DNA of 64,000 nt from positions 50,751-114,750 of the forward strand of contig CAWHEP010000003.1 of assembly GCA_963828525.1 (NCBI GenBank), read 5' to 3'. The position numbers and the translations under genes were made by a program. Below are positions 1 through 64,000 of this stretch, piece by piece (within the stretch, counting starts at the first letter, position 1; each line of letters begins with the position of its first letter). The stretch is from an uncultured Verrucomicrobiae bacterium. Its GTDB lineage: Bacteria; Verrucomicrobiota; Verrucomicrobiia; Chthoniobacterales; Chthoniobacteraceae. The notes beneath the pieces are model-generated. The model was given only the letters and a program-made list of their open reading frames with translations. It was not told where the DNA came from and made no database searches.

Positions 1-293
1 GGCGCGCGGGCGCCTTCGTCGTCCTTGCCGTCCCATGATGTGATGAGTCCGTTCAGGCCTGTTTTGAAATCCGCCACCGGCATCTCCACGCAGAGCGTTC
101 TGATCAGCTTTCCTTTCGATTCGTAGATCCCCAGGCTGATTTTTCCGTCGATGGGCGGCGGCACGAATTCGAGTCGAACCCCGCTCTCCTTGGCAGCGCT
201 CGCTGGCGTTGTCTGGGCAGGAGCCAGCGCGCTCAGCGCGAGGAACAACCCGAAAGCTCCGAGGGGGATGCGGGGCCGCGTCTTATCAGGCAT
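1..293 (-). CDS. secreted protein, N-terminal fragment running off the left edge (FlgD-Ig-like 'SWDGKDDEG' motif, tentative)
   Basis: My own reverse-strand translation from ATG at 293 gives MPDKTRPRIPLGAFGLFLALSALAPAQT... (signal-peptide-like) and stays open to base 1. It is absent from the ORF track because there is no stop in the window. The ATG overlaps the GH57 stop (ATGCCTGA). Confidence 0.45.
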   Translation of the reverse strand, partial: MPDKTRPRIPLGAFGLFLALSALAPAQTTPASAAKESGVRLEFVPPPIDGKISLGIYESKGKLIRTLCVEMPVADFKTGLNGLITSWDGKDDEGARA

Positions 294-1839
294 AGTACCG
301 CCAGTTCAGATTCGGGAAGATGTTGTCCCGCCACTCACAGTTCCGCAGAAATTCGTCGTCCGCCTGACCCCGGCTAAGCTGATCGTAAAGGCGCGTAAAC
401 CGAAGAATATGATCCTTTGTTCGCTTGGTGGCATAGGCCGAGGCTGTCCCCGTCTTCATGAGAAACGCCCAGTCGCTGGATTGCGCGAGCAGAAGTTCAC
501 GCGCGAGTTGCTTTAGCAGCCGGTCCCGCTCAGGCGACACCTCTCCGGGATGCGCTCGCGCAACCTCCGTCATGCGTCTGGCCGCAGTGTGCAGATGAGG
601 ATAAATCCAGGAGTTACTCTCATCCAGCCAGACTTCCCAATACCCCTTATGCCCCCAACTGGACGCGGAAGGAACGATCATTTGCAAGGTGGGGTGCTGT
701 TCCAGGTACCGGCTCGGAGTTGTCATCTGAAACTCATCCTGGTCGTAAGCCGATTTTCGGATGAACAGGTTGAGGAATTCCGGCCCTTCGAACCACCAGT
801 GTCCAAATAGTTCCGCGTCGAAAGGGCTGACAACTATAGGATCGATGCTCGCCGTCTGTCGCAGATGTTCGATTTGACGCGCGCGGTTCCACATGAAGTT
901 CCCCGCGTGGGCATCAGCCGCTCCCATGGCCCAGCCCCGATTATACAGGGCCTTGTCGCGCGTTCTGCCTGTGATCCGGTGGTACTTCACACCAGTGAAC
1001 TTCCGGCTCCCATCCTTTGGAAGAAACGGTTTCAGGTATTGGTGGGAAAGATCGAAGCCAATGTCCCGGTAGAAGTCCCGATACGCGGGATCTCCGGGAT
1101 AACCTTCCTCCGCGCTCCAGACCTGCCGGCTGGAATCACGGTCTCGGGCAAACACAGCAGGCCCGCTGGGTGTGAAACAGGGCGCGTAGATGGCAAATCG
1201 GGGACGCGGATTGCCAAACATCAAGCCATGAGAATCCAGAATGAACCATCGAATGTTCGCTTCCCGCAGAACATCCTCCACGCCCGCCACATAGCCGCAT
1301 TCGGGGAGCCAGATCCCCGCCGGTTCTGATCCAAAACACTCCCGGTGATAATCCCTGGCAATGAAGATTTGCGCCCTTACGGCTTCCGGGAAATTCTGCA
1401 TCAGCGGGAGAAATCCATGTGTCGCCGCGCATGTGATGATTTCGAGCACTCCCGCAGTTTGCAAACCCGCGAATACGGAAATCAGGTCACGCTTCCACAC
1501 GTCCACGTATAGGCGGCGACACTCCCTGAAGCGCTCAAGATACATTCGCGCGACTTCGTTCATGGGCGGCTCATCCGTCGTCCGCTGACATTCACTCTCC
1601 GCCAGTGTGATCGCCCGCTCGATGTAGCGGATGTAGCGTTCCTGTAATAGAGAGTCTCGCAGCATCGATACCAGCGGCGGCGTGAGCGACATCGTCACCT
1701 TGAAGGGCACCCCGTCATTGACCATGCGATCAAAGATTGCCAGCAGGGGCAGATACGTTTCTGTAATGGCCTCGTACAGCCAATCCTCCTCTAAAAATTC
1801 CTCGGTACTCGGGATGCCGCACGTAAGGAAGATGCGCAT
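286..1839 (-). CDS. glycoside hydrolase family 57 alpha-glucan enzyme (branching-enzyme-like, DUF1957 type)
   Basis: 517-aa ORF with ATG at 1839. The N-terminus MRIFLTCGIPSTEEFLEEDWLYEAITETYLPLL and the overall length match GH57 branching enzymes as I recall them. Confidence 0.75.
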   Translation of the reverse strand: MRIFLTCGIPSTEEFLEEDWLYEAITETYLPLLAIFDRMVNDGVPFKVTMSLTPPLVSMLRDSLLQERYIRYIERAITLAESECQRTTDEPPMNEVARMYLERFRECRRLYVDVWKRDLISVFAGLQTAGVLEIITCAATHGFLPLMQNFPEAVRAQIFIARDYHRECFGSEPAGIWLPECGYVAGVEDVLREANIRWFILDSHGLMFGNPRPRFAIYAPCFTPSGPAVFARDRDSSRQVWSAEEGYPGDPAYRDFYRDIGFDLSHQYLKPFLPKDGSRKFTGVKYHRITGRTRDKALYNRGWAMGAADAHAGNFMWNRARQIEHLRQTASIDPIVVSPFDAELFGHWWFEGPEFLNLFIRKSAYDQDEFQMTTPSRYLEQHPTLQMIVPSASSWGHKGYWEVWLDESNSWIYPHLHTAARRMTEVARAHPGEVSPERDRLLKQLARELLLAQSSDWAFLMKTGTASAYATKRTKDHILRFTRLYDQLSRGQADDEFLRNCEWRDNIFPNLNWRYYA

Positions 1840-2019
1840 GGAGCAGGAGAGCTAGATACCCCGTGGACATGGAGGTAGAAGGTGTATTCCGGATAGTGGC
1901 TTGTCCAGAGCAACCGTCAGAAAGAAAACCCTGTTAAACAGCTACGTCCGGTTGTTTTCTGAAGGCCGATGATATTGGTGCAGCCAGCAATGATTGCAGG
2001 CTCAAACCGAAAACATAAT

Positions 2020-2538
2020 ATGAAAAAACTTACTTTCGCCACACTCACCCTCCTTGCCGCGATTGGCCTGCCTCAAGCTGGCTTTGCAGGAGAGCCCAAG
2101 CCCCTTAGCAGCAAAGACATGATGTTCATGAAGAAGGCAGCCGCTGGCGGGATGTTCGAGGTTCAGGCTGGAGAATGCGCGCAGAAAATGGGTATGAGCG
2201 ACGATGTCAAGACGATGGGCGAGCATCTCGTAAAGGACCACTCGGAAGCAAACACACAGCTCATGAGCCTGGCAAAGTCGAAGAGCGTGGAGCTTCCCAC
2301 AAAGCCTTCCAAAATGGAGCGGTCCGAGCTTGAAACCTTGAAGATGGCCAAGGGCGCGGATTTCGACAAGCAGTTTGCCGCCATCATGGTCAAGGATCAC
2401 AACGAAGACATCGCTGATTTCCAAAAGGAGAGTGAGATGACAAAGGATGCGGATCTAAAGGAGTTTGTGGACAAGACCGTTCCTGTGCTGAAGATGCATC
2501 TTCAGATGGCGGAGAAAGCAAGCGGCGCCTCGAAGTAG
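2020..2538 (+). CDS. DUF4142-family periplasmic protein
   Basis: In-frame ATG at 2020 gives the signal peptide MKKLTFATLTLLAAIGLPQAGFA. The helical motif is repeated (GEHLVKDHSEAN / AAIMVKDHNEDI), which is typical of DUF4142. Confidence 0.7.
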   Translation: MKKLTFATLTLLAAIGLPQAGFAGEPKPLSSKDMMFMKKAAAGGMFEVQAGECAQKMGMSDDVKTMGEHLVKDHSEANTQLMSLAKSKSVELPTKPSKMERSELETLKMAKGADFDKQFAAIMVKDHNEDIADFQKESEMTKDADLKEFVDKTVPVLKMHLQMAEKASGASK

Positions 2539-2560
2539 CTAAGCCATTCGTGGTTTTGAC

Positions 2561-2593
2561 GGGCGCGATCTTTGGATCGCGCCCGCTTTGTTT
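2561..2593. terminator. intrinsic terminator hairpin between convergent genes
   Basis: GGGCGCGATC-TTTG-GATCGCGCCC forms a perfect 10-bp stem (2561-2584), followed by GCTTTGTTT. Confidence 0.55.
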
Positions 2594-2608
2594 ACGATCG
2601 ACGCGGTG

Positions 2609-3496
2609 TTACGAGTGAGGGTTCGCGAACTGCCGGTTTACGTAGGCCCGCACGGCTTCCTGCCATAAACGAGGCTCTCTACCAAGCAGCTTTGCGAGCT
2701 TGGCTGTTGACATGACGCTGTTCACAGGCCGTTTTGCGACGAACGCAAGCAACTCTGCCATCTTCAGTGGCTCCACATGTTCCGTCTTCAACCTGACCCC
2801 GGCATCCTTAGCGCACGCGAGGGCAAACTGCCCATACTCCTGCCAGGTACATCTTCCGTCATTACATATGTGGAGCGTTCCCGCTTCGGGGAGATCGCGC
2901 AGCATAGGGAGAAGATACTCCGCTATGTCCAACGTGTACCAGGGGACCGCCCATTTGTCACCGATGGCTTCCACGCGCTCTTCAATCATGGCCCGCTTTA
3001 TGATGCCATCGACGAAACTGGCCCGGTCGGGTCCGAACACCCAGGACACCCGGACGCAGAGGTGTCTTGCGGAAACGGCGCGCAACTGTTCCTCGCCCGC
3101 AAGTTTTGAGCGCCCGTAGATGCTAATGGGAATCGCGGGATCAATTTCGCTGTATGAGGTTTGTTTTTGACCATCAAAAACGTAGTCTGTGCTGATGTGG
3201 ATCATGCGGGCATTGTTCCTCTCGCACGCCTCGGCCATATCTCTCACCGCGAACGCGTTGATCCTCATTGCTTCAGACTCATGCGTCTCGCAGTAATCCA
3301 CGTTGGTGAGCGCGGCGCAGTTGATCAATACGTCAAATTCCAGCTGCGCCAGGCTCTGGTGGATGGCCTCGCTCGATTCCAAATTGAGCCGCGCGCGATT
3401 GAAGCCTGTGACATCGCACGTTGCACCGAATTCACGCGCCAGAGCAGCTCCCAACCGGCCTCCGCTTCCGACGACAACAACGCCAAGTTTGCTCAT
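2609..3496 (-). CDS. rfbD: dTDP-4-dehydrorhamnose reductase
   Basis: 295 aa with Rossmann motif VVVVGSGGRLGAAL, plus STDYVFDG and YGRSKLAGE (YxxxK). Confidence 0.85.
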   Translation of the reverse strand: MSKLGVVVVGSGGRLGAALAREFGATCDVTGFNRARLNLESSEAIHQSLAQLEFDVLINCAALTNVDYCETHESEAMRINAFAVRDMAEACERNNARMIHISTDYVFDGQKQTSYSEIDPAIPISIYGRSKLAGEEQLRAVSARHLCVRVSWVFGPDRASFVDGIIKRAMIEERVEAIGDKWAVPWYTLDIAEYLLPMLRDLPEAGTLHICNDGRCTWQEYGQFALACAKDAGVRLKTEHVEPLKMAELLAFVAKRPVNSVMSTAKLAKLLGREPRLWQEAVRAYVNRQFANPHS

Positions 3497-3514
3497 GCTT
3501 CGACGCCCGGCGTC

Positions 3515-4489
3515 TCAGGCGACGGTCTTCTCCCACCACGCGCGGTTGGCGACATACCAGTCGATTGTCGCGGCGATCCCTTCACCAGGGCGACGCAGTG
3601 GCTTCCAGCTAAGCTCATTGCGGATTTTTGAGGAATCAATCGCGTATCTCCGATCATGGCCCAGCCGGTCTGTCACATACCGGATGAGTTCCTTCGGCTT
3701 GCCCAGATGTTCCAGGATCATGTTTACCACATCGATATTCTTCATCTCGCCATCTGACCCGATGTTGTAGACTTCCCCCGGCTTGCCATCCAGCAACACA
3801 GAGAACACAGCGGCGCAGTGATCCTCAACGTGGATCCAATCACGAACGTTGAGCCCGTCTCCATACACCGGAAGCGGCTTGTCCCGCAGCGCGTTTATGA
3901 TCATGAGCGGAATCAGCTTCTCCGGAAATTGATATGGCCCGTAGTTATTCGAGCAGCGGGTAATCACAACTTCCTGCCCGTAGGTTCGGTAACAGGCAAG
4001 CGCCAATAGATCAGCAGACGCTTTGCTCGCGGAATATGGTGAGCTCGGCTCGATTGGGGAGTGCTCCGTGAACTGCCCTTCGGGTCCGAGCGATCCGTAA
4101 ACCTCATCGGTTGAAATTTGCACAAACCTCCTGACGCCATGGCGGCGGGCACAGTCCAAGAGGACGCTGGTTCCCACCACGTTGCTGTGAATGAAGTTCT
4201 GAGGCGAGTTAATGCTCCGGTCGACATGTGACTCCGCGGCGAAGTTCACGACGGCAAAGAATTGGTGCTGGCTCATGAGGGCGTCCATCTGCTCGGAGTT
4301 GGCGATGTCTGCCTTATGAAACTCGTAACGATCCCCGAAACGCTCCGCAAGACGCGCGACATTCCCGCTGTTTCCCGCATAGGTCAGGGCGTCCACGTTT
4401 GTGATGAACTCAGGCTTATAGTGGCTGAGGACGTAACGGATGAAATTACTTCCGATGAATCCACATCCGCCAGTTACGAGTAGTCGCAT
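3515..4489 (-). CDS. rfbB: dTDP-glucose 4,6-dehydratase
   Basis: Motifs LLVTGGCGFIGSNF, STDEVYG and YSASKASADLL. I prefer the ATG at 4489 over the TTG at 4507 used by the ORF track. Confidence 0.9.
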   Translation of the reverse strand: MRLLVTGGCGFIGSNFIRYVLSHYKPEFITNVDALTYAGNSGNVARLAERFGDRYEFHKADIANSEQMDALMSQHQFFAVVNFAAESHVDRSINSPQNFIHSNVVGTSVLLDCARRHGVRRFVQISTDEVYGSLGPEGQFTEHSPIEPSSPYSASKASADLLALACYRTYGQEVVITRCSNNYGPYQFPEKLIPLMIINALRDKPLPVYGDGLNVRDWIHVEDHCAAVFSVLLDGKPGEVYNIGSDGEMKNIDVVNMILEHLGKPKELIRYVTDRLGHDRRYAIDSSKIRNELSWKPLRRPGEGIAATIDWYVANRAWWEKTVA

Positions 4490-4555
4490 CCCGCAGTTAT
4501 CTACCAATCCGTTTCAGGGGGAGCTAGAACTTTCTGGGTTCGCGGACGTGGATGC

Positions 4556-6557
4556 CTAAAACTGCGCGCTGACACGCCACTCGTCTAGGAGCGGCTTCGG
4601 AACCTCGCTCAAGAACCGCGAGGGGCGCTGGAATGTCTCTCCGTAGCCCGCGCCCAGTCGCATGATCGGATAGGTCATATAGAGCTCGTCTCTTGCGCGG
4701 GTTACGGCCACATAGAAGAGGCGCCGTTCCTCTTCGATTGCTTCATCGGACTCGAGGGAGCGGGCGCTTGGAAACATGCCGTCCGCCATCCAGATGAGAA
4801 AAACAACCTTCCACTCAAGCCCCTTGGCCTGGTGGATGGAGGAAAGGATGACCATCTCGTTATCCCGCTCTCCACCGCCAAGTTCGGTCTCCGTCTCCAG
4901 ACCGCTCACCAGCGCGAGCTGATCGAGGAACAGGTGAGGATCATCATATTGCCTGGCGTACTCACTCAGTGTCCGGAGATCCTCCCGGCGCGCCTCGTAG
5001 TTGGAGAACTTTGACTTGAGGTAATCGTCATAGATTGCCTCGAGCACGGATTCAAGCATCAGAGCGGGGGGGCGCGGCTTTCCACCCGGAGCGATTTCGT
5101 CAAACGTGCAGACGAGCTGCTTCCAGGCTTTTGCGCTCCTGGCAGTCACGCGAACCGGTTCCAGGAGCTTTGCGAAGGAAGAGATCGGACCGTTCGTCCC
5201 CTCCCCCACTTGCTTCCAAATCTGTTCCGCGGAACGCGCGCCGATGCCCGGCAAGAGGCGAACCACGCGCTTCAATGCCACTTCATCTCGCGGGTTCACG
5301 ACAAATTTCAGGAAGGCCGCGGCGTCCTTTACATGAGCTTGCTCGAAAAACCGCAAGCCGCTGGTGATTTGGAACGGCACGCCGTGCCGGGTGAGTTCCA
5401 TCTGCACCTCCATCGAGTGGTAATGTGCCCGATAGAGGATGGCAATTTCATCAAGTTCGCAACCTTCGTCACGTAGCTCCAGAACGCGTTGCGCGACAAA
5501 CAAGGCTTGCTGTCTTGAGTCGCCGAGCGGCACAAGCGCGGGCCTGGAATCACTCACCGCGCGGTGCGGTTGCAGCTCCTTTTTGAACTGCCGGACGTTG
5601 TTCGAGATGACCGCGTTTGCGACGGACAGTATTTCCGGGACACTCCGGTAGTTGATCTCGATCTTGTAAACGGAGGCGCGCGGGTAACGCTTTGGAAAAT
5701 CCAGGATGTTCTGAAAGTTCGCGCCCCGCCAGGAATAGATCGACTGCGCGTCATCGCCAACCACCATGATGTTGCCGTGATTGGCCGCGAGGGAGTCGAT
5801 GAAATCCGCCTGCAGCTTATTTGTATCCTGGTACTCATCCACCAGGATGAATTGGAACTGGTAGCGGTACATTTCAGCGACCTTTTCGTCGCTTCGGAGC
5901 AGTTCCAGCGGCTTCTCCAGTAAATCATCGAAATCCAGGGAATTCGCCGACTTCTTCCTTTCCTCGTACCCGGAGGCGCATGTTCTCGATCTGTGGCAGG
6001 AGAGGCAGGAAGTAACTGTATTTCGATTCGAGAACCTCTCCGAGCGAGCGGTTTGTGTTAATGGAGAAACTGAAGATATCGGCCAGAATCTCCCCTTTCG
6101 GGAAGCGTTTATCTTTCGGATCGAGGCCAGAAGTGGCTATGACGGAGTCCAGCAGATCTTGCTGATCCTCGCGATCCATGATCGAAAAACCGTTCTGGAA
6201 TCCAGCTGAAACAGCATGGCGGCGGAGCATACGATTGCCGATGGAGTGGAAGGTCCCGCCCCAAAGCCCTGCTGTCTCATGCGGGACGAGCGCGGAGACG
6301 CGATCCAGCATCTCGCGCGCCGCTTTGTTGGTAAAGGTTACAAGCAGGATGTTGTTGGGCGCTATGCCGTTCTCGATGAGGTAGGCGACCCTGTAGATGA
6401 GAGTGCGTGTCTTACCGCTGCCGGCTCCTGCTATCACGAGCGCTGGCCCGGGTGGCGCTGTTACGGCGGCATGCTGTTGCGGATTGAGCTCGGCCGCGAA
6501 GTCGATCCTCGGGACCTCCGCCATTGGACGGCGTTTCAGCGTATACTCCCGTGCCAT
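4556..6557 (-). pseudogene. uvrD: UvrD/PcrA-family ATP-dependent DNA helicase, interrupted by one +1 frameshift at 5969-5971
   Basis: The N-terminal ORF 5925-6557 carries Walker A AGAGSGKTRTL. The C-terminal ORF 4556-5872 carries ILVDEYQDTN and VGDDAQSIYSWRGA. Skipping one G of the GGG run restores ...ENMRLRYEERKKSANSLDFDDLLEKPLELLRSDEKVAEMYRYQF... Confidence 0.85.
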
Positions 6558-6562
6558 CTGAA

Positions 6563-7273
6563 TCAGACGCCGCCGAGGTAGGCGTTTCGCACCTTTTCGT
6601 TTCTGCGCAGTTCCGCGGACTGCGCCTCCATGATAATCTTTCCTGTTTCCATGACATACCCGTAGTCCGAAATCTCCAGCGCCAGATTCGCGTTTTGCTC
6701 TACCAGCAGCACGGTCAGGGAAAGTTGTTTGTTAATCTCTACGATCTTCGAAAAAATCGTTTTCACCAGTAGCGGCGCTATGCCCAGGGATGGCTCATCC
6801 AGCATCAGGCACTTGGGTTTGCTCATCAGCGCCCGCCCGATGGCGAGCATCTGTTGTTCTCCTCCCGAGAGAGTTCCGGCTGTCTGCTTTTCGCGTTCTC
6901 GCAACCGCGGGAACATGCTGAAGATGAAATCGAAGTCCTCGGCAAATCTCTTCTTATCCCGCCGGAGATAGGCTCCCATCAACAAGTTCTCCCTGACTGT
7001 AAGGTTCGCGAAGACCATGCGTCCTTCCGGAACCTGCGAGAGCCCCATCCCAACGATCTTGTGCGCAGCCCGGTTGGTGATGTTTTCGCCTTCGAACGTG
7101 ATGGAGCCCGACGCGGCTTTCAGCAGCCCGGAAATAGCCCGCAACGCTGTCGTCTTTCCAGCGCCATTCGCGCCGATAAGGGTAACAATGGAACCCTTTG
7201 CCACATTCAACGAGAGGCCTTGCAGCGCAACAATCGACCCATAGGCGACCTGAAGATTCTCTACTGCGAGCAT
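6563..7273 (-). CDS. livF: branched-chain amino acid ABC transporter ATP-binding protein
   Basis: Walker A GANGAGKTT, signature LSGGEQQMLAIGRAL, Walker B LMLDEPSLG. Its start overlaps the livG stop by 13 nt. Confidence 0.85.
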   Translation of the reverse strand: MLAVENLQVAYGSIVALQGLSLNVAKGSIVTLIGANGAGKTTALRAISGLLKAASGSITFEGENITNRAAHKIVGMGLSQVPEGRMVFANLTVRENLLMGAYLRRDKKRFAEDFDFIFSMFPRLREREKQTAGTLSGGEQQMLAIGRALMSKPKCLMLDEPSLGIAPLLVKTIFSKIVEINKQLSLTVLLVEQNANLALEISDYGYVMETGKIIMEAQSAELRRNEKVRNAYLGGV

Positions 7274-8055
7274 GCTGGGTTCAAAGATGAGGATTCAGGC
7301 CCGAGGTAAGCCTCGATGACCTTCGGGTTACACTTTATTTCCGATGGCGAACCCTCGGCGATTTTCACGCCATAATCGAGCACAGCGATCCTTTCGCAAA
7401 TGCCCATGACCACCCGCATATCGTGCTCCACCAGCAGCACGGCGATGCTGAACTTTTCCTGTGTGAACCGGATCAGGCGCATCAGTTCCTGCTTTTCAGT
7501 CGGGTTCATGCCAGCAGCCGGCTCATCGAGCAGGAGAAGCTTCGGTTTGGTTGCCAGCGCGCGCACAATTTCCAGACGCCGTTGGTCCCCATAAGGGAGG
7601 CTCTTGCACATGGACTCGCGCGCGTGGCTGAGACCGAAAATTTCCAGCAACTCCATAACTTCCCTGTCAACGCGCCCTTCCTCACGCAAAAACCCGGGGC
7701 CCCGCCACAATGCGTGAGCAATGCCGTGGCTGAGGCGCATATTGAGAGCCGCCCTTACGTTGTCGAAAACGGATAGCGAATCAAAAAGGCGGATGTTTTG
7801 GAAAGTGCGAGCTATCCCTCGAGCCGTGATCTTGTACGGTCGTTTGCCCTTCACGGACTTGCCCTCAAACATTATCTCTCCCGCAGTCGGCGCATAGACA
7901 CCGGTGATGAGATTGAAGACCGTCGTCTTCCCCGCGCCGTTCGGTCCGATGATCCCTACCATTTCACCGCCCGCAATTTCCAGGTTTAAGGCGGATACTG
8001 CCTTGAGGCCACCGAACTGGACGGTGCAATCCCGGAGACTCAGAAGTTCACTCAT
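7261..8055 (-). CDS. livG: branched-chain amino acid ABC transporter ATP-binding protein
   Basis: Motifs GPNGAGKTT, LPYGDQRRLEIVRAL and LLLDEPAAGMN. I moved the start to ATG 8055 (MSELLSL...), which forms an ATGA overlap with the livM stop. The longer track ORF reaching 8235 is an upstream read-through. Confidence 0.85.
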   Translation of the reverse strand: MSELLSLRDCTVQFGGLKAVSALNLEIAGGEMVGIIGPNGAGKTTVFNLITGVYAPTAGEIMFEGKSVKGKRPYKITARGIARTFQNIRLFDSLSVFDNVRAALNMRLSHGIAHALWRGPGFLREEGRVDREVMELLEIFGLSHARESMCKSLPYGDQRRLEIVRALATKPKLLLLDEPAAGMNPTEKQELMRLIRFTQEKFSIAVLLVEHDMRVVMGICERIAVLDYGVKIAEGSPSEIKCNPKVIEAYLGPESSSLNPACSQ

Positions 8056-9062
8056 GCTGGCTTCTTGCTTGCGCCCGGAAGGAAGCGGCGCAACCCACCT
8101 AAGCCGCCAAAAAGGCCCTGGGGACGGACAAGCATCAGCAGAATAAGGAGGAGCGAATAGATTATCATCCGGTTTTGAGCGATGCTTCGCAGCCAGGCCG
8201 GGAGGAACCCAAATCCGGCCACGGTCCGCAACCATTCTGGAAGAATTGTCAGCAGGATGGCGGCGAATACAACTCCCGCGGTATTTCCCATGCCCCCGAG
8301 GATCACCATTACAACGATATCAACCGACTTGAAAAAGTCGAAGCCATCGGGGCTGATGAATTGTTTGAAGTGCGCGTAAAGAGCCCCCGCGACGCCTGCG
8401 AAGAACGCGCCCAAAGTAAAAGCAAGGACCTTGTACTTGGTCGTATTTATCCCCATGGCCTCGGCGGCGATCTCATCATCCCGCACCGTCAGAAATCCTC
8501 GCCCATAGGTGGAAGCCACCAGCATTGTAACGACATAAACCGCGATGGAAGCCACCGCGAAGGTCCAGAAGAAGTTTGTGTAACCCGAGGGAACGGAGAA
8601 GCCCCGCGAGGCTCCCACAGCATCCGTGTTCTGAATAACGACCACTATGATCTGTCCGAAACCGAGCGTGACAATGGCAAGATAATCTCCCTTTAGCCGC
8701 AGAGAGGGAACTCCCACGATCAGTCCCGCGAGGGCGGCGGCGACGCCCCCAGCGCTAAGAGCGGTCAGGAACATGACCGCTATCGAGAAAACACCGGGAC
8801 CTCCAAGATGCAAAAGGAACGGGCCGGAGAGAAAAGTGGTGAAGGCGGCGGCGGTGTAGGCGCCCACCGCCATGAATCCGGCATGGCCGAGCGAGAATTG
8901 GCCGGTGTAGCCGTTCACCAGGTTCAGGCTTACGGCCAGGATGATGTTAATCCCGATGGAGAGGATGACGTCGTAATAGTAGGGGTTGATCGAACCTTCA
9001 AACTTCGAAACGACGAAGCTGAGCGCGAGAGCCAGAAGGAGATAGGTCCGGGGATGACGCAT
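8052..9062 (-). CDS. livM: branched-chain amino acid ABC transporter permease
   Basis: 336-aa multi-pass membrane protein lying between livH and livG, with translational coupling at both ends. Confidence 0.8.
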   Translation of the reverse strand: MRHPRTYLLLALALSFVVSKFEGSINPYYYDVILSIGINIILAVSLNLVNGYTGQFSLGHAGFMAVGAYTAAAFTTFLSGPFLLHLGGPGVFSIAVMFLTALSAGGVAAALAGLIVGVPSLRLKGDYLAIVTLGFGQIIVVVIQNTDAVGASRGFSVPSGYTNFFWTFAVASIAVYVVTMLVASTYGRGFLTVRDDEIAAEAMGINTTKYKVLAFTLGAFFAGVAGALYAHFKQFISPDGFDFFKSVDIVVMVILGGMGNTAGVVFAAILLTILPEWLRTVAGFGFLPAWLRSIAQNRMIIYSLLLILLMLVRPQGLFGGLGGLRRFLPGASKKPA

Positions 9063-9982
9063 CAGACTTTCTCGCGTTCCACTTTCCCGAGGAGACCAGC
9101 GGGTTTGAATAACAAGATGAGAATGAGGATGGCAAAAGCGACCGCGTCCCGGTAGGTGGAGGGGATGTGGAGCAGATCGCTGTAGCCAACTACCAGCGTT
9201 TCCACAAGGCCGATAATCAGGCCCCCGAGCGCCGCGCCAGGGATATTTCCTATCCCTCCGAGGACGGCCGCGACGAACGCTTTAAGGCCGGGAAGAATAC
9301 CCATGAGGGGGTCTATGGACGGGTAGCTGATGGAATACAGGATGCCAGCGGCAGCGGCAAGGGCAGATCCCAAGCCAAATGTGAACGAGATCACGACATC
9401 GTTATTGATGCCCATCAAAGATGCGGCCGCCGGGTTGAACGCCAGCGCGCGCATGGCCATTCCCATCTTTGTCTTCACGACCACCCATCGCAGAGCCACC
9501 AGGAGCACGAGAGTCACACCGATCACCAGAACCTGGCTCACGGTGACCGTGAGATCACCCAGGCCCGCTATCGCATGGTCATCTATGATCTCAGGAAACG
9601 GCTTCGGATCAGGCCCGAAGACAAACTGGCCGGCGTTCTCCAGGAACAGGGAGACGCCTATCGCGGTGATGAGAACCGTCAGCCTCGGGCGGTTCCGCAG
9701 AGGCCTGTACACGAGCTTCTCGATAATGACGCCAATCGCGGCGCAGATGAGCATTGAAGCAATAAGAACGCATATCCCACCCGTGATTGACTGCTCTCCA
9801 AACAGCCGGGCGAACCTTGGATACAGGTAATACCCAGCGAACGCTCCCAGCATGTAGATATCTCCGTGGGCGAAGTTGATGAATCGCAGGACCCCATAAA
9901 CCATCGTGTACCCGAGAGCGATAAGGGCATAGATAGCGCCGAGGGACAGGCCGTTTATAACCTGCTGGAGAAACTCCGTCAT
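9062..9982 (-). CDS. livH: branched-chain amino acid ABC transporter permease
   Basis: 306 aa with the LivH-type N-terminus FLQQVINGLSLGAIYALIALGYTMVYG. Confidence 0.85.
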   Translation of the reverse strand: MTEFLQQVINGLSLGAIYALIALGYTMVYGVLRFINFAHGDIYMLGAFAGYYLYPRFARLFGEQSITGGICVLIASMLICAAIGVIIEKLVYRPLRNRPRLTVLITAIGVSLFLENAGQFVFGPDPKPFPEIIDDHAIAGLGDLTVTVSQVLVIGVTLVLLVALRWVVVKTKMGMAMRALAFNPAAASLMGINNDVVISFTFGLGSALAAAAGILYSISYPSIDPLMGILPGLKAFVAAVLGGIGNIPGAALGGLIIGLVETLVVGYSDLLHIPSTYRDAVAFAILILILLFKPAGLLGKVEREKV

Positions 9983-10024
9983 CTCGACAGATGGCGCGCG
10001 GCTCGGATATTGAGAGACTGCGAC

Positions 10025-11146
10025 CTAGGGCGCAATGGTATCCACGTAGTTGAACTTGCCGTCCTTGATCTCGAGGACGACCGCAGGCTTCGTGGCATTG
10101 CGCTCCGCATCGATGGTGATCTTCCCAGTGACTCCCGAAAACTCCTTCGTTCCCGCGATCGCCGCTCGCAACTTGTCGCCGTCTGTGACACCCGCCCGCT
10201 TAATGGCATCCGCCAGGATCATCGCCGAGTCGTACCCGAGAGCGGACATGGCGTCGGCGTCCATGCTAAACTTTTCTTTGTATCGTTTCAGGAATCCCTG
10301 CACCACCGCCGACTTATCCTGAGTCGTGAAGTGGTTCGAGAAAAAGTCGCCTTCCAAGGCCTTGCCTCCGATCTTAACGAGGTCTTCCGAATCCCACCCG
10401 TCACCGCCAAGAAGCGATACCTTTAGTCCCAACTGCTGGGCTTGCCGCGCAATCAGACCTACTTCCGTATAATAACCAGGGACAAAGATGGCGTCGGGCT
10501 TGGATGGTTTGATTGATGTCAGTTGCGCTCTGAAGTCCTTGTCACCCGAACTGTAATTCTGATCCTTCACCACCTCGCCCCCATGGCTTGCGAGATAGTC
10601 CTTGAAAAACTGCGCGAGGCCCATGCTGTAGTCCTGCTTTACGTCCTTCAATACGGCGACACGCTTCCAACCTCGTGACAGCGCGAACTTGGCCATGACG
10701 GTACCCTGAAATGGATCGATGAAGCAAACGCGGAAGATGTAATCGCCAACCTGGGTGACCTTCGGGTTGGTAGAGGCGGGAGAAATCATCGGGATATGAT
10801 TTTCCTGCGCGATGGGCGCGGCTTCGAGCGATTTGGACGAAGCCACTTCACCGAGGATCGCGATGACTTTGTTCTGCGAGATCAGCTTCCGTACGATGGT
10901 CGCTGGCTGTCCCGCCTTGCTCTGATCGTCCTCCGTGAACAGGGCGATCTTCCTGCCCAAGACCCCCCCCGCCGCGTTGATTTCCTCAACAGCCATCGCG
11001 GTGCCATTGTGCGAGGAGACTCCGAAGGTCGCGGTTCCTCCCGTCATAGATGCGAACTCCCCGACGTTTATGTCCTCTTCTGCCGTGGCCAGGAGAGCTG
11101 GCATTAGAAGAGCTAAGAACAATGTGAACTGGCGCAAACGAAGCAT
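10025..11146 (-). CDS. Leu/Ile/Val-type periplasmic substrate-binding protein
   Basis: 373 aa with a signal peptide and a type-1 periplasmic binding fold pattern. It is the first gene of the liv operon. Confidence 0.8.
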   Translation of the reverse strand: MLRLRQFTLFLALLMPALLATAEEDINVGEFASMTGGTATFGVSSHNGTAMAVEEINAAGGVLGRKIALFTEDDQSKAGQPATIVRKLISQNKVIAILGEVASSKSLEAAPIAQENHIPMISPASTNPKVTQVGDYIFRVCFIDPFQGTVMAKFALSRGWKRVAVLKDVKQDYSMGLAQFFKDYLASHGGEVVKDQNYSSGDKDFRAQLTSIKPSKPDAIFVPGYYTEVGLIARQAQQLGLKVSLLGGDGWDSEDLVKIGGKALEGDFFSNHFTTQDKSAVVQGFLKRYKEKFSMDADAMSALGYDSAMILADAIKRAGVTDGDKLRAAIAGTKEFSGVTGKITIDAERNATKPAVVLEIKDGKFNYVDTIAP

Positions 11147-11293
11147 AATTTTCCCTTTTTTCAGTGACTTTGGATTCCCTACGCGGGATGTTAGAGAAAC
11201 AGATTCTTCAATTCAATAGACAAACGTCGCAGCTCACATTTTCCGCTTCTTGCTCTTGCGCCAAGCCTCCTCTTATCCTAATTCCGCACTGAT

Positions 11294-11677
11294 ATGTCCC
11301 AGTCGAGTGTAGCAGTCATCGGCGCGTCCAGTGATCGGCGCAAATATGGAAACAAAGCCGTGCGCGCCTATCTGTCGACTGGTTTCAAGGTGTTTCCTGT
11401 GAACCTGCGGGGAGAGTCCATTGAAGGACTTCCTTCGTATAAGTCACTGGCAGAGATCCCGGAGAAAGTCGACTTTGTGAGCCTTTATGTCACGCCAGCC
11501 GTTGGAATCCAGATGCTTTCGGCGATCGCCGATATGGAACCACAAGAGGTCTGGCTAAATCCTGGCTCCGAAAGCGATGATCTCATAGAAGCGGCAGCCG
11601 ACTTGAAGCTGCGAGTAATAGTCGCTTGCTCCATACAGGCATTGGGGATCAATCCATCCGAACTGTCCGACAAATGA
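11294..11677 (+). CDS. CoA-binding domain protein (YccU/YneT-like)
   Basis: 127 aa with VAVIGASSDRRKYGNKAV and a small Rossmann-like layout. Confidence 0.7.
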   Translation: MSQSSVAVIGASSDRRKYGNKAVRAYLSTGFKVFPVNLRGESIEGLPSYKSLAEIPEKVDFVSLYVTPAVGIQMLSAIADMEPQEVWLNPGSESDDLIEAAADLKLRVIVACSIQALGINPSELSDK

Positions 11678-11702
11678 CTTCCCCCCTCCCCCCGCGACCG
11701 AA

Positions 11703-12389
11703 TTGATAACGCGCTTCTACAAATCCTCAATCGGGAAGAAGTGGATAGTAGCGCTAACGGGACTGGCGCTCATTGCGTATGTGGTCGGACATATGGCTGG
11801 CAACCTCCAGATCTTCATCAGCCAGGATCGCATCAACGACTATGCCGTGTTCCTGCACAGCATGGGCCCGCTGCTCTGGGCAGTGCGAGCGCTCCTGCTT
11901 GCAGCGTTCGTTATCCACATCCTGGTGACCGTCCAACTAGCCGCGCAAAATCGGCGGGCGCGTCCGATCAGCTATGCCATGAAGCGCGATGTGAGGGCTC
12001 GCGCTTCTTCCAAGACGATGATCCTCAGCGGGCTGATAGTTCTGTGCTTTGTGGTCTTTCACATCTTGCATTTCACCACGCACAACATCGACTCAAAGTT
12101 CGGACTGCTGGAGGATTCACGGGGAAGGCATGATGTCTTCTCCATGGTGATCCTGGGGTTCAGCAATGCGTGGGTATCCGGTTTTTATATCCTGGCGATG
12201 TTTCTTCTCTGTCTGCATCTCAGCCACGGATTCCAGAGCTTCTTCCAAACCTTGGGATTGAATAGTAAAAAGGTCGCTCCCTTGCTAAACGTCGGCAGTC
12301 GCGTGGCGGCAGCCGTCATCTTTTTTGGCTACACGGCTATTCCGATAGCCGTTCTTGCGCGCCTCCTGAAGCTTCCCGGACACCCATGA
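11703..12389 (+). CDS. sdhC: succinate dehydrogenase/fumarate reductase cytochrome b subunit (b558 family)
   Basis: 228 aa with about five hydrophobic helices and conserved His residues. TTG start; ATGA overlap with sdhA. Confidence 0.75.
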
Positions 12390-14305
12390 TCTCAAATCTC
12401 GACGCGCGGATACCCGACGGACCTCTTGAAGGGAAATGGCAGAAGCACCAATTCGATTCCAAGCTCATCAATCCCGCCAACAGGAGGAAGTTCGATGTCA
12501 TCGTCGTGGGTTCCGGGCTTGCTGGAGGAGCGGCGGCGGCAACCCTTGGGGAGCTCGGCTACAAGGTAAAATGTTTCTGCTACCAGGACAGTCCGCGCCG
12601 CGCCCATAGCATCGCCGCGCAGGGAGGTATAAACGCCGCGAAGAACTATCAGAACGATGGAGACAGCGTTTACCGGCTCTTTTACGATACCGTGAAGGGT
12701 GGGGATTTTCGATCCCGTGAGGCGAATGTTTTCCGGCTGGCCGAAGTGAGCGCGAATATCATTGACCAATGTGTCGCGCAGGGCGTGCCGTTTGCCCGCG
12801 AATATGGCGGGCTGCTGGCGAATCGATCTTTTGGGGGCGCGCAGGTCTCTCGCACTTTCTATGCGCGCGGTCAAACCGGCCAGCAACTCCTCATGGGCAC
12901 ATACTCGGCGCTGTGCCGGCAGATTGGACTGGGGACGGTGGAGATGTTCCCCCGGACGGAAATGCTGGATCTGGTCCTCGTCGACGGGCACGCGAAGGGC
13001 ATCATCGCGAGGAATATGGTGACTGGTGAAATAGCGTCACACGCGGCAGACACAGTAATTCTGGCGACCGGCGGTTACGGTAACGTCTTCTATCTGTCGA
13101 CCAACGCGAAGGGGTGCAACGTCACAGCCACGTGGCGGGCTTGCAAGAAGGGCGCCTACTTTGCAAACCCATGCTACACCCAGATTCACCCCACGTGCAT
13201 CCCGGTGAGTGGGGAATACCAGTCAAAACTGACGTTGATGTCGGAGTCTTTGCGAAACGACGGCAGAGTGTGGGCGCCAGTTCGAAAGAATGATACTCGC
13301 CCCCCGAGCCAAATACCGGACGCTGAACGCGACTACTACCTGGAGCGCAAATACCCGAGCTATGGCAATCTGGCGGCGCGGGACATCTCTTCACGCGCCG
13401 CAAAGGAGGCGTGTGATGATGGAAGGGGCGTCGGTCCTGGCGGCCTTGGCGTCTACCTCGATTTCGCGGATTCCATCAAGCGGCTGGGCGTGAACGTGAT
13501 TCGGGAGCGGTACGGGAACCTGTTCGACATGTATCACAAAATCACCAACGAGGACGCATACAAGGCGCCGATGCGCATCTATCCCGCGGTGCATTACACC
13601 ATGGGCGGTCTCTGGGTGGACTACAATCTCATGAGTAACATCCCCGGCTTGCACGTGCTCGGGGAAGCTAATTTTTCCGATCATGGAGCCAACCGCCTCG
13701 GCGCGAGCGCCCTCATGCAGGGCCTGGCGGACGGATACTTTGTTTTGCCAAACACAATCGGCGGCTATCTTGCCACGCAGGCGGGCAGGAAAGTAACAAC
13801 CGCTGATCCCGCGTTCAAGAAAGCGGGAGAGGATGCGCGCTCCCGTTTGACGAAGCTTTTGAAGATCAAAGGAAAACGCACGGTGGATTCATTCCACAGG
13901 GAACTCGGCCTCCTTTTATGGGATAAATGCGGCATGTCGCGCAATGAGGCGGGTCTGAAAGAGGCGATAACCCGCGTGGCGGAGATAAGGGAGGAGTTTT
14001 GGCAGAACGCGAATGTCCCGGGCGAGAATGAGGAACTCAACCAGTCGCTGGAGAAAGCGGGCCGGGTCGCGGACTTCCTGGAATTCGCGGAACTGATGTG
14101 CCGGGACGCGTTGAGCAGGAACGAGTCGTGCGGAGGCCATTTCAGGGAAGAATTCCAGACTGCTGATGGTGAGGCAAAACGCGACGACGAGAATTACGCT
14201 TATGTTTCGGCATGGGAATGGTCTGGCAATGACAGTGAACCGATCCTCCACAAGGAGCCTCTGGATTTTGAGAGCGTTCATCTCGCGCAAAGGAGTTACA
14301 AGTAG
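12386..14305 (+). CDS. sdhA: succinate dehydrogenase/fumarate reductase flavoprotein subunit
   Basis: FAD motif [27 protein letters not shown] (covalent-FAD His region) and HYTMGG. Confidence 0.9.
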
Positions 14306-15058
14306 GTGAACTTCAAACTCAAAGTTTGGCGACAGCCGAACGGCAGCGCGAAAGGCCGCCTTGTGGATTACCCCGCTGAGAATATCCCCGAGGAAGCCTC
14401 TTTTCTTGAGATGCTGGACATCGTCAACGAAGGTCTGATTCTGAAAGGTGAATCACCGATCGCGTTCGACCACGACTGCCGGGAAGGGATTTGCGGGATG
14501 TGCAGCTTGGTGATTAACGGGATCGCGCACGGTCCAGAGCGCGCCACCACGACTTGCCAGCTTTACATGCGTCGCTTCAAGGATGGCCAGACAATATACG
14601 TAGAGCCTTTCCGGGCGGGGCAATTCCCCTTGCTCAAGGATCTCATCACCAATCGGGGAGCGCTGGATCGCATCACGCAGGCCGGAGGATTCATCACGTC
14701 GCGCGCGGGCTCGGCGCCGGACGGCAACGCCACTCCCATTCCAAAACAGGATGCTGACAGCGCCATGGACGCGGCCGCTTGCATCGGGTGCGGCGCATGC
14801 GTGGCGGCGTGCCCTAACTCATCGGCGATGCTCTTCACAGCCGCGAAGGTCTCCCACTTGGGATTGCTGCCGCAAGGGCAGCCTGAGCGGTCCCGCCGCG
14901 TTATGAGCATGGTCCGAGCGATGGACAAAGAGGGTTTTGGCAACTGCTCTAATCATTACGAGTGCGAGGCCGTCTGCCCCGCCGAGATCAGTGTGGCGTT
15001 TATCGCGAGGATGAATCGTGATTATGCCGCCGCCTTGGTGAAAGACAGCATCGAATAA
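14306..15058 (+). CDS. sdhB: succinate dehydrogenase/fumarate reductase iron-sulfur subunit
   Basis: Cys clusters [22 protein letters not shown] and [15 protein letters not shown] start directly after the sdhA stop. Confidence 0.9.
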
Positions 15059-15069
15059 CTTGTGTTCTT

Positions 15070-15552
15070 CTACGGGACGTCAACGGGCGTTCCGACGACT
15101 GGCTCGCCCTTCTTTCCAACAGGCGCTTTCCCTGTGGCCTGGGCGTACACCTTGGTCATTATGTCGATGTGAGTGAGGTCTGGCGCGAGGATGGCTTGGG
15201 CGCCATCGGTTCGGATCCAGTGGCTGGCGTCAACTTTCTTCCAAAGAGCAAAAGGCCCGTTTCGGTCGAGAATCGCTTTGCAAACGTCCTCCGTCAGCGG
15301 CAGCGGTGGGGCTTCGCGGCGGTAGCCAACGCGACTGGCAATGTCGCCGACATAGGTGATGTCTATCAGCCATCCAGAGTGTTTATACAGGGCGGTGTTC
15401 AGCTCAAGATCATGCTTCAGGAAAGCACCGTATCTCTCCTCGCACTGCTCCCGCGAATCACCAAGTCTTCCTTGAGCCGGGGCGCATGCGAGCACCGCGC
15501 AGAAGCAGGCCAGCCCGGCCATCCATCGGAACCTCAAATTCGTCGCTCTCAA
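15070..15552 (-). CDS. hypothetical secreted protein or lipoprotein
   Basis: 160-aa ORF immediately downstream of rng and overlapping it. It has a signal-like MAGLACFCAVLACAPAQG, so an alternative ATG at 15522 is possible. I recognise no family. Confidence 0.45.
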   Translation of the reverse strand: MRATNLRFRWMAGLACFCAVLACAPAQGRLGDSREQCEERYGAFLKHDLELNTALYKHSGWLIDITYVGDIASRVGYRREAPPLPLTEDVCKAILDRNGPFALWKKVDASHWIRTDGAQAILAPDLTHIDIMTKVYAQATGKAPVGKKGEPVVGTPVDVP

Positions 15553-17132
15553 GGCTTCAACTCCGTCCCGGTGGCAGAATCGCTGATGAGGAATTGTTCG
15601 TGGTGGTAGGTGGAGTCGGATTTGAATATGAGCCGTCCGGCGTATTTGCGCTCGATCTCGACCAGCAACTCTTCATCCTCGGTCCTTAGTCTTTGCAATA
15701 AGTGGGGGCTGACCACCACTTTTATGTCGTGGATGGTCTCCTGGTGCTTTCGCATAACCGCGTGGAGCGTGCGTTGGAGTTCCACGCTCATCGTCATGGC
15801 GCTCTTTACGATGCCTTTCCCGCTGCAGTATGGGCAGTTTTCGTAAATTGAACCGCTCAGACTCTCCTGGGCGCGCTGGCGCGTCATCTCCATGAGACCG
15901 AGTTGCGAGATCGGGAGGACATGGCTCTTTGCCTTGTCCCGCTTCAGCCGCTCTTTCATGCGCGAATAGACCAGCTGTTGGTCGCGCCGGCTCTTCATGT
16001 CGATGAAGTCGCCGATGATAAGACCGCCGATATTCCTCAATCGCAACTGGCGGGCGATCTCGTCCACAGCCTCCAAATTTGTTTGAAGGATCGTCTTCTC
16101 GACATCCTTCGCGCCTTTGTTTCGGCCTGTGTTCACGTCGATGGCTATGAGGGCCTCCGTCTCATCAATCACGATATACCCGCCGCACTTCAGCCAGACT
16201 TGCCGGTGAAAAGCGTCGTCAATCTGTTTCTGAACACCATAGCGCTCAAAGATAGGGGTTGGCTCGGAATACAGCGTCACCCGGTTGCTTGATCGCCGGG
16301 AGATTTGGCCAATGAGGGCGCGCATCCGGTCCACGGCCGCCTGATCATCGCAGACCACCGCTTCGATCTCGTCAGTCAGAAAATCCCGAACCGTGCGATC
16401 AATGAGATCAGGCTCGCGGAATACACAACACGGAGCGGGCTTCTCCTTCATATTGAGTTCAATGCGCGCCCACTGCTCAAGAAGCAGACTGAGATCGCGG
16501 ACGAAGTAGCGCGCTCGCTGCCCCTCCCCGACCGTGCGCACAATCACTCCCATTCCATCGGGCACCTCAAGTTCCTTAAGAATCTTGCGAAGACGCTCAC
16601 GTTCCTTGGGCGACTCGATCTTGCGCGAAATTCCACTTTGTCCGCCGAAGGGCATAAGGACGAGGTACCGTCCGGCAAGGCTGATGTTTGTGGTGATGCG
16701 CGGACCCTTTGTGCTGATAGGCCCCTTGGTGACGTAAACCAGCACTTCGGATCCCACGGGATATATCTGTGGAATGTCCTTGGCTGTGATTCGTTTTTTG
16801 TTCTTATCGCCGCCCGGGCGATCCACCTCCTCGACGCCACTGTCGAGCGCGAGAGGCAGGGCGTCCCAAAAATGTAGGAACGCGTTCTTTTCGAATCCAA
16901 TATCCACGAACATCGCCTTCAGGCCATGCTCGATATTTTTTACCCGGCCCTTGAAAATGCTGCCGACAATATTGCGGTCGGTCTCGCGCTCGATGTTGTA
17001 CTCTTCGAGCTGCCCATTTTCCAGGAGCGCTACGCGTCTCTCAAGTTTTTCGCAGTTGATTACAAGTTTGTTCCCGGTCTGCCGGGGAGAGATTCCTAAC
17101 ATTCGCTTTACTTTCTCGATCATTAAATTCAT
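15549..17132 (-). CDS. rng: Rne/Rng-family ribonuclease (RNase G-like)
   Basis: S1-domain sequence VGSIFKGRVKNIEHGLKAMFVDIG, catalytic IAIDVNTGR, and Zn-link CPYCSGKG. Confidence 0.85.
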   Translation of the reverse strand: MNLMIEKVKRMLGISPRQTGNKLVINCEKLERRVALLENGQLEEYNIERETDRNIVGSIFKGRVKNIEHGLKAMFVDIGFEKNAFLHFWDALPLALDSGVEEVDRPGGDKNKKRITAKDIPQIYPVGSEVLVYVTKGPISTKGPRITTNISLAGRYLVLMPFGGQSGISRKIESPKERERLRKILKELEVPDGMGVIVRTVGEGQRARYFVRDLSLLLEQWARIELNMKEKPAPCCVFREPDLIDRTVRDFLTDEIEAVVCDDQAAVDRMRALIGQISRRSSNRVTLYSEPTPIFERYGVQKQIDDAFHRQVWLKCGGYIVIDETEALIAIDVNTGRNKGAKDVEKTILQTNLEAVDEIARQLRLRNIGGLIIGDFIDMKSRRDQQLVYSRMKERLKRDKAKSHVLPISQLGLMEMTRQRAQESLSGSIYENCPYCSGKGIVKSAMTMSVELQRTLHAVMRKHQETIHDIKVVVSPHLLQRLRTEDEELLVEIERKYAGRLIFKSDSTYHHEQFLISDSATGTELKP

Positions 17133-17161
17133 GCCTCATACGTTGATGCTGCCTACTCCGG

Positions 17162-19423
17162 TCAGTGCGCGCCTGAATGCGCGGCAGGGGCGGGGTTGGC
17201 AGCGGGTTTTGACTTCGTTCCAAACCATCTTTGGAAAATGTTTCTTCTATCGGGTGGCGGTGTCGCCGCGGGCTGTCCGGGCTGCCCCTTCCGATGCACC
17301 CTTCCCTGGGCGTCGGGTGTCTGTCTGATCTCGGGCCTGGCCGAAACCTTGGATTCCTGCGGCTCATCCGCCGCCTGGCTGTTATCTGGAGACTCTTCAT
17401 CCGCTGGCACCTCCACTGCGGGGCCCGCGTTCTTATAGTCTATCTTAGGCAACATTTGAAAGGGATTCTGTTTGTGCGCTGGCGTTAGCGACGCCAGCGG
17501 GACGGTGTAGGCGCCCGCGTCCATCGCCAGACATTGCTCCAGAATCCTCGTGGCAATCGGCGCGGCAACCGTCCCGCCGTGCTCGCCGCCTTGAACCATT
17601 ACCGTCATTGCATACTTGGGATGGTCGTACGGAGCGAAGCACGTGAACCATGCAATCGTATCTTTCTTGCCGTTCAACATTGCCTGAGCTGTGCCAGTTT
17701 TGCCGGCGACCTGCACATTCTTGATACGCCCGGAGGCTCCGGTGCCGCCTGCCTCATTGACCACTTTCCACAGACCGTGGCGGACCAGCTCGATCTGTTG
17801 CTGGGTAAAGTCTTTGCGCAAGTCCGCCCGAATGCGCGGCGTAGTCGGGACCGCCAGGTTCCCATCCTCATCCACCGCCGGTTTCCCTTCAGGCGTGAGC
17901 ACTTTGTCGATCAGCCGCGGATAGTAGGCGATCCCTCCGTTTGCGACAGTGGCAGCGACCATCGCCGACTGCAACGGAGTCACAAGGTCGTACCCCTGCC
18001 CGATCGACACATTTGCGGTATGCGCGGGACTCCATTTTTCCTGAGGATGATGGGCAGTCATCCACACAGGACCTGGCAGCTCGCCGGGCGACTCATCGGT
18101 GAGCTCCACCCCGGATTTCGTGCCCAGCCCAAGCATTTTCCCTGTGTCGTCTATCGCCTGAATGCCCGCCGCATTCCCGTATTGGTAGAAGAACGCGTTA
18201 CACGAAACCTTGATCGCCTCCGAGAGGCTAAGCGTGCCGTGGGCCCCTCCCTTTTCCGCGATCCAGCACTTAAAGTAGTGATTTCCATAAGACACTCCTC
18301 CCGTGCAGGTGAACTGTTTGTTTGCAAGGCCTTTCCGCAGGCCAGCAAGGGACGTTACGATTTTGAAGGTTGATCCCGGGGGGAAGGCGCTGATTGCCCG
18401 ATTGACGAGCGGGTTTGCTTTGTCATCCACAAGGGTAGACCAATCCTTTGCAGAGATGCTCGGGATAAAGGTGTTCGGATCGTACGAGGGGACCGATGCC
18501 ATCGCTAGGATGTTACCATTATTCGGGTCCACCATCACAACGGCTGCTCGCCCCGCCGCGCGCAGAGCTTCTTCCACGATATATTGGATGCGGGCGTCGA
18601 TAGTGAGGTAGACGTTATCGCCTGGCTTCGGAGGTTCCCGGCTGCTTTCTCCTTCGATCACGTTCTTCACGCTGCGCTGAAGGACACGCTTGCCCGGGCT
18701 TCCCCTAAGGTACTTGTCCATGTAAAGTTCCACCTGCGATTTGCCCTCCACATCAGGCTGGTAAAAGTTGAATTGGCGGGCGTCCGGGAGTTTGTCGATG
18801 TCCAGTGGCGATCCGACATACCCAAGAAGATGCGCCGCGAGCGCTCCATACAGGTATTGTCTTACAGGCTTCGGAGAAATATCCACGCCCGGCAAACCAA
18901 CGTCGTGCTCACAGAATTTAGCGATCGTGGGAAAGTCTATGTCTTCTAGATAGGTGAAGGGCACCTGGTCTTCGATCCGGTAGTGCCTCTGCAGGGAATC
19001 GGCGCTGTAATCCTTTGCAAGATCAAGATCCTCCAGCCGGGGAATGACTGCCGTGTTCACGATCTGCACGATGTTCGCGATCTCATGCTTGGCCATCATC
19101 CCTTTCACGGGAGCGTAGAATGTGACTTTCGGCGGCGCCCCTATCTTTTGTTTGTAGCCGCGCACCATGTCCGGCAGGTAAAAGTCCACCTCGTAACTCG
19201 CGCGGTTCGTCACGAGGGTCAGTCCGTTGCGGTCGCGAATCTCCCCGCGAACCGATGGGATGCGGACGGTGACTTGTGTTCGGGAACCGATTTTCTTCGT
19301 CCACTCCGCGCCGTGAGCAACTTGCACCCACCAGAGGCGCGCGACGATTCCAAATACGCCACAGAGGATGAGCAGAGCCAGAACGTGGATGCGCAACTCG
19401 ATGCTGACTCTTCGCCTGGCCAT
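17162..19423 (-). CDS. mrdA: penicillin-binding protein 2 (elongasome transpeptidase) with a low-complexity C-terminal tail
   Basis: Transpeptidase motifs PPGSTFK (SxxK), VSCN (SxN) and GKTGTA (KTG). I set the start at ATG 19423 (MARRRVSIEL...), just after the mreD stop. Confidence 0.85.
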   Translation of the reverse strand: MARRRVSIELRIHVLALLILCGVFGIVARLWWVQVAHGAEWTKKIGSRTQVTVRIPSVRGEIRDRNGLTLVTNRASYEVDFYLPDMVRGYKQKIGAPPKVTFYAPVKGMMAKHEIANIVQIVNTAVIPRLEDLDLAKDYSADSLQRHYRIEDQVPFTYLEDIDFPTIAKFCEHDVGLPGVDISPKPVRQYLYGALAAHLLGYVGSPLDIDKLPDARQFNFYQPDVEGKSQVELYMDKYLRGSPGKRVLQRSVKNVIEGESSREPPKPGDNVYLTIDARIQYIVEEALRAAGRAAVVMVDPNNGNILAMASVPSYDPNTFIPSISAKDWSTLVDDKANPLVNRAISAFPPGSTFKIVTSLAGLRKGLANKQFTCTGGVSYGNHYFKCWIAEKGGAHGTLSLSEAIKVSCNAFFYQYGNAAGIQAIDDTGKMLGLGTKSGVELTDESPGELPGPVWMTAHHPQEKWSPAHTANVSIGQGYDLVTPLQSAMVAATVANGGIAYYPRLIDKVLTPEGKPAVDEDGNLAVPTTPRIRADLRKDFTQQQIELVRHGLWKVVNEAGGTGASGRIKNVQVAGKTGTAQAMLNGKKDTIAWFTCFAPYDHPKYAMTVMVQGGEHGGTVAAPIATRILEQCLAMDAGAYTVPLASLTPAHKQNPFQMLPKIDYKNAGPAVEVPADEESPDNSQAADEPQESKVSARPEIRQTPDAQGRVHRKGQPGQPAATPPPDRRNIFQRWFGTKSKPAANPAPAAHSGAH

Positions 19424-19424
19424 G

Positions 19425-20000
19425 CTAGTCAGCCGTCCTTTTCGCGTGGTGCGGGTTAAAACCCACCAGAGTAGCCACGAAGTTGAGCAAAAAGAAAAAC
19501 ACTGGAGAAAGAAGGATCGCCATAAGTCCAGCCCCACCCACTCGCCACCAGACCTCGTTTGAGAAGAAGGGCTCGCCTCGGCGGAAGGTTATCATCAAGA
19601 ACTCCGCCAGAACGATCAAGGACGTGCAGACACCGCTCAGGAGGCAATGAATTTCCCACCTGCCGCGCTGGAACAAAGGGCGGAAGCCACTCATGATGGA
19701 GCCGAGCGCCGCATAGAGGATTATTGACCATCCGAGGGAGATTTCAACATTGGAAGCCACTGGCAGGCCTGTGGCGAAGTCCCTCACGAAACTAATTTGC
19801 GCCGTCATGGCGTCCCACATGAAGCCCGACGCGAAAGCAAGAATAAGCATTGCCCAGAACGGAAACGCGAGCGCTCCGTAAAAAAGAACAATGGGCATGA
19901 GAAGAACTCTAGCTCCGTGGAGCCACTCCATAGGAGCGATAAACTGCTGGCCGATAAGCGACAGCAACAGAGATCCTAGCAGGACAAGAAAGAAGATCAT
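19425..20000 (-). CDS. mreD: rod shape-determining protein MreD
   Basis: 191-aa polytopic membrane protein in the canonical position between mreC and mrdA, overlapping the mreC stop. Confidence 0.65.
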   Translation of the reverse strand: MIFFLVLLGSLLLSLIGQQFIAPMEWLHGARVLLMPIVLFYGALAFPFWAMLILAFASGFMWDAMTAQISFVRDFATGLPVASNVEISLGWSIILYAALGSIMSGFRPLFQRGRWEIHCLLSGVCTSLIVLAEFLMITFRRGEPFFSNEVWWRVGGAGLMAILLSPVFFFLLNFVATLVGFNPHHAKRTAD

Positions 20001-20800
20001 CTTTTGCCAAAAACCACGAAGACATCTTCGATGGTGGAAAGATCGACTGCGGGGATGATTGTAGCGTAACCGTCGAGTTCACGCTTCTTGAACTCCTTGA
20101 TTACCCCAATGAAGATGCCGGGCGGGAAGACGGTTCCAGCGCCCGAAGTAAAAACTTTCTGACCGGGTTTCAGGTCGGCGTCTTTTGACAGGAAAATCAG
20201 GCTGATTTGGGGCTGCACGTTGCTGGATGTCCTTTCCCCTTTTACGATCCCCTGCCAGTGCGTGCCTTCCACGGTCGCTCCAACCTTGCAGCTTTCATCA
20301 GAGATCAGGACGACCGTCGCGGAATTGCCAGCCACGGTGGTTGTCTTGCCGACGAGCCCGTCCTCGGTCAGCACCGGCATGTCAATCTCGACTCCATCTT
20401 CGACCCCGCGGTCTATTCTGATCGTGTTCCACCACGTCGAGGAATCACGGGCGATGATCCGGGCGGGCACCAGATTGAAAGCCGCTCGTTCGCGATATTC
20501 CAGAGCATGACGAAGCCTGTTGTTCTCCTGTTCGATGTCCCGGAGTGTCTGATTTATGGCTTTAAGCTCCTTATTCTCTACCAGGAGCGCTTTGTTATCC
20601 TGTTCCAGCTGGGTGAGGGTCTTCAAGCCTTCATGGAAGGCGACGACGCGCTGTTGCACCGACGAGCCTGTTTTTAGGAAGGGAGAAATCATTCCAAGGA
20701 ACGCGGACTGCACCTTTTGCGTGTTGCGCGGACTTAGCGCGAGCAAGCCGCCGACAGCACAGACAAAGATAACAAGCGCCGCAATGTTATAACGGCGCAT
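19997..20800 (-). CDS. mreC: rod shape-determining protein MreC
   Basis: 267 aa with an N-terminal TM segment, a coiled coil (QLEQDNKALLVENKELKAINQTLRDIEQENNRL) and beta-rich domains. Confidence 0.8.
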   Translation of the reverse strand: MRRYNIAALVIFVCAVGGLLALSPRNTQKVQSAFLGMISPFLKTGSSVQQRVVAFHEGLKTLTQLEQDNKALLVENKELKAINQTLRDIEQENNRLRHALEYRERAAFNLVPARIIARDSSTWWNTIRIDRGVEDGVEIDMPVLTEDGLVGKTTTVAGNSATVVLISDESCKVGATVEGTHWQGIVKGERTSSNVQPQISLIFLSKDADLKPGQKVFTSGAGTVFPPGIFIGVIKEFKKRELDGYATIIPAVDLSTIEDVFVVFGKR

Positions 20801-20889
20801 GCGCGGCGATCCCCGGTTTGTGTGCCGGCGACCTTGAAGGGTTTAAATCTCTCACTGCTGCGGAACCGGCGCTACCGGTCGAAAGGCCG

Positions 20890-21927
20890 TTAACGCCATT
20901 GACGGTCCGTCGTCGCAACCTGCTTGAGAAACTTGATCTCGCTGAGCGCCCGTCCGGTGCCCTCCGCAACAGCGCTCAGCGGGTCTTCGGCAACATGCAC
21001 GGGCAGGCCAGTCTCCTCTGTCAGGAGTTTGTCGAGCCCTCGAAGCAAGGCGCCGCCACCCGCGAGCACCAATCCTCTATCCACCAAATCCGCGGAGAGC
21101 TCGGGTGGGCAGCGCTCCAACGTGACGCGGACAGAATCAACGATAGTGGAAATCGGTTCGAGCAATGCCTCCCGGACTTCCTGAGAGGTGATTGAGAGAG
21201 TTTTCGGGAGACCAGCGACGAGATCACGCCCCTTTACCTCCATCGTTGTCTCTTTTTCAATTGGGTAAGCGGAGCCTATCTTGATCTTGATCTCCTCGGC
21301 GGTGCGTTCCCCGATCATCAGGTTGTAAGCTCTCTTCATGTACTGGATGATTGCTTCATCCAGCTCATCGCCGGCCACCCTGACGCTGCGGCTGAACACG
21401 ATTCCCGACAATGAAATAAGGGCTACTTCGGTAGTGCCGCCGCCGATGTCGATTATCATGTTGCCGGCAGCATCCTGGACGGGGAGACCGACGCCAATCG
21501 CGGCGGCCATCGGTTCCTCAATGAGATACACTTCGCGAGCGCCCGCTCTTGTCGCGGAATCCTTGACCGCGCGCTTTTCGACTTCTGTGATACCAGAAGG
21601 GACAGCGATCACTACCCGGGGCCGAACCATCTTCCGGCGGTTGTGCACTTTGCTGATGAAATGCCGGAGCATTGCTTCGGTTACTTCAAAGTCCGCGATA
21701 ACCCCATCCTTCAGCGGACGAATCGCCACTATATTCCCGGGTGTCCGCCCAAGCATCCGCTTGGCTTCGTCTCCTACGGCGAGAACTTTGTTGGTGCCTG
21801 CCTGAACAGCGACGACGGACGGTTCACGTAGAACAATCCCGTGGTCGCGCACGTAAACAAGGGTATTGGCAGTACCCAGATCAATGCCGATGTCATTTGA
21901 AAAAAGACCAAAAAGCCCGTTAAACAT
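20890..21927 (-). CDS. mreB: rod shape-determining protein MreB
   Basis: 345 aa with the actin-like motif [13 protein letters not shown] and high overall similarity to MreB as I recall it. Confidence 0.95.
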
Positions 21928-22103
21928 TCAGAAAACCTCTTCTTTGATTGTGAAATAGATACACGATTCTCAATGACCGTCCGCAAAAATCTCAGCGCTG
22001 CCGGGAACAATAGTCGCTTCCCTTTTGAAGGGGTGAGAACTCGCGTCATCGGAAGCGCCAGTTATGTAGAAAGACGCCATTACGGTAGTCAAGGGAAAGA
22101 TGG

Positions 22104-23042
22104 GTGTTCCATAGCGGAATGACAAGACTCCGTCCAGAGGGAAACGCAACAGGTATGCGAGAGGACAGCGTCCCTCGACGCTTTTGGCCCGCGATTCGAG
22201 GTGGGGCGGCTGCGGTGCAGACCCTCAGTGTCTACGGGGCCGCGGCGATCGCGAGCTTCGGATGGGCTTTGGGCAAACTGCTCCACTTCGAGACTGCCCG
22301 CTATATTCCGCTTTGGTTTTCGGCGGCTCTCTTCGTTTATAACGTCGATCGCATCAGGTCCGATCCGGCCGACTCTGTGAACATCCCGCGACGCCATCGC
22401 GAGAGCATCCGTCTGCGAGGGGTCGCCACAGGAGTCGTCATCGGGTCTGGTTGCGCGCTTGTATTGATTCCGCTCCTCACCCAGGACTGGATGACGCTCG
22501 GACTTGCGGTGTGTGGAAGCGCAGTCTGCCTGAACTACTCCGTTCCTCTGCTGGGCTCGCGCTTGAAGGATATCCCGCTGCTCAAGACGTTTTTTGCGCC
22601 AACGCTGGTTTCTGCCGCCTTCTTTGGCCTCCCGCTCTTGCATCATAGATTGACGCTGGCATCCTCGTTTCCACGCTATGTCGCCGCCTGGACATGGATG
22701 TTTCTCCTCTTCAATATGATCCTGTGCGACCTGAGAGACATCAAGGGTGATAAGCGCGAGCGAACACTGAGCGTTCCGGTTGTGCTCGGCGCAAGGCGCA
22801 CCTTTTGGGTCCTTTGCAGTATTCTCGTGCTGCTGTGCGTAATGAGCGTCGCAGCCGCGCGGGGAACTCCCATGGATCGAGAACGCGATTGCGCATTCAT
22901 TTCCTTCGCGTCTCTCGCGTACTTGTCCATCCTGGCCATTGCCGCGCGTAAGACGAGGTCGGAAGCCTTTTACGAGTGGTGTGTCGAGGGAATGATTTTC
23001 CTCCCTGCCGTGTTGACTCTGGTGTCTGAAATCAGACTCTAA
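22104..23042 (+). CDS. UbiA-superfamily membrane prenyltransferase
   Basis: Polytopic membrane protein. The second Asp-rich motif CDLRDIKGD (DxxDxxxD) is present. The first motif is atypical (YNVDRIRSDPAD). The start is uncertain: GTG 22104, ATG 22119 or ATG 22155. Confidence 0.6.
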   Translation: MFHSGMTRLRPEGNATGMREDSVPRRFWPAIRGGAAAVQTLSVYGAAAIASFGWALGKLLHFETARYIPLWFSAALFVYNVDRIRSDPADSVNIPRRHRESIRLRGVATGVVIGSGCALVLIPLLTQDWMTLGLAVCGSAVCLNYSVPLLGSRLKDIPLLKTFFAPTLVSAAFFGLPLLHHRLTLASSFPRYVAAWTWMFLLFNMILCDLRDIKGDKRERTLSVPVVLGARRTFWVLCSILVLLCVMSVAAARGTPMDRERDCAFISFASLAYLSILAIAARKTRSEAFYEWCVEGMIFLPAVLTLVSEIRL

Positions 23043-23150
23043 GGGCCTATCCGGCGTGAAAGTACATGACTCGGGCAGTCCAAAACGCCTCGTTGGGACG
23101 TAGAACAGGGTGAATTGACTTAAAAGGAACAAGGCCTTTATCTCTTAGTT

Positions 23151-24176
23151 GTGAAATCTTTCACAAACATCGCCAAGAAACCGACTGAGGGTGCTCTGAA
23201 GATCAAACAGGCGTTTGAGCTGATCAACACTCAGCTCTACAGCGTAGAGGAGCGCATCCGAAGCCAGGCGCGTGAATTCGACCCAGCCGTGGATGGGTAC
23301 ATTGCTTATGCTTGTGAAAGCAACGGGAAGAGGTTGCGGCCTGCTCTCGCTCTCCTCGCGGGTGGCGCGACAGGAAATATTTGTCCAAGTCATCTCGATC
23401 TGGCAGTCGTCCTGGAGCTGATCCATGCGGCCACTCTCGTCCACGATGACATCATCGATGGCGCGGACAAGCGGCGGGGGCAGCCCACCGCGAACGCCAA
23501 GTGGGGAAACACGATCAGCGTTCTTCTAGGGGACTGCCTCTTCGCGCATGCCTTGAAGCTCTCGACGAACTTTTCCAACGGCGAGATCAGCCGCCGCATC
23601 GCGAGCGCTGCATCGGACGTGTGCTCCGGCGAGATCATTCAAACCCAGCGCCGGTTCGATCTCAAGCTTGGCCTGGCAGACTATTATAAGATCATCGAAA
23701 TGAAAACGGCGGCCCTGTTTTCCGCGGCAACAGAGCTGGGCGCCTTCATCAATGAGGCTTCCCCGGAGATTATCTCCTCCATGAAACTGTTCGGCGCGAA
23801 ATTCGGCATCGCCTATCAGATCTACGATGATTGCCTGGACATCGCGGGCACGGAGAGTTCAGCGGGGAAGACGCTGGGATCCGACTTGCGGAAAGGGAAG
23901 CTCACGCTCCCCATACTGCATGTCCTTGCTGTCTCGACCGAGGTTGAACGCCATGACTTGAGCGCGGCCATCCTCCGCGGGAACGCCGACGACGTTAAAG
24001 CGTTGGGCGAGGCTACGTTGCGCGAGGGGGGCCTGGATGCCGCCGTGTCCGCGGGAGCCAAGCTTCTGCTGGAGGCGGATCACCTGCTTACAGGACTTCC
24101 GGCAAGCAGATACCGAGACGGTCTCCGCGATCTCGCGATGTCCCTGAAGGAGCTGATCGCGAGCTTTACGAGTTGA
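23151..24176 (+). CDS. polyprenyl diphosphate synthase (trans-IPPS, long-chain type)
   Basis: LVHDDIIDGADKRRG (DDxxD) and YQIYDDCLD motifs. GTG start. Confidence 0.85.
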   Translation: MKSFTNIAKKPTEGALKIKQAFELINTQLYSVEERIRSQAREFDPAVDGYIAYACESNGKRLRPALALLAGGATGNICPSHLDLAVVLELIHAATLVHDDIIDGADKRRGQPTANAKWGNTISVLLGDCLFAHALKLSTNFSNGEISRRIASAASDVCSGEIIQTQRRFDLKLGLADYYKIIEMKTAALFSAATELGAFINEASPEIISSMKLFGAKFGIAYQIYDDCLDIAGTESSAGKTLGSDLRKGKLTLPILHVLAVSTEVERHDLSAAILRGNADDVKALGEATLREGGLDAAVSAGAKLLLEADHLLTGLPASRYRDGLRDLAMSLKELIASFTS

Positions 24177-24233
24177 CGAGAGTTCGCGGGTTCTGCTTGC
24201 TTGCCCCTGCCTGAAGCAGGCACGGAGACGTCC

Positions 24234-24923
24234 ATGCAGAGAATAAATGAGATGCCATCGCAGGATCGGCCACGAGAGCGCATGCTTGAACATGGCGCGG
24301 TGGCGCTCAGCGACAGTGAACTCATCGCGATCCTGCTGAGGACAGGCATTGTCGGAACGAACGCTGTGGAGCTGGCGAGTCAGCTCCTCACCCGTTACAA
24401 AACCCTGACAGCGCTTTCGCGCGCCTCCGCCAGGGAACTTGCTGGTATCAAGGGGATTGGCCCCGCGAAAGGCGTGCAACTCGCGGCGGCTTTCGGCCTC
24501 GGGAGCCGGCTGGCGCGCGAAGCCGTGGTGAAACAGAAAATTGATTCTCCAGAGCTGATCTACGAGTTGGTGGGAACGGAAATGCAAGGACTGCGTCTCG
24601 AGGTTCTGAAGGTGATCCTTCTCGATACCCGTTACAATCTGCTGCGTGTTGAACCCATCTCGAGCGGAAGCCTGAATGAGAGCATCGCGCATCCTCGCGA
24701 AGTATTCAGGCCCGCCCTTGTCTATTCCGCCTATGCGGTCGCCGTGGTTCACAACCACCCCTCTGGCGACCCCTCCCCCAGTGACGCGGACATCCGCCTC
24801 ACGCGGCGCCTCGCTGAGGCAGCGGGGATTTTACAGATCAAACTCCTGGATCACGTGATAATAGGAGCCCCCAACACCGGGAAGAAAGCTTACTACAGCT
24901 TCAAAGAAACCGGTGTCCTTTAG
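24234..24923 (+). CDS. radC: RadC-family JAB-domain protein
   Basis: N-terminal HhH-like LSDSELIAILLRTG and the JAMM-like motif HNHPSGDPSPSDADI. I prefer the ATG at 24234 to the TTG at 24201. Confidence 0.8.
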   Translation: MQRINEMPSQDRPRERMLEHGAVALSDSELIAILLRTGIVGTNAVELASQLLTRYKTLTALSRASARELAGIKGIGPAKGVQLAAAFGLGSRLAREAVVKQKIDSPELIYELVGTEMQGLRLEVLKVILLDTRYNLLRVEPISSGSLNESIAHPREVFRPALVYSAYAVAVVHNHPSGDPSPSDADIRLTRRLAEAAGILQIKLLDHVIIGAPNTGKKAYYSFKETGVL

Positions 24924-24929
24924 GAGAAG

Positions 24930-26234
24930 CTAGGCAGAGACGGCGAGTTGCTCGACCGCGCTATTCGCATAGCTAGCGGCGCCATGCGTCCAATGGTGAG
25001 GCAGGATGCACACTGCAAAATCGCGGGCGGGCACGGTTCCGGCACCCGCTACGTTCTCCGGCTCGACATCGAATGTCGCGCAATGGTCTATGTGATCCGC
25101 CATGAGGTTGCCGCGCAGAATCGAAAGGTTCACGTAACAGCGGCCAGCGGTCATGTTGATCGGACCGGAGACGCATGTGACGGAGCCTTCCGCTGGCAGC
25201 GTTTCAGGAAGTCCATGCACGGAATCACTGTCAAACAGGTAGATACCGGTGTTTCTGAAATCATATACTGCGACACGAAATCGAGGGAATTTTAGGGCCT
25301 TGGATGCCTTATAGGACATCGTGACCTTCAGTCGGCTGGTTGAACGGATGAGTTCGACCGATTCTTCGCTTTCAATCTGGATGGAGGTAAGCCTGGCTTC
25401 CCCGTCTCCCTGGCGATCCTGCCGCTCGCTTAAGTCCACAACTTCTCGAGAGCTTGCAGACTGCAGATACTGCCGCACCACCTGGTCGGCCGGTCCACTG
25501 TCCGCCAGACGTCCCCCGTCCAGCACAATCGCGCGCCCGCATAATGAGAGGATGGATGCCATATTATGGCTCACCAGAAGCACCGTCCGTCCCTGCCTGG
25601 CCACATCCCCCATTTTTCCGAGACACTTCTTCTGAAACGCAGAGTCACCCACCGCAAGCACCTCATCGACAAGCAGGATTTCCGGTTCAAGATGGGCAGC
25701 CACTGCAAACGCAAGCCGCACATACATTCCGCTGGAGTACCGCTTCACGGGGGTATCGATAAAGTCGCGGATCTCCGCAAACTCCACGATCTCGTCGAAT
25801 TTACGCGTGATCTCAGTCCGCTTCATTCCCAGCATCGCGCCATTGAGATAGATGTTTTCGCGGCCTGGAAGATCGGGATGAAAGCCGGTGCCCACTTCCA
25901 GGAGAGAGGTGACGCGGCCTCGGAGAGTGGCTTTGCCGGATGAAGGCTCCGTAATGCGGGAGAGAATTTTCAGAAGAGTGGATTTTCCAGCTCCATTCCT
26001 GCCCACCAGTCCCACCACTTCCCCTGGCGCGACGGAGAAAGACACATCTCTGAGAGCCCAGAAAGACTTTGTGACCTGATTCAAGCGATCCGCCCCAGCC
26101 GAAGCGCGTGCGCTGCCCCTGCTTCCCACTCGCTCCCACAAGCGCGTCCACGAGTCGCGGATGCTTGTTGAACCGATGCTGCCGAGCGTGTACATTTTGC
26201 TCAGCGAATTGACTTCTATTATCGGTCGAGACAT
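24930..26234 (-). CDS. polysaccharide ABC exporter ATP-binding protein (Wzt/TagH-like) with a C-terminal glycan-binding-type extension
   Basis: Walker A GRNGAGKSTLL, signature YSSGMYVRLAFA, Walker B ILLVDEVLAVGD, plus a beta-rich tail of about 170 aa. Start set at ATG 26234 (MSRPIIEVNSL...). Confidence 0.8.
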   Translation of the reverse strand: MSRPIIEVNSLSKMYTLGSIGSTSIRDSWTRLWERVGSRGSARASAGADRLNQVTKSFWALRDVSFSVAPGEVVGLVGRNGAGKSTLLKILSRITEPSSGKATLRGRVTSLLEVGTGFHPDLPGRENIYLNGAMLGMKRTEITRKFDEIVEFAEIRDFIDTPVKRYSSGMYVRLAFAVAAHLEPEILLVDEVLAVGDSAFQKKCLGKMGDVARQGRTVLLVSHNMASILSLCGRAIVLDGGRLADSGPADQVVRQYLQSASSREVVDLSERQDRQGDGEARLTSIQIESEESVELIRSTSRLKVTMSYKASKALKFPRFRVAVYDFRNTGIYLFDSDSVHGLPETLPAEGSVTCVSGPINMTAGRCYVNLSILRGNLMADHIDHCATFDVEPENVAGAGTVPARDFAVCILPHHWTHGAASYANSAVEQLAVSA

Positions 26235-26251
26235 TTCAGGGAAATCAGCGT

Positions 26252-27136
26252 CTAAACGGTGTCGATAAAAGTTCGCTCGGTCTTCTGGAAAATGAGGATT
26301 CCCGAAATCAGTGAGGCCACGCCTATCAAGACTGAGATCGCCAGCGAAACGGGGGTTACGGTGCCCTTTCCCAGAAGACATAGGCGGCAGGATTCAGTGA
26401 CAGCGACCATCGGGTTGAAGTTCGCCAGCCACTGAAAGCGGATTGGCACAGCGGACAAGGGAAAAAAAACCGCGCTGCCGAACATCCAAAGCTGGGTGAT
26501 GAACTGCAGCAAGTGCCATAAATCACGGTACTTGGATGTGAGGGCGGACATCCACAGGCTGATCCCCAGGCTGAGCACTGCGGTATGGAGGATGAGGAGC
26601 GGCAGCAAAGCCACGGCGGGCGTCATCGCGAAAGTATGCCCTGCTGGCGTAAAGAACTTATAGTAGGCGAAAAACGCCAGGAAGGTAAGAAATTGCAAAA
26701 TGAAGGCCGCCACATTTGAGATGACGAGGGAGAGCGGGATGATGATCCTCGGGAAATACACTTTGCCGAAAAGCTGGGCGTTATTGGTGAATGTGTTCGA
26801 GGCAGATCCAAGATTCTGCGCGAAATAGGTCCAGGCCAGAAGACCGCACATGTTGAAAAGGATGGAAGGCAGCGTGTCGGTAGGAATCTTACCGACTTTC
26901 TGAAACACGATGGTGAATACGAAGGTGCTGAGCAGCGGCTGGAAGATGAACCAGGAAGGACCCAGAAGCGTTTGCTGATACTTGGACACGAACTCGCGGC
27001 GTATAAGGAGATAAAGAAGGTCTCGATACTCGATGATCGAACGCGCGTCGAGATGCAGCCAGCGGGTGTTCGGTTCAATGACGACCTCGTAACCGCTCGC
27101 TGATTCGGCAGTGTCGGGAGACAAGGCTGGATTCAT
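26252..27136 (-). CDS. ABC-2 type polysaccharide exporter permease (Wzm/TagG-like)
   Basis: 294 aa with about six TM segments, directly upstream of the Wzt-like ATPase. Confidence 0.8.
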
Positions 27137-27308
27137 AGGGATGCTCTCATCTCACTCGGGTATTCTTATAGACTGTTATGAGAAGAGCGAAAGTAGCAAG
27201 AGCCATTCCCTGCGACTGGAATCATGTCTGGAGGGTGAAAGAGCAACAAAAACTCTTGCCAAGCCCCTGTTCGAGTCACACCTTTCGTTTACCATCGGAG
27301 GAACCCCT

Positions 27309-28316
27309 ATGAGCACACCCGCAACTACCGAAGCCGTAAAAACCGCGCCGCAAACCAGTCAACTCGAGCAGCTAAAGAAATTCACCAAGGTCGTGGCGGA
27401 CACCGGTGACTTTGAGTCGATGCGAGAATTTGAGCCCTACGACGCAACGACGAACCCGAGCCTGATCCTGGCAGCGACGCAAAAGAAAGAGTATGCTCAC
27501 TTGCTGGAAAAGGTGCTTTCTGAGACGAAGTCCTCGCGAGCGTCTGGAGCAAAAGGCGTTGATCAGGCCATTGACGCGCTGCTCGTCGCCTTTGGAGCGG
27601 AGATTTTGAGCATCGTTCCGGGCAGAGTTTCCACCGAGACGGACGCCCGCCTGTCGTTCGATACGCAGGGGTCCATCGACAAAGGTCGCGAGCTGATTGC
27701 TCTCTACGAAAAAAGAAGCATTTCTCGCGAGCGCGTCCTTATCAAAATAGCTTCTACCTGGGAGGGTATTGCGGCTGCAGAGGTTCTGCAAAAGGAAGGA
27801 ATCAACTGCAACCTGACCCTTTTATTTTCGCTTCCGCAGGCAGTGCGCTGCGCGGAGGCAAAGGTGACCCTTATCTCGCCCTTCGTTGGACGCATCTATG
27901 ACTGGTTCAAGGCCCGCGACAAGAAGGAATTCACCGGCGCGGAGGATCCGGGGGTGCAATCCGTCCAGACCATTTATAACTATTACAAGAAGTTCGGCTA
28001 CACGACCGAGGTCATGGGCGCGAGCTTCCGCAACACCAGCCAGATCGTCGAATTGGCGGGGTGTGACCTGCTTACCATCAGCCCGGAGCTGCTCGCGAAG
28101 CTGGCCAAGTCCCATGACCCTCTCGAACGCAAGCTCCTGCCAGACGCCGCGAAGAATGCGGATGTGGAGCGGCTGGAGATGGATGAAAAGAAGTTCCGCT
28201 TCCTGCTGAATGATGATGCGATGGCCACCGAGAAGACAGCAGAAGGCATTCGAAAGTTCGCCGCCGATATCGTGAAGCTCGAGAAGTTGATCAGCGACAA
28301 GATCGCGCTGGGCTGA
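27309..28316 (+). CDS. tal: transaldolase
   Basis: [10 protein letters not shown] and [12 protein letters not shown] (Schiff-base Lys region). The ATG at 27309 is preceded by GGAGGA, so the track ORF starting at 27111 is over-extended. Confidence 0.9.
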
Positions 28317-28362
28317 GGGCGGGTTGCTTTAGCGCGGAAGCTCGTCGAAGTTCCGCGCAGGG

Positions 28363-31338
28363 GTGATTGAAGCGGAGCACAACGCGGAGTTGGAGCGGCG
28401 AATCCGGCAGATTGGCGAAGAAATTTTCTCCCGGATGCGAGAAGGAAGGTTCTCGCTATTTGACCAGCGGAATTGGACCGGAAAGATGATGGCGTGGTCG
28501 CTGCAGGATGAGCGATTCAAAACGCAGCTATTCCGGTTCGTGGATGTTCTCCCCGCCCTTAAAACTCCGAGGGCATTCATTGCGCATCTCCAGGAATACT
28601 TCGGTGATGAGGCCTCCGGACTTCCAAAACCGTTGAGGGTTATGCTGTCGATTGGCACCCTCTTCCCGGCGCTGACGAGCTGGATTGTGAAGCGCAATGT
28701 CGTTGCGATGGCAGGACAATTCATAACAGGGGCGACCGCCGACAAGGCTCTGCCGATGCTCAGGAGAAGTTCACGGCGCGGCGCGGGCTTTACCGTGGAT
28801 ATTCTGGGAGAGGCGGTGTTAAGCGAAGAAGAAGCGGAGGCCTATGCCAGGCGTTATAGCGAACTGCTGGAGAGGTTGTCGGAAAAGACCTCTGATTGGG
28901 GCGATGCCCCTTCCAGTCAGCCGCGGGTAAATGTTTCAGTGAAGATTTCGGCTCTTTATTCCCAGATTCGGCCTGCTGATCCGGAGCGGGCGACCGATGA
29001 GCTGAAGACCCGGCTCCGACCCCTGCTCCGGCGGGCGCGTGAGTTGGGGGCCTTCGTGAATCTCGACATGGAGAGCTATTCGCTGAAGAATCTCACGCTG
29101 CATCTGTTCAAAAGCCTGATGGACGAGCCCGAATTTCTCTCGTACGGGAATATAGGGATAGTCATTCAAGCTTATCTGAAGGACAGCGAGCGCGATCTTC
29201 TGAGCTTGATCGAATGGGCCAGATCACGACCCCGCCAGTTCACTGTCCGCCTGGTCAAAGGCGCATACTGGGATTACGAGCGCGTGGTCGCTGGCCAGAA
29301 AAACTGGGAAGTGCCGGTGTTCGAGCAGAAGTCTCAGACAGACGCCAGCTACGAGCGACTGGCCGCGCTGTTGATACAGAATGACGAGACTGTCTGCGCT
29401 GCCTTCGCCACGCACAATGTCCGGAGCATCTCGAGCATACTCGCGCAAACGGAAGCTGCGGGGCTGTCCCCGGATCGTTTCGAGTTTCAGATGCTGTACG
29501 GCATGGTCGAAGTGATAGAAGAGGCGCTGATCGGAATGGGTTTTCACGTCCGCGAATATTGTCCAATAGGAGAGCTGCTCCCGGGGATGGCCTACCTCGT
29601 AAGGCGTCTTCTTGAGAACACCTCGAACGAAGGTTTTCTGCGCGCCAAATTCGCTTCTTCTGTTTCCACGGAAGACCTCCTCCGTGATCCTCGCGCGGCC
29701 GAGGCTGGGGCAGCATCGACAATCCGGCGAACAAGTGGCTTCAGGCATGAGCCACTTGCGGATTTTTCCCGCGAAAGCGACCGGGCGGCCATGGGAGCCG
29801 CCCTGGACGCAGAACGGACGAAATTTGGATCGCGCATCCCGATGGTGATCGACGCCAAATCGGCGCCGGGAAGCTCGGAAGTGGCCTCCGTGAATCCCGC
29901 GAGGCCTTCCGAGGTGGTCGGTTGGGTGTCATTCGCTTCAATTGAACACGCCGACATGGCAGTCACCGCTGCGCGCCGGGCGCATGGCTCCTGGAGCCGA
30001 ACCGGCTTTTCGGCGCGAGCTGCGCTGCTTGAGAAAGCAGCTGATTTAATGCGCGTTCGCCGCTATGAACTGGCCGCTCTCGAAGTCTGGGAAGTCGGGA
30101 AGACCTGGCAGGAGGCAGACGCCGACGTCGTTGAGGCCATAGACTACTGCAACTTCTATGCGGACGAGACGCGCCGCCTCGAATCGTGGGAGCTAACCGA
30201 GCACACGGCTGGCGAACGGAATACGCACGGATACACCTCTCGCGGGGTAGGCGTAATCATCGCGCCGTGGAATTTCCCCCTTGCGATCCTTTGTGGAATG
30301 ACGGCGGCAGCAATCGTGACCGGCAATTGCGCGATCATGAAGCCTGCCGAGCAATCGTCCGTGATCGCGTTCCGACTCATGCGGATTTTCGAGGAAGCAG
30401 GTTTCCCCCCGGGTGTCGTAAATCTGATAACGGGGAGCGGCGAGGAAGTCGGAGCGCGCCTTGTCGAGCATCCTCGCGTCGAATTTGTCGCGTTCACGGG
30501 GTCGAAGGAAGTGGGTCTAAAGATTCTCGAGTCTGCCGGCAGGACGAAGGCGTCGCAATCGGAAGTTAAGAAGGTCGTTTGCGAGATGGGTGGCAAGAAC
30601 GCCCTTATCGTTGACGATGACGCGGATCTCGATGACGCGGTAGCAGGCGCGCTTTACTCAGCCTTTGGCTACCAGGGCCAAAAATGTTCCGCCCTTTCGC
30701 GGCTCATCCTGCTGGAGGATATTCATGACGAGGTTCTTGCGCGGTTGATCGAAGCGGCTGGCAGTTTGGAAGTTGGGCCGCCGAGCCAACCCTCCATCTT
30801 CATGGGGCCTCTCATCGATAAAGACGCCCTCGAGCGGGTTCATCAATACGTTGAGATCGGGACTCGCGAGGCAACTCTCTCCTTCAAGGGACGTCTGTCC
30901 ACCGCGGAAGGATTTTTCTACCCACCCGTCATTTTCTCCGACGTTCCGCGTGACGCGCGGATCGCGCGCGAAGAGATATTCGGCCCGGTGTTATGCGTGA
31001 TGCGAGCTTCATCTCTGGATGAAGCGCTTCGCCTCGCGAACGATAGCGACTTCGCTCTTACCGGCGGATTTTATTCGCGAAGTCCGGCCCGCATCGAGCG
31101 GGTGAAAAGGGAGTTTAGGGTGGGCAATTTGTATATCAACAGGCCGATCACGGGCGCTGTTGTCAAGCGCCAGCCTTTTGGAGGTTTCAAAATGTCGGGG
31201 GCGGGAACGAAGGCGGGTGGGCGGGATTATCTCAAGAACTTCATGTTATCACGAGTCATCAGCGAGAATGTAATGCGACACGGCTTCGCGCCGGCTGACG
31301 TAGCCCCATTTGGTGGCACAGAACGCGCGAGCTGTTGA
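28363..31338 (+). CDS. putA: bifunctional proline dehydrogenase / L-glutamate-gamma-semialdehyde dehydrogenase
   Basis: 991 aa. The N-terminal half is PRODH-like. The C-terminal half is an aldehyde dehydrogenase with EMGGKN and FGYQGQKCSA (catalytic Cys). Confidence 0.9.
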   Translation: MIEAEHNAELERRIRQIGEEIFSRMREGRFSLFDQRNWTGKMMAWSLQDERFKTQLFRFVDVLPALKTPRAFIAHLQEYFGDEASGLPKPLRVMLSIGTLFPALTSWIVKRNVVAMAGQFITGATADKALPMLRRSSRRGAGFTVDILGEAVLSEEEAEAYARRYSELLERLSEKTSDWGDAPSSQPRVNVSVKISALYSQIRPADPERATDELKTRLRPLLRRARELGAFVNLDMESYSLKNLTLHLFKSLMDEPEFLSYGNIGIVIQAYLKDSERDLLSLIEWARSRPRQFTVRLVKGAYWDYERVVAGQKNWEVPVFEQKSQTDASYERLAALLIQNDETVCAAFATHNVRSISSILAQTEAAGLSPDRFEFQMLYGMVEVIEEALIGMGFHVREYCPIGELLPGMAYLVRRLLENTSNEGFLRAKFASSVSTEDLLRDPRAAEAGAASTIRRTSGFRHEPLADFSRESDRAAMGAALDAERTKFGSRIPMVIDAKSAPGSSEVASVNPARPSEVVGWVSFASIEHADMAVTAARRAHGSWSRTGFSARAALLEKAADLMRVRRYELAALEVWEVGKTWQEADADVVEAIDYCNFYADETRRLESWELTEHTAGERNTHGYTSRGVGVIIAPWNFPLAILCGMTAAAIVTGNCAIMKPAEQSSVIAFRLMRIFEEAGFPPGVVNLITGSGEEVGARLVEHPRVEFVAFTGSKEVGLKILESAGRTKASQSEVKKVVCEMGGKNALIVDDDADLDDAVAGALYSAFGYQGQKCSALSRLILLEDIHDEVLARLIEAAGSLEVGPPSQPSIFMGPLIDKDALERVHQYVEIGTREATLSFKGRLSTAEGFFYPPVIFSDVPRDARIAREEIFGPVLCVMRASSLDEALRLANDSDFALTGGFYSRSPARIERVKREFRVGNLYINRPITGAVVKRQPFGGFKMSGAGTKAGGRDYLKNFMLSRVISENVMRHGFAPADVAPFGGTERASC

Positions 31339-31396
31339 AGGACAATCCCGCGTTGTGTAGCATTCCGTGGCGCGCGACCCGCGCTGAAGTCCAACG

Positions 31397-32062
31397 ATGA
31401 TCCAGAAACTCATAGCCGAGATCGGAAAAAGCCAGCGTCTCGAAATACTAAATGTTTTGAAGCGCACTCAAGGGCTTTCGGTGAACGAGTTGGCAGGCCG
31501 GATGAACATGAGCTACATGGGGGTGAAGCAGCATTGTGTGGAACTCGCGCGCGATGGCTACCTGGACACATGGCGCAGGGCAAAACCAATCGGGCGTCCT
31601 GAAATGCTCTATCGTCTCACAAGGCGCTCCCACGAGCTTTTCCCGGTCGCCAGCAACGAACTGACCTTGCGACTTCTGGACTCGGCCGAAAAGCTTTACG
31701 GTCCTGCCTCATCGGAGAAATTGCTCTTCATGGTATTTCAGGAGAAAGGCGCAAAGTATATGGCGAAAGTTAAAGGCGACACCCTCCCGGCTCGAACAAT
31801 CTCGCTCGCTCGCCTTCGCGACGGAGAGGGGTATATGTCGCAGGTTGAAAGCGGGAAGTTGCTTGCCATAGTAGAACACCACTCCCCAATACTTGATCTG
31901 CTGCGCGCTTTTCCCATCGTAGCGCGTCTGGAGGCCGAGATGTTTGAGAAAGTACTGAACATCCGAGTGGCAAGACAGGAGATCTCCGCATCGGGACTCT
32001 ATTGCTGCACGTTTAGTCTTGGCGAACCGGCGGCTGAAGAGCTCTTCGCGCACATTGCTTGA
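31397..32062 (+). CDS. winged-helix (ArsR-like) transcriptional regulator with a C-terminal domain of about 130 aa
   Basis: N-terminal RLEILNVLKRTQGLSVNELAGRMNMSYMGVKQHCVELARDGYL matches the ArsR/SmtB-type wHTH pattern. Confidence 0.6.
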   Translation: MIQKLIAEIGKSQRLEILNVLKRTQGLSVNELAGRMNMSYMGVKQHCVELARDGYLDTWRRAKPIGRPEMLYRLTRRSHELFPVASNELTLRLLDSAEKLYGPASSEKLLFMVFQEKGAKYMAKVKGDTLPARTISLARLRDGEGYMSQVESGKLLAIVEHHSPILDLLRAFPIVARLEAEMFEKVLNIRVARQEISASGLYCCTFSLGEPAAEELFAHIA

Positions 32063-32095
32063 TTTCTTTCATTTTTACTGATTGATTCATTGGAG

Positions 32096-32172
32096 GTGCC
32101 TGTAGCTCAATTGGATAGAGTTTCTGACTTCGGATCAGAAGGTTGGCGGTTCGAGCCCGTCCAGGCACACCA
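32096..32172 (+). tRNA. tRNA-Arg (anticodon TCG), CCA encoded
   Basis: Hand-folded cloverleaf: acceptor GTGCCTG/CAGGCAC, D stem GCTC/GAGT, anticodon stem TCTGA/TCAGA with loop CTTCGGA, T arm GGCGG-TTCGAGC-CCGTC, discriminator A, then CCA. Total 77 nt. Confidence 0.9.
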
Positions 32173-32294
32173 AATTATATGGCTGTGAGGCAGCCATCAG
32201 GGCCGCCAGATATACTAGTCATTTTGGCAATGTTACGTTCAGGTTACATTCAGCGCTTGACCTGTAGCAGCATGACATTTACAGGGGGAAGATC

Positions 32295-32705
32295 ATGAAC
32301 ATAAAAACACTAACCAGTTCGCATGTGCAACGCTTGCTCGAGTTGACAAAGAAACGAGAAGCTACCGCGACTGAATTGGCGCATATCGAAAGCCAAATCG
32401 CCGTTCTATACGGTAACGGAGAATCAACTATTCCATCCGCTGCCATCGCCGCGCCGCCTGCTCCAAGGCGCCGCGGCCCTGGACGCCCCCCCGGGAAGAG
32501 CGCCCAACCTGGCGCCGGCCGCCGGGGAAACCTCAAGGAGAGGATAATGTCGCTCTTGAAGACCGCGGGCTCCAAAGGGCTGAAGAGTACGAGATGTTGC
32601 GGAAGGAATTGGAGCGAAGCAGGGCGCTGTGAACGTGTGGTTTTACACAACGGGCAAGACCGTTCCGGGCTTAAAGAAGGTCGCTCCGGGAACCTTCTCT
32701 TTTAA
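32295..32705 (+). CDS. small coiled-coil / AT-hook-like / wHTH-like DNA-binding protein, probably frameshifted near 32584-32590 (restored frame ends at 32712)
   Basis: SD-like AGGGGGA lies upstream of the ATG. Sequence MNIKTL...PRRRGPGRPPGK...ERIMSLLKTAGSKGLK. Skipping one base continues as VRDVAEGIGAKQGAVNVWFYTTGKTVPGLKKVAPGTFSFKG*, which looks far more protein-like than the Cys/Arg/Gly-rich in-frame tail. Confidence 0.5.
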   Translation: MNIKTLTSSHVQRLLELTKKREATATELAHIESQIAVLYGNGESTIPSAAIAAPPAPRRRGPGRPPGKSAQPGAGRRGNLKERIMSLLKTAGSKGLKSTRCCGRNWSEAGRCERVVLHNGQDRSGLKEGRSGNLLF

Positions 32706-32790
32706 GGGCTAGTCGCGAGAACAATCACAGCCGGGTTCAATCCCCTGCTCGCGGAAAATCATCGCCCGGGCTTTGGATAGCTTCAGCTGA

Positions 32791-33843
32791 TTACCTTACT
32801 TCCGCAGCCTGCGCCGGAGGAAGGTATATCTTCACGTCTGCTTTCTGACGAATATCAGCCAAAAGCGTTTGCACAGCATTCTGACGCTTCTGGTTCGACA
32901 TGAAAGCCATCAGCTTCTCTTTCACTTCTGGAAAAGGAACTACCCTGGCATCCTTGCGATCCGTCGCCTTTATGATGTGATAGCCGAACTGCGTCTTGAC
33001 CAGCCCGCTTACTTCATCCTTTTTCAGCTTAAAGGCGGCGTCAGCAAATTCGGGTACCATCCTTTCCCTGGGAAAGAAGTCGAGGTCTCCACCTTTGATC
33101 TTGGAGCCGGGATCATCGGATAGTTCGCTGGCGACTTTTGCGAACGATTCGCCGCCTTTCACGCGGGCGAGCGCGGCTTCCGCGTCCTTCTGCTTCTTCG
33201 CGGCTACCTCAGGAGACGCGTCCTTGGGAACCGCGATGAGAATGTGACTGGCGCGAACAGTTTCCGGCATGTTGAATTTCTCGGGATTCTTGTCGTAAAA
33301 GCTTTGGGCGTCGGCTTCCGAAACATCTACCTTGCCGCCAATTTGCGCGTCTATCCACTTCCGCGCGCGGATGTTTTTGCGAAGACTATCCTTGATTTGA
33401 TCCAGTGTCTGGCCGGTGCGCGCCACTTCGGCCTTCATCTGCTCCTCCGAACCATAGCGTTGCTTCAGCCGATTATATTCCGCGTCAACTTCCGCGTCTG
33501 TGACAGCCACGTCAGCAGACCTTTTAGCAATAAGCTTCTGCATCACGATCTGGTCAAGGACTGCATGATAACCTTGCAGCTTCTGCTCCCGGCTGAAATC
33601 TGCGAGCGTCTTGCCGTGCTGGGCGAGCGCCGCGTTTAAGGTGCCTTCCAAATCGACTTTATTGATTGGCTGCCCTTCCACTTCGGCTACGGGATCCTTA
33701 AGCACGAAATCTGTGGGTGGCAGCGCGACGCCCGCGGGCTTCTCCACAGAAGGAGTGGCCATAGCGGACGCGGCCTTGGAAGTCGAAGACAGCGCGCTAG
33801 TAAGAAGGGGGGCGCATAAGACGAGGAGGAGAGTCGGTTTCAT
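32791..33843 (-). CDS. parvulin-type peptidyl-prolyl isomerase (SurA/PrsA-like), secreted
   Basis: The PpiC domain runs from ASHILIAVPKD... to ...GGDLDFFPRERMVPEFADAAF...TQFGYHIIK. ATG at 33843 gives the signal peptide MKPTLLLVLCAPLLTSALS. Confidence 0.8.
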   Translation of the reverse strand: MKPTLLLVLCAPLLTSALSSTSKAASAMATPSVEKPAGVALPPTDFVLKDPVAEVEGQPINKVDLEGTLNAALAQHGKTLADFSREQKLQGYHAVLDQIVMQKLIAKRSADVAVTDAEVDAEYNRLKQRYGSEEQMKAEVARTGQTLDQIKDSLRKNIRARKWIDAQIGGKVDVSEADAQSFYDKNPEKFNMPETVRASHILIAVPKDASPEVAAKKQKDAEAALARVKGGESFAKVASELSDDPGSKIKGGDLDFFPRERMVPEFADAAFKLKKDEVSGLVKTQFGYHIIKATDRKDARVVPFPEVKEKLMAFMSNQKRQNAVQTLLADIRQKADVKIYLPPAQAAEVR

Positions 33844-33923
33844 GTAGGGTGGCAAACTGGCATGCTTGGTTAACGCGCGCCAGCTATTCTTTGCTCGTAA
33901 AGCGTCGATGTTTTGAGAGGTTC

Positions 33924-36014
33924 CTATTGAGCTTTTGCGTCTTCAATCGCGTTTCTTCGCAAGCTCTCGGCATGCCGCAAAGCCTCGGCCGCATCAGCTT
34001 TCCTGCCGAGTTCATCAAGAATGACTGACAACATGGCGAACTCACCAGGTTGAGCGGGGTCACGACGAATCGCAGCCATCTCCGCTTCATAAGCCGCGTC
34101 TGGCCTTTTCTGTTTCAGGTCGACCTGCGCGATAAGATTCAGGGGCTCTGTGCCATGGATATTCAATGTACTGGCATGGATAAGCGCGGTAATGGCAGAG
34201 GCTTCGTCGGACCGGGCGAGACGCAGTTGGCTGAGGCGCATATACGAATCATAATGCCACCAGTGCCGCGCCGTATAATCCTCAACCATCCGTTCGGCGT
34301 CCTTCGCGCGAGAAGCCTTCTGAAGAATATCTGCTTCCGTGCTTACCAGATCCCAAACGTCAGGGTTTTTCTTGATCGCTTCGTCCAGAGTCGAGATCGC
34401 CTCCGCGACTTTTCCGTCCTCACTTTCCAGGCGCCCCAGCGCGACAGCCGCCGCCCATGTGCGCGGGTAAGGTTTCGCGCTGGAATCGGCTGGCGCCCGA
34501 GCGGATACCAAATATTGGCGCGCCTCGTCTTTCCTCCCAAGCTCCGCAAGATTGATCCCCAAGTTGATCCTCGCGGGCGCGAAGTCCGGGAACCGCTTTA
34601 CTCCGTCCGTCAAAACTTCCACAGCCTTAACATAATCGTGGCGCTGATTGTAAACGAACCCGAGGTTGGTGTACATGCGGGCCGATCCGGCTCCGGCGCG
34701 GATCGTCTGCTTGTAGAACGCCTCGGGGTTGGCCCATTCCTGGCTGCGGAGCGCTGTCCTTACCCCCAGCGCGAATATCGCCAGCACCAGCAGTCCTGTC
34801 GCGATAGGAATGATTCTCCTGTGAAGCGCGAAGGCACAGCCGGCGAGGAAAAGCAGGAATCCAATGCTAGGAATGTAAATCCAATGTTCGGCGACCTGCG
34901 CGTTCAGAGGAAAAAGATTTGAGATCGGCAGGAAACCCGCCGTAAACCAGACGGCGGAAAACAGGCAGAGGCGCTTCCCTTGGAAGTTTTTCGAAGGCAC
35001 CCATGCTAACAGGGCGAGTGTCGCAGCGCCAAATATGGATAAGTATTCGAATCGTATGTTTTGCTCCCAAACCTCGCGCGTGGCGTAAGTCGCAGGAGAA
35101 AAAACAACCCTTTCCATGTGCAGATCGCCCGGAAAAAGCATGAGGCTGCTGTAGTCGCCGAGGGCCCGAAGCATCAGGAGAATACGGGCGGGAAGTGTCT
35201 CCGCGGAATCTTCCCTCAAGGGCGTTCTCGGCCCCGGCAGACTGCGAAGAACGTAATATGCCATCACTACTCCCAACAGCGCGGCGCACACGGCCACGAC
35301 TGAACGCGCGGAAGGACGAGGTTTGGGCCCTGACGCCTCGAAGATGAGCGCTATGGTGAACAACTCCATCCATACAAGCCCCACTTCCTTGGAGCAAAGA
35401 GCCACAAGGGCGAGTACGAGAGCGAAGGCGTAGAGGCTTATTTTCCCACCGCGAGACGGCACCTGCCGTCCTTTCAGAAATCCCAGCCACGCCGCCAGAG
35501 CGAATAATGCGGCAAGGCTATCTGCCCGGCCCGCGATGTAGGCGACAGCCGCGTTATGGACTGGGTGAATCACCCATACAAGGGACACCATGAACGCAAT
35601 CCCCCGGTCATCCCGCGGATCCCGTGAGACGCCGGCTTCGCTCGTAAGACCCGGCAGGATGTTACACAACAGCTTGAAAAGGAGACACCCGCTAAGTCCA
35701 TGGAGCAGGATATTCGTGAGATGGTAGCCGAAGGAGTTCGTGTTCCACAGCCAGTAGTCCAGCATGTACGACCAGTTCTGAACCGGCCTGTAGTAGATCG
35801 AGAAGGAGTCGAGAAAGAGCCAGTGGCGAAATACCTCAAAGAAAAAGATCGGACTTTTGAAGAATGGATTCTCCCGAACAAGGTAATGGTCATCCCACAG
35901 GATGTCGCCTTGCAGTGCCGGAGAATAAACAAGCAGAGCGCTGCCAAGCAGAAACAGGAGCGCAAGGGAATCGCGAATCCAGATGACTGAGAGGGCCTTG
36001 GTTAATCTGCTCAT
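33924..36014 (-). CDS. TMTC/DUF1736-like GT-C membrane glycosyltransferase fused to C-terminal TPR repeats
   Basis: Polytopic N-terminus with the first-loop motif ILWDDHYLVRENP and YYRPVQNWSYMLDYWLW...GYHLTNILLH. C-terminal TPR array of about 250 aa. I prefer the ATG at 36014. Confidence 0.7.
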   Translation of the reverse strand: MSRLTKALSVIWIRDSLALLFLLGSALLVYSPALQGDILWDDHYLVRENPFFKSPIFFFEVFRHWLFLDSFSIYYRPVQNWSYMLDYWLWNTNSFGYHLTNILLHGLSGCLLFKLLCNILPGLTSEAGVSRDPRDDRGIAFMVSLVWVIHPVHNAAVAYIAGRADSLAALFALAAWLGFLKGRQVPSRGGKISLYAFALVLALVALCSKEVGLVWMELFTIALIFEASGPKPRPSARSVVAVCAALLGVVMAYYVLRSLPGPRTPLREDSAETLPARILLMLRALGDYSSLMLFPGDLHMERVVFSPATYATREVWEQNIRFEYLSIFGAATLALLAWVPSKNFQGKRLCLFSAVWFTAGFLPISNLFPLNAQVAEHWIYIPSIGFLLFLAGCAFALHRRIIPIATGLLVLAIFALGVRTALRSQEWANPEAFYKQTIRAGAGSARMYTNLGFVYNQRHDYVKAVEVLTDGVKRFPDFAPARINLGINLAELGRKDEARQYLVSARAPADSSAKPYPRTWAAAVALGRLESEDGKVAEAISTLDEAIKKNPDVWDLVSTEADILQKASRAKDAERMVEDYTARHWWHYDSYMRLSQLRLARSDEASAITALIHASTLNIHGTEPLNLIAQVDLKQKRPDAAYEAEMAAIRRDPAQPGEFAMLSVILDELGRKADAAEALRHAESLRRNAIEDAKAQ

Positions 36015-36053
36015 GGAACGCCCCTTGACGATAGGGATCCCTCGCCAAACGCG

Positions 36054-36103
36054 CAAACATCCAGTCGCCCCGGTTCAAAGGAGAACGGACGACTGGATGT
36101 TTG
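36054..36103 (-). terminator. long hairpin 15 nt downstream of pseudopilin 1 (terminator or mRNA-stabilising stem-loop)
   Basis: 14-bp outer stem, CAAACATCCAGTCG / CGACTGGATGTTTG on the coding strand, with a 22-nt loop that can form an inner helix. The U-tract is weak. Confidence 0.5.
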
Positions 36104-36118
36104 GAATTTATCCAGCGG

Positions 36119-36517
36119 CTACTTGTATGGAGACCAGAATGCAGCTTCCGCCACATCCGACAGCGTGTTGAATGTGGGTGCGTTCACCTTTGGAACGGTA
36201 TCAACAGAGAACGGCCCGTACGGGTTTCCGAAAAGGTCCGCTCCCGTCGCGTAGAGCGTCGTGCCGGTTTTCAGGTAGTTCTTCAAATCAGTGAAGTTCG
36301 TGACATAACCGGACGTTTTGCTGCTCTCGATGGCATACTGATCCAGGGCGTTGTCAAGCATCCGCAACTCCTCAATGGTGCGGGTGGCTTGTGAGCGCTT
36401 TCGACCGCGAATCCAACTCGGAATCGCAATCGCGGAGAGCAGGCCAATGATAGCTACGACAATCATGATTTCCACCAATGTAAAGCCGCCGCGTGTCCGC
36501 ATGAGCTTTTGTAACAT
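36119..36517 (-). CDS. prepilin-type N-terminal cleavage/methylation domain protein (GspG/pseudopilin-like), copy 1
   Basis: MLQKLMRTRGG|FTLVEIMIVVAIIGLLSAIAIPS has the canonical G|F cleavage site, Glu at +5 and a hydrophobic helix. Confidence 0.85.
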   Translation of the reverse strand: MLQKLMRTRGGFTLVEIMIVVAIIGLLSAIAIPSWIRGRKRSQATRTIEELRMLDNALDQYAIESSKTSGYVTNFTDLKNYLKTGTTLYATGADLFGNPYGPFSVDTVPKVNAPTFNTLSDVAEAAFWSPYK

Positions 36518-36597
36518 GGAGGGTCTTTCAGTTTTCAGGGTTGCATCACAGCCCGGCAGCGGAACCTCTGCTCCGTCCGCCCGCGCCTGTGAAACTC

Positions 36598-36641
36598 AAC
36601 ATCCAGTTGCCCGCGAACAACTAAGCGGACAACTGGATGTT
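36598..36641 (-). terminator. long hairpin 22 nt downstream of pseudopilin 2, paralogous to the one at 36054-36103
   Basis: 12-bp outer stem AACATCCAGTTG / CAACTGGATGTT with a 20-nt loop containing an inner CCGC/GCGG helix. Confidence 0.5.
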
Positions 36642-36663
36642 CCATGAATTTTTTCCTTCTCTC

Positions 36664-37071
36664 TTACATGTAGGGCGACCAGAACGTGTTGGGCGCCACA
36701 TCGGACAAGGAGTTGAAGGAAGCGGCAGGGACTTTAGGAACGAAGTCCACGGAGAACGTTCCGGAGTTGCCGTACTGGTTGCCGAAGAGATCGCTGCCCG
36801 TGCTGTAAAGCGTGGTGCCCGTCTTCAGGTAGTTTTTGAGGTCAGTGAAGGTAGCCGAGAAGCCAGTGGTCTTGCTGGTTTCGATCGCGTACTGGTCGAG
36901 AGCGGAATCCAGCATGCGGAGATCCTCAAGCACGCGAGTCGCTTGGGAGCGCTTGCGAGCACGGAGGAAGTTAGGCACCGCGATCGCCGCCAACAGAGCG
37001 ATGATCGCCACTACAATCATGATTTCAACGAGGGTAAAGCCCCCGCGATTCTTGTTAAGTTTCTGTAACAT
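36664..37071 (-). CDS. prepilin-type N-terminal cleavage/methylation domain protein (GspG/pseudopilin-like), copy 2
   Basis: MLQKLNKNRGG|FTLVEIMIVVAIIALLAAIAVPN. Collinear with copy 1 through to the shared C-terminus FWSPY. Confidence 0.85.
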   Translation of the reverse strand: MLQKLNKNRGGFTLVEIMIVVAIIALLAAIAVPNFLRARKRSQATRVLEDLRMLDSALDQYAIETSKTTGFSATFTDLKNYLKTGTTLYSTGSDLFGNQYGNSGTFSVDFVPKVPAASFNSLSDVAPNTFWSPYM

Positions 37072-37145
37072 ATAATAATGAATTACTGCGTTTGTTTATT
37101 GTTTTGAATTATGCGACTTCTCGCTTACAACCCTTATAAGCAGAA

Positions 37146-39020
37146 GTGATGCCACCGATTGACATAAAGCCAGCACCGAGCCGCAGGTGGTTTGCTTCTG
37201 TACCGGTCTGGCTCTTCCTCCTTGCCTTTTTTGTCCGGCTGATTGTCCTGGCCCGGTTCAGCAACTCCGCCTACCTCATCCCCGCAGGGGGAGACATGAA
37301 GTTCTACAATGACTGGGCTCTCCGCATTTTAAAGGGTGTGTGGACAGACCATCACGCTTTTTACGGTCTCCCCGGCTACGCGTTTTTCCTTGCGGGAATC
37401 TATCGTGCCTTGGGCTACAACCCCTTTGTGGTGGGGCTGCTGCAGTGCGCTTGCGAGGCGACAACAGGCGTCATTATCTACGAATTGGCGCGGGCTGTAT
37501 TCCCAGAATGTCAACCGCCTGGCCAGGTTTGGAGCCGGGGTGAAATTATTGGAATCGCAGCCGCGGCCGGCTGGACGTTCTTCGAGCCCGCGCAGGCCTT
37601 TTCTGTGATCCTGATGCCTACAACATGGCTGGTTTGCGCCTATTGGGCGTGCGTTCTGTGGGCCGCGCGGACACGTTCTTCCTCCGCGTGGCGGCCTTGG
37701 CTATGGATGGGGCTCCTGGTCGGAATCGTGTCTACGATGGTGGCGACGATCCTCTTCATAATCGTTCTTATTGTTGCCGCGATCTGGATCAACGTGGACT
37801 CCCAAAAGCCGCTCCTTGCCCGGCTGGCAAAACTGTCAGGGTCAGTCGGGGTGCTGTTGCTCGGAGTCTTTGCCGGCATGTCCCCCTGCTGGCTCCATAA
37901 CTACTTCGTTGCCGGGGAGCCAGTTCTGCTTTCCGCCCACAGCGGCGTCAACTTCTATATAGGGAATAATCCGCTGGCAAATGGCTATCCGAAAATCCCC
38001 CCAGGCCTCCGTGCCGGACAAGCCGGAATGCTTCAGGATTCCATCACAATGGCAGAGACGGCGGCCGGTCATCCCCTCACCCGCGCCGAGGTCTCCCATT
38101 TCTGGTCGTCAAAGGCCAACGCTTACATCCATTCTCATTTTTTAGAGTGGATTCGTCTAAATTGCATCAAATTTAAGAATTTCTGGAATTCCTTCCAGTA
38201 TGATGACCTTAGTCTCATCACGCTTCTGGAGGAGGAGGGTTTCCTCACCCCATCAATCCGCTTCGGCGTGGTTGCAGCGTTTGGGATTGCAGGCATGATC
38301 ATCGCTGGCATCAGATCGCCACGCTCACGCTGGATCATTGCCGCCATTCTTCTACACATGTGCGCGCTTCTCCCAGTGTTCATTACCGAGCGTTACCGCA
38401 TGGCGGCCGTTCCCGGCCTTCTTCTTATGGGCTGTTACGCGCTTTGGACTTTGTTCACCTCCCTCCTTTCCAGCCGCTGGGGAGAGTCACTGGCTGTCTG
38501 TTCGCTTTGCGCAGCCTCGACGCTTTTCGTGTCCTGGCCTGTATCGGATCCGGGCTTGTGGTCGCTGGACTGCTACAATACGGGGATCAAAGCAACTGAA
38601 GCCGGTCATCTTGAAAGGGCCAAGGAGAAGCTGGAGAAGGCCTATGCGTACGTCCCGAATAATTCTGAGATCAATTTCGCGTTGGGCAACCTTTGGGTGA
38701 AAGAAGGAGAGCCGCGAAAGGCCAAGGCGTTCTATCGCAGAACACTGGAAATCAATCCTCGCCACAGCGGCGCTTACGACAACCTGGGCATGCTCGCGAT
38801 GAACGAACACCAGTGGACGATTGCCCGCGCGTTTCTGTCACGGTCCGCGGACATCGAACCTGGAGACGCCAAAACGCACTTCCTGCTATCCGAATCTCTG
38901 CTGGAGGAAGGTCAAGTGGAACCGGCGGGAGACGAGATCAACAAGGCACTCTCCCTGGCGCCGGACCGAAAGGAATTCCAGGATTTGCAATCGACCATCC
39001 GCGCGAGGGAGCAACGATGA
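37146..39020 (+). CDS. GT39/ArnT/PMT_2-like GT-C glycosyltransferase fused to C-terminal TPR repeats
   Basis: 624 aa and polytopic, with the early-loop motif AGGDMKFYNDWALRI. C-terminal TPRs include AKAFYRRTLEINPRHSGAYDNLG. Start is GTG 37146 or ATG 37149. Divergent from pseudopilin 2. Confidence 0.7.
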   Translation: MMPPIDIKPAPSRRWFASVPVWLFLLAFFVRLIVLARFSNSAYLIPAGGDMKFYNDWALRILKGVWTDHHAFYGLPGYAFFLAGIYRALGYNPFVVGLLQCACEATTGVIIYELARAVFPECQPPGQVWSRGEIIGIAAAAGWTFFEPAQAFSVILMPTTWLVCAYWACVLWAARTRSSSAWRPWLWMGLLVGIVSTMVATILFIIVLIVAAIWINVDSQKPLLARLAKLSGSVGVLLLGVFAGMSPCWLHNYFVAGEPVLLSAHSGVNFYIGNNPLANGYPKIPPGLRAGQAGMLQDSITMAETAAGHPLTRAEVSHFWSSKANAYIHSHFLEWIRLNCIKFKNFWNSFQYDDLSLITLLEEEGFLTPSIRFGVVAAFGIAGMIIAGIRSPRSRWIIAAILLHMCALLPVFITERYRMAAVPGLLLMGCYALWTLFTSLLSSRWGESLAVCSLCAASTLFVSWPVSDPGLWSLDCYNTGIKATEAGHLERAKEKLEKAYAYVPNNSEINFALGNLWVKEGEPRKAKAFYRRTLEINPRHSGAYDNLGMLAMNEHQWTIARAFLSRSADIEPGDAKTHFLLSESLLEEGQVEPAGDEINKALSLAPDRKEFQDLQSTIRAREQR

Positions 39021-48433: not shown

Positions 48434-49936
48434 CTAAGCCGTGACTTCGGCACTGTCTCGCGCGCCGAAGACGAAAGGCAGCCATTGAGCGACGGAAGTG
48501 AGAGCCACGTACCAGAACCCAATCTCGAAGAGCATCAGGAAGGGGAGCGAGAAGTACTGCCGGTGTATCACCGCGGAGACCATGAAATAGGTGAAGTAAA
48601 TGGCAAACGCGAACTCCGCCACGGGAAGAATTGTTGCCAGGGGCAGGTAGCGAGAGGTTCTCCATGCGCGGGTAGACTTTCCCTCGATGCCGTATTTTGG
48701 AGTTCGTTTGAACTCTGATGGCCGATTGAAGACCGCTTCCAGGACTGCCTTGGCATTGTTAAGCGACAAGCCGATCCCCAAAGCAAGAAGGAAGGGCATC
48801 AAAAGTATCTCCTTAGCCCATGTCTTGGGATAGAGCTCCCGTTGGGCACATATATAGAAGACGCCTACCGAGAGGGAAGCGGCGAAGAACACGGGAATGT
48901 CGATGAGGATCGAGCGCCAGACCCCGTGACCAAGACCGCCGGTCACCGGGTGCAAAAGAACACAGAGAAAAGCGAGCAAGAGATAGGCAAAGTTCGAGGT
49001 CAGGTGGGCAGTAGCCTCGACTTTGATCCGGACAGGCAGGGTGCTGCGCCAGATGGCGGGCAACAACTTCTTGCAGGTCTGGACGGACCCCTTCGTCCAG
49101 CGATGTTGCTGAGATTTGAATCCGTTCATATCCACCGGAAGTTCCGCTGGGGTGACAAGATCTGACAAAAAGATAAATTTCCATCCCTTTAGCTGTGCCC
49201 GATAGCTAAGGTCGAGATCCTCTGTCAGGGTGTCATGCTGCCACCCACCCGAAGACTCTATACAAGCCCGGCGCCACAGCCCGGCAGTGCCATTGAAGTT
49301 GAAAAACCGCCCGCTGCGGCTCCGCGCCGTTTGTTCGAGCAACAGATGACCGTCCAGGAACATCGCCTGAACACGCGTGAAAAGAGAATACGTGCGATTA
49401 AGATGTCCCCAGCGAGTCTGAAGCATACCCACTCCTGGATCAGTGAAATAGTGGACTGTTTTCTTCAGCAGGTCTGTGGTTGGAACGAAGTCCGCGTCCA
49501 AGATCAGTATAAATTCACCTTCGCAAGACTGCAGTCCCGTTTCCAAAGCGCCCGCCTTGAAACCCGCGCGGTTGGACCGGTGGATAAGTTCCACCTTGAA
49601 GCCGCGCTCCTTAAGCTCCTTCACCCGCGCTTCCGATATGTCGCGCGTCTCGTCGGTTGAATCGTCGAGGACCTGTATCTGCAGCAACTCGCGGGGGTAA
49701 TCAAGAGCGCTGACTGCTTTCAGAAGGCGCTCCACCACATAAAACTCGTTGTAAATAGGCAGCTGCACTGTCACTTTCGGCAGCTCTTTGAACTCCCCGA
49801 TAGCCCTGGGAGCGTTTTTGCGATACTTGAGAAAAAGGTAAACGATTGCGTAGCGATGAAGGCCGTAGAGGCATAATCCGGAAAGCACCACAAGGTAACA
49901 AACTGCCCAAATTATGTGTCCTATGGTTCCGTGCAT
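48434..49936 (-). CDS. processive family-2 glycosyltransferase (CesA/CslA/MGlcDG-synthase-like)
   Basis: VLDDSTDET, ILDADF, TLTEDLDLSYR and KSQQHRWTKG (QxxRW), with TM helices at both ends. Confidence 0.8.
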   Translation of the reverse strand: MHGTIGHIIWAVCYLVVLSGLCLYGLHRYAIVYLFLKYRKNAPRAIGEFKELPKVTVQLPIYNEFYVVERLLKAVSALDYPRELLQIQVLDDSTDETRDISEARVKELKERGFKVELIHRSNRAGFKAGALETGLQSCEGEFILILDADFVPTTDLLKKTVHYFTDPGVGMLQTRWGHLNRTYSLFTRVQAMFLDGHLLLEQTARSRSGRFFNFNGTAGLWRRACIESSGGWQHDTLTEDLDLSYRAQLKGWKFIFLSDLVTPAELPVDMNGFKSQQHRWTKGSVQTCKKLLPAIWRSTLPVRIKVEATAHLTSNFAYLLLAFLCVLLHPVTGGLGHGVWRSILIDIPVFFAASLSVGVFYICAQRELYPKTWAKEILLMPFLLALGIGLSLNNAKAVLEAVFNRPSEFKRTPKYGIEGKSTRAWRTSRYLPLATILPVAEFAFAIYFTYFMVSAVIHRQYFSLPFLMLFEIGFWYVALTSVAQWLPFVFGARDSAEVTA

Positions 49937-50125
49937 ACTGATTTTAGTGAAATCTGAAAGGGTGAGGGCCTGATTTCGGCGGAATCATGCCCGTTTGTTT
50001 TACCTCGTCAAGATGAAAACTCGTCCCGCTGGCGCTCCCGCGAGGCGTTTCCTGGCGGCGCGCTCGCGCCAGCGGGCGGAGGTTTGATGCCCGCCGGGTA
50101 AGCGCGGCAACTTACAATAGCTCGA

Positions 50126-52579
50126 ATGCAAACTTCACCGAAATCCTTCACCAAGCGGCGATTCCAACCCCTGGATATCGCCTTCGCGATCCTGTTCGCA
50201 GGGTGGGTGCCCTCCATCTTGATGGCAGTGGTTTCATACAGCATTCTTACAAACACTCTTGAGTCCAAAATCGTCATTGACCGCCGCACGCTGGTTCAAA
50301 CGCTCTCGCGACTGATCGGCTATGACCTGGTGCGCACCGCGGAAGTGGTAGAGTATTATCAAAATCTGCCACTCGCCAAGCGCATGGTGTTGCGTCCGTA
50401 CGGTGATCCTGCTGCCCAGGAATGGCTTGCGGACGCTCTTTTCTCCCACCCGAGGATGGATGGTGTTTTCCTTACCGACGCGGGAGGCAGGCTGATATCC
50501 TCCGTGCCCCTCGACCCGAAGCAGATCGGGCAGGTCTATGCGACTGATCGTATGCGGGAGGGTGCCCGTAGCGGGAGGGATGCCTTCACCTCCGCGGTCG
50601 CTCCGCGCCCAATCGACCATAGGCTCGCCACCTTTATTCTCACGCCGATCTCAGCCAAATCCGGCGAAATCCTGGGATACATTGGGGCCACTGAACTTGT
50701 GGAGAGGATCGGACGACGCCTGGCAGCGTTCGACTTCGGCGAGCGATCGGTCGCTCAAGTCATAGACCAGGATGGTTTCCCGTTGTTCGACGCCAGCCTG
50801 GAGGCGAATACCCGCCTCGGGGTTGCCGGCGATGCAAGCCTTGTGCGAAAATTGAGATCACAGCCTGAGGGGCATTTCCAATTCGGCGAAATTCTATTCT
50901 CCTCCAGTCAAGTGGAAGGAACGCAGTGGACCGCGAGCCTCGCGCAGCCCATGGCGGTGGCGTACCGCCCTATTCACGATCTCATCTCCAAAACTGCCAT
51001 CCTTGCCGGGTGGCTCGTTGTGGGAACAAGCATTGCAGCATGGCTCGTGAGCGGCCTTTACCGAAAACAACTCGTTTCGGATGAACGCATTGCGATGGAG
51101 ACTCTGCTGAACGAAAAAATCCTGGCGAACATGCCGGTGGGAATCGCGGTGATAAACCCCGCTACCAGCGAAATCGCGCAGCACAATGAGAGCTGGTTGA
51201 GAATGATGCGCGAGTTCGGAGGCCTCGATAACACGCGCGGCGGCCAACAGATCCGCGTATCCGAGTTAAATCTGGGACTGGATGCTCTTTGTGCCGATGT
51301 CACAGGATCTGGGATCGCTTTTCATGTTCAGGAGAGAGAAGCCATGTCCCCTTCCGGTGAAGCGCGCTTTTTCACGTTGAACCTCATTCGCCTGCAGGAT
51401 GCTCATCAGAAGGCGCCGGGGATCCTCTTTCTCGTGGAAGATAAGACGCCGGATGTCTCGATGCGGCGTGAACTCATAGCGGCGAACACCTCCAAAGATC
51501 AATTTTTGGCGCTGCTCTCCCATGAACTGAGAAACCCTCTTTCCCCAGTCATTATGATGGTTGCCGAGCTTGAGCAGAGGACAGATGGGTCCCCTGAAGT
51601 TCAAAATGCGATTGACGTGATTCGCCGCAATGTTGAGCTGGAAGCCCATCTCATCGACGACCTTCTCGATGTCACCCGCATCACTCATAACAAAGTGGAA
51701 CTCCAGCGCGTCATTGTTGACGCGCACGAGACGATCAAGCGAGCGCTGGAGATTTGTCAAAACGACATAAACGAAAAGAGCTTGAGCATCGTTCTTGATT
51801 TGAGGGCGAAGCGGTATTTCCTCAACGCGGATCCGCAGCGCCTTCAGCAGGTCTTTTGGAATCTCATCAAGAATGGGGTGAAATTCACATCCGAAGGCGC
51901 GATCACGATTCGAAGCCGCAACGAGGGCGAAAATTTGGTTGTCGAGGTGTCTGACACAGGGATCGGTATTGACCCGGAGGCTATCGGACGCATTTTCAAG
52001 GCGTTCGAACAGGTGGAACGCTCCATTACGCGCACATTTGGGGGACTTGGGCTGGGACTCGCCATCTCCAAGGCGATGGTCGATGCCCATGGGGGCACGC
52101 TGGCGGCTGCAAGCGAGGGTAGAGGGAAAGGGGCGACGTTCACAATCGAGCTGGCTACCGTGGACGCCCCTCCGGCAACACCTCCAGCGGAAGCTGCCCA
52201 GCAGAAGAGCACTCGCGCGCGCGGTTCTCGGCGCATCCTTGTTGTCGATGACCATCTTGACACCTGCATGGGCATGAAGATGCTCCTGGAGCGCCGCGGA
52301 TACCACGTCGAGACGGCTCACACCGTGGCGGATGGCATCAAGCAAGCGCAAGGAGGCGGTTTCGACCTTCTCATAAGCGATCTGGGGCTGCCGGACGGAA
52401 CGGGCTATGACCTGATGGAGAAACTGCAATGTATCTCTCCTCTGCAGGGCCTCGCGCTGAGCGGATTCGGGACGGAGGATGACGTCGCGAAATCGAAGGC
52501 CGCGGGTTTCTCCGAGCATCTGATAAAGCCCATAAACATGGGCACTCTGGATGCGATTCTGACTCGCCTCTTTGGGTGA
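50126..52579 (+). CDS. hybrid sensor histidine kinase/response regulator (TM, Cache-like, TM, PAS-like, HisKA, HATPase, REC)
   Basis: H-box FLALLSHELRNPLSPV, ATP-lid sequences SDTGIGI and GGLGLGLAISK, and a REC domain from ILVVDDH... through LLISDLGLPDGTG to ...LIKP. Confidence 0.85.
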   Translation: MQTSPKSFTKRRFQPLDIAFAILFAGWVPSILMAVVSYSILTNTLESKIVIDRRTLVQTLSRLIGYDLVRTAEVVEYYQNLPLAKRMVLRPYGDPAAQEWLADALFSHPRMDGVFLTDAGGRLISSVPLDPKQIGQVYATDRMREGARSGRDAFTSAVAPRPIDHRLATFILTPISAKSGEILGYIGATELVERIGRRLAAFDFGERSVAQVIDQDGFPLFDASLEANTRLGVAGDASLVRKLRSQPEGHFQFGEILFSSSQVEGTQWTASLAQPMAVAYRPIHDLISKTAILAGWLVVGTSIAAWLVSGLYRKQLVSDERIAMETLLNEKILANMPVGIAVINPATSEIAQHNESWLRMMREFGGLDNTRGGQQIRVSELNLGLDALCADVTGSGIAFHVQEREAMSPSGEARFFTLNLIRLQDAHQKAPGILFLVEDKTPDVSMRRELIAANTSKDQFLALLSHELRNPLSPVIMMVAELEQRTDGSPEVQNAIDVIRRNVELEAHLIDDLLDVTRITHNKVELQRVIVDAHETIKRALEICQNDINEKSLSIVLDLRAKRYFLNADPQRLQQVFWNLIKNGVKFTSEGAITIRSRNEGENLVVEVSDTGIGIDPEAIGRIFKAFEQVERSITRTFGGLGLGLAISKAMVDAHGGTLAAASEGRGKGATFTIELATVDAPPATPPAEAAQQKSTRARGSRRILVVDDHLDTCMGMKMLLERRGYHVETAHTVADGIKQAQGGGFDLLISDLGLPDGTGYDLMEKLQCISPLQGLALSGFGTEDDVAKSKAAGFSEHLIKPINMGTLDAILTRLFG

Positions 52580-52595
52580 GGCAGATCCGGCGCGG

Positions 52596-53381
52596 ATGAA
52601 ATCCTATTTCAAACAGTGCTTCTTCGCGGTTCCGGGCGAAAACAGTCTGAAGCGCTCGTTGAGTTTCGGAATGGCTCTCATCTTTTTCGTGGCCCTCGCC
52701 GGCTCTTCGATCCACGCCCTGACAGATAGAACAGGCTGGCGCGCGGTGATGCGGTATCGCCTGCTGTTTTTCGACGGCTGGCTAGTGACCGTCGAGATAT
52801 CCTTCTGCGCCCTCGCGCTAAGCTGCATGCTGGGCATAACCCTCGCTACCCTGCGACGGGCCTCTTTCCTTCCGTTACACTACCTGGCGCTTATCTATGT
52901 TGAACTTGTGAGGGGCACGCCGCTGCTCGTGCAGATTCTCTGTCTCTACTACGGCACATTCCACCAGCTGGGCATCGATAACCGGTATGTTGGCGGGATT
53001 CTTGTCCTTTCCGGATTTAGCGGCGCGTATATCAGCGAAATCATACGCGCGGGACTCGACAGCGTTGGCCACTCACAACTGGAGTCGGCGCGCGCAATCG
53101 GCCTCTCTCGCGTCCAAACGTATCGGTATGTCATCGTCCCTCAGGCAATCAGACAGATGCTTCCAGCGCTCGCGGGTCAGTTTGCCGATCTCATAAAAAA
53201 CTCATCACTGCTTTCCATCATTGCCCTGAACGAACTCACACAGAACGCGCAGATTGTTGGGGAAAATACTTACAGTAAACTCGAGAGCTATATTCCTCTG
53301 GCGGCAGGATACCTCATCCTCACAGTGCCAATCTCCCTGTGGACGCAATTCCTCGAAAAGAAACACGGTTTTGAAACTTAG
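52596..53381 (+). CDS. polar amino acid ABC transporter permease (His/Glu/Gln/Arg family)
   Basis: EAA-like loop SARAIGLSRVQTYRYVIVPQA and about five TM segments. The start is uncertain: GTG 52572, ATG 52596 or ATG 52671. Confidence 0.8.
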   Translation: MKSYFKQCFFAVPGENSLKRSLSFGMALIFFVALAGSSIHALTDRTGWRAVMRYRLLFFDGWLVTVEISFCALALSCMLGITLATLRRASFLPLHYLALIYVELVRGTPLLVQILCLYYGTFHQLGIDNRYVGGILVLSGFSGAYISEIIRAGLDSVGHSQLESARAIGLSRVQTYRYVIVPQAIRQMLPALAGQFADLIKNSSLLSIIALNELTQNAQIVGENTYSKLESYIPLAAGYLILTVPISLWTQFLEKKHGFET

Positions 53382-54147
53382 GTTCAACCGCGTCTCCAAG
53401 CTCTTCGGCGACCAGAGCGCGCTGGATGACGTGACAGCCAGCTTCGAGGGAGCAAAAAGCGTTGTTTTGATCGGGCCATCTGGTGGAGGCAAATCCACGC
53501 TGCTTCGCATTGCGGGTGGGCTCGAGACTCCGACGGCGGGTTCTGTAGAGTTGAATGACCGGCCGGTTCCCATTGAGCGAAACGCGCTTCGAGACTATCG
53601 CCGGGGCATAGGGTTTGTCTTTCAAGCCTTCAACTTGTTCCCTCACCTTTCCGCGCTGCGCAATATCACTTTGCCGCTTGAAAAGGTCCATCGCTTCCCT
53701 CCCGCGGAAGCAAGAGAAATAGCGATGGCGGCCCTTCAGCGCTTTCGTCTGGAGGCGCACGCGCATAAACGGCCGGCCGAACTGTCAGGCGGGCAGAAGC
53801 AGAGGATCGCCATCGCTCGCGCCACGGCCATAAAACCAAAGGTCATGATGTTTGATGAACCGACTTCGGCGCTTGATCCGGAAATGACGTCGAGCGTTCT
53901 GGATATCATTCAGGAGCTGAAAAGCGAAGGCCGCGACTTCATACTCGTGACTCATGAAATGGGGTTCGCGAGAATGGCTGCCGATCAAGTCGTCTTCATC
54001 GCGGATGGCAAGGTGATCGAAGTTGGCGCGCCTGAGGAAATCTTCGCGGAGCCGAGGGCGCAACAGTGTCGCGACTTTCTGCAGCGCATCCTCAAGTACG
54101 AAGTTCCCGCTCAAGTCTGTTCCGCTTTGAAGAAACAAAAGCGCTGA
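53371..54147 (+). CDS. polar amino acid ABC transporter ATP-binding protein (GlnQ-like)
   Basis: GPSGGGKSTLL, LSGGQKQRIAIARA and MMFDEPTSALDPE. The TTG at 53371 overlaps the permease stop by 11 nt; the track ORF from 53254 is over-extended. Confidence 0.85.
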   Translation: MKLRFNRVSKLFGDQSALDDVTASFEGAKSVVLIGPSGGGKSTLLRIAGGLETPTAGSVELNDRPVPIERNALRDYRRGIGFVFQAFNLFPHLSALRNITLPLEKVHRFPPAEAREIAMAALQRFRLEAHAHKRPAELSGGQKQRIAIARATAIKPKVMMFDEPTSALDPEMTSSVLDIIQELKSEGRDFILVTHEMGFARMAADQVVFIADGKVIEVGAPEEIFAEPRAQQCRDFLQRILKYEVPAQVCSALKKQKR

Positions 54148-57088
54148 GCGCGGCTTTGAGCTTTTGCACTGCCACCGGTTTGGTGAGGTGCTCGGCAAAT
54201 CCAGCCTCCAGACTCCGGGCAATGTCTTTTTCCATGCCAAAACCGCTGATCGCAATTCCATGAATCGAGCTGGATCGACGAAGTTCACGCATGAGATCGA
54301 CGCCGCTGGCGTCCGGCAAGCCAAGGTCGCTGATAAGAAGATCAAAATCCTTCTGACCCGCTTTTTCCAAGGCCGCGCCCACTGAACTCACGGCTTCCAC
54401 TTCAAAGCCCCAACTCTTCAGGAGCCCGGTTAACGCATGGCGAGTATCGTCATGATCCTCGGCAAGAAGCACCTTTAGATTCGCGCAATGCTCGACGCCC
54501 GTTGGCTGGTTCTCCATGATGACCTGCTCCGCGCTGGGTGCCCGGCAGTTTGCGAGATCCAGCGTAAAGGTTGCCCCCTTGCCCGCGCCGGGACTGCGCG
54601 CGTTGATCGTTCCGCCATGCGCGGCAGCGAGGGCTTTGACAACTGCTAATCCGACTCCCAAGCCTCCGAACTCCCGCACCGTTGTTTCATCTCCCTGCTC
54701 GAACAAATTGAATATCTTTGGCAAGACTGCGGCGTCGATACCCATTCCACTGTCTTCGAATTCGATCCTTAGGAAGCCGTTCTCCTGATCTGAGGATCTT
54801 ATCTCCAAGCGTCCTCCCGGTGGCGTGAACTTTATGGAATTGCGCAGGAGGTTCCAAAAAATCTGTAGCAACCGGGAGGAGTCGGCGTCTGTTTCGGAAC
54901 GTTGAGCCGAGAGATCGAGAACCATTTGCTGTTGTTTGCTGACGGCGTCGGGCTGGCAAATTTCAATTGTATGCCTCAGCAGCGCGTGAACATTCACGCG
55001 CTCCATATTCAGAGAGAGCTTGCCTTTGCTAATCCGCGTCACATCGAGAAGATCATCGATGAGGCGGGCCTCCAACTCGACGTTTCGCTGAATCATCGTA
55101 AGCACCCTCGATACTTCCGCTGGCAGCGGAACGGTGGCCTTTAGGCTCTCAATCGAAGTCAACACGGGGCTGAGGGGGGTCCTTAATTCGTGACTCAGCA
55201 CCGCCAGAAATTGATCTTTGGCGCGGTTCGAAGACTCCGCGGCCTCTTTTGCCTTTTGAAGGTCGTGTGAGCGCGCCGTCATCGCCACAGCAAGCTCGCC
55301 TATATCTTCCGTCTGGCTTGCAAGCTCCCGTTGCAACATGTCCCGCACCCGTTTCGACGCTACCTGGTTTCGCACGCGAAGGCGGAGTTCCTCTATCGAG
55401 AAAGGCTTGGTGATGTAATCTTCCGCCCCTTTTCTAAGAAGATCCATCTTCAGCTCTTCGTCCGCTTTCGCGGTTAGAAGGATCACAGGGATCGGCTTCA
55501 GTTCCGGGCGAGCCTGTAGCCTGTCAAACAACTCCTCGCCGCCCATGCGGGGCATCATCACATCGGTCACAATAAGATCCGGGAGAAGCGAGATCGCTTT
55601 TTCCAGACCTTCCGCGCCATCCATCGCGGAAGCCGTCCTAAACATCTCTCCGATGCTTTCCGTGATGAAACGGTTCATATCTGGATTATCTTCGATGATG
55701 AGCACCAGCGGCTTGTCGTCTGCGCCGTCCGCCGGATTAGTGCTCTGCTCTTCACGGCTCACACCATCCCGCCGGGCGAGCTCCTTCGCGCCGTCAACGA
55801 TTGACTTCAAATCGTCGGAACTCTGGGAGTAGCCTCCCAACGCCTGGGCGTTCGGAGGTTCAGAGCTGACCTTGTACTGGGACGGAGCCCGCAGCGGCAG
55901 ATGCACCTTGAATGCCGCGCCTCCGCCAGGAGCATCCTCAACGGTGACAGAACCTTCATGCAACTCAGCAAATTCCTTCACGATGGAAAGGCCCAGGCCG
56001 GTGCCGCCAGTCCGCGAGACTGTTCCATCTCCTTGATTGAAGCGCTCGAAAATTGCCGCCCGCGCCGCAAGGGGAACTCCTGGCCCGCTGTCTTCAACGC
56101 AAAGACACGCCCTTTCAGCCGTACTCGCCAGCGCGCAATGGATTCTACCCTCCGGTCCTACGAACTTGAAGGCATTGGAGAGCAGGTTTAGCAGTATTCT
56201 TTGCACCTTGTCCGCGTCGACCTGCGCAATGAGCCTGTCTGGTGTTTCAACAGAAAATTCGATGCGGCGCTCTTGTATCGCGGATTCAAAATTGGCGGCC
56301 ATGATTCGCACAAGACGGCTGAGATCCACGCTGGAATAATCCATCTGCATCTTGCCTGCCTCCAGCTTGGAGACATCCAAAAGGTCGTTTACATGCTTGC
56401 GGAGGATCAGCGCATTGCGCCGGACCACCTCCAGTTCATGCCTGTCGCGAGAACCGACCTGCTGCGTCGACATCATTCGATCCACCGGGCCAAGGATGAG
56501 AGTCAGCGGCGTCCGCAGCTCATGACTGGCGTTTGCGAAGAAGGCGGTCTTCAGATGATCCAGTTGCTTGATCTTTTCATAAAGCGACGAGAGCTCGTCG
56601 TTTGCCACCACAAGCTGTTCTTCCCGCTCCGTGGATGTGCGCGCGGCATCGAGTAGCGCGAGAATCCTTGGAACAAGGGGCGGCAGCAGGATCGCGGTCG
56701 TTAGAGATGCAACCGCTGTAACGAGCTTCACCACTCCCGCGAGCCAGTAATGCGGACTCCAAACCGTCCACACCTCCATAAAATGAGTGCTGCCGCAGGC
56801 GATGATGAACAAGCCAAATGCCAGGACCATCGAATGGAAGGGGATGTGACGGCGGGCGGACGCCACCAGAAACGCCAGAGTCGAGGAGATCGCGAAGTAG
56901 GAAAGGCCGATCAACAAGTCTGATGTGACATGCAGCGCGATCAGTGGCTTGTTCCACATGTAACAGGTCGCATGCGGCATGAATGTGCCGTCTCCGCCCT
57001 TTGAGACCTCCGCCAACCCGATAGTAAGAAGCCCTACCGCCACGGCGGTCCCAAGGAGCGCGCTGTAGAGGCGGGGGGTGCCTTTCAT
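54092..57088 (-). CDS. double hybrid histidine kinase with an N-terminal ETR1-like ethylene-binding domain (EBD, HisKA, HATPase, REC, HisKA, HATPase, REC)
   Basis: About 998 aa. Start is ATG 57088, or TTG 57091 as in the track. Two H-boxes (FFANASHELRTPL; FLAVLSHELRTPLSPV) and two REC domains (LIVTDVMMP; LLISDLGLPDASG). See findings for the EBD alignment. Confidence 0.85.
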   Translation of the reverse strand: MKGTPRLYSALLGTAVAVGLLTIGLAEVSKGGDGTFMPHATCYMWNKPLIALHVTSDLLIGLSYFAISSTLAFLVASARRHIPFHSMVLAFGLFIIACGSTHFMEVWTVWSPHYWLAGVVKLVTAVASLTTAILLPPLVPRILALLDAARTSTEREEQLVVANDELSSLYEKIKQLDHLKTAFFANASHELRTPLTLILGPVDRMMSTQQVGSRDRHELEVVRRNALILRKHVNDLLDVSKLEAGKMQMDYSSVDLSRLVRIMAANFESAIQERRIEFSVETPDRLIAQVDADKVQRILLNLLSNAFKFVGPEGRIHCALASTAERACLCVEDSGPGVPLAARAAIFERFNQGDGTVSRTGGTGLGLSIVKEFAELHEGSVTVEDAPGGGAAFKVHLPLRAPSQYKVSSEPPNAQALGGYSQSSDDLKSIVDGAKELARRDGVSREEQSTNPADGADDKPLVLIIEDNPDMNRFITESIGEMFRTASAMDGAEGLEKAISLLPDLIVTDVMMPRMGGEELFDRLQARPELKPIPVILLTAKADEELKMDLLRKGAEDYITKPFSIEELRLRVRNQVASKRVRDMLQRELASQTEDIGELAVAMTARSHDLQKAKEAAESSNRAKDQFLAVLSHELRTPLSPVLTSIESLKATVPLPAEVSRVLTMIQRNVELEARLIDDLLDVTRISKGKLSLNMERVNVHALLRHTIEICQPDAVSKQQQMVLDLSAQRSETDADSSRLLQIFWNLLRNSIKFTPPGGRLEIRSSDQENGFLRIEFEDSGMGIDAAVLPKIFNLFEQGDETTVREFGGLGVGLAVVKALAAAHGGTINARSPGAGKGATFTLDLANCRAPSAEQVIMENQPTGVEHCANLKVLLAEDHDDTRHALTGLLKSWGFEVEAVSSVGAALEKAGQKDFDLLISDLGLPDASGVDLMRELRRSSSIHGIAISGFGMEKDIARSLEAGFAEHLTKPVAVQKLKAALSAFVSSKRNRLERELRT
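56654..56980 (-). other. ethylene-binding-domain-like three-helix membrane module (residues about 38-146 of the kinase)
   Basis: FGLFIIACGSTHFMEVWT aligns with ETR1 FGAFIVLCGATHLINLWT. The Cys codon is at 56795-56797 and the His codon at 56783-56785. Confidence 0.7.
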
Positions 57089-57168
57089 CAATGGACGATG
57101 CTATTTGTTCAGACGCCGACCGTCAAAGCTGAACAGACCTCGATCACGCCGTGAATGAAAATGGCCGC

Positions 57169-57366
57169 TTACTGGCCGGGCGACTCGCGAATACCTTTTC
57201 TCAGCCATTCGGGAAGCCCTTCTCCCGCTGCTTCCTCCGCGGGAATGATCTTATCCGCAATGGGAGCAGCCTTTTTCACAGATTGCTGGTCTTCGGAGGA
57301 GCGGATCAGCCCGCGTTCCCTTGCTTCCGCGATGATCTGACGGGCTTCGTTGATGTCGAAAGGCAT
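57169..57366 (-). CDS. small hypothetical protein (65 aa) immediately upstream of the EBD kinase
   Basis: ATG-started ORF on the same strand as the kinase, with GC-rich third positions. No recognisable family and no clear SD. It competes with two plus-strand ORFs of similar size. Confidence 0.35.
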   Translation of the reverse strand: MPFDINEARQIIAEARERGLIRSSEDQQSVKKAAPIADKIIPAEEAAGEGLPEWLRKGIRESPGQ

Positions 57367-57487
57367 ATATTTAAGTGTGCAGAAGAAACAAACCGTGAAA
57401 ACGAACCCAGAAAACGCCCCCTGAAGAAGGGAAAGCGGACTTCTGTATATACGGCGGTCTCTCTTTAGTTCAAGCGAAAAAACAAAG

Positions 57488-59044
57488 TCACGGCGTGGTG
57501 GGCGCTGGCCTTACGGTCAGATTCCGGACGTCCTGCAAGACCATGCCGGACGCCCCATCCCGGGCAAGGGAGGACCTGAAATTATCCATATCCAGACCGT
57601 CCACGTTTGAGAATGAGGCGGCGGGACGCCCGTCATCTTTCAAGAGGCTGATCCGGATGTTTGCGAGTTCCAGGTCGCGAATGTGCCTCGCATAAATTCC
57701 GTACGCTGGCATTTCCTTCGGTTCCGGGTAGCCTCTGCCGAGTTCGTCCGGAATTCGAGACGCGCTCTCCTTGTTCCCTCCGCCGTCGCAGATCAGTTTG
57801 ATGTTTTCCAATCGAATCGCCTCCAACGGTTGCTCCAGTGTTCCCATGATCTGGATGCCGCTGGCTCTGGAAACGTGATCCGCTATCACATTGGAGATGG
57901 AAATGTTTCTGCAGGCGCTTGGATGTTTAAGATCCCCGCCCCGGTTGCGCGAGCCTGTTACGATGTAGATCGCGTAATTCACCACCTGCATCATCGCGAG
58001 ATTGTTGATGGTAATGTTCTCCAACACGCCCCCATCCACCTCTTCCAGAGCGAGACCTTTGCTGCAGCGGAAAGTGCAGTTGGATACGGCGCAGTTCCGA
58101 AAGCCGCCACTTGATTCGGTGCCGAATTTGATCCGGCCATTGCCGCCTCTGCGAAAGCGCATCGTCCCATCGCGCAAGGATCCTTCTTCGAAGCCGGACA
58201 CCTGGCAGTTCGTTATGGTCAGGTTCTCCGTAATGACGTTCCTGCCAAGGGCGAAGGTACTCTTCGGGCAAAGCGCGTCATCGTTAGGAGCATTGATTCG
58301 GCAGTTCGACACGCAGGTATTTCTGCAGCAATCGATATCGAAGCCGTCGCGATTCGTATCCGCGGTCACGTTGTCAATGGTGAGGTTATCGCAGCCGGTG
58401 ACCAGTACGGCAAAGTGACCACCGTGGATGATGGTGATATCCCGAAGAAGGACATTTTTGCAGAGTTTCAGCGCTATCGCCTTGTTCCCTAGGCGAACAG
58501 GAGCCGCCGCGATATGAGGAGGGTCGCCTTGTTTATCCCATGCCGAAAAGCCGCACATCGCGTCCAGTTCGCCATCGTCGGAAACGAGTCCTTCTCCATC
58601 GATCACGCCCTGCCCTGTGATGGAAACGTTGCTGAGGTTCTCTCCCCAGATCAGGCTGTTGTGGAAGAAGCAGTGACCGCCGTCCTGATAGGGATTATTC
58701 GACCACGGCTCGGTTTCATCATAGACATTCATGGATTGGGAAGCGCCGAGAATGGTTGCTCCCGCGTCCAGAAGGAGGTGAACGTTGCTTCGAAGATGGA
58801 TTGATCCACTCAAGTAATTGCCGGCTGGAACTAAAACCGTGCCCCCGCCCGCGTCGGCCACGGACTGAATGGCACGGTTGATCGCCGGGCTGTCCAGATG
58901 CTGCCCGTCGCCCAAGGCGCCAAAACTCTTTACGCTGCAGACAGCGGGGTCAGCGCAGCTGGCTTTTGTAGTGAGGAAGAATACGTTTATGCACAGGCTC
59001 ACGCGCAGGAGCCACGAGGTAGGAAGGTTTAAGAATGGCTTCAT
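57488..59044 (-). CDS. glycoside hydrolase family 28 (polygalacturonase-like parallel beta-helix), secreted
   Basis: Signal peptide, then FGALGDGQHLDSPAINRAIQ. GH28-like motifs TNRDGFDI, NDDALCPKS and NGRIKFG. Confidence 0.75.
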   Translation of the reverse strand: MKPFLNLPTSWLLRVSLCINVFFLTTKASCADPAVCSVKSFGALGDGQHLDSPAINRAIQSVADAGGGTVLVPAGNYLSGSIHLRSNVHLLLDAGATILGASQSMNVYDETEPWSNNPYQDGGHCFFHNSLIWGENLSNVSITGQGVIDGEGLVSDDGELDAMCGFSAWDKQGDPPHIAAAPVRLGNKAIALKLCKNVLLRDITIIHGGHFAVLVTGCDNLTIDNVTADTNRDGFDIDCCRNTCVSNCRINAPNDDALCPKSTFALGRNVITENLTITNCQVSGFEEGSLRDGTMRFRRGGNGRIKFGTESSGGFRNCAVSNCTFRCSKGLALEEVDGGVLENITINNLAMMQVVNYAIYIVTGSRNRGGDLKHPSACRNISISNVIADHVSRASGIQIMGTLEQPLEAIRLENIKLICDGGGNKESASRIPDELGRGYPEPKEMPAYGIYARHIRDLELANIRISLLKDDGRPAASFSNVDGLDMDNFRSSLARDGASGMVLQDVRNLTVRPAPTTP

Positions 59045-59223
59045 GGGGAGTTCGATGGGTCAAAGATAGATCAAGGCGGGGGAGCGGGAAGCGCAATCAC
59101 TCAGCCTCGCGCCCATGACCAAAACTGTCGAGCACGACTACGCGCTTCCCTCACCGCGCTTCGGCCCTGCGCATCGCAGATGAGTATTGGCGGCTCTCGC
59201 GGTCCGGGCTTACACTGGCGCCA

Positions 59224-60504
59224 ATGTCCCTGATAAGCCTCATTCCGTTGCCGAGTGTCGTGGCCTGCGCCCTTGTCGTTATGCTTCTTCCATCGCGCGC
59301 GTTGCCGCTTGAGAACGAACCCATCGATACGGCGCCACTTCACGCAAACGCGCGAGACATCGTGAAAGCCAACGGAGAGCACATAAGGCTGCGTGGCGTA
59401 AACCTTGGAGGGTGGCTTGTAATGGAACCATGGATGACCCCGGCCGATTCCTCCGGCCTCGGGGACGAATATAGCATTCTGCAAAAACTCGACAGCCGGT
59501 TCGGTATCGCGACGGAACAAAGCCTCGTGCAGGGCTACCGGCAGAGTTGGACAACACTCCGCGACCTGGATAACATCAAAGCGCTTGGACTGAACGTTGT
59601 CAGGGTTCCCGTTTGGTGGGGCGATTTTTACGCGCTGACCGCGCTCGGCCAGGACAACCCCGCGATGCGCTCGGATGCCTTTACCTTGCTCGATTGGCTT
59701 GTGAACGCCGCCTCGACGCGCGGGATTTATACCATCATCGATATGCATGGCGTTTTTGGTGGCCAGAGTACTTCCGCGAGCACTGGTATGCGCAACAAGA
59801 ACGCGTATTGGGCGGACAAAACCGCGCAACTTGCGACCGGCGAGATGTGGAAGGCCATCGCCGCTCATTACAAGGGGAATGCGGGGGTAGCGGGGTACGA
59901 TCTTCTTAATGAACCAATGGGCGCGCCCAATACACAGGCCGTCTGGGGCGCGCTGAATACTCTCTACCATGATATCAGGGCAGCGGACCCAAACCACATC
60001 CTATTTATGGAGGGCACCTTCGGATCCTGGAATTGGAGTATGCTGCCACCACCTTCCAAATACGGCTGGACCAACGTTGTATACGAGATGCACGAGTATC
60101 AATGGTCAAAACAGAACCCCGATGGGGTTCAGGCCGGAGCGGATAACCAATGCGCGGACGCAAAGGCTCACAAGATGTGGAACGTTCCCCCGTATGTCGG
60201 AGAGTTCAACGCGTTCGGCACAGGCACTCCGGCGTGGAAGCATGTGATTGGGGCTTTTGACAAAGCAGGCGTGAATTGGACTTCATGGAGCTACAAGGCT
60301 ACGCATGGCGGCGGCGTGGATAGCTGGGGATTGTATAACCCGAATTCTGGCAAGCACACCGTTCCAAACATCGAGTCGGATACATCAAGCAAGATCTCCC
60401 GCGATTGGGCGGAGTGGACCACCGCAAGAGCCTTCGCCGTGAATCCAATGGTCGAAGCCGCGTATTCCGGCAGCTGGGCAGGCGGGAAAGTCAGCGGGAA
60501 TTAG
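59224..60504 (+). CDS. glycoside hydrolase family 5 (cellulase/beta-glycanase), secreted
   Basis: GVNLGGWLVMEPWMTP, GYDLLNEPMG (acid/base Glu) and YVGEFNAFG (nucleophile Glu). N-terminal hydrophobic leader. Confidence 0.8.
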   Translation: MSLISLIPLPSVVACALVVMLLPSRALPLENEPIDTAPLHANARDIVKANGEHIRLRGVNLGGWLVMEPWMTPADSSGLGDEYSILQKLDSRFGIATEQSLVQGYRQSWTTLRDLDNIKALGLNVVRVPVWWGDFYALTALGQDNPAMRSDAFTLLDWLVNAASTRGIYTIIDMHGVFGGQSTSASTGMRNKNAYWADKTAQLATGEMWKAIAAHYKGNAGVAGYDLLNEPMGAPNTQAVWGALNTLYHDIRAADPNHILFMEGTFGSWNWSMLPPPSKYGWTNVVYEMHEYQWSKQNPDGVQAGADNQCADAKAHKMWNVPPYVGEFNAFGTGTPAWKHVIGAFDKAGVNWTSWSYKATHGGGVDSWGLYNPNSGKHTVPNIESDTSSKISRDWAEWTTARAFAVNPMVEAAYSGSWAGGKVSGN

Positions 60505-61454
60505 ACTCCTCGTTTCGCCACAGTCTCCAACACTTCGTCTTTCACTGGCGACGTGATCCCCAGGCGCTCCCGCAGGACGTCGACGGAAAGAGCCGCGCGG
60601 CTGTCCGGAACAATGCCGGAGCCAAATTTGCGGGCGTAGACCTTCGTAAACTCAGCGCCAAAAAGCAATATGCATGTCGAGTAATAAACCCACAGGAGAA
60701 TGATGATGGCAGACCCTGCCGCGCCGTAGTAGGACGCTGTGCTGCTTGTGCCCAAATAGAGGCCGATGAGATACTTCCCGACAGTAAAGAGGAAAGCCGT
60801 GCCAATCGCGCCAATAGCGACATCGCGCCAACTGATCCTGACATTAGGCAGAATTTTGAAGATCATCGCGAAGAGGACAGTCACGATGCCGAAAGATGTG
60901 AGAAGATCGGCCATATGCCATAGGCCCGTCGGCAGCAGGATGCGGTCACTCATGTATTTACTTACCGCCGCCACCACTGCGCTGATAACGAGGGAAACCA
61001 CAAGGAGAAATCCAATTCCCAGCACCATTGTAAAAGAAAGGAACCGCTGCCGGATTAACGTGCTGAAAGGTCTCCCCTTTCTCACGGTTACGCCCCAGAT
61101 GAGATTTAGCGCGTCTTTTAGCTCCCCGAAGACGCCCGATGCTCCGAAGAGCAGCACGACGAGACCAATCGCGGTGGCCAGCAGACTGGTTGATTTGGTG
61201 GCTGTGCTTTGGAGCACGTTTTGAATGGCCTCCGCGGCTTGTCTACCGGCCAATTCCTGGATCTGCGTCGCGATGTCGCCCCGCGCCGCATCCTTACCGA
61301 AGACAAGCCCGGCTATCGACAGAATGATGATGAAGAGTGGCGCCAGTGAGAAAAGGGCATAGTACGCGAGCGAAGCGCTCAGCCGAAGAGCGTTGTCGTC
61401 CGACCACTCGGCGCACGTTTCTTTTATCAGATCCATTATCGACCGTATCTTCAT
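60501..61454 (-). CDS. YihY/BrkB-family membrane protein
   Basis: 317 aa with LSASLAYYALFSLAPLFIIIL and about six TM segments. Its 3' end overlaps the GH5 stop by 4 nt (convergent). Confidence 0.8.
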   Translation of the reverse strand: MKIRSIMDLIKETCAEWSDDNALRLSASLAYYALFSLAPLFIIILSIAGLVFGKDAARGDIATQIQELAGRQAAEAIQNVLQSTATKSTSLLATAIGLVVLLFGASGVFGELKDALNLIWGVTVRKGRPFSTLIRQRFLSFTMVLGIGFLLVVSLVISAVVAAVSKYMSDRILLPTGLWHMADLLTSFGIVTVLFAMIFKILPNVRISWRDVAIGAIGTAFLFTVGKYLIGLYLGTSSTASYYGAAGSAIIILLWVYYSTCILLFGAEFTKVYARKFGSGIVPDSRAALSVDVLRERLGITSPVKDEVLETVAKRGV

Positions 61455-61620
61455 GTTCCTCTTATTCGCTGCTCACCGTCCCCGCGGCTTTGGAATCCCT
61501 TCTCATTGCGCGGTGTCCACCCCTGCATAGCACACGCGGCTCGCATGAAGCCACAGAAGATGAAACCAAATCCACGCGGGGTTTCCTCTGGACGAGAGAT
61601 AGCAATCCAGCCATATCCGT

Positions 61621-62979
61621 GTGGCCCCTTGGGTATTCCCTAACGTGAACCGTCTGCTACCATTTGCTCCGATGATTTCCATCTTCCACGGCTGGCTGAA
61701 CAGCGCGCTCGGCAGACGCATCACGATCGCGCTGTTTGGCGTCCATGTTCTAAGTTATTGCGCCCCGCCCCTTTGTAATTACGTGTTCTTCAGAGCGGAG
61801 CACGGCATCAAAGACTACCAACTCTGGTACGACACGGGACGTTTGATCCTCGAAGGAAAGCAGCTCTATCCCACGAATGGAGATGCATTCCCTTTCATGT
61901 ATCCCCCATCATGCGCGGCTCTGCTGGCAATACTGAGTTGTCTCGGCACCTTTGGCCTTGTGGCGGGACTTGTCGCTTTGAACAGCGTGGCGTGGGTCGC
62001 AAGCATCGCGCTTTCGCTCCACCTCGTAACAGGTCGAATCTTTCGGCAAGAGGCTTTGCTGTATCTCTTTCCCTTGGTGGTTACCTCTCCTTTCGTCTGG
62101 GGCACCTATTTGCTCGGACAACCGAGTTGCCTGCTTCTTGCCTGCATGCTGGGTGGGTTCGCTTGCTTGCGCGCGAAGCGTCCCCTCCTCGCCGGCGCGC
62201 TCATTGCCCTTGCAGCGGCGATCAAGGCCTTTCCTGTGATGGCAATCGGCTACCTTGTCTATCGGCGGTACTGGAGCGCGTGCATCTCCATGCTGGCGGC
62301 GCTCGCGGTTCTGCTCATCATCCTCCCAGCGACTTTTCGCGGTTGGGAACGTTCATGGGATGACATGAAAGTTTGGACGAACGGGATGGTCCTAAAGTAT
62401 GATTCGCGAGGAATCGCGCAGCGTGAAGGCCGCGGTAATTCCTGGCGCAACCAGTCACTCATCAGCGTGTGCAACCGCCTTTTGCGTCATATCGACTCAA
62501 GCGACGGCCAGAAGCCTCCTGTCTACGTGAACATCGCGGACCTTGGGTTTCGTTCGGTAAACGTTGTTATCGCCGCAACGGCGGCTCTTCTGGGATTGGG
62601 CTTCATGGCAGGAATGCCAGCCCTGACTCAGCGAACCCGTGAGACGGACAACCTCGAATTTGCCATGCTCCTGCTGCTGATGTTGATGTTCGCGCCCCTT
62701 TGCTTTGGGTATATGTTCGTGTGGCTGATTTTTCCCTTGATGGTGGCGGCCCGCGCAATCATGCAGGAAAGTCCAGGGCGGCGTTCGGCTTTGTTGAAGT
62801 GGCTCGGGTGCGTCGTGGTTCTTCTTGCGCTTACCACTATTTTTCGGAAGAGCGCGCAGGCCTATGGCAATATTTTCTTCGCCTCCCTAATCCTGCTGGT
62901 TGGTCTTGGGATTCGTTTGTGGAGGCTGAAATTCGGAGGAGGATCCCCATCTGCTGACCGGCCTTCCAGCCTGAACTGA
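61621..62979 (+). CDS. DUF2029/GT87-like polytopic membrane glycosyltransferase
   Basis: YPTNGDAFPFMYPPSCAALLA, AIKAFPVMAIGYLVYRR, and many TM helices. Start is GTG 61621, or alternatively ATG 61672. Confidence 0.6.
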   Translation: MAPWVFPNVNRLLPFAPMISIFHGWLNSALGRRITIALFGVHVLSYCAPPLCNYVFFRAEHGIKDYQLWYDTGRLILEGKQLYPTNGDAFPFMYPPSCAALLAILSCLGTFGLVAGLVALNSVAWVASIALSLHLVTGRIFRQEALLYLFPLVVTSPFVWGTYLLGQPSCLLLACMLGGFACLRAKRPLLAGALIALAAAIKAFPVMAIGYLVYRRYWSACISMLAALAVLLIILPATFRGWERSWDDMKVWTNGMVLKYDSRGIAQREGRGNSWRNQSLISVCNRLLRHIDSSDGQKPPVYVNIADLGFRSVNVVIAATAALLGLGFMAGMPALTQRTRETDNLEFAMLLLLMLMFAPLCFGYMFVWLIFPLMVAARAIMQESPGRRSALLKWLGCVVVLLALTTIFRKSAQAYGNIFFASLILLVGLGIRLWRLKFGGGSPSADRPSSLN

Positions 62980-63037
62980 TCCTATTCTCTTCAGCGATTG
63001 ATAATTCGCGAACGGCGCATCATTATTCCCGGGAAAT

Positions 63038-63379
63038 ATGGATTACACGACTTACAAAATTATCCACCTTACGGGGATCGCGGCGCTGGCAATCGGAACC
63101 GGCGGAATGCTTGCAAATGGGGACAGCCGTAAAACTTTCGCGATGTGGCAGGGGGTGGGCCTTCTCATCATGCTGGTGTCCGGCTTTGGCCTGTTGGCAA
63201 AGCTGAAGCTTGGCTTCCCTCATTTCGCGATGGTGAAAGCCGGTCTCTGGATTGTGATCGGGTGTCTCCCGTTGATCTTTCGGAGGATCAGACCGCCTTT
63301 GTCCGTTTGCATACTGATTCCGGTTTGTCTGGTCGCAGTGATGGCTTGGCTGGGGATTATGAAGCCTCCCCTCTGGTAA
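63038..63379 (+). CDS. small four-helix membrane protein, unknown function
   Basis: 113 aa with four hydrophobic segments and an ATG start. Confidence 0.5.
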   Translation: MDYTTYKIIHLTGIAALAIGTGGMLANGDSRKTFAMWQGVGLLIMLVSGFGLLAKLKLGFPHFAMVKAGLWIVIGCLPLIFRRIRPPLSVCILIPVCLVAVMAWLGIMKPPLW

Positions 63380-63659
63380 CGCGCGAAATAGCGTTTTCGA
63401 TTTCCGCAGGATTTTGATTGCGCGGCGCGGCTTCATGACGATGATGTCCGCTCCTTTGGTTACCCCCTTGTATTCTGGAACGTTGCCGGACTGATCTCTG
63501 GCTGAACGTCCCTGCCCCACCCCTCATGAATCTGAATGCGCGAAAGGCAACGTCGGTCGCTTCCGCTTTGAGCCGAACGTGGCGGCGACAGAACCGGTCA
63601 TCGAAATTTTTGAACTTTTTTGAGGCTCTTCTGTCTCATCACAACTCCAGCAGACAGCA

Positions 63660-64000
63660 ATGATAAAAGTAAGGAACCTGAAGAAGAATTTCGGTCATAA
63701 ACTCGCCGTAAACGGCATCTCGTTCACCGTGGAAAAGGGCGAGGTATTGGGCTTCCTCGGGCCTAATGGCGCGGGCAAGTCAACCACGATGCGGATGGTC
63801 ACCGGATTCATCCCGCCGAGCGGGGGAGAAATCTCGGTCGGCGGGTTCGATATCGTGGAGAATCCCATTTCCGCGAAACGCCTCATCGGTTATTTGCCGG
63901 AGAACGCCCCCTCGTATGGGGATATGACAGTCTCCGGTTTTCTGGGATTTGCGGCGGAGCTGCGCGGCCTGCAGGGAGGCGCGAGGCAACGAGCGGTTCA
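63660..64000 (+). CDS. ABC transporter ATP-binding protein (ABC-2/NatA/GldA-like), 5' fragment running off the right edge
   Basis: My own translation from ATG 63660: MIKVRNLKKNFGHKLAVNGISFTVEKGEVLGFLGPNGAGKSTTMRMVTGFIPPSGGEISVGG..., open to base 64000. It is not in the ORF track because no stop lies in the window. Confidence 0.85.
   Translation, partial: MIKVRNLKKNFGHKLAVNGISFTVEKGEVLGFLGPNGAGKSTTMRMVTGFIPPSGGEISVGGFDIVENPISAKRLIGYLPENAPSYGDMTVSGFLGFAAELRGLQGGARQRAV

What the first reader, a model, noticed from the sequence alone, without database searches (positions are those of the whole stretch)
56654..56980. Plant ETR1-type ethylene-binding domain, with the Cu-ligand Cys/His intact, at the N-terminus of a bacterial kinase
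Residues about 38-146 of the roughly 999-aa kinase align by eye, without gaps across the three helices, to the Arabidopsis ETR1 ethylene-binding domain as I remember it. The three matches are TSDLLIGLSYFAISSTLAFLV / ISDFFIAIAYFSIPLELIYFV, FGLFIIACGSTHFMEVWT / FGAFIVLCGATHLINLWT, and VKLVTAVASLTTAILLPPLVPRIL / [24 protein letters not shown]. Cys99 (56795-56797) and His103 (56783-56785) fall on ETR1 Cys65/His69, the proposed Cu(I) ligands. Asp58, Tyr65 and Lys122 fall on Asp25, Tyr32 and Lys91. An extra hydrophobic segment precedes the domain, as in subfamily-2 plant receptors. There is no GAF domain: helix 3 runs straight into a coiled coil and the first H-box. Ethylene-binding domains outside plants and cyanobacteria have been predicted but rarely tested. 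The neighbours here (a GH28 polygalacturonase-like enzyme and a GH5) fit a plant-polymer-associated lifestyle.
Basis: partly seen in the sequence, partly recalled or inferred. Interest (0 to 1): 0.78.

Follow-up and report, generated by a model that had tools for sequence, protein, structure and literature searches.

The report
Bacterial ETR1-type ethylene-sensor kinase
A soil-type bacterium (probably Verrucomicrobia) encodes a large sensor kinase whose membrane part is a true relative of the plant ethylene-receptor sensing domain. This domain family is already catalogued and widespread in bacteria, so the find is correct but not new in kind.

Summary
The gene at 54092-57091 (- strand, 998/999 aa) carries an N-terminal ETR1_N domain (Pfam PF25487, residues 50-146, E 2.4e-32). 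A profile-profile comparison with plant ethylene receptors gives 99.4% probability, with gaps only in loops. The Cu-ligand Cys99/His103 and Asp58, Tyr65, Ile68, Ile96 and Lys122 are all in place. There is no GAF domain: helix 3 runs as one predicted helix into the first kinase. The architecture is EBD-HK-REC-HK-REC.

It is not new in kind. The domain matches 7,670 protein clusters and at least 561 loci among bacterial species genomes. More than 100 full-length orthologs with the same architecture exist in Chthoniobacter, Prosthecobacter and filamentous cyanobacteria. AzoEtr1 of Azospirillum, which shares 39% identity in this domain, was shown in 2025 to bind ethylene.

The main caveat is ETR1 Pro36, one of the seven residues needed for ethylene binding. 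It is Ser here and in all 117 orthologs scored at that position. I found no tested member of this Ser-36 clade, so ethylene binding is likely but unproven.

The GH28/GH5 neighbours are real but are not conserved next to orthologs.

The parts
54092..57091 (-). Whole gene: hybrid sensor histidine kinase of 999 aa from TTG 57091 (998 aa from ATG 57088). Architecture is EBD-HK-REC-HK-REC.
   Evidence: ORF list; Pfam; identical 998-aa protein P0158 in the public collection
57011..57070 (-). N-terminal hydrophobic segment (about residues 8-27). It is either an extra TM helix or an uncleaved or cleaved signal anchor that would put the PHxxC loop outside the cell membrane.
   Evidence: Hydropathy peak; AF2 helix 6-30; present in many homologs but absent in others, including AzoEtr1
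56960..56974 (-). P-H-x-x-C motif (P39, H40, C43) just before TM1, outside the Pfam domain limits.
   Evidence: H and C invariant in 81/81 loci including AzoEtr1, and in 138/140 and 140/140 cluster representatives
56654..56944 (-). ETR1_N ethylene-binding domain (residues 50-146) with three TM helices. Key residues are D58, Y65, I68, S69 (at the ETR1 Pro36 position), I96, C99, H103 and K122.
   Evidence: Pfam E 2.4e-32; hhalign 99.4% against plant EBDs; alignment; AF2 helices 48-78, 86-111 and 115-176, pLDDT about 90-97
56552..56653 (-). Helical linker (about residues 147-180). It continues TM3 without a break into the first DHp domain; no GAF or PAS is inserted.
   Evidence: AF2 single helix 115-176; no Pfam domain between ETR1_N and HisKA
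56354..56551 (-). HisKA 1 (residues 181-246), phospho-acceptor His190.
   Evidence: Pfam; H-box SHELRTP at 190
55889..56218 (-). HATPase_c 1 (residues 292-401); N, G1 and G2 boxes present.
   Evidence: Pfam; motif scan
55373..55705 (-). Receiver 1 (residues 463-573), phospho-acceptor Asp510.
   Evidence: Pfam; motif scan
55025..55222 (-). HisKA 2 (residues 624-689), His634.
   Evidence: Pfam; motif scan
54554..54883 (-). HATPase_c 2 (residues 737-846).
   Evidence: Pfam; motif scan
54146..54472 (-). Receiver 2 (residues 874-982), Asp922.
   Evidence: Pfam; motif scan

Best explanation
The gene encodes a membrane-bound hybrid histidine kinase whose sensor is a genuine member of the ETR1-type ethylene-binding domain family.

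Inferred mechanism: the three-helix domain holds a Cu(I) ion through Cys99 and His103 of helix 2, with Asp58 of helix 1 assisting. Ethylene (or a closely similar small unsaturated gas) binds that copper. The Asp58-Lys122 polar bridge passes the change to helix 3. Helix 3 continues as one rigid helix into the dimerisation/His-phosphotransfer domain of the first kinase.

By analogy with ETR1, SynEtr1 and AzoEtr1 (inverse-agonist model), ligand binding should lower autophosphorylation of His190. That would lower phosphotransfer to Asp510 in receiver 1. Receiver 1 in turn should control the second kinase core (His634) and receiver 2 (Asp922). The final output would go to a partner encoded elsewhere.

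Shown here: family membership, intact catalytic and ligand residues, topology, architecture, and conservation of the whole protein in Verrucomicrobia and cyanobacteria.

Inferred only: copper binding, ethylene binding, the sign of the response, the flow between the two kinase modules, and the output.
For: Family membership: Pfam ETR1_N E 2.4e-32; hhalign 99.4% against plant EBDs; BLASTP E 2e-32 and 39% identity, with no gaps in the domain, to AzoEtr1. AzoEtr1 binds ethylene in radioligand assays (PMC11819568).

Key residues: six of the seven residues required in ETR1, plus Lys91, are conserved here and in essentially all relatives. That holds for 81/81 loci and 117-120 of the 120 full-length homologs scored, depending on the residue. 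The roles of D25, C65, H69 and K91 come from PMC10266040.

Structure: the AF2 model has mean pLDDT 89 and shows 4 helices, with TM3 continuous into the kinase linker.

Kinase modules: both H-boxes, the N/G1/G2 boxes and both receiver Asp residues are intact.

Conservation: more than 100 orthologs have the same EBD-HK-REC-HK-REC architecture at 43-55% identity over at least 94% of the length. This argues for a conserved working unit.

Sign of the response: the inverse-agonist model and kinase inhibition by ethylene are stated for ETR1, SynEtr1 and AzoEtr1 in PMC11819568.
Against: ETR1 Pro36, listed among the residues essential for ethylene binding (PMC6586836, citing Wang 2006), is Ser69 here. 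It is Ser in 117/117 aligned orthologs and in 119/140 close cluster representatives. In a rough NJ tree the window protein sits in a derived Ser-36 clade, separate from all receptors shown to bind ethylene. I found no report of a tested member of this clade.

No copper-handling, ethylene-related or response-regulator gene lies next to the gene. No Hpt domain is present, so the output is unknown. No solved structure exists for comparison.
Confidence: 0.6

Rival explanations
1. The domain is a true ETR1_N family member and binds Cu(I), but the Ser-36 clade has a different ligand preference or very different kinetics. Possibilities are another alkene, CO, an isonitrile-type molecule, or much weaker or faster ethylene binding. 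In that case it would not work as a high-affinity ethylene receptor.
For: The position of ETR1 Pro36 is Ser, and in some relatives Ala, Thr or Gly. Pro36 is reported as essential for ethylene binding in ETR1 (PMC6586836). The Ser is invariant across the full-length orthologs, so it is selected, not decay. A single substitution (D25N) changes ETR1 affinity 100-fold and occurs naturally (PMC10266040, PMC11971883). Family members can therefore be tuned.
Against: All copper-site and signal-relay residues are strictly conserved. Pro-bearing bacterial EBDs are as similar to the window domain (52-61% identity) as many Ser-bearing ones, and a small Pro group nests inside the Ser clade. This suggests the position is tolerant in this background.
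Confidence: 0.25
2. The domain senses copper availability or membrane redox state itself, through the Cys/His site and the PHxxC motif. It would not sense a gas.
For: The Cys/His/Asp site binds Cu(I) in ETR1 (PMC10266040). A further invariant His/Cys pair lies on the outer side in bacterial members.
Against: In every characterised member the copper is a tightly bound cofactor, not the signal (PMC10266040, PMC11819568). No copper homeostasis genes lie nearby.
Confidence: 0.07
3. The transmembrane region is only a membrane anchor or dimerisation module that has lost sensing. The protein is driven by phosphotransfer into its receiver domains from other kinases, such as the neighbouring dCache kinase.
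For: There are two receiver domains and a second kinase module. That module is 46.6% identical to the HK-REC part of the adjacent dCache hybrid kinase. A multi-kinase network is therefore plausible.
Against: Strict conservation of polar and charged residues inside the membrane helices (D58, C99, T102, H103, K122) across phyla is not expected for a mere anchor.
Confidence: 0.05

Closest known systems
AzoEtr1 of Azospirillum brasilense Sp7 (OH82_RS30505; L081:2462-4039)
   Same: It is a bacterial ETR1-type EBD at the N-terminus of a histidine kinase with no GAF domain. It has the PHxxC motif before TM1 and the D/Y/I/I/C/H/K residues. It shares 39% identity with no gaps across the domain. It has been shown experimentally to bind ethylene (PMC11819568).
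   Different: AzoEtr1 keeps Pro36 (YYSIP) and lacks the extra N-terminal hydrophobic segment. It is a 525-aa, single-kinase protein (the window kinase matches only residues 285-492; the region in between was not examined here), followed by its own response regulator gene. The window protein has Ser at that position, two kinase cores and two receivers, and no adjacent regulator.
Arabidopsis ETR1 and plant ethylene receptors (subfamilies 1 and 2)
   Same: They share the same Pfam domain, the same three-helix layout, the same Cu ligands (C65/H69) and the D25-K91 pair. They are also histidine-kinase-type receptors, and ETR1 also ends in a receiver domain. Subfamily 2 receptors also have an extra N-terminal hydrophobic stretch (PMC6682694).
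   Different: Identity is only 27-30%. Plants have a GAF domain between the EBD and the kinase, Cys4/Cys6 instead of PHxxC, and Pro36. They signal mainly through CTR1 rather than phosphorelay.
SynEtr1 (slr1212) of Synechocystis PCC 6803
   Same: It is a bacterial EBD-containing histidine kinase that signals by phosphotransfer, and ethylene negatively regulates it (PMC11819568, PMC7700396).
   Different: SynEtr1 carries a chromophore-binding GAF domain (PMC7700396) and is a dual light/ethylene receptor, and it keeps all seven ETR1 binding residues. I did not have its sequence for a direct comparison.
Uncharacterised orthologs annotated 'ATP-binding protein', e.g. Chthoniobacter flavus Ellin428 (P0209), Prosthecobacter spp. 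(P0189, P0193, P0195), Oscillatoria acuminata (P0238)
   Same: They have the same EBD-HK-REC-HK-REC architecture at about 960-1030 aa and the same Ser at the Pro36 position. Identity is 43-55% over nearly the full length.
   Different: None in kind; the window protein is simply another member. The closest full-length relatives are 79% identical (P0159, which starts later or is truncated at its N-terminus) and 54-55% identical.

Membership tests
ETR1_N / ethylene-binding domain (Pfam PF25487) | Significant match to the family profile above the curated threshold | tested here: met
   111.5 bits against a cut-off of 27, E 2.4e-32, profile positions 2-97 of 97. hhalign against the plant EBD profile gives 99.4%.
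ETR1_N / ethylene-binding domain (Pfam PF25487) | Three transmembrane helices at the N-terminus, directly upstream of the signalling domains | tested here: met
   Hydropathy peaks at about 52-78, 85-107 and 117-146. AF2 helices at 48-78, 86-111 and 115-176 with pLDDT about 90-97.
ETR1_N / ethylene-binding domain (Pfam PF25487) | Cu(I) ligands Cys65 and His69 on helix 2, one turn apart | tested here: met
   C99 and H103 in the motif FIIACGSTH. They are invariant in relatives.
Functional ethylene receptor (seven-residue criterion of Wang 2006 as used by the Binder laboratory) | All seven residues required for ethylene binding in ETR1 are conserved (D25, Y32, I35, P36, I62, C65, H69). The residue list is partly from my own recollection; I35, P36, I62, C65 and H69 are confirmed in PMC6586836 and D25 in PMC10266040. 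| tested here: not met
   Six of seven are conserved. The P36 position is Ser69. It is Ser in 117/117 aligned full-length orthologs.
Functional ethylene receptor | Asp25-Lys91 polar bridge residues for signal relay | tested here: met
   D58 and K122 are present. K is found in 120/120 orthologs and D in 117/117 aligned.
Functional ethylene receptor | Saturable, copper-dependent binding of labelled ethylene | not testable with these tools
   This needs heterologous expression and a 14C-ethylene binding assay.
Plant-type receptor architecture (EBD-GAF-HK[-REC]) | GAF domain between the EBD and the kinase | tested here: not met
   No GAF hit even at E<=1. HisKA starts 35 residues after the EBD.
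Hybrid histidine kinase (two-component phosphorelay) | HisKA with conserved His, HATPase_c with N/G1/G2 boxes, and a receiver with phospho-acceptor Asp | tested here: met
   Two complete sets are present: H190/D510 and H634/D922.

The most novel reading that the evidence does not exclude
The window protein belongs to a very large, untested Ser-36 clade of ETR1-type domains found in Verrucomicrobia, filamentous cyanobacteria, Acidobacteria, Chloroflexi and others. In this clade the Pro that is essential in ETR1 is replaced, and an invariant outer PHxxC motif is present. The clade could be a copper-based gas sensor with a ligand range or binding kinetics different from canonical ethylene receptors. 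If it does bind ethylene, it would show that Pro36 is dispensable, and it would extend functional ethylene sensing to Verrucomicrobia through a tandem two-kinase relay.
Probability: 0.25. Interest if true: 0.6.

Novelty: new member of a known kind. Interest (0 to 1): 0.3.

Why it matters
If the protein binds ethylene, it would add Verrucomicrobia, abundant soil and rhizosphere bacteria, to the organisms that can perceive the plant hormone. The conserved EBD-HK-REC-HK-REC family would also offer a GAF-less system in which helix 3 couples directly to a kinase. That could be useful for working out how the copper site signals. The Ser-for-Pro36 change gives a concrete test of which residues are really needed for ethylene binding.

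The general idea is already established. Bacterial ETR1-type receptors exist in many phyla, and one of them works in a proteobacterium. The gain here is therefore incremental.

Tried and rejected
- **Solved structures.** A sequence search of the PDB with the N-terminal 177 aa gave no hit even at E<=10. Foldseek of the AF2 model against the PDB gave no match below E 1. No solved EBD exists to compare with.
- **Finding the source contig.** An exact-protein look-up failed twice. The cluster look-up gave no accession or name. The organism is therefore inferred only from nearest relatives: a Spartobacteria MAG at 71% identity in the EBD, with synteny to L001 and L048.
- **NCBIfam.** There is no specific family for the N-terminus. 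Only generic kinase models matched, all below their cut-offs.
- **Conserved neighbours.** I tested whether GH28/GH5 or any regulator is a conserved neighbour and rejected it. Only the ABC transporter (one locus) and a GT2 (one locus) are syntenic.
- **Papers not held.** Wang 2006, Lacey & Binder 2016 and Carlew 2019 were not available. The list of seven residues and the earlier taxonomic surveys therefore rest on secondary citations and my own recollection.
- **Model geometry.** Distances between D58, H103, K122, S69 and the PHxxC motif could not be measured.
- **Promoter and terminator scan.** It gave nothing above chance. A terminator-like hairpin after the GH28 gene, and a promoter-like site just upstream of the start, are compatible with the kinase being its own transcription unit, but this is weak evidence.
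Full report
**1. What is there**

The finding lies inside a single long ORF on the - strand, 54092-57091. It is 999 aa from a TTG codon. An ATG follows one codon later, and the 998-aa ATG form is the one present in the public protein collection as P0158.

Reading the DNA directly confirms Cys99 as TGC at 56797-56795 and His103 as CAT at 56785-56783. Other ORFs overlapping this stretch on either strand have no support. The long ORF has strong homology along its whole length.

**2. Is it an ETR1-type ethylene-binding domain?**

Yes. The evidence is:

- Pfam-A gives ETR1_N (PF25487, 'Ethylene receptor 1-like, N-terminal domain') for residues 50-146. It covers profile positions 2-97 of 97, with E 2.4e-32 and 111.5 bits against a curated cut-off of 27. 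No competing membrane-sensor family matches.
- A search with a plant ETR1 N-terminus that I recalled from memory returned named plant ethylene receptors at 82-91% identity. This validates the recalled sequence as a plant receptor and supplied real plant sequences.
- BLASTP of the window N-terminus against a plant ERS1 fragment gives 30% identity and E 6e-16, with gaps only in the two inter-helix loops.
- A profile-profile comparison of 16 bacterial EBDs with 20 plant EBDs gives probability 99.4% and E 5e-22.
- The multiple alignment places D58, Y65, I68, I96, C99, H103 and K122 on ETR1 D25, Y32, I35, I62, C65, H69 and K91.

**3. Anatomy**

Hydropathy shows four hydrophobic segments, at about residues 8-27, 52-78, 85-107 and 117-146. 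An AlphaFold2 model built on a 112-sequence alignment has mean pLDDT 89. It shows helices at 6-30, 48-78, 86-111 and 115-176. Helix 3 therefore runs unbroken out of the membrane towards HisKA, which begins at residue 181. No GAF or PAS domain is inserted.

The rest of the protein is made of two kinase-receiver modules:

| Domain | Residues | Key residue |
|---|---|---|
| HisKA 1 | 181-246 | His190 |
| HATPase_c 1 | 292-401 | N, G1, G2 boxes present |
| Receiver 1 | 463-573 | Asp510 |
| HisKA 2 | 624-689 | His634 |
| HATPase_c 2 | 737-846 | N, G1, G2 boxes present |
| Receiver 2 | 874-982 | Asp922 |

All catalytic motifs are intact. The second HK-REC module is 46.6% identical to the HK-REC part of the neighbouring dCache hybrid kinase (50126-52579, +). 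It is only 28% identical to module 1.

**4. How common is it?**

The 115-aa domain matches 7,670 representatives of 50%-identity protein clusters at E<=0.001, and 5,074 at E<=1e-10.

The best 80 come from:

- Verrucomicrobia (Spartobacteria, Chthoniobacter, Prosthecobacter)
- many filamentous cyanobacteria
- Acidobacteria
- Chloroflexi
- Methylomirabilota
- Binatia
- Nitrospirae
- Gammaproteobacteria

The best hit, a Spartobacteria MAG at 71% identity, also shares the downstream ABC transporter. The window is therefore probably verrucomicrobial, but its own genome was not found.

A full-length search returned more than 100 proteins of about 960-1030 aa. They have the same Pfam content and 43-55% identity over at least 94% of the length. 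They include Chthoniobacter flavus Ellin428, Prosthecobacter, Oscillatoria acuminata, Laspinema and Phormidium, and nearly all are annotated only as 'ATP-binding protein'.

In my own domain mapping of the 80 loci, more than half carry two kinase cores after the EBD. The tandem architecture is thus a conserved family, not a peculiarity of this window.

**5. What is already known**

Bacterial EBDs have been predicted for years in cyanobacteria and proteobacteria, with varied output domains (PMC7700396). An analysis of 1,221 eukaryotic and prokaryotic EBDs underlies the current Asp25/Cys65/His69 copper model and the Asp25-Lys91 relay (PMC10266040). SynEtr1 of Synechocystis and, in 2025, AzoEtr1 of Azospirillum brasilense were shown to be functional receptors (PMC11819568).

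I recovered AzoEtr1 from the Sp7 plasmid p1 (L081:2462-4039). It is 525 aa, as published, and is followed by a receiver gene. Its EBD aligns with the window domain at 39% identity with no gaps in the domain, E 2e-32. It also lacks a GAF domain.

**6.

ETR1 Pro36 is among the residues reported as essential for ethylene binding (PMC6586836, citing Wang 2006). The validated bacterial receptors keep all seven such residues (PMC11819568, PMC6682694). In the window protein this position is Ser69 (YFAIS against YFSIP).

| Set scored | Residue at the Pro36 position |
|---|---|
| Aligned full-length orthologs | Ser 117/117 |
| Loci fetched (80 genome loci plus the AzoEtr1 plasmid locus L081) | Ser 78/81; Ala 2; Pro 1 (AzoEtr1 itself) |
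| Close cluster representatives | Ser 119/140; Ala 10; Pro 7; Thr 2; Gly 2 |

A rough neighbour-joining tree of 334 EBDs, rooted on plants, puts the Pro-type sequences basally. These are the plant receptors, AzoEtr1 and the gammaproteobacterial stand-alone EBDs. The window falls in one large derived Ser clade, with a small nested 'AIPP' group and scattered small residues.

Pro-bearing bacterial EBDs are 52-61% identical to the window domain, no more distant than many Ser-bearing ones. I read this as a clade-specific, selected substitution rather than decay. However, I found no tested member of this clade, so ethylene binding is an inference.

**7. Another conserved feature**

A P-H-x-x-C motif (H40, C43) lies just before helix 1 and outside the Pfam domain limits. 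It is invariant in 81/81 loci, including AzoEtr1, and in 138-140 of 140 representatives.

Plants instead have Cys4/Cys6, which form the dimer disulfides. One conserved Cys in cyanobacterial receptors has been suggested to play the same role (PMC6682694). I did not find the invariant His discussed in the papers I read. It could help copper loading or dimerisation. This is untested.

**8. Context**

Neither is found next to orthologs in any of the 80 loci.

The remainder of the window is ordinary chromosomal content: MreB/C, PBP2, RNase G, succinate dehydrogenase, PutA, transporters, glycosyltransferases and TPR proteins. There are no copper-handling or ethylene-related genes. No response regulator or Hpt gene is adjacent.

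In some cyanobacterial orthologs a CheY-like receiver and a CheC/CheX-like protein follow the kinase.

**9. Mechanism**

The mechanism is given in the best explanation. In short, Cu(I) is held by C99/H103 with D58, a gas ligand binds the copper, and D58-K122 relays the change to helix 3. A rigid helix couples this to kinase 1. The signal then passes through receiver 1, kinase 2 and receiver 2 in turn. By analogy with ETR1, SynEtr1 and AzoEtr1, ethylene should inhibit kinase activity (PMC11819568). Only the sequence-level parts are shown here.

**10. Verdict**

The observation and its main interpretation are correct. The protein is a new member of a known and already catalogued domain family. 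It has a conserved but uncharacterised tandem-kinase architecture and a clade-wide Ser at the Pro36 position, which keeps the ligand question open. Interest is modest.

Noticed in passing
window 4556-6557 (- strand): A UvrD-type helicase gene is split into two ORFs (5925-6557 and 4556-5872) by a single frameshift near 5880-5930. The protein continues in another frame.
   Followed up: partly
window 45496-48176 (- strand): A class II (B12-dependent) ribonucleotide reductase is split into two ORFs (46713-48176 and 45496-46653) by a frameshift near 46650-46720. Together with the UvrD case, this suggests indel errors in the assembly rather than pseudogenes. The 999-aa kinase ORF is intact.
   Followed up: partly
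window 56960-56974 (- strand), residues 39-43: An invariant P-H-x-x-C motif lies before helix 1 in essentially all bacterial EBDs examined, including the validated AzoEtr1. It is outside the Pfam domain limits and is absent from plant receptors.
   Followed up: partly
window 50126-52579 (+ strand): A dCache-type hybrid histidine kinase lies two genes away. Its HK-REC part is 46.6% identical to the second HK-REC module of the EBD kinase, so the two are paralogous modules that could cross-talk.
   Followed up: partly
L006:3468-4519, and likewise L012, L016, L021: In Oscillatoria/Laspinema orthologs the EBD-HK-REC-HK-REC gene is followed by a CheY-like single receiver and a CheC/CheX-like phosphatase, then another kinase. 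This hints at a motility-type output in cyanobacteria.
   Followed up: partly
window 33924-44940: A cluster of TPR-repeat proteins lies with PMT/ALG6-like and GT87-type membrane glycosyltransferases and a methyltransferase. It is possibly a protein or cell-envelope glycosylation locus.
   Followed up: no
window 57098-57126 and 57417-57433 (- strand): A promoter-like site lies immediately upstream of the kinase start, and a terminator-like hairpin lies 55 nt after the GH28 stop. This is compatible with the kinase being transcribed alone. The counts are not above chance.
   Followed up: no
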